A DNA stretch of 17,507 nt, taken from contig JBBTED010000049.1 of the NCBI GenBank assembly GCA_038042445.1, positions 1-17,507 on the forward strand. Reading direction: 5' to 3'. Position 1 is the first letter of the stretch. Each line of letters opens with the position of its first letter. This stretch comes from Candidatus Firestoneibacteriota bacterium (GTDB lineage: Bacteria > Oederibacteriota > D2-FULL-39-29 > JBBTED01). The translations under genes were made by a program, and so were the position numbers. The notes beneath the pieces are model-generated. The model saw only the letters and a program-made list of their open reading frames with translations. It ran no database searches and was not told the DNA's origin. This document shows, in pieces, positions 1 to 17,507 of this stretch.

Positions 1-88
1 GTGGTGTTCCTTTTTGATAGCATAACAAAGCAGCAGCAACTGTAATTCTTTCTGGCTCCGGTGTATGTGTTAAAAGTTGGACTTCCAT
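1..88 (-). CDS. thyX: 5' end of FAD-dependent thymidylate synthase ThyX (runs off the window)
   Basis: Not in the ORF track. ATG at 88, 1 nt after the stop of the 90..515 ORF. Manual translation MEVQLLTHTPEPERITVAAALLCYQKGTP resembles the typical ThyX N-terminus (MKVxLLxHTPEPExxxAxAAxxCY). Confidence 0.75.
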   Translation of the reverse strand, partial: MEVQLLTHTPEPERITVAAALLCYQKGTP

Positions 89-89
89 A

Positions 90-515
90 TTATTTAGGAC
101 TCTCTACTTTTTGATTCATTGTTCTCAACATATTATAAACAAAAAGCAATACTGAAATACCTTCAATTATATAAGATATAATTAATAATAGCTGAAAAAA
201 ATCATTTTTCACTATTTTTGATAATGCCCACAAAACACCCATTCCAATTAATCCAATATTTGCAAGCCAAAATTGAACATCTGCCATTTTAGGAGAATAA
301 AGAGTAGTGCCATTAAATCTTGGCAATATATGATACCCAACACCATATATCATCATACTCATCCAACCAAGTAATCCAAAATGCACATGTGCAAGCAGCA
401 AAGCATCTATAACAAGTCCATTCCAATGCCATATTCCCATAATAACACCCAAAATTGCAGCAACTAAAAAATAAATAATTGATGCTTTTATAAATAATAC
501 TGTTGCTTTACTCAT
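90..515 (-). CDS. Small 4-TM membrane protein resembling one helical repeat of HCO subunit I (HxH motif)
   Basis: 141 aa with four hydrophobic segments; motifs AHVHFGLLGW and GVGYHILPRF; GGAGG RBS at about 526-530. Confidence 0.75.
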   Translation of the reverse strand: MSKATVLFIKASIIYFLVAAILGVIMGIWHWNGLVIDALLLAHVHFGLLGWMSMMIYGVGYHILPRFNGTTLYSPKMADVQFWLANIGLIGMGVLWALSKIVKNDFFQLLLIISYIIEGISVLLFVYNMLRTMNQKVESPK

Positions 516-590
516 AGTTTATGACCCTCCATTTTAGTAGAACTTGTAAAAACAGAAAATTTATTATTTGTTCATTCATATTATTAAAAT

Positions 591-2174
591 TTAATTCATA
601 GTCCTACGCAATGGAAATACTATATTTATAATAGTTTTTAAAGTTAAAGTTCTAATTAAGTTAATAAGAAGGCACAGAAATCCTATCACTATACTAATGC
701 CTCCTATCATAGCAATATTCATTTCTGTTTTAAACTCTATCCCATGATATATAGTACGTCTAAGCATTCCATTTAAACCAGCTGACCCCATAGCTATAAC
801 CATTATAAGAACTCCTGCAACCCAAAATATCAAATGAAGATTAACCAACATATGACTCTTCATTTCTCTATTTAACAAGAGCGGTATTAAAGCATAAACA
901 ATTGCAAACAATAATGGACTCAAACCCAAAAGTAACATTGTATGTCCATGTATACCAATAACCCATTGAGTATTATGCAATACAACATTCAATCCATAGT
1001 TAGCCTGTGTGATTCCTGCTACGGCCCCTAACATAAACCCAAACATAGAAACCAAAATAAATTTTAAAGCAGGTGTGAATTTTACTGGCCGTGCCAAATA
1101 TATTGTCATTAAACTTGCAAAAATTGTAAGCCCAACAGTTACAATTTCCCCAGAAGTTATAAACTGACCAGAAATAAGATGCATAGCCAAAGGTTGAGGT
1201 TGATCTGCAAGTAAATGATGACTCCATACACCTAAAGATATTAACAAATCTGCAAGAATGACTGTACGAACTACACCTTCACCAAATAGTTTTCTATTAA
1301 CTAACATAGGTATTAAAAGATACCATGTACCTGCTGCATACATTAGAACATTTCCATCAGCAATCATATCTAATCCCCACCAAAACCAGTTTTTATATAT
1401 CAAAGCATCAATAATATGCGGATTCAATGTTCCAAACCCAAGTAAAGATGGAATAGCAAAAATAAGAATTAGAATACCACAAGTAAGAATCACAAAAGCA
1501 TTAACCACAGTATCAATACTTCCTCTTGCTACGGCAACAACAAATACAGGTAATGTATCATAAAGTTTATTTTCTTCCTGTATTTCTTTTTTCTTTTTAA
1601 AAATACGGTCTAAACCAAAAGCAGATTTTAAATAGTCTCCAAAACTATAAAGTTTTGATTTTTCAGCTCCATTTACTGGCTTACGTTTAATCATAGTAGC
1701 AAATATATTGTAAGTAAAAAGTAAAATATTAACTAAAGTTATAGCTGCCCCAAGACAGAAAATAACTGCACCTAAATTAGATATCCTACTAAACCAAACA
1801 GGCAAAGGCCAGTATAAAGTATACAAAGCATTGAATTTGGTAAAAAAACCTGAACACCAAACAATAATTACACCAATAGATTGCATCCAGAAATTAAGTG
1901 GAATCAATTTCTTATTGTAAACTTGTGTCTTTAGTAAATATGGCATCAAAAAATAAAAAGCCCCCATAATTGCCATATAAGCATATCCATAAATTCCAAG
2001 TATCGGATGTACTGTCATTACTGAATAGAAATGTTCCGTTGAAAGACAATCAGGTTTGATATGTGAAATACGCATCATCATACCTTCAATTATAGTAAGA
2101 AATAGAAATCCTAATGCAGCCAATACATACCTTATTGTCCATTTTGTTTCAAAAGTTAACTCATTATTTTCCAT
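591..2174 (-). CDS. Heme-copper oxidase superfamily subunit I, divergent; gNOR-like putative nitric oxide reductase
   Basis: 527 aa, about 12 TM. H56 (helix II), HH 319/320 (VWSHH), HxH 409/411 (IHGH) and RR 472/473 are conserved. Helix VI reads FWWGLD(269)MIAD(273)G in place of GHPxVY or HLWVEG. GGAGGA RBS. Confidence 0.9.
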   Translation of the reverse strand: MENNELTFETKWTIRYVLAALGFLFLTIIEGMMMRISHIKPDCLSTEHFYSVMTVHPILGIYGYAYMAIMGAFYFLMPYLLKTQVYNKKLIPLNFWMQSIGVIIVWCSGFFTKFNALYTLYWPLPVWFSRISNLGAVIFCLGAAITLVNILLFTYNIFATMIKRKPVNGAEKSKLYSFGDYLKSAFGLDRIFKKKKEIQEENKLYDTLPVFVVAVARGSIDTVVNAFVILTCGILILIFAIPSLLGFGTLNPHIIDALIYKNWFWWGLDMIADGNVLMYAAGTWYLLIPMLVNRKLFGEGVVRTVILADLLISLGVWSHHLLADQPQPLAMHLISGQFITSGEIVTVGLTIFASLMTIYLARPVKFTPALKFILVSMFGFMLGAVAGITQANYGLNVVLHNTQWVIGIHGHTMLLLGLSPLLFAIVYALIPLLLNREMKSHMLVNLHLIFWVAGVLIMVIAMGSAGLNGMLRRTIYHGIEFKTEMNIAMIGGISIVIGFLCLLINLIRTLTLKTIINIVFPLRRTMN

Positions 2175-2202
2175 ATCAATCCTCCATTATAGATTTAGAA
2201 CC

Positions 2203-2766
2203 CTAAAGCACCTTAATTGCATCATATACAACCATATCTGAATGTTTCGGACCTGAATATTCTGTAGATCTCACATCATAATAACCAGACTGTGAAAAAT
2301 TCCATACAAATCTGTTTTTATAACCTGGTAAAACTTGTATCTGAAACACTAATGTTCCATCTTTACGAAATACTCCAAAACCATAAGTAACATCAGTAGA
2401 ATTTAGAACAAATTCAACAAACTGATTTTTTTCAAAAGTAATAGGTTCTTCAGGAAACTTAAAATTATAATCTGAAACTTCAATATTATAAGTTTTTACA
2501 ACTATTGGTTTAGACCATAGTCTCCATCTCTGCCATGGCACCATATTGGAAATAGTAATAATATGAGCAAGAATAATTATAGATATTAGTATTAAAAAGA
2601 ATCGTAACTCTCGCTTATCTATTCCTGACTTTTTTTCATCAGTTTCTATCTGAGACACATCGGATTTTCTAATTTTGCGAATAAACCATGTAAAAAAAAG
2701 ACAAACCGATATGAAATAAATTGTATAGAATATACGTATTGAATCTGTTACATACATATCAATCAC
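2203..2766 (-). CDS. HCO subunit II (two TM helices plus cupredoxin domain) lacking CuA ligands
   Basis: DVTY(128)GF replaces DVxHxF. S167-T-E-Y-S171-G-P-K-H-S-D-M replaces CxExCGxxHxxM. No CxxCH. GGAGGTG RBS. Confidence 0.88.
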   Translation of the reverse strand: MIDMYVTDSIRIFYTIYFISVCLFFTWFIRKIRKSDVSQIETDEKKSGIDKRELRFFLILISIIILAHIITISNMVPWQRWRLWSKPIVVKTYNIEVSDYNFKFPEEPITFEKNQFVEFVLNSTDVTYGFGVFRKDGTLVFQIQVLPGYKNRFVWNFSQSGYYDVRSTEYSGPKHSDMVVYDAIKVL

Positions 2767-2769
2767 CTC

Positions 2770-3651
2770 CTAAAAAATTAGTTTTCTAAATGATTCTATT
2801 CCCACTCTATTTACGAACATACCAAACCGTTCATCTTTTTGAGATTCCTGAATGTACAACTTTAGACATATTTCTAAAGATTGAACAACAGTATTTTCGT
2901 CAACTAAATCTAATAATTTAACTGCAAATTGTGGATGCCTTCCAAGTTTTCCTCCAATAAATACAGAATACCCACTTTTTTTAGTAACCAATGCCAAAAC
3001 AGGACAAACTTTTATACAAGCAAAACATCCAACACATTTAGAATAATTAACTACAGGTTGTGATTCGTCTTTTATGATTATCGCCTTTTCTTTGCATTCT
3101 TCAATACAAAGTTTACAATTTATACATTTATCATTTACTACTTCAGGAACCACCTGCGATATAACACCAAAATCTTTTATTTGTGGCTGAGAACAGGCAT
3201 TGGGGCATTCTGAAACAGCAATTCTAAATGTATGATGATAAAGAACAGGGCCATCTATTTTATCAATTAAAATATCTGTAGTTTTCATCTCTTCAAGTTT
3301 ATTCTGCAATTTAACAAGCAAACTACTGGAATCCATTAAAGACAAGGGGCATAAATGTTCATCATTACATCCTGTTACTTCATATAATTTTTCTCTGGAT
3401 TCCCACTTCCGTGGGAATGACATTTCTTTTACAGATTCACTATTCAAAGGTTTTTGCATTAGAGAAACTAATTTTTTTGTATCTATACCTACTTTTGAAA
3501 ACATAAATTTCTTCACTTCACTCACATCATTCTCTGTCACTTTTATTCTACCTCTACAAGTAACATATTCTTCTACTTTTTTCTTAGCCAAACCTCTTAC
3601 AAATATTGGTACTTTTTTAATTCTGGCTAAAGCATTAGTTTCCCATTCCAT
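2770..3651 (-). CDS. Sulfite/nitrite-reductase-like Fe-S protein (PCP_red-like N-terminus, NIR_SIR-type Cys motifs, 2[4Fe-4S] ferredoxin insert)
   Basis: N-terminal WxxxAxxRIKKVPIFVR. Cx5C (CNDEHLC) and Cx3C (CPNAC) motifs. Ferredoxin motifs CINCKLCIEEC and CVGCFACIKVCP. GGKLGRHP and ERFG motifs. Confidence 0.82.
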   Translation of the reverse strand: MEWETNALARIKKVPIFVRGLAKKKVEEYVTCRGRIKVTENDVSEVKKFMFSKVGIDTKKLVSLMQKPLNSESVKEMSFPRKWESREKLYEVTGCNDEHLCPLSLMDSSSLLVKLQNKLEEMKTTDILIDKIDGPVLYHHTFRIAVSECPNACSQPQIKDFGVISQVVPEVVNDKCINCKLCIEECKEKAIIIKDESQPVVNYSKCVGCFACIKVCPVLALVTKKSGYSVFIGGKLGRHPQFAVKLLDLVDENTVVQSLEICLKLYIQESQKDERFGMFVNRVGIESFRKLIF

Positions 3652-3654
3652 AGA

Positions 3655-3873
3655 TTACTCTTTTTTGGAAATAGCTGCATTTATTTCATTAACAAGAGTT
3701 TCTGGTTCAATATTGTGCATCATTGCGCCAAAACTTAATGACTCTACATTTATTCCGGCACAAGTAAAACATCCTCCTCCAAAATATTTTTCAATAACAC
3801 TTTTTGCCTGAGGATATTTTCTAAGCACTTCACCTATCATCGTATCTTTATCTATTTTTACAATATCAGACAT
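3655..3873 (-). CDS. DUF1858-type protein (Hcp-associated redox disulfide domain)
   Basis: 72 aa: IDKDTMIGEVLRKYP...GGCFTCAG...ESLSFGAMMHNI, with CxxC. GAGGTG RBS. Confidence 0.8.
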   Translation of the reverse strand: MSDIVKIDKDTMIGEVLRKYPQAKSVIEKYFGGGCFTCAGINVESLSFGAMMHNIEPETLVNEINAAISKKE

Positions 3874-3886
3874 AAGGCATCACCTC

Positions 3887-4360
3887 TCAAGATGCCCAGT
3901 CTTCTGAAAGAACATCACCTTTAATACCAATAACTATAGATTTAATTGGAATTTTACGTTTTGATGCAGCAAGACCTTCTTGTGTAAGAGCCACCAAGCC
4001 AGCACAACAAGGAACTTCCATAGTCATTACTGTAATTGTATTCACTTTTGCATCATCTATAAGCGATTTTATTTTTTCAACATAAATCTCCTGATTCTCA
4101 TCCAATTTTGGACAAGCAATAGCAATACCTTTTCCTTTTAAATAATCTTTATGGAAATCTCCAAGAGCATGCGCTACACAATCTGCTGATATAAGAACAT
4201 CAGCCTTTTGAAAATATGGAGCCTGTGGAGAAACTAAATGCAACTGAATAGGCCACTGCCTAAGTTGCGACGTTCTCTTTCCTGCTTCATCTTTAACTTC
4301 ACTTTCCTTTTCCCTGAAGTCTTGCATATTTGACCCAGGACAACCGCAAGATGTACCCAT
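3887..4360 (-). CDS. Hcp-associated Fe-S protein, C-terminal domain only (no N-terminal ferredoxin domain)
   Basis: Motifs GCPGS, SQLRQWPIQLHLV, ADC, IACPKLD and MEVPCC are typical of the Fe-S protein often encoded next to hcp in anaerobes. Confidence 0.78.
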   Translation of the reverse strand: MGTSCGCPGSNMQDFREKESEVKDEAGKRTSQLRQWPIQLHLVSPQAPYFQKADVLISADCVAHALGDFHKDYLKGKGIAIACPKLDENQEIYVEKIKSLIDDAKVNTITVMTMEVPCCAGLVALTQEGLAASKRKIPIKSIVIGIKGDVLSEDWAS

Positions 4361-4361
4361 T

Positions 4362-5207
4362 TTACCTTACCCCCTTTTTTGTAGTCACTCGCCTAAGCAA
4401 ACGGCTACCTTTGACAATACTTTTTGTATTGCCATTTTCTAAATATTCGACAAATTTTTTGCATTTTTCCGACACTTCTTTCCCTATTTTTTTCTCTGCT
4501 TCATTAAATTTAGAAAATACTTCTCCAACCTGTGTTACTGAAAGCCCTCTATCAATCCATGGATATAATATTTCATCTTCTTTTTTTATATGTTGAGTCA
4601 AAAGTTCTTTATATTTAGTAAGATTTTCAATGATTGCATTTTTATCTTTCTTTGTAAGTGCTTCTACTATTGCTTTAACATAACCTCTGCCTGTTTTATG
4701 ATCTTCAAGCATCGTATTAATAATATCAAGATTGCCTACTGCATATTTAAATAATATATCCTCTTCTTTGGCATGATGAAATTTATCTGCATAAGAACGT
4801 ATAAAATCTACACTATTTATAATTAATTGTTCCCCAGATTTAGTTTTGATATCCAAATTTTTTAGCATATATGGTATAAGTACTAATAACTTTTTTATTA
4901 AAATATGCTCATCCACTAATCTTTTTATTGGTGGTGAATATTTTATCTCTTTGTTCTCTATCTTTTCAGAAACTGCTTTAATTTTAGGTTGTCTAATTTT
5001 TCTGTCTGGATAAATACTTTTTTCTATTAAATACATTAACTCTGTTTTTTGCTCAATTGGAAGATTATGTATATGGACAACATCCTTTAAAAGACAAGAA
5101 CCAACACTACAAGGAACACATCCAATGTTAAATTGTTCCAATATTGTTCCAACTTTAGGAAAATTTGTAATAACTTCTTTTATTGGTCCGTTTAAATATT
5201 TTTCCAT
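4362..5207 (-). CDS. Hemerythrin (HHE) di-iron protein with N-terminal CxxC domain (RIC/YtfE-like architecture)
   Basis: Hemerythrin ligand motifs DEH, HHAKEEDILF, EDH and HIKKEDEILYP; N-terminal GCVPCSVGSC. ATG 5207 preceded by AAGGTG is preferred over the track's GTG 5216. Confidence 0.85.
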   Translation of the reverse strand: MEKYLNGPIKEVITNFPKVGTILEQFNIGCVPCSVGSCLLKDVVHIHNLPIEQKTELMYLIEKSIYPDRKIRQPKIKAVSEKIENKEIKYSPPIKRLVDEHILIKKLLVLIPYMLKNLDIKTKSGEQLIINSVDFIRSYADKFHHAKEEDILFKYAVGNLDIINTMLEDHKTGRGYVKAIVEALTKKDKNAIIENLTKYKELLTQHIKKEDEILYPWIDRGLSVTQVGEVFSKFNEAEKKIGKEVSEKCKKFVEYLENGNTKSIVKGSRLLRRVTTKKGVR

Positions 5208-5224
5208 AATGTTCACACCTTCTT

Positions 5225-5244
5225 TATAGTATAAATATACTATA
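5225..5244. promoter_or_regulatory. Perfect inverted repeat overlapping the -10 box; candidate repressor operator
   Basis: TATAGTATA-AA-TATACTATA. Confidence 0.5.
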
Positions 5245-5260
5245 TATGGAAATATTTGTC

Positions 5261-5276
5261 TGTGATTTAAGTCACA
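5261..5276. promoter_or_regulatory. CRP/FNR-family (HcpR-type) binding site TGTGA-N6-TCACA
   Basis: TGTGA-tttaag-TCACA is a perfect match. Its centre (5268.5) lies about 41.5 nt upstream of the start predicted from minus-strand TATATT at 5239-5234. Confidence 0.8.
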
Positions 5277-5385
5277 CTTCTAAAATTCTTCTAATTTTCT
5301 TTTGGTATCGACATTACAATAGGCAATTTTACAAGGATGTAGATGTGTACCGCAAATTGTAGGATAGCATCTAATTTATTACTAT

Positions 5386-5598
5386 TTATGCAAAGACTAA
5401 ACGATGCCCTTTTGAATCAGGAATTTGCCGTCCTAATTCTTTAGCAGTTTCTAACCATTCCTGAATTATTACTTCTGCATTAGATAAAGCTTCTTGATAT
5501 GTTGTACCATCTGCCATACAACCCATAAGCTCTGGAACTTCAGCAATAAATGCATTATCTTCTTCACTCCAATAGATAATTATTTCGTATTTATTCAT
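5386..5598 (-). CDS. hicB: Short HicB-family antitoxin
   Basis: MNKYEIIIYWSEEDNAFIAEVPELMGCMADGTTYQEAL...GRQIP. ATG 5598 has a GGAGG RBS and is preferred over TTG 5610. Confidence 0.88.
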   Translation of the reverse strand: MNKYEIIIYWSEEDNAFIAEVPELMGCMADGTTYQEALSNAEVIIQEWLETAKELGRQIPDSKGHRLVFA

Positions 5599-5599
5599 A

Positions 5600-5844
5600 T
5601 TATCCTCCAAGTTTATACTTCAAAATTACATTACGTACCTGTTTGACTTGGTATGGTTTAGCTTTTGAATTTTTAGACTGTAAGTTCAAAATTTCCTCAA
5701 TATCATCTTTGCTAAAAATACAGTGACTTCTTTTTATTCGTTCATCAAAACCTAAATTTTCAATAACTGACACATTTCTGCAAATGAAATATTAGCATCA
5801 GAATAACCACTTAGAACTTTAATTAATATTTTTCGCCATGACAT
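5600..5844 (-). pseudogene. hicA: HicA-family toxin with 1-nt frameshift
   Basis: From ATG 5844: MSWRKILIKVLSGYSDANISFAEMCQLLKI*, with TAG at 5754-5752. Adding one A at 5757-5760 restores ...LKNLGFDERIKRSHCIFSKDDIEEILNLQSKNSKAKPYQVKQVRNVILKYKLGG* (81 aa), ending 1 nt before the hicB ATG. Confidence 0.85.
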
Positions 5845-5961
5845 TTTATGGTAACTATTTTGTATCAGACTTTTTTATTATTGTCAAGTATGTGTTTTTA
5901 ATTGACTGGTTTATAACAAAAAACACTTGGAAAAATATGGATTTTATAATATAACTGAATT

Positions 5962-8358
5962 ATGCACAAAAGAATAGCTGGGATTTGTGTGTTTTTTGTG
6001 TCGTTGTTTTTTTATTTGCATACACTTTGTCCTTCTGTTTATGTAGGGGATAGTGGGGAATTAATAGCTGCTACATATAGTTTGGGGATTGCTCATCCGC
6101 CTGGATATCCACTTTTTTGTTTTTTAGCAAAAATCATAACACTAATTTTTTCTTTTGGAGCTTTTGCATTTCAGGTAAATTTTGCAACTTCTGTATTTGC
6201 TGCTTTAACTGTAATGGTATTATATTTTTTTATTTTTGAAATTGCAAAAAGATATGGCAGTGAAAATACCAAAGAATATTTACTTATAATTATAAGTGTT
6301 ACTGGGAGTTTGTGTTTCGCTTTTTCAAAAACTTTTTGGTCGCAGTGTACTATGGCTGAAGTTTACACTTTAACTTCTTTATCTGTAATAGCCACACTTT
6401 TTCTTTTAACATCGTATGGGCGTATAGTAGAAAATGGAGATATAAATAGAGCAAAGAAAATATTGTATATATTTTCTTTGGTTTATGGGATTGCTTTTGC
6501 AAATCACAATACTCTAATGTACCTTTTTCCATTTTATACAGGATACATAATATATACAGGAAAAGGGAAATTGAAATTTGATGTTTTCATTATTGCTATT
6601 GCATTGATGTTTTTGGGGCTGACTTTTTATATGTATATGCCACTTCGGTCTTTGGCAAATCCTGCGATGGATTGGGGTAATCCTGAAACACTTGATAATT
6701 TTATAAGGCAGATTTTACGAACACAATATGGTAGACTTGCAAAAGTTCCCAGATCTATTCCCAGACTTTTTGAACAGTCATTTGTATTTTTGAAATCACT
6801 TTTGTATCAATTTACGCCATATCTATTGAGTTTGTCTATTTTAGGACTTATATTAAATTTTAAACGGAAAATTGTTATGTTTACTGTTTTGATTTTTGTT
6901 GCATTCAGTTTTGGAATAATTTTTTTGATGAATTTTAATATTACACCTAAGGAATTAGATTCTGTAGAAGTTTTTTATATTCCTGCATATCTTATAACAA
7001 CAATATGGATGAGTTTAGGTGTATTAGCAATTTGCCAAATTATTTTGCTCAAAAATACTGTAATTTTAGGTTTATTATGTTTAGTTTTGCCAGTAGCTCC
7101 TCTTTTGTCAAATTATTTTGCTGAGGATAACAGTCGCTATTTCATAGCTTATGACTATGGTTTTAATTTGTTAAAAACTCCTACAAGCAATTCAGTATTA
7201 TTTATATCACAGGATAATGAGGTTTTTACATTGGCATATTTAGTAATGGTGGAAAAATTAAGACAGGATTTGACAATATATGATGAATTAGGTGCTGTTT
7301 TCCCTAATATTTATGGAGATGATTTTTTTAAAATATCAGTACCTGAGCATTCCAAGAGGTTGACTTCAGTTGAATTAGATGTTATTGCAAAAGAAACAAG
7401 ACCTGTTTATTTTAATCTTGGAAGTAATTTGAAGCGTTTAGAAACAGTGAAGGCAAAACAATTAGGCTTACTTTTTAGAGCAATAAAGGGCAGTGTGGCA
7501 AATATCAATGAAAAATATTTCTGGGATATTTATAAGATGCGGGGAATAGATGATGATACAGTTCATAAGGATTATCTTACTAAAGATGCAATTGCACAAT
7601 ATTATTTTATTCAGGGAGAAAATTATGCATCAGTTGGAAAATTAAAAGAGGCAGGTTTGTATTATAATTTAGCTTCTAAATCTGGTGAGGGGGTTGACTG
7701 GTTACAAAGTAATATTGCCAATGCTTATATAAAGAGAGGGTTCAAAGAGGAAGCAATGCTTGAATATAAAAAAGCTGTTGAGCTTTTTCCAAAAAAAGCA
7801 TCTGCACATTATAATTTAGGTGTAGGATATGCAAAAGTAGGGATGGATACTGAAGCAATTGCTGAATACAAACGTACAATTGAACTTGATTCTTCTTATG
7901 TTGATGCATATAACAATCTTGCAAATGCATATAGAAGGAGAGGGTTACTGAATGATGCAGTTGTAACTCTTGAAAAAGCAGTTAAAATAGCTTCTGATAA
8001 AGCAGAGCTGCATTTTAATTTAGGAACAACTTATGAGGATATTGGACAACAGACACGTGCTTTAGAAGAATATAAATTAACAATACAAATAGATGCTAAA
8101 CATACTTCTGCGCGAAACAATTTGGCTAATATTTATATTGCAACAAGGATGCTTGATTTAGCAATAAATGAATATTTAAAAATATTTGAAATAGCTCCTG
8201 ATTTTGCAGATGCGCATCATAATTTGGGTGTAGCATACGCGATGAAAGGGGACATTCAAAAAGCAATAGAGCAATGGAAAATAACATTAAAAATAATGCC
8301 TAATCACATAGGTGCTGCCGAAAACCTTAACAGGGCTAGTAAAATGCTGGTTAAATAA
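5962..8358 (+). CDS. DUF2723/TMEM260-like GT-C membrane glycosyltransferase with C-terminal TPR repeats
   Basis: GDSGELIAA...LGIAHPPGYPLF, AEVYTL, NH, and LPLRS-like plus DWGNP motifs. Multiple TM segments. Repeated AHYNLG/AYNNLA TPR units in roughly the last 250 aa. Confidence 0.85.
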   Translation: MHKRIAGICVFFVSLFFYLHTLCPSVYVGDSGELIAATYSLGIAHPPGYPLFCFLAKIITLIFSFGAFAFQVNFATSVFAALTVMVLYFFIFEIAKRYGSENTKEYLLIIISVTGSLCFAFSKTFWSQCTMAEVYTLTSLSVIATLFLLTSYGRIVENGDINRAKKILYIFSLVYGIAFANHNTLMYLFPFYTGYIIYTGKGKLKFDVFIIAIALMFLGLTFYMYMPLRSLANPAMDWGNPETLDNFIRQILRTQYGRLAKVPRSIPRLFEQSFVFLKSLLYQFTPYLLSLSILGLILNFKRKIVMFTVLIFVAFSFGIIFLMNFNITPKELDSVEVFYIPAYLITTIWMSLGVLAICQIILLKNTVILGLLCLVLPVAPLLSNYFAEDNSRYFIAYDYGFNLLKTPTSNSVLFISQDNEVFTLAYLVMVEKLRQDLTIYDELGAVFPNIYGDDFFKISVPEHSKRLTSVELDVIAKETRPVYFNLGSNLKRLETVKAKQLGLLFRAIKGSVANINEKYFWDIYKMRGIDDDTVHKDYLTKDAIAQYYFIQGENYASVGKLKEAGLYYNLASKSGEGVDWLQSNIANAYIKRGFKEEAMLEYKKAVELFPKKASAHYNLGVGYAKVGMDTEAIAEYKRTIELDSSYVDAYNNLANAYRRRGLLNDAVVTLEKAVKIASDKAELHFNLGTTYEDIGQQTRALEEYKLTIQIDAKHTSARNNLANIYIATRMLDLAINEYLKIFEIAPDFADAHHNLGVAYAMKGDIQKAIEQWKITLKIMPNHIGAAENLNRASKMLVK

Positions 8359-8387
8359 TAAATATTTACTGAAGATCATTTTGTTTT

Positions 8388-8477
8388 TGTCATTCCTGCG
8401 AAAGCAGGAATCCAGAGTTTTGTTTTATCAATGTTTTAAAGACACTGGATTCTCGCTTACTACATGCGGGAATGACA
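8388..8477. repeat. REP-like palindromic element (GTCATTCCnGCG...GCGGGAATGAC type) between convergent genes
   Basis: TGTCATTCCTGCGAAAGCAGGAATCCAG...CTGGATTCTCGC...GCGGGAATGACA; terminal inverted repeats plus internal hairpins. Confidence 0.8.
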
Positions 8478-8485
8478 CGTATTTA

Positions 8486-9508
8486 TTACTTAATTAGTTT
8501 GTTTGCGAAGTTGACCCAGGATTCATCAACAGTTTTTAATGTTGAAACTGCTTCTGAAAGTGGTGCTGCAATAACTTCATTTCCTTTCAAACATGCCATT
8601 TTGCCAAAGTTTTTTTCCTGTATGAGTTCTACTGCTTTAACACCTACACGTGTTCCAAGTATTCTGTCAAATAGTGTTGGTGAGCCACCTCTTTGAATGT
8701 GTCCTATAGCAGCAGTTCTTGTTTCTATTCCTGTTTTCTTTTCTATTTCTTCTGCAATTGCTTCTCCTATACCACGTTTTTTTAATATCATATGTCCGAA
8801 TGCATCAAGTTCTTCTTTTTCTGCATTTGCACTTGGAAGTTGTACACCTTCTGATACTACCACAATCGCATATTTTTTTCTTGCATGTGCTTTTTTTAAG
8901 TGTTCACACATCTTATCTACTTCTACAGATTTTTCAGGTATAAGTATCCAGTCTGCACCGCCACCAATACCTGTGTATAATGCAACCCATCCTGCATGTC
9001 TTCCCATAACCTCAAATACCATAACTCTTCTGTGGGAGCGGGCAGTGTCTCTTAGACGTTCTAGTGCGTCTATTGCAATTGTGACAGACGTATCAAAACC
9101 AAATGTAAAATCTGTGCAGGATAAATCATTATCCATTGTTTTTGGAACACCAACAACAGGCAAACCTTTTTGATGCAATTTATTTGCTACTCCAAGTGTG
9201 TCTTCTCCACCAATGGCAATTAGTGCGTCAAGATTCATAGCCTTGAAATTTTCAAATACTTTTTGCATATCTTCTTCTTTTTTAGTTGGATTTGTTCTTG
9301 AAGTGCCAAGAATTGTACCGCCTTTTGAAATTATTTCTTCAACTTCTTCTAATGTCAGAGTTTTTGACGTGTTTTTTATCAAACCTTTCCATCCTTCAAA
9401 AATGCCAACAACTTCATAATTGAAATCTATTGCTCTAAATACTATTCCTCTTATTGCCGGGTTTAAACCAGGACAATCTCCACCACCAGTTAAAACACCA
9501 ATTCTCAT
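8486..9508 (-). CDS. pfkA: 6-phosphofructokinase (group III-like), probably pyrophosphate-dependent
   Basis: LTGGGDCPGLN, GGTILGTSR, GGEDT, PKTMDND, EVMGRHAGW and GHIQRGG motifs. Confidence 0.93.
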   Translation of the reverse strand: MRIGVLTGGGDCPGLNPAIRGIVFRAIDFNYEVVGIFEGWKGLIKNTSKTLTLEEVEEIISKGGTILGTSRTNPTKKEEDMQKVFENFKAMNLDALIAIGGEDTLGVANKLHQKGLPVVGVPKTMDNDLSCTDFTFGFDTSVTIAIDALERLRDTARSHRRVMVFEVMGRHAGWVALYTGIGGGADWILIPEKSVEVDKMCEHLKKAHARKKYAIVVVSEGVQLPSANAEKEELDAFGHMILKKRGIGEAIAEEIEKKTGIETRTAAIGHIQRGGSPTLFDRILGTRVGVKAVELIQEKNFGKMACLKGNEVIAAPLSEAVSTLKTVDESWVNFANKLIK

Positions 9509-9537
9509 AATAAATCTCCTTCTCTTATGTTAAATTT

Positions 9538-9572
9538 AACCCTCTCTATCTCCCCCTTATCAGGGGGAGGAG
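9538..9572. repeat. C/G-rich intergenic hairpin repeat
   Basis: CTCCCCCT-tatc-AGGGGGAG (9550-9569) with a flanking pyrimidine arm. Confidence 0.6.
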
Positions 9573-9584
9573 GATTTTATTAAA

Positions 9585-10496
9585 TTATTCAGCGTGTTTT
9601 ATTTCGGATTTAACTAATCCAGATACTACAGGACCAGTTATTATTCCTTTTCCACAAGCTCCAAATACTCTTATATATTCTCGTACTTTTTCTTTTACTG
9701 CTAATTTTCCAGGGAGTAAAATTTTTCGCATATCAGTTTCTTCCGGATTTATTGCTAAAGCGTCTGCACAACCTTTTATAAAGGACATACTTAATTGTGT
9801 AGCAACATTTACTTTGCAAATACCATTTGCAATAGCTTCTTGAATACTATCTAATGCAACACCGGAACTGCCATGTAGAACCAAAGGAGTATCCACTGCT
9901 TGTCTGATTTTTTTTAATCTTTCAATATCTAATCTTGCTGCTCTTGTTTTCATTGCATGAACACTTCCAATTGCCACTGCTAATGAATCGCACTTAGTTA
10001 ATTCTATGAATTTTTTTGATTCTTCTGGTTTTGTCATAACAGCTTCTATTTGTTCCTGAGTAAGTTTGTCTTTTGACTGAACAACTTTTCCGAGTTCTGC
10101 TTCTATAGGTATGTTGCAGCAATGTGCGATTTCTGCGATTTTTGCAGTAGTTTTTACATTTTCGTCAAAAGGTAAAGCAGAACCATCAAACATAAGAGAT
10201 GTGAAACCTGCTCGTAGACATTTTACATTTTGATTAAAATCTGTTCCGTGATCTAAATGCAAAATTACAGGTATAGAAGCAAGTTCTGCAGCTGTTCTTA
10301 CCATAGCAGTTGCCATTTCTAATCCGGCATATTTTATTGCACCCTGACTTATTTGTAAAAAAACAGGTGCTTTTTCTTCTTCTGCTGTTTCGATTACTGC
10401 TTCAATAAACTCCATATTATTTGCATTAAATGCACCTATTGCAAATTTTTCCTTCTGTGCTTTTTTAAGCCATTCTGTACTCGTTACTAAAGGCAT
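9585..10496 (-). CDS. fba: Class II fructose-1,6-bisphosphate aldolase
   Basis: AIGAFNANNME, HLDHG, SLMFDGS, EAELG, AVAIGSVH, VLHGSSG and KVNVAT motifs; G-rich RBS. Confidence 0.93.
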   Translation of the reverse strand: MPLVTSTEWLKKAQKEKFAIGAFNANNMEFIEAVIETAEEEKAPVFLQISQGAIKYAGLEMATAMVRTAAELASIPVILHLDHGTDFNQNVKCLRAGFTSLMFDGSALPFDENVKTTAKIAEIAHCCNIPIEAELGKVVQSKDKLTQEQIEAVMTKPEESKKFIELTKCDSLAVAIGSVHAMKTRAARLDIERLKKIRQAVDTPLVLHGSSGVALDSIQEAIANGICKVNVATQLSMSFIKGCADALAINPEETDMRKILLPGKLAVKEKVREYIRVFGACGKGIITGPVVSGLVKSEIKHAE

Positions 10497-10542
10497 AATT
10501 GCCCCCCTTTCTTAATTTGAAAATGTGATTTATAACATTTAA

Positions 10543-10571
10543 AATTTAACATCAAAATAATAATATGTCAA
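10543..10571 (-). promoter_or_regulatory. Sigma70-type promoter for fba-pfk
   Basis: Minus-strand TTGACA (10571-10566), 17 nt spacer, TAAATT (10548-10543) preceded by TGn. Confidence 0.6.
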
Positions 10572-10584
10572 TTACTATTTTCAC

Positions 10585-10613
10585 TTGACAAAATGCTAAT
10601 ATAATAGTATAAT
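10585..10613 (+). promoter_or_regulatory. Consensus sigma70 promoter for the GntR-type regulator
   Basis: TTGACA (10585-10590), 17 nt, TATAAT (10608-10613). Overlapped by the palindrome ATAGTAT-A-ATACTAT (10604-10618). Confidence 0.8.
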
Positions 10614-10624
10614 ACTATATTAGT

Positions 10625-11698
10625 ATGACAAAGAACAAAAAATACCTACTCTATGAAGTTTTAGGCAAAAAATTAATTCAGGATATTGAAAATAAAATTT
10701 TTCTACCGGGACAGAAATTGCCTCCTGAAAAAGAATTGTGTAAAAAATACAAGGTTTCTCATTTAACTATTCGTAGAGCATTGTCATTTCTTGTGGAAAA
10801 AAAATATGCTGTTCGCAAAAAAAGTGTGGGAACATTTGTGGCTGATTTTGATAATCGGTATAACAATATTGCAGATGATTTCATTGTTGTAATACTTACC
10901 AATATTTGTTTGTCTTTTTCTTCTGAAATAATAAATGCAATTGAAATTGAAGCAAACAATAATGGAAAGTCCATAATTTTATGCAATTCTAATGCAAATT
11001 TTGCTAAAGAAACTTCTTATTTGCAGCAACATATAAAAAAAGGAATAAAAAGATTTATTATATGTCCTATTGGTAATAATACATCATTTTATGAAAATTT
11101 AAAAAAAGAACATAAATTAAAAATTGTATTTGTGGATATTTCACCGCTTTCTGCTAATGGAGTAATTCCAGCCATTAAAACAGATGATATTAAAGGTGCA
11201 TACGAGGCGACAAAATATTTAATGAGTATTGGACACTCTAAAATAGTTTATATTGCAGGACCAAAAGATTTTTCATCTTCAAGAGATAGAATTAAAGGAT
11301 ATGTGCAAGCTATAGGCAAAGAAAATAGTGTTGTTTTAGATGAATCATATTCTGTAAATGGCAGTTATAATGCAACATTTAGGTTTTTTAGTAACAACAA
11401 AAAAACTGTGTTTTCTGCTATATTTGCATTCAATGATATAGCAGCAATATCTGCAAAAAATGCGTTAGAAGATTTAGGATATAAAATTCCTGATGATATT
11501 TCTATTTTTGGGTATGGCAATTTTGATATAGGAAAACACTATAAATTATCTACTGTTAATCAGCAAACAGATTTAATAGGTAAATTGTGTGTAGAAACGC
11601 TTGAGGACCATTTTTGTTATGACATAAAAAATTTGCAAAAAAGACTTATTGTAGAACCAGAACTCATAATTAGAAATTCCTGCAAGGAAATAAGATAG
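10625..11698 (+). CDS. GntR-type HTH plus LacI-type sugar-binding domain regulator (AraR-like architecture)
   Basis: N-terminal PGQKLPPEKELCKKYKVSHLTIRRAL...GTFV. C-terminal SRDRIKGY, AIFAFND, IPDDISIFGY, LSTVNQ and PELIIRNS. Confidence 0.9.
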   Translation: MTKNKKYLLYEVLGKKLIQDIENKIFLPGQKLPPEKELCKKYKVSHLTIRRALSFLVEKKYAVRKKSVGTFVADFDNRYNNIADDFIVVILTNICLSFSSEIINAIEIEANNNGKSIILCNSNANFAKETSYLQQHIKKGIKRFIICPIGNNTSFYENLKKEHKLKIVFVDISPLSANGVIPAIKTDDIKGAYEATKYLMSIGHSKIVYIAGPKDFSSSRDRIKGYVQAIGKENSVVLDESYSVNGSYNATFRFFSNNKKTVFSAIFAFNDIAAISAKNALEDLGYKIPDDISIFGYGNFDIGKHYKLSTVNQQTDLIGKLCVETLEDHFCYDIKNLQKRLIVEPELIIRNSCKEIR

Positions 11699-11745
11699 AA
11701 AATTTTTATGTCTAACAGGAAAATTTTAGAAAAAGGAGGAAGTTT

Positions 11746-14322
11746 ATGATTTATACAGGTAAGAATGTTAGGGAAATTGCTTTTCCGCTTGGTGGAATAG
11801 GGACAGGTTCAATATCTTTAGGTGGTTGGGGGCAGCTTAGAGAGTGGGAAATAATGAATAAGCCAAACAAATTAAACGAGAGGAATAAGTATTTTTATGA
11901 TGTGCCAAAACATACATTTTTTACAGTTAAGATAAAGCAGGAAAATAAGAATGATATAATCAAAGTTTTGCAAGGGAATTGTGAAGGGGATTTTATTGGA
12001 TATGGTGGTTCAGGTCCAATGCATTCAGGCGAAGGTTTGCCACATTTTCGTAAAACAAAATTTGTTGGGAATTATCCTTTTGCAAAGGTTATTTTGCAAG
12101 ATGTTGATGTTCCAGTAGATGTTACATTAGAAGCTTTCAATCCTTTTATTCCACTTAATGCAAAGGATTCAGGGATACCTGCTGCAATTTTACTTTATCA
12201 TTTTAAAAATACGAGCAATAAAACAATTGAAGGAACAATATATGGAAATTTAAGAAATATAATTGGAGATCCTGAAAAAGAAGGTAAAATCAATAAGATA
12301 AAAAAGTCATCTAATCTTACAGGATTATATTTAACAACAGACAAATTTAAAAATGATTCTCCTAAATACGGTTCTATTGCATTATCTACAATATCTAAAA
12401 ATGTAAAAATTTTACCAAAATGGAAGGATGATAGATTATCAAAATTCTGGCAAATGTTAGAATTAGATAAATTGCCAGAGGACAAAGGTGTTGCAGAAAT
12501 TGGGACAGTGGCTATAGATTTTAAAATAAAAGCTAAAGAAACAATAGCTATTCCTTTCTTTATAACATGGTGTTTTCCAAATTTTGAAAAGTATTGGGAT
12601 GCTTCATCTAATTGTTGTGGTAGTTCATCTGTCAATGAGATATGGAAAAATTATTATGCAACTATATGGGAAAATGCATGGGATGTAGCGAAATATACAG
12701 CAGATAATTTTGACAGGCTTTATAATGAAACAAAGCTATTTGCTGATACTTTGTTTTCTTCAACTTTACCTGATTATGTGTTGGATGCTATAAGTTCACA
12801 AGTATCAATATTAAAAACAACGACTTGTATAAGATTAGAAGATGGAACATTTTATGGATTTGAAGGTTGTCATAACACAGGGGGTTGTTGTGAGGGTTCA
12901 TGTGCACATGTATGGAATTATGTTCAGGCAGTTGCGTATCTTTTTCCAGAACTTCAACGTTCAATGAGAGAAGCTGATTATAAATATAGTATGGCTAAAG
13001 ATGGATTTATACAATTTAGATTACCATTGCCACTTGGTAAAAAGCCAGATTTTGAAATGCAACCGGCAGCAGATGGACAAATGGGTGGTATTATGCAAGT
13101 GTATAGAGAATGGCTTATAACTGGAGATGATAAGTGGCTAAAAGGAATATGGCAATCAGCTAAAAAAGCATTAGAGTTTGCATGGAAGTATTGGGATAAA
13201 GATAAAGATGGTGTAATGGAAGGAATGCAGCATAATACTTATGATTGTGAACTTTATGGTCCAAATACAATGATGGGTAGTTTATATTTAGGAGCACTTC
13301 GTGCAGGGGAGGAAATTGCAAGATATTTAGGAGAAATCGATAATGCAAATGAATATAGAAAGTTATTTGAGAAGGGTTCAAAATGGACGGATAAAAATTT
13401 ATTTAATGGAGAATACTATGAACAAAAAGTTAATCCAGAGGCGCATAAAATCTGGCCAAAGAAATACTGGCCAGAAAATATGAAATTGGCATGGAGGAAA
13501 GATGGCAAAGATGATAAATTTCCATCCTGGCCAAGATGGCAGTATGGAAAAGGTTGTTTGTCTGACCAGATTATTGGTCAATGGTATGCTGAGATGTTAG
13601 GATTGAGATATTTTTATAGTAAAAAAAATACTCAAAAAACCTTAAAGTCCATATATAAATATAATTGGAAAAAAGATTTATCGGGTCATGCTAATTTTCT
13701 TCGGACATACGCATTAAATAATGAATCAGGACTGTTAATTTGTACTTGGCCTAAAGGAGAAAGACCCGGATATTCTTTAGTGGATTATCCAGAAGAAATA
13801 TGGACAGGAATAGAATATCAGGTAGCAAGCCATTTGATATATGAAGGATTTATTAAAGAAGGGTTAAAGATATGTAAAGGAGTAAGAAGCAGATATAATG
13901 GAGAAAAGCGTAATCCTTGGGATGAAATAGAATGCGGGCATCATTATGCAAGGGCTATGTCAAGTTATGCACTTTTATTAGCTCTTTCAGGATTTTCATA
14001 TTCTGCACCGCAAAAGAAAATCGGATTTTCACCGCGAATAAACAAAAGTAATTTTGGAACTTTTTTTTCAGTTGGTTCAGGATGGGGATATTACAAACAA
14101 AAAATTAAAAACAACAAAGGTATTTTAGAATTAGAAATAAAATATGGCAAATTAAAATTACAGGAAATTGCGATAAATATAAAAGCTAAAAAATGTTTTG
14201 CAAAACTTGGCGATAAACAAATTGCAACTGAAATTAAATATGGAAAAGAAAAGACGTATATAATTTTTGACAATGTATTAACAATTGATAAAGATAAATC
14301 CTTAAAGTTGTATTTCAGCTAA
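11746..14322 (+). CDS. Glycoside hydrolase family 116 (GBA2-like beta-glycosidase), no evident signal peptide
   Basis: IAFPLGGIGTG, AFNPFIP, FYGFEG, DKDGVMEG.QHNTYD, EIWTGIEY and ECGHHYARAM motifs; AGGAGG RBS. Confidence 0.9.
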   Translation: MIYTGKNVREIAFPLGGIGTGSISLGGWGQLREWEIMNKPNKLNERNKYFYDVPKHTFFTVKIKQENKNDIIKVLQGNCEGDFIGYGGSGPMHSGEGLPHFRKTKFVGNYPFAKVILQDVDVPVDVTLEAFNPFIPLNAKDSGIPAAILLYHFKNTSNKTIEGTIYGNLRNIIGDPEKEGKINKIKKSSNLTGLYLTTDKFKNDSPKYGSIALSTISKNVKILPKWKDDRLSKFWQMLELDKLPEDKGVAEIGTVAIDFKIKAKETIAIPFFITWCFPNFEKYWDASSNCCGSSSVNEIWKNYYATIWENAWDVAKYTADNFDRLYNETKLFADTLFSSTLPDYVLDAISSQVSILKTTTCIRLEDGTFYGFEGCHNTGGCCEGSCAHVWNYVQAVAYLFPELQRSMREADYKYSMAKDGFIQFRLPLPLGKKPDFEMQPAADGQMGGIMQVYREWLITGDDKWLKGIWQSAKKALEFAWKYWDKDKDGVMEGMQHNTYDCELYGPNTMMGSLYLGALRAGEEIARYLGEIDNANEYRKLFEKGSKWTDKNLFNGEYYEQKVNPEAHKIWPKKYWPENMKLAWRKDGKDDKFPSWPRWQYGKGCLSDQIIGQWYAEMLGLRYFYSKKNTQKTLKSIYKYNWKKDLSGHANFLRTYALNNESGLLICTWPKGERPGYSLVDYPEEIWTGIEYQVASHLIYEGFIKEGLKICKGVRSRYNGEKRNPWDEIECGHHYARAMSSYALLLALSGFSYSAPQKKIGFSPRINKSNFGTFFSVGSGWGYYKQKIKNNKGILELEIKYGKLKLQEIAINIKAKKCFAKLGDKQIATEIKYGKEKTYIIFDNVLTIDKDKSLKLYFS

Positions 14323-14343
14323 AAAACGGTAAAAGATAATATA

Positions 14344-14376
14344 GGGCATAATTGGGGATATCCGCAATTTTTGCCC
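14344..14376 (+). terminator. Imperfect hairpin after the GH116 gene; possible terminator or RNA-stabilising stem
   Basis: GGGCATAATTG-GGGATATCCG-CAATTTTTGCCC; no clear U tract follows. Confidence 0.3.
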
Positions 14377-14392
14377 GGAACTTCGCAAAAGA

Positions 14393-14427
14393 GAGATTGC
14401 TTCGCTTCTATTGGTCGCTCGCAATGG
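14393..14427. repeat. Degenerate half of a GAGATTGCTTCG...CGCTCGCAATGAC-type palindromic repeat
   Basis: GAGATTGCTTCGCTTCTATTGGTCGCTCGCAATGG. Confidence 0.55.
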
Positions 14428-14474
14428 TAAAATGGGAGTTATGAGATATCTTATTATATAACCCCATATTTTTT

Positions 14475-14617
14475 GTAATGGGTCAGTCTTTTACGGTTTG
14501 TTATGCCCTAGTGTATTAATCGGGCATTCAGAGTCTTGTTTTATCAATATTTTAAAGACACTGGATTCCCGCTTACTACTGCGGGAATGACATCTCTGCC
14601 ATTAACTGACCCATTAC
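14475..14617. repeat. Composite repeat: 13-bp perfect inverted repeats enclosing a second copy of the REP-like element
   Basis: GTAATGGGTCAGT (14475-14487) and ACTGACCCATTAC (14605-14617). 14529-14592 matches 8413-8477 with 3 substitutions and 1 indel. Confidence 0.75.
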
Positions 14618-14636
14618 TATTTTTTCACCAAAAAAC

Positions 14637-14665
14637 TTGACAAAATCGAGGTTTTGTGCTATACT
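14637..14665 (+). promoter_or_regulatory. Sigma70 promoter with extended -10
   Basis: TTGACA (14637-14642), 17 nt, TGc-TATACT (14660-14665). Confidence 0.75.
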
Positions 14666-14685
14666 TATATGTAGTTGAAAACAAT

Positions 14686-14707
14686 AGCCTTTAAAAGGGC
14701 TTTTTTT
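14686..14707 (+). terminator. Intrinsic-terminator-like hairpin in the leader upstream of the ROK gene
   Basis: AGCCTTT-aa-AAGGGCT running into a T7 tract (14701-14707). Confidence 0.45.
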
Positions 14708-14710
14708 AGA

Positions 14711-14740
14711 TATACTTATCTCATACTTGAGATAAGTATA
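14711..14740. promoter_or_regulatory. 13-bp perfect inverted repeat; candidate ROK operator
   Basis: TATACTTATCTCA-tact-TGAGATAAGTATA, ending 8 nt before the ROK ATG. Confidence 0.7.
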
Positions 14741-14748
14741 ATAATACA

Positions 14749-15939
14749 ATGCTAAATTTATCAAATAACAAATTAAATATTTTGAATTTTGTAAGAGAAA
14801 AAGAGGCAATTTCAAAAACTGAAATTGCAAAGGATACAAAATTGGGTTGGGGAACAGTAATAAAATTTGTTGATAGCCTTATAACAGAAAATATCTTAGA
14901 AGAAATTGGATATGCTGATTCTACAGGTGGACGTAAAGCTAACTTGATAAAATTAAATAAAGAAGCTGGGTTCTTAGTTGGGGTGGATTTGGGTGCATCA
15001 ACTACAAAAATAATAATAACAGATTTTGGATGTAACATATTGCATAAAAGAGAAACATATAGCCATCCGTATGAAGAAAAAGATAAAATTTTTCAGGAAC
15101 TATTTAAATCTATTGATGAAACAATTGTGTTGTCAGGAGTTGATAGAAAAAAAATCAAAGGTATTGGATTGTCAATTTCAGGAAATATAGATACTGAAAA
15201 AGGGTTAATAATAACTGCTGGTAATTTAGGAATAAGAGAAATGCCACCTATTCCTATAAAGGAAATGTTGGAGGAATATTTTAAAATACCATCTTTAGCT
15301 GTTGGGACTCGGGCAGCTGTTACAATTGGCGAAAAATTTTTTGGTTTGGGTAAAGGAATAAATGATTTGGTATGTGTGAATATTGGAATCGGTATAGGCT
15401 CAGGTGTGATTTCGCATGGAGAATTAGTTAAATCTACTTTTGAAAAGCAGGTAGGTTATATAGGTCATATACTTGTTGAGAAAACCGGTCCGCAATGTGG
15501 ATGTGGTGGTTATGGATGTTTGGAATCTTTTGCAGGTGGAAGAGCAATTGCAAATCAGATGAAAGAATTGTTGTCTAAAGGAGAAAATTCTTTAGTAAAA
15601 GAACTTGTCTATGGAGAATTTGATAAAATTACAGCTGCGATTATAACTGAAGCAGCTAAAAAAGGAGATGAATTATCATGTAAAATTTTAAAAAAAGCAG
15701 GGCAATATATAGATATTGGGATAAGTAATATGATTCAATTGTATCATCCGGATAAAGTAATTTTAGGTGGTGGTTTAATACAATCCAATGAACTTTTATT
15801 GAAATTTATAAAAGAAGCAATAAGTGATGCAATACCACAGGAAAGATTTGATATAAATAAAATAGTTATTTCCAAATTAGAAAATTATGCAGGACCTTTA
15901 GGAGCGATACAACTAATATGGGAAGAAGTGTTGAAATAA
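14749..15939 (+). CDS. ROK-family transcriptional regulator (XylR/NagC-like)
   Basis: N-terminal wHTH (ISKTEIAKDTKL, STGGRK), GVDLG, GIGSG and the Zn motif H...CGCGGYGCLE. Confidence 0.92.
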   Translation: MLNLSNNKLNILNFVREKEAISKTEIAKDTKLGWGTVIKFVDSLITENILEEIGYADSTGGRKANLIKLNKEAGFLVGVDLGASTTKIIITDFGCNILHKRETYSHPYEEKDKIFQELFKSIDETIVLSGVDRKKIKGIGLSISGNIDTEKGLIITAGNLGIREMPPIPIKEMLEEYFKIPSLAVGTRAAVTIGEKFFGLGKGINDLVCVNIGIGIGSGVISHGELVKSTFEKQVGYIGHILVEKTGPQCGCGGYGCLESFAGGRAIANQMKELLSKGENSLVKELVYGEFDKITAAIITEAAKKGDELSCKILKKAGQYIDIGISNMIQLYHPDKVILGGGLIQSNELLLKFIKEAISDAIPQERFDINKIVISKLENYAGPLGAIQLIWEEVLK

Positions 15940-15954
15940 AAGGAGGAATGGGAA

Positions 15955-17424
15955 ATGAATAGAAAGATGGAAATATCAAAGGGGAAATTTGTTGAACAAG
16001 CACGGAAATTAGATGTTCTGGCAGATGCGGATGTGGTAGTGCTTGGTGGTGGACCTGGGGGACTTCCTGCTGCTGTTGCTGCTGCGCGTGCTGGATACAA
16101 GACTATTATTATAGAGCGTTATGGTGTGCTTGGTGGACTTGCCACAACATGTTTGATGGGACCGTTTTTTGGTTATGCACCTGTTGAAGGACGTTATGCT
16201 CCTAATAAAAAGAATCATGTTGACAGCAAGGAACATCTGATTCTTGGGGGAATTCCTATGGAATTGGTAAGGCGGCTTCAAAAAATCGGAGGTGCGTTTA
16301 ATGACAAGATTATTGAGTGGGACGCGATACGTTTTGATCCGGAGTTATTCAAAATCGTTTGTGATGAAATATGTAACGAGTCCGGTGTAAAAACAATTTT
16401 GCATGCATGGGCTGTAGGAACCATTGTTAAGGATAATCAAATCAAAGCTGTTATAATTGAGAGTAAGTCTGGAAGACAAGTTGTGACTGGCAAGATATTT
16501 ATTGATGGCACTGGTGATGCAGACATAGCATGGTTTAGTGGCGCTCCTTACAAAAAAGGCAGGAAGTCCGATGGATTGACCCAATCTATGGGGACTCGTT
16601 TTCGTATAGGAAATGTTAGGCCACGTACTAAAGCTGAAATTGCAAAAGGAAATGAACTTGTTTCTGAGGCAATCAGGCAGGGATTGATTCATCCTCGTAG
16701 CACTGGTTGGGTTGACGAGGTTGGGTCTACTGTTAGGGAAAACGAAATGACTCCAGATACTACACGTGCTGCTGGTGATGGCACCAATGTTATGCATTTG
16801 ACAAGGGCTGAATTCAAAATCCGAAAAGATACTATGGCTATGATGAAATTTCTGAAGGAAAAGGTGCCGGGTTTTGAAAATGCATACCTGATTGATTTAC
16901 CATTTACTGTTGGAGTTCGTGAAACTCGTCAGATTGTTGGAGAATATTGTTTGAGTGATGACGATGTTCTTGAAACCAGAAAGCATAAGGATACGTCCAT
17001 AGCGAAAGGATGTTGGTGGATTGACATACATTGTCCGCTTGGCAATTCAACTCCATGGTCTGCTCAAACATCTCTCTGCTCAGAAATGTGCCGTGTAGAT
17101 GAGTTTCAGAAACGTAAATGCATTATGAAGGCAAAATGCAAAGAACAGCTTCCACCAGCTTCGTTCATTCGTGAGAACGACCATTATGATATTCCTTATG
17201 GTTGTCTGGTTCCAAAGAAAATCGACAATCTTCTGGTGTCCGGACGCTGTGTTTCCGCTACTCATATTGCAATGGCTTCTATCAGAGTCATAGGCACTTG
17301 TTTCGCATTGGGAGAGGCAGCAGGAACAGCAGCAGCTCTTTCTCTAAAAACAAAATTAATACCGCGTGCTATAAATGTTGTGCAACTACGTAATACATTA
17401 TCCAAAAATGGCGCGATTGTTTAA
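15955..17424 (+). CDS. FAD-dependent oxidoreductase (FAD_oxidored / PF12831-type)
   Basis: DVVVLGGGPGG..AA.AAAR, ERYGVLGG, FIDGTGDAD, GVRETR, IDIH, YDIPYGCLVP and NLLVSGRCVSATH.A.AS.RV motifs; AGGAGG RBS. Confidence 0.9.
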   Translation: MNRKMEISKGKFVEQARKLDVLADADVVVLGGGPGGLPAAVAAARAGYKTIIIERYGVLGGLATTCLMGPFFGYAPVEGRYAPNKKNHVDSKEHLILGGIPMELVRRLQKIGGAFNDKIIEWDAIRFDPELFKIVCDEICNESGVKTILHAWAVGTIVKDNQIKAVIIESKSGRQVVTGKIFIDGTGDADIAWFSGAPYKKGRKSDGLTQSMGTRFRIGNVRPRTKAEIAKGNELVSEAIRQGLIHPRSTGWVDEVGSTVRENEMTPDTTRAAGDGTNVMHLTRAEFKIRKDTMAMMKFLKEKVPGFENAYLIDLPFTVGVRETRQIVGEYCLSDDDVLETRKHKDTSIAKGCWWIDIHCPLGNSTPWSAQTSLCSEMCRVDEFQKRKCIMKAKCKEQLPPASFIRENDHYDIPYGCLVPKKIDNLLVSGRCVSATHIAMASIRVIGTCFALGEAAGTAAALSLKTKLIPRAINVVQLRNTLSKNGAIV

Positions 17425-17439
17425 TATTTTAATGTGTTT

Positions 17440-17472
17440 CCCCTCTTTTTTTAAAGAGGGGTTAGGGGAGTT
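17440..17472. repeat. C/G-rich intergenic hairpin repeat
   Basis: CCCCTCTTT-tttt-AAAGAGGGG (17440-17461) followed by TTAGGGGAG. Confidence 0.6.
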
Positions 17473-17490
17473 TGAAAGGAGAAAAATAAA

Positions 17491-17507
17491 TTGATAACTT
17501 CAAAAGA
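17491..17507 (+). CDS. Probable start of the next gene (TTG; MITSK...)
   Basis: AAAGGAG RBS about 9 nt upstream of TTG 17491; only 5 full codons are visible. Confidence 0.35.

What the first reader, a model, noticed from the sequence alone, without database searches (positions are those of the whole stretch)
90..5276. Hcp-style NO-stress operon built around a gNOR-like heme-copper enzyme instead of Hcp
Seen: seven same-strand genes with gaps of 1-75 nt behind a perfect TGTGA-N6-TCACA box. Known: the hemerythrin/RIC-like protein, the QWPxQL/CPKLD/MEVPCC Fe-S protein and the DUF1858 CxxC protein usually accompany hybrid cluster protein in HcpR-controlled nitrosative-stress regulons of anaerobes. 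Seen: hcp is absent here, and a divergent two-subunit HCO, a sulfite/nitrite-reductase-like protein and a 4-TM HxH protein are present instead. Inference: an integrated module for NO/nitrite detoxification (membrane reduction, cytoplasmic reduction, Fe-S repair) in an anaerobe. I do not recognise this combination as characterised.
Basis: partly seen in the sequence, partly recalled or inferred. Interest (0 to 1): 0.85.

Follow-up and report, generated by a model that had tools for sequence, protein, structure and literature searches.

The report
gNOR inserted into duplicated NO-stress operon
An uncultured groundwater anaerobe carries a probable nitric-oxide reductase of the untested "gNOR" type spliced into one of two copies of a small stress operon whose parts resemble known nitric-oxide defence proteins, which makes this enzyme family's proposed job easier to test but is not a new kind of system.

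Summary
In detail: seven minus-strand genes (5216..90), gaps of 1-75 nt, and a perfect TGTGA-N6-TCACA box at 5261-5276. An eighth gene (thyX) starts 2 nt after the last one and is cut by the contig end.

The heme-copper pair is a true gNOR. Asp replaces the first CuB His, the cross-link Tyr is absent, and subunit II has no CuA cysteines.

The new result is that the cluster is composite. The same genome holds a second copy on contig C2 (76-87% aa identity) of hemerythrin/RIC-like, AF_0155 Fe-S, DUF1858, Fsr-C-like siroheme protein, 4-TM protein and thyX. That copy has no gNOR and sits directly behind a Crp/Fnr regulator and the same box. The gNOR genes are therefore a 2.25-kb insertion.

The 4-TM protein is one third of the HCO/NnrS fold. 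Of its 150 best relatives, 40 are fused to DUF1858 and 22 match NnrS.

Across 160 other gNOR loci only the subII-subI pair is conserved. Hemerythrin neighbours occur in 25 of 140 loci and Crp in 18 of 140.

No hcp was found; the Prismane hit is CooS. The only other promoter-like box lies before a ferritin/SOR/rubrerythrin operon, so the signal could be oxidative rather than nitrosative. There are no expression data.

Verdict: probable NO/nitrite defence operon, a new variant of a known kind.

The parts
5261..5276 (-). CRP/HcpR-type palindrome TGTGA-N6-TCACA. It overlaps a -35-like hexamer and is centred about 41.5 nt upstream of a start inferred from a TATATT -10-like hexamer.
   Evidence: The core GTGACTTAAATCAC is identical in the paralogous promoter on C2. 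Genome-wide the core has 11 hits, of which 3 are promoter-like.
5280..5304 (-). Relic of the 3' end of the Crp/Fnr regulator gene. It marks the left boundary of the segmental duplication.
   Evidence: The alignment with C2 extends to window 5304, into the last codons of the C2 crp gene.
4362..5216 (-). g1: RIC-like protein. It has an N-terminal DUF1858/ScdA_N-like CxxC segment and a hemerythrin HHE di-iron domain (284 aa; likely start ATG 5207).
   Evidence: Pfam Hemerythrin E=1.3e-14. TIGR03980 matches residues 11-40 at 19.2 bits, and TIGR03652 RIC scores 23.9 against a cut-off of 204.7. The N-terminus resembles g3.
3887..4360 (-). g2: Cys-rich AF_0155-family (PF27217) putative Fe-S protein, 157 aa.
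   Evidence: No hit in the local Pfam or NCBIfam copies. Atlas and precomputed Pfam give PF27217. There are 5871 homologues and the best are about 75% identical.
3655..3873 (-). g3: stand-alone DUF1858 / 'hybrid cluster protein-associated redox disulfide' domain, 72 aa.
   Evidence: PF08984 E=1.2e-13. TIGR03980 scores 50 bits, over its cut-off of 44.95.
2770..3651 (-). g4: small sulfite/nitrite-reductase-like siroheme protein (PCP_red + NIR_SIR with an inserted 2x[4Fe-4S] ferredoxin), 293 aa. It carries an in-frame 30-nt palindromic insertion at 3392-3421.
   Evidence: The best solved relative is the C-terminal half of F420-dependent sulfite reductase 7NP8, E=1.1e-26. CX5C and CX3C motifs are read directly in the sequence. 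The architecture is found in 1918 proteins. The insertion is shown.
2203..2766 (-). g5: gNOR subunit II. It has two TM helices and a cupredoxin domain without CuA ligands (likely start ATG 2757).
   Evidence: TIGR02866 CoxB E=2.9e-10. In the alignment with the ba3 CuA domain, His is replaced by Tyr and both Cys by Ser.
591..2174 (-). g6: gNOR subunit I, 527 aa.
   Evidence: COX1 E=3.2e-60. D269 and D273 align with the CuB His and the cross-link Tyr of ba3. D269, D273, H319, H320, H409, H411 and H56 are invariant in 120 of 120 homologues.
523..2773 (-). The 2.25-kb stretch (subII + subI + spacers) that has no counterpart in the C2 paralogue: the inserted gNOR cassette.
   Evidence: blastn shows window 1-522 and 2774-5304 aligning with C2 51224-51769 and 51800-54320. 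The subII/g4 junction is bridged without differences by contigs of two runs from two studies.
90..515 (-). g7: 4-TM protein, a free-standing third of the HCO/NnrS fold with conserved H43, H45 and H62.
   Evidence: COX1 positions 305-398, E=8.8e-12. The model has pLDDT 97.1, and all 50 listed PDB rows are HCO/NOR entries. Conservation is, fusions.
1..87 (-). 5' end of a second thyX copy, which probably continues at the end of contig C15.
   Evidence: tblastn matches thyX residues 8-36 at window 88-2 and residues 63-243 at C15 25755-25213. Homology to C2 ends at the thyX stop.

Best explanation
The cluster is a composite stress operon.

Shown:
- An ancestral six-gene operon carries the box, a RIC-like hemerythrin, an AF_0155 Fe-S protein, DUF1858, an Fsr-C-like siroheme reductase, an NnrS-like 4-TM protein and thyX. 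It exists behind a Crp/Fnr regulator on contig C2.
- This operon was duplicated without the regulator gene.
- The copy in the window holds a two-gene gNOR cassette between the siroheme protein and the 4-TM protein.

Inferred:
- The gNOR cassette was acquired horizontally.
- The C2 regulator (CRP/DNR-like, no FNR cysteine cluster) binds the GTGA-N6-TCAC box at about -41.5 and activates both copies in trans under nitrosative, and possibly oxidative, stress.
- gNOR reduces NO to N2O in the membrane with quinol electrons.
- The siroheme protein, fed by the Fe-S protein, reduces nitrite, hydroxylamine or sulfite in the cytoplasm.
- The 4-TM heme-binding protein works with the DUF1858 protein and the RIC-like protein, as in their fused relatives, in handling NO-damaged iron centres.
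For: gNOR membership.
- D269 and D273 align with the CuB His and cross-link Tyr of ba3 and are invariant in 120 of 120 homologues.
- Subunit II lacks the CuA His and both Cys.
- Murali et al. 2024 (PMC11214002, passages and supplements) define gNOR in just this way and propose NO reduction.

Composite origin.
- The C2 paralogues are 77/85/87/76/84% identical in protein.
- At DNA level they are 83.6% and 85% identical on either side of a 2.25-kb gap-free insertion.
- A relic of the crp 3' end lies at the duplication edge.
- thyX is co-duplicated, and homology stops at its stop codon.
- The C2 flanking housekeeping genes are single-copy.
- gNOR and the siroheme protein are each found in 1 of 99 genomes of the phylum.
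- The GC3 of the insertion equals that of its flanks.

Link to NO.
- Of the 150 best representatives of the 4-TM family, 40 carry DUF1858, 22 match NnrS and 17 carry ScdA_N.
- nnrS and dnrN (RIC) are core members of NO-responsive regulons (PMC1274295, passages). NnrS contributes to NO resistance in V. cholerae (PMC3345576, passages).
- The closest gNOR locus, L090 (77% identity), has Rrf2-subII-subI followed by Fer4+AF_0155, DUF1858+DUF2249 and DUF438+hemerythrin.
- Among 140 gNOR loci with a called subunit I, hemerythrin lies within 5 kb in 25 and Crp/Fnr in 18.

Regulator.
- Its recognition helix (TVREVISR) keeps the Arg-Glu pair that PMC1274295 links to TGTGA-type sites, and an Arg five residues after the first. 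My equating of these with CRP R180, E181 and R185 is by position and partly recalled.
- Rodionov et al. tie R180/E181 to TGTGA-type sites and give wTGTGAnnnnnnTCACAw as the Desulfovibrio HcpR consensus.

Context.
- An NrfA-like nitrite reductase, HemB and a SirC-like gene are present.
- No other HCO and no cytochrome bd were found.
Against: - No gNOR has been assayed, so NO reduction is a proposal in the literature, not a fact.
- The seven-gene set is not conserved. The Cys-rich protein is near gNOR in only 1 of 160 other loci, a real 4-TM homologue in 1-3, and a real g4-like protein in 0.
- The box is not statistically above chance by count. It is no better conserved than the rest of the 84%-identical promoter.
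- The only independent promoter-like site of the box core precedes ferritin-like/SOR/FMN-reductase/rubrerythrin genes, a classical oxidative-stress set.
- The regulator is not shown to be an HcpR or DNR orthologue. CRP scores as well as DNR.
- RIC and AsrC equivalog cut-offs are far from met.
- There are no transcript data.
- The neighbourhood counts include near-duplicate loci from two collections and are dominated by Chloroflexota. They are not independent events.
Confidence: 0.6

Rival explanations
1. This is an oxygen or oxidative-stress regulon. The Crp-type regulator senses O2, ROS or redox state. The gNOR-like enzyme scavenges O2 at the membrane of a strict anaerobe, and hemerythrin binds O2.
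For: The third promoter-like box precedes ferritin-like, desulfoferrodoxin, FMN-reductase and rubrerythrin genes, just after a flavodiiron gene. No cytochrome bd and no other HCO were found, so this would be the only membrane O2 reductase. Hemerythrins bind O2, and B-family oxidases reduce both gases (PMC11214002, passage).
Against: The cross-linked Tyr, which Murali et al. hold to be required for O2 reduction, is missing, as is one CuB His. The fusion partners of the 4-TM family (NnrS, ScdA_N, DUF1858) point to NO. Flavodiiron proteins also reduce NO (best NCBIfam match is the anaerobic NO reductase flavorubredoxin, below its cut-off).
Confidence: 0.15
2. This is a sulfite or sulfur-stress module. 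The Fsr-C-like siroheme protein detoxifies sulfite, and gNOR is an adaptation to sulfidic water rather than part of one pathway.
For: The best solved relative of g4 is a sulfite reductase, and sources name its relatives AsrC or DsrAB. gNORs are reported mostly from sulfidic sites (PMC11214002, passage).
Against: No sulfite transporter or other sulfur genes lie in the operon. The other members have NO-linked relatives. Siroheme reductases of this kind commonly also reduce nitrite (own knowledge).
Confidence: 0.1
3. gNOR is respiratory. It would be an energy-conserving terminal NO reductase working with NrfA-based nitrite respiration, and its place in the stress operon only borrows a promoter.
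For: An NrfA-like gene is present. In other loci gNOR neighbours include UbiA, histidine kinases and Crp regulators, typical of respiratory operons.
Against: No nirS was found, and nirK was not searched for. No UbiA or heme-maturation gene lies beside it here. It is embedded between stress-type genes with 3-75-nt gaps.
Confidence: 0.1
4. This is an assembly or binning artefact. C49 would be a chimeric contig, or would come from another organism than C2, so there is no in-genome duplication.
For: The genome is a 181-contig bin with 2.2% contamination. C49 ends inside thyX. One contig of run X6 leaves the window at 516 and runs into the C2-type spacer.
Against: Contigs of runs from two studies bridge the subII/g4 junction with 0 differences. 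Only the six-gene segment is duplicated, while neighbouring single-copy genes (rpsP, trmD, rplS, pfk, fba) are not. GC and GC3 are uniform.
Confidence: 0.05

Closest known systems
gNOR family of the heme-copper oxidoreductase superfamily (Hemp & Gennis 2008 and Sievert et al. 2008 as cited in PMC8756737; Murali et al. 2024, PMC11214002)
   Same: Asp replaces one active-site His, there is no cross-link Tyr, subunit II is a cupredoxin without CuA, and the closest solved relative is B-family (ba3).
   Different: Here the pair is embedded in a stress operon of an AT-rich groundwater bacterium whose phylum otherwise lacks it (1 of 99 genomes). The usual neighbours (UbiA, Crp, histidine kinase) are not adjacent.
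HcpR regulon of Desulfovibrio (hcp-frdX behind wTGTGAnnnnnnTCACAw; Rodionov et al. 2005, PMC1274295)
   Same: The palindrome is the same, the regulator is CRP/FNR-type with the Arg-Glu pair that PMC1274295 links to TGTGA-type sites, and the targets are Fe-S and DUF1858 proteins that NCBIfam labels 'hybrid cluster protein-associated'.
   Different: No hcp was found in the assembly. Orthology of the regulator to HcpR was not tested. The predicted regulon also holds an SOR/rubrerythrin operon.
NnrS (PF05940), the heme- and copper-containing 12-TM protein of NO-responsive regulons
   Same: The 4-TM protein g7 is homologous to the repeat unit. Of its 150 best relatives, 22 match NnrS and are built of three such units.
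   Different: g7 is only one third (141 aa) and does not itself reach PF05940. Whether it oligomerises is unknown.
RIC / YtfE / ScdA / DnrN di-iron proteins (review PMC9268430)
   Same: Both have two domains: a small N-terminal Cys-bearing domain and a hemerythrin-like four-helix di-iron domain.
   Different: The score is 23.9 bits against the RIC equivalog cut-off of 204.7. The N-terminal motif is CxxC, not the CC of ScdA_N.
C-terminal sulfite-reductase half of F420-dependent sulfite reductase Fsr (PDB 7NP8) and AsrC
   Same: Both have a NIR_SIR siroheme/[4Fe-4S] domain with an inserted 2x[4Fe-4S] ferredoxin. Residues 140-288 align at E=1.1e-26.
   Different: There is no F420H2-oxidising half, a PCP_red domain sits at the N-terminus, and the AsrC equivalog cut-off is not met (82 against 324 bits).
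Earlier scan finding e1-3619663 (Bacteroidales Rrf2-headed gNOR cluster with DUF438/hemerythrin/PAS and DUF1858)
   Same: gNOR sits beside hemerythrin and DUF1858 genes. My locus L090 shows the same pattern.
   Different: No paralogous gNOR-free copy, 4-TM protein or siroheme protein is reported there (an AI note that I did not check).

Membership tests
gNOR (HCO superfamily) | Aspartate in place of the first CuB-ligating histidine of helix VI | tested here: met
   D269 aligns with the His of the ba3 'GHP' motif and is invariant in 120 of 120 homologues. The ba3 residue number H233 is recalled.
gNOR (HCO superfamily) | No cross-linked active-site tyrosine | tested here: met
   D273 aligns with the ba3 Tyr. 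Supplement file 4 of PMC11214002 lists '-' for gNOR at Y244.
gNOR (HCO superfamily) | The other heme and metal ligands are retained (helix II His, the HH pair, HxH of helix X) | tested here: met
   H56, H319, H320, H409 and H411 are invariant in 120 of 120 homologues. HH and HxH align with ba3.
gNOR (HCO superfamily) | Subunit II with a cupredoxin fold but without CuA ligands | tested here: met
   In the alignment with the ba3 CuA domain, His is replaced by Tyr and both Cys by Ser, while the second His and the Met are kept.
gNOR (HCO superfamily) | Branches with the B-family oxygen reductases | tested here: inconclusive
   All 18 solved sequences matched are ba3 subunit I. No phylogeny was made.
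gNOR (HCO superfamily) | Quinol-dependent NO reductase activity | not testable with these tools
   The activity is proposed in PMC11214002 but has not been assayed for any member.
HcpR regulon | CRP/FNR-family regulator with Arg-Glu in the recognition helix and a TGTGA-N6-TCACA site before the targets | tested here: met
   The recognition helix reads TVREVISR. The box is seen, and the consensus and residue rule come from PMC1274295.
HcpR regulon | hcp as the core target | tested here: not met
   The only PF03063 match over the cut-off is CooS (TIGR01702, 635 bits against 478). The assembly is 90% complete.
HcpR regulon | Regulator orthologous to HcpR | not tested
   Solved relatives CRP and DNR score alike. 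No HcpR reference sequence was at hand.
RIC / YtfE | Reaches the RIC equivalog model (ScdA_N + di-iron domain) | tested here: not met
   TIGR03652 scores 23.9 bits against a cut-off of 204.7, and PRK10992 scores 22.9 against 254.
NnrS (PF05940) | 12-TM protein matching PF05940 | tested here: not met
   g7 has 4 TM helices and matches only COX1. Of its 150 best relatives, 22 match NnrS.
Siroheme sulfite/nitrite reductases (NIR_SIR) | CX5C...CX3C ligands of the siroheme-coupled [4Fe-4S] cluster | tested here: met
   The motifs 'GCNDEHLC' and 'CPNAC' are read in the translation. 'CPNAC' aligns with 'CPNGC' of Fsr. PF01077 E=2.3e-19.
AsrC (TIGR02912) | Reaches the equivalog cut-off | tested here: not met
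   82.2 bits against 324.1.

The most novel reading that the evidence does not exclude
The 4-TM proteins of the g7 type are free-standing thirds of the heme-copper-oxidase/NnrS fold. They assemble, perhaps as trimers, into a heme-binding membrane platform for DUF1858 and RIC-like proteins. Together with the Fe-S and siroheme proteins they form a self-contained, mobile NO-defence 'chassis' that works without Hcp and into which this lineage plugged a gNOR. If so, the two natural copies, with and without gNOR, are a ready-made comparison for assigning functions to gNOR, NnrS-like proteins and DUF1858. The stand-alone 4-TM unit may also resemble the building block from which 12-TM HCO subunits arose by triplication.
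Probability: 0.2. Interest if true: 0.75.

Novelty: new variant of a known kind. Interest (0 to 1): 0.5.

Why it matters
gNOR is one of several heme-copper families proposed, but never shown, to make N2O. This matters for budgets of a greenhouse gas and for the history of aerobic respiration.

Here a gNOR sits inside an operon whose other members resemble known NO-defence proteins. The same genome keeps a gNOR-free copy of that operon behind its regulator. That gives a clear and cheap experimental design: express the two operon versions, or the regulator with the box, and challenge them with NO, nitrite or O2.

The work also ties three poorly understood protein families into one unit, through gene order and natural fusions. 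These are the NnrS-like 4-TM proteins, DUF1858 and AF_0155.

It is not a new kind of system. The enzyme family, the regulator type and the accessory families are all known.

Tried and rejected
- hcp elsewhere in the genome. The PF03063 hit on C149 first looked like hcp. NCBIfam shows it is CooS, followed by CooF- and NuoE-like genes. No box lies upstream of it.
- Box significance by count. It is not above chance. The promoter-like scan as a whole is below the shuffle mean (26 against 33.9), so it was used only for geometry.
- Weak 'NIR_SIR' hits near other gNORs (18-29 bits; 10 of 80 and 7 of 80 loci). The cluster that joins g2 to neighbours of other gNOR loci is held together by the ferredoxin part of the L090 fusion. 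I read the weak NIR_SIR hits as ferredoxin-domain matches too, though I did not check those ORFs.
- Most '4-TM' hits are subunit I matching itself through its internal repeat.
- Contaminant-contig idea. It was rejected because only the six-gene segment is duplicated.
- Expression. No RNA holder is listed for the stretch. Contigs of DNA runs cannot show transcripts. The subI/g7 junction (515-591) is not bridged by any of the contig pieces listed (235 pieces not shown), so it rests on contig C49 itself.
- Complex prediction for a g7 homotrimer.
- g2 structure. The model has pLDDT 57.5, and the Foldseek rows are generic alpha/beta folds with E >= 0.013, so they are uninformative. There is no solved relative by sequence.
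- Wider distribution of the six-gene module. g7-like matches in 4 other genomes are parts of longer proteins.
- Earlier scan notes by place (near) and by g4 sequence gave nothing.
- Literature. 'hemerythrin' and 'DUF1858' do not occur in the main text or in the 7 readable supplements of PMC11214002 (one supplement was unreadable). A search for 'DUF2871' gave 5 papers, none on function by title. A search for heme-copper, four-helix, triplication and NnrS gave nothing on free-standing 4-TM units.
- The taxon was not verified by me. Earlier notes call the genome Firestonebacteria.

Full report
**Observation.** The window is a whole contig (C49, 17,507 nt) of a 2.8-Mb, 181-contig genome bin, 90% complete and 32% G+C. 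On the minus strand lie seven ORFs at 4362-5216, 3887-4360, 3655-3873, 2770-3651, 2203-2766, 591-2174 and 90-515. The gaps between them are 1, 13, 3, 3, 28 and 75 nt. A perfect TGTGA-N6-TCACA palindrome lies at 5261-5276, 45 nt before the first ORF. An eighth ORF begins 2 nt after the seventh and runs off the contig. Its 29 visible residues are 97% identical to the start of a thyX gene elsewhere in the genome. No terminator-like site was found on the minus strand between the genes. So the description is correct.

**The box by count.** By count alone the box is not above chance. The window has 1 match against 0.70 expected, and 101 of 200 shuffles have one. The genome has five perfect copies against roughly three expected from composition (my arithmetic).

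**The heme-copper pair.**
- Subunit I (527 aa) matches COX1 end to end (E=3.2e-60). All 18 solved sequences it matches are Thermus ba3 subunit I.
- In that alignment D269 stands where ba3 has its first CuB histidine, and D273 where it has the cross-linked tyrosine. The HH pair and the HxH of helix X are kept.
- In an alignment of the 120 best database homologues (52-100% identical), the motif around D269/D273 and all heme and metal histidines are invariant.
- Subunit II (187 aa) is CoxB-like. Against the ba3 CuA domain, the first His is Tyr and both Cys are Ser.
- These are the features by which Murali et al. 2024 define gNOR: Asp for His, a cupredoxin subunit without CuA, possibly quinol-oxidising, a relative of the B family, proposed but not shown to reduce NO (PMC11214002, passages). 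Their supplement lists no cross-link Tyr for gNOR.

**The cluster is composite.** A search of the genome for COX1 found, besides subunit I, two small matches: the seventh gene and a paralogue on contig C2.
- Around the C2 paralogue lies a second copy of the cluster. The order is: a Crp/Fnr regulator (218 aa), then paralogues of genes 1, 2, 3, 4 and 7 (77, 85, 87, 76 and 84% identical), then a complete thyX.
- At DNA level, window 2774-5304 aligns with C2 51800-54320 (83.6%) and window 1-522 with C2 51224-51769 (85.0%). The 2.25 kb between them, which carries subunits II and I, has no counterpart; C2 has about 30 nt there.
- Upstream, the homology ends inside the last codons of the C2 regulator gene, so the window keeps a 25-nt relic of it.
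- Downstream, the rest of the second thyX copy lies at the very end of contig C15 (90% identical). Homology to C2 stops at the thyX stop codon.
- The housekeeping genes that flank the C2 copy (rpe, rpsP, trmD, rplS) and those on C49 (pfk, fba) have no second copy above 50% identity. This is therefore a segmental duplication of a six-gene operon, not two organisms in one bin.
- Contigs of two public runs from two studies bridge the subunit II/gene 4 junction without a difference.
- gNOR was found in 1 of 99 genomes of the phylum, this one only. Its closest relatives (77%, loci L088-L090) lie in unrelated genomic backgrounds, where other L090 proteins are <=45% identical to anything in this genome. 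Their contexts hold no gene 4 or gene 7.
- Insertion of a mobile subII-subI pair into one operon copy is therefore the simplest history. GC3 of the insert equals that of its flanks, so either the donor was equally AT-rich (L089 and L090 have 28-30% G+C) or the event is old.
- Deletion from the C2 copy cannot be excluded without an outgroup.

**Is the gene set conserved?** I fetched 80 gNOR loci from species-representative genomes and 80 from metagenomes, with up to 8 kb on each side.
- Searching them with the seven proteins found subunit II in 73 and 76 loci and hemerythrin in 14 and 12.
- DUF1858 was found in 2 and 0, the Cys-rich protein in 0 and 1 (L090), and a real 4-TM homologue in 1-3 loci.
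- The only 'NIR_SIR' scores were in the ferredoxin range.
- An unbiased clustering of all neighbours (1,883 ORFs; 140 loci with a called subunit I, window included) gave these recurrent partners: subunit II (103), hemerythrin (25), histidine kinases (20), Crp/Fnr regulators (18), UbiA (18) and an unknown 459-aa protein (15).
- These counts include near-identical loci from the two collections and are mostly Chloroflexota and Bathyarchaeia, so they are not independent events.
- The seven-gene combination is thus unique to this genome in the sample. A looser association of gNOR with hemerythrin, DUF1858 and redox regulators does recur. L090 reads Rrf2, subII, subI, UbiA, two other genes, Fer4+AF_0155, DUF1858+DUF2249, DUF438+hemerythrin.

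**The accessory proteins.**
- Gene 1 is a hemerythrin-domain protein. Its N-terminus weakly matches the DUF1858/TIGR03980 domain and resembles gene 3. That is the two-domain plan of RIC/YtfE (PMC9268430, passages), but it is far below the RIC equivalog cut-off.
- Gene 2 belongs to PF27217 (AF_0155). It is very common (5,871 hits), and sources name it only '4Fe-4S ferredoxin'. Its model was too poor to use.
- Gene 3 is a stand-alone DUF1858, over the TIGR03980 cut-off.
- Gene 4 has PCP_red and NIR_SIR domains with an inserted di-cluster ferredoxin, and both cysteine motifs of the siroheme-coupled cluster. Its best solved relative is the sulfite-reductase half of Fsr (E=1.1e-26). The architecture is widespread in anaerobes (1,918 hits).
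- Gene 7 is the most informative. It matches COX1 positions 305-398, including the HxH of helix X, and folds with pLDDT 97 into four helices. The only structural matches among the 50 rows shown are catalytic subunits of heme-copper oxidases and NO reductases, with cbb3 best at TMq 0.82.
- A full-library search with gene 7 found 802 cluster representatives. Of the best 150, 63 are stand-alone (120-170 aa), 26 are 290-365 aa, 20 are 380-470 aa and 15 are longer.
- Of the same 150, 143 match COX1, 40 carry DUF1858 in the same chain, 22 match NnrS and 17 carry ScdA_N. The 400-aa and longer forms contain the unit three times.
- H43, H45, Y61, H62 and P65 are conserved in the stand-alone forms.
- Gene 7 is thus one third of the NnrS/HCO fold. 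Natural fusions tie it to exactly the domains that genes 1 and 3 supply here.
- nnrS and dnrN (RIC) are, with hcp, hmp and nor, the core of NO-responsive regulons (PMC1274295, passages). NnrS contributes to NO resistance in Vibrio cholerae (PMC3345576, passages).

**Regulation.**
- The C2 regulator is CRP/DNR-like (CRP E=7.6e-24; DNR E=1.8e-23 over its full length). It has no N-terminal cysteine cluster.
- Its recognition helix keeps the Arg-Glu pair that Rodionov et al. link to TGTGA-type sites, and an Arg five residues after the first. Those authors link R180/E181 to TGTGA-type sites and give wTGTGAnnnnnnTCACAw as the Desulfovibrio HcpR consensus. The equation with CRP R180, E181 and R185 is by position and partly recalled.
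- Its stop codon lies 5 nt before the C2 box, whose 14-nt core is identical to the window's.
- A -10-like TATATT places the box centre near -41.5, the class II position (geometry only).
- Genome-wide the core GTGA-N6-TCAC occurs 11 times. Seven copies are inside genes and three are promoter-like: the two operon copies and one before a ferritin-like, desulfoferrodoxin, FMN-reductase and rubrerythrin operon, just after a flavodiiron gene.
- That is thin statistically, because the two operon copies are not independent. It also means that the regulon mixes nitrosative-type and oxidative-type genes.
- Only one other full Crp-type regulator exists in the genome.

**Context in the genome.**
- The one strong Prismane match is CooS, followed by CooF- and NuoE-like genes (TIGR01702, 635 bits). 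No hcp was found.
- An NrfA-like nitrite reductase (192 bits), HemB, a SirC-like gene and one UbiA-family gene are present.
- Cytochrome bd and cytochrome d1 were not found, nor any other HCO. The assembly is 90% complete.
- The stretch occurs in groundwater metagenomes of at least three studies. No RNA run holds it.

**Mechanism and odds.**
- Shown: gNOR membership, the paralogous operon, the insertion, and the fusion links.
- Inferred: under NO or nitrite stress (for example from NrfA-type nitrite turnover) the Crp-type regulator activates both copies. gNOR removes NO at the membrane. The siroheme protein, with the Fe-S protein, removes nitrite or hydroxylamine. The 4-TM, DUF1858 and RIC-like trio deals with nitrosylated iron centres.
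- I put this at about 0.6. The rivals are an O2/ROS regulon (0.15), a sulfite module (0.1), a respiratory role for gNOR (0.1) and an artefact (0.05).

**Novelty.** The enzyme family, the regulator type and each accessory family are known.
- New here: the composite architecture, the natural pair of operons with and without gNOR in one genome, the absence of hcp, and the recognition that the '4-TM HxH protein' is a free-standing NnrS/HCO third linked to DUF1858 by fusions.
- I found no mention of hemerythrin or DUF1858 with gNOR in the text or readable supplements of PMC11214002. I also found nothing on free-standing 4-TM units in two literature searches. The library does not hold most subscription journals.
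- I rate this a new variant of a known kind, with interest 0.5.

Noticed in passing
window 3392-3421 (inside gene 4): A short palindromic REP-like element (core TTCCCAC-N4-GTGGGAA) lies in frame inside the siroheme-protein gene and makes it 10 aa longer than its C2 paralogue. The core occurs 5 times in the genome. Contig depth in four metagenome runs jumps to 10.8-409x in the two bins that cover it, against about 2-15x in the neighbouring bins, so the element is abundant in those communities.
   Followed up: partly
window 1-87; G000:C15:25213-25755; G000:C2:50601-51332: thyX is co-duplicated with the stress operon and follows the 4-TM gene at 2-13 nt in both copies. C49 and C15 probably abut inside the second thyX. 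Why a thymidylate synthase belongs to this unit is unexplained.
   Followed up: partly
window 5386-5773: A HicB-like antitoxin gene (PF15919) and a small upstream ORF lie between the operon promoter and the TMEM260-like gene, at the duplication boundary.
   Followed up: no
G000:C81:35000-46000 (L194): A second redox cluster: Rrf2 regulator, DUF362/Fer4, HD, an FmdE-like protein, a 408-aa DUF2249+DUF438+hemerythrin protein, Ogg, and a flavin reductase-rubredoxin.
   Followed up: partly
G000:C149 (L001 434-3330): A CooS-CooF-NuoE-like CO dehydrogenase cluster. An inverted repeat with 11-nt arms lies in its upstream region, just after a tRNA gene.
   Followed up: no
G000:C2:51763-51810: A G+C-rich hairpin sits in the spacer between g4' and g7', exactly where gNOR is inserted in the window copy. 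One contig of run X6 leaves the window sequence at 516 and runs into this spacer.
   Followed up: partly
window 5962-8358 and 11746-14322: The TMEM260-like/TPR protein has more than 10 paralogues (31-40% identity) across the genome. The GH116 glycosidase has an 89%-identical copy on C22.
   Followed up: no
G000:C67:67641-68996: An NrfA-like cytochrome c552 nitrite reductase (192 bits) in a genome without cytochrome bd, cytochrome d1 or any HCO other than gNOR.
   Followed up: no
L009, L013, L033, L094, L099 and others, just downstream of gNOR subunit I: An uncharacterised protein of about 459 aa with no Pfam match follows gNOR subunit I within 16-220 nt in 10 of the 15 loci where it occurs near gNOR.
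   Followed up: no

Follow-up and report, generated by a model that had tools for sequence, protein, structure and literature searches.

The gNOR locus and its neighbours

The window, that is, the whole 17,507-nucleotide stretch of DNA analysed, carries a gene pair for the two subunits of a predicted NO reductase of the gNOR type, lying in a cluster whose other genes encode hemerythrin-domain, Fe-S-associated, NIR_SIR and small four-helix COX1-like proteins (Table 1). The pair appears to be inserted between the NIR_SIR and four-helix genes; a paralogous copy of the cluster on another contig (L090) is preceded by a Crp/Fnr regulator gene and has no gNOR. A membrane protein encoded in the window resembles heme-copper oxidoreductase helices IX-XI and contains an H-x-H motif; in a survey of 80 gNOR loci it could not be recognised among the genes that recur beside gNOR. 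A HicB-like antitoxin is encoded immediately upstream of the gNOR cluster. Since no gNOR-level match was found among 40 relatives of the host genome, three of which gave weak hits of 26-30%, the distribution suggests that the gNOR gene is patchy and was acquired.

Table 1. Positions of the genes and residues discussed (window numbering, except where a contig of the host genome is given)
Feature	Position	Strand	Remarks
gNOR subunit I, 527 aa, heme-copper oxidoreductase fold	591..2174	-	PF00115, E 3e-60
L26, bo3 R71 position	2097..2099	-	hydrophobic throughout both sets, with no Arg
E30, helix I, likely quinol contact	2085..2087	-	aligns with bo3 D75 and cbb3 CcoN E323
R35, bo3 R80 position, generic heme-copper arginine	2070..2072	-	Arg in 29/34 controls
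H48, first turn of helix II	2031..2033	-	aligns with bo3 H98 and cbb3 H337
S51, bo3 Q101 position	2022..2024	-	always small (S/A/G): 116/116; 120/120 (best 120 of 3197)
H56, predicted low-spin heme ligand (bo3 H106)	2007..2009	-	invariant; HMM alignment
D269-x3-D273, gNOR signature	1356..1370	-	D269 replaces the first CuB His, D273 the cross-link Tyr
H319, H320, H409, H411, other metal/heme ligands	942..1220	-	invariant wherever covered
gNOR subunit II, 187 aa, cupredoxin-type, CuA-less, precedes the subunit I gene	2203..2766	-	CoxB, E 2.8e-10
E169, H175, M178 region of subunit II	2233-2262	-	
Cluster around the gNOR	90-5216	-	
Membrane protein, 141 aa	90-515	-	PF00115 305-398; CcoN-like
HicB-like antitoxin gene	5386-5610	-	
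Paralogous cluster copy	G000:C2:51346-54952		
menA and menG	G000:C27:28161-29075 and C18:73405-74106		
NrfA-family protein, 543 aa	G000:C67:67371-69002	+	eight heme motifs (seven CxxCH, one CxxCK)

Family membership and fold

The gNOR family is a proposed family of predicted NO reductases, with a bioinorganic mimic as the only backing of their activity, and was described from 156 GTDB genomes and 913 metagenome records (excerpts of PMC11214002). Its marks, as given in the same excerpts, are an active-site His changed to Asp, absence of the cross-link Tyr, and a cupredoxin subunit II without CuA residues. All of these are present here, with D269 for the His, D273 for the Tyr, and Y128, S167 and S171 in subunit II; no difference at the family level was seen and, judged by sequence, the gene is an ordinary member of the gNOR family. 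None of six gNOR reference accessions of PMC11214002 was among the 10 clusters looked up, and the host groups overlap with those published there in Anaerolineae, Bacteroidetes and Methylomirabilota.

Conservation was evaluated in 116 non-redundant gNORs, obtained by pooling 214 sequences, dropping six without column coverage and de-replicating at 90%; in a second branch consisting of the best 120 of 3197 hits of a divergent gNOR representative; and in 38 non-gNOR relatives as controls, of which two or three rows are poorly aligned and which have a column coverage of 33-34 rows. D269 and D273 are invariant in all 81 locus sequences and in 120/120 of the second branch (best 120 of 3197), and the control rows have His in 34/38 and Tyr in 27/38 at these columns.

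An AlphaFold2 model of subunit I (pLDDT 83, pTM 0.87) superimposes on the listed heme-copper oxidoreductase chains with TM-scores of 0.68-0.79, and places helix I at residues 8-39 and helix II at 46-81. Chains of bo3 top the Foldseek list, a rank that was discarded as evidence for a bo3-like enzyme and is uninformative because cytochrome c oxidase chains tie with them.

The preliminary description had set the enzyme apart from qNOR, and this distinction holds, with two genes, a separate subunit I and an Asp/Asp centre in place of the fused type with a 3-His/Glu non-heme iron. The two are alike in the proposed reaction of quinol with NO and in pairing a His with an acidic residue at the quinol site (putative in gNOR), which in qNOR is made up of His305, Asp724, Glu309 and Arg720 (part of PMC10256718), whereas qNOR is derived from the C family and has one subunit, and gNOR has two, with the candidate site on helices I-II.

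Register of helices I and II against bo3

The E. coli bo3 residues R71, D75, R80, H98, Q101 and H106 were verified in the CyoB sequence from NC_000913.3, and translation of the subunit I gene likewise confirmed L26, E30-G-M-M-M-R35, H48, S51 and H56 as previously described. HMM alignment pairs L26 with R71, E30 with D75, R35 with R80, H48 with H98, S51 with Q101 and H56 with H106. A single register was returned by hhalign to CyoB with both the N-terminal gNOR profile (probability 93%, E 3.5e-7) and the full profile (98.7%), and comparison of the model with 1fft_A, aligning residues 7..512 with 52..522, shows where helix I begins a shift of +45, as in the profile alignments. The register proposed earlier is thus correct by both profiles and by the model, as is the count of two matches at the four bo3 quinol-site positions, the E30/D75 match being a conservative one.

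The remaining two positions do not resemble bo3 in any gNOR examined. Position 26 is L, M, V, I, F or A in 116/116 gNORs and F, L, I or M in 120/120 of the second branch (best 120 of 3197), so that with the uniformly small residue at 51 the equivalents of R71 and Q101 are absent from both sets, which speaks against a bo3-like site. In bo3 of A. baumannii, R71 and H98 were seen hydrogen-bonded to ubiquinone (part of PMC13022660). The helix TM0 of bo3 is also absent: helix I of the model starts at residue 8, and model residue 7 corresponds to CyoB 52. The M-M-R35 part of the match was rejected as evidence and carries no quinol information, because Arg is also found at position 35 in 29/34 non-gNOR relatives.

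Conservation of E30 and of position 48

E30 is invariant in 116/116 non-redundant gNORs (90% de-replication), in 120/120 of the second branch (best 120 of 3197), in 67/67 sequences de-replicated at 80% across both branches, and in 119/119 covering rows among the best 120 homologues. Position 30 is acidic in just 2/33 non-gNOR relatives covering the column, and E30 is taken from this difference to be a real, family-specific signal. Two non-gNOR heme-copper subunits I with Asp at the E30/D75 position (P0216 and P0270) are candidate quinol oxidases of other families.

On a helical wheel of the 67 sequences, an angle of about 140 degrees separates E30 from R35, and E30 falls between the variable hydrophobic positions 19, 22, 26 and 33 (1.65-2.1 bits) and a conserved face containing G31 and M34. 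The variable positions look lipid-facing, and the placement of E30 is consistent with a carboxylate lying in the groove between helices I and II; on the edge of the conserved face, however, E30 could also point inward.

Position 48 is less constrained, with His in 36/116 non-redundant gNORs and 22/120 of the best homologues. In the second branch (best 120 of 3197), whose members are short-loop forms, it is polar in 120/120, as Gln (94), His (24), Arg (1) or Glu (1), and in the controls it is His in 0/33 and polar in 6/33. The 116 gNORs divide by the length of the helix I-II loop: the 45 with a short loop have His (36) or another polar residue (9) at position 48, and the 71 with a long loop, mainly from Chloroflexota, have no His and a non-polar residue in 70. 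Variability of E30 and H48 had been named beforehand as a refuting result; E30 withstands it fully, while H48 is variable, and position 48 as a whole is better read as a weaker polar position beside a generic R35.

A quick tree of 54 gNORs has His48 in all deep branches and restricts the non-polar residue, together with an 18-residue insert, to one nested, mainly Chloroflexota clade (31 rows, SH-aLRT 89), within which a single short-loop row with His is also nested. The insert is found at Chloroflexota loci such as L004 and L007. Loops of modal length have a Glu in the insert in 60/61 and an Arg in 61/61, with 10 loops of other length left out of this count. The link between the long loop and loss of His48 was rejected as evidence of co-evolution, because on this tree the two changes are essentially one event.

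Subunit II and loss of CuA

The preliminary description pointed to loss of CuA, and this extends across the family: among 75 subunits II, Tyr replaces a CuA His at position 128 in 75/75 and Ser replaces the Cys residues at 167 and 171 in 73/75 each, so that both Cys and one His are gone in 73-75 of 75. BLASTP of subunit II against CyoA gave E 4e-7, and the Cys-to-Ser pattern is common to both proteins. E169, H175 (71/75) and M178 (72/75) are kept in 71-73/75 sequences overall, and the CyoA residue that aligns with H175 is Phe; these retained residues are possibly structural or possibly a remnant metal site. No CxxCH motif was present in the 75 subunits II.

Genes for a possible electron donor

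Examination of the host genome (90% complete) for quinone biosynthesis, which had been suggested as a check, gave a divided result. MenA and MenG were found above their cut-offs (TIGR00751 and TIGR01934, respectively), and the ring-forming part of the naphthoquinone pathway was not found: the futalosine pathway (Mqn) and UbiD gave no matches in this genome, nor did the HemA dimer domain, and MenB was below cut-off. The organism may complete menaquinone from a scavenged ring, a reading based on the presence of MenA and MenG and on this missing pathway.

The menA gene adjoins a cluster encoding NrfD-type, multiheme and formate dehydrogenase proteins, and the genome also encodes NuoH, an NrfD-type module with multiheme cytochromes, a hybrid cluster protein and several multiheme cytochromes c. 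No match to bc-type cytochrome b (PF00033) or class I cytochrome c (PF00034) was obtained in the 90% complete genome. An NrfA-family protein, three of whose heme motifs are in an N-terminal extension, is encoded directly upstream of a membrane hydrogenase-like cluster.

Across the 80 gNOR loci no cytochrome c gene recurs; the recurrent neighbours, labelled by sequence inspection, are genes for hemerythrin in 24 loci, for Crp/Fnr in 16 and for a heme O synthase-like protein in 10. Of the 80 genomes with these loci, 36 were screened for quinone genes: MenG was above cut-off in 19/36, a count made without a gNOR-free control set, and a MenA-like hit (E<=1e-15) was found in 24/36, with seven over cut-off and the weak hits possibly being other prenyltransferases. 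In six of the 36, all incomplete archaeal MAGs, MenG did not pass its cut-off and no MenA-like hit was obtained.

A proposed quinol-fed gNOR and its alternatives

The explanation preferred here, with a probability of about 50%, is a menaquinol-fed gNOR having an E30-centred site between helices I and II and a predicted conversion of NO to N2O. Menaquinol would bind on the outer side of the membrane-embedded subunit, in the groove between helices I and II, where E30 would hydrogen-bond one quinol hydroxyl and take its proton, and residue 48 would be an exchangeable second hydrogen-bond partner with no obligatory His proton relay. Electrons would then pass to the low-spin heme held by H56 and H411, and on to the high-spin heme and the Asp-ligated metal centre, which would reduce NO to N2O. 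The family-specific E30, the loss of CuA and the presence of MenA and MenG are all in keeping with the quinol-oxidising NO reductase envisaged in the preliminary description, and E30 is likely part of the putative quinol site; the role given there to H48 as a conserved His did not hold.

A known counterpart is E. coli bo3 (CyoB/CyoA), with its R71-D75-H98-Q101 site. The present protein shares with it an acidic residue at D75, a His at H98, a CuA-less subunit II with Cys-to-Ser changes, and the fold (TM-score 0.75-0.78). Against this, gNOR is without Arg71, Gln101 and TM0, its His98 equivalent is not conserved, identity is about 20%, and bo3 is an A-family oxygen reductase with a His/Tyr cross-link whereas gNOR is B-derived with an Asp/Asp centre. 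The putative gNOR site would be bo3-positioned but only partly bo3-like, outside the definition of a bo3-type site, and probably convergent because gNOR derives from the B family. In the B-family oxidase of Aquifex aeolicus (7DEG), naphthoquinol is proposed to be bound through a glutamate near heme b (part of PMC8251803). This residue, Glu39, was considered as an E30 equivalent and rejected, being situated on subunit IIa at the dimer interface, and the Aquifex oxidase also differs in using cytochrome c as well (same part of PMC8251803).

Conservation of E30 and residue 48 could also arise if they shape the environment of the low-spin heme, with E30 hydrogen-bonding H56 N-delta and lowering the heme potential, His/Gln48 contacting a heme propionate, and any quinol binding elsewhere. 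Among solved sequences, the gNOR helix I-III profile matches best to cbb3 CcoN helices IX-XI (3mk7_A, domain i-E 8e-9), pairing E30 with E323, position 48 with H337 and H56 with H345 (numbering counted from the alignment). In cbb3, E323 forms a hydrogen bond to the proximal His ligand of heme b3, and a propionate of this heme is bound by H337, roles for which the literature search did not find a source. That G31 and M34 beside E30 are also nearly invariant, and that the bo3 arginine is missing, fit this alternative as well. The cbb3 alignment spans the internal repeat and concerns a different repeat and a different heme (high-spin b3). Against this alternative, in the true register positions 30 and 48 are quinol ligands in bo3, and the Glu/polar pair accompanies CuA loss across gNOR where non-gNOR relatives are hydrophobic. 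No other candidate quinol site was identified, in what was not a systematic search, and heme and quinol roles are not exclusive; a purely heme-related function is possible, though on the unlikely side. A more elaborate form of the quinol model is itself unlikely. In it, gNOR would have evolved independently a quinol site where bo3 has one, lacking the arginine and TM0, in two architectures: an ancestral one with Glu30 and His/Gln48, and a derived Chloroflexota one with a hydrophobic residue 48 and the insert Glu/Arg as second contact. In this model Glu30 might in addition link deprotonation of the quinol to the low-spin heme by hydrogen-bonding the His ligand of that heme, as its repeat-equivalent in cbb3 does with the proximal His.

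Two further alternatives leave either the donor or the reaction different. Electrons could come from a periplasmic carrier through a remnant single-metal or docking site in subunit II formed by E169, H175 and M178, whose retention where CyoA has Phe at H175, the several multiheme cytochromes c of the host and the six archaeal gNOR genomes without clear menaquinone genes would all be accommodated. This is improbable, as both bridging Cys and the first His are lost in the same Cys-to-Ser pattern as in CyoA, class I cytochrome c and bc-type cytochrome b were not found in the genome, and no carrier gene recurs in the 80 loci. A real quinol site might instead serve a reaction other than NO reduction, such as oxygen scavenging or turnover of another N-oxide, considering that the family is described as proposed and its activity by way of the mimic only (excerpts of PMC11214002). 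The cross-link Tyr required for O2 chemistry is, however, an Asp in all members examined, and the neighbours here include hemerythrin-domain, hybrid-cluster-associated and NIR_SIR genes, with hemerythrin recurring in 24/80 loci, which makes a different reaction improbable. Under the menaquinol-fed NO reductase reading, NO detoxification is the likelier role here, because the surrounding cluster is of a nitrosative-stress type.

Significance for the gNOR family

Use of quinol by gNOR, with quinol-binding residues, was already proposed in PMC11214002, of which the excerpts and Datasets S1 and S5 do not name those residues. The gain here is a refinement, because the idea of a quinol-fed gNOR had been published as a hypothesis. 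The conservation counts for E30 and position 48, like the description of the Chloroflexota insert, come from the present analysis and may or may not already stand in Murali, Hemp and Gennis 2022, a work that should name the gNOR quinol residues.

A purified gNOR was not met in the literature search, and the family is a widespread, unpurified candidate source of N2O. With a residue to mutate identified, the published quinol hypothesis becomes testable: E30 is the informative target and H48 a secondary one, since a silent H48 mutant would leave quinol use standing.
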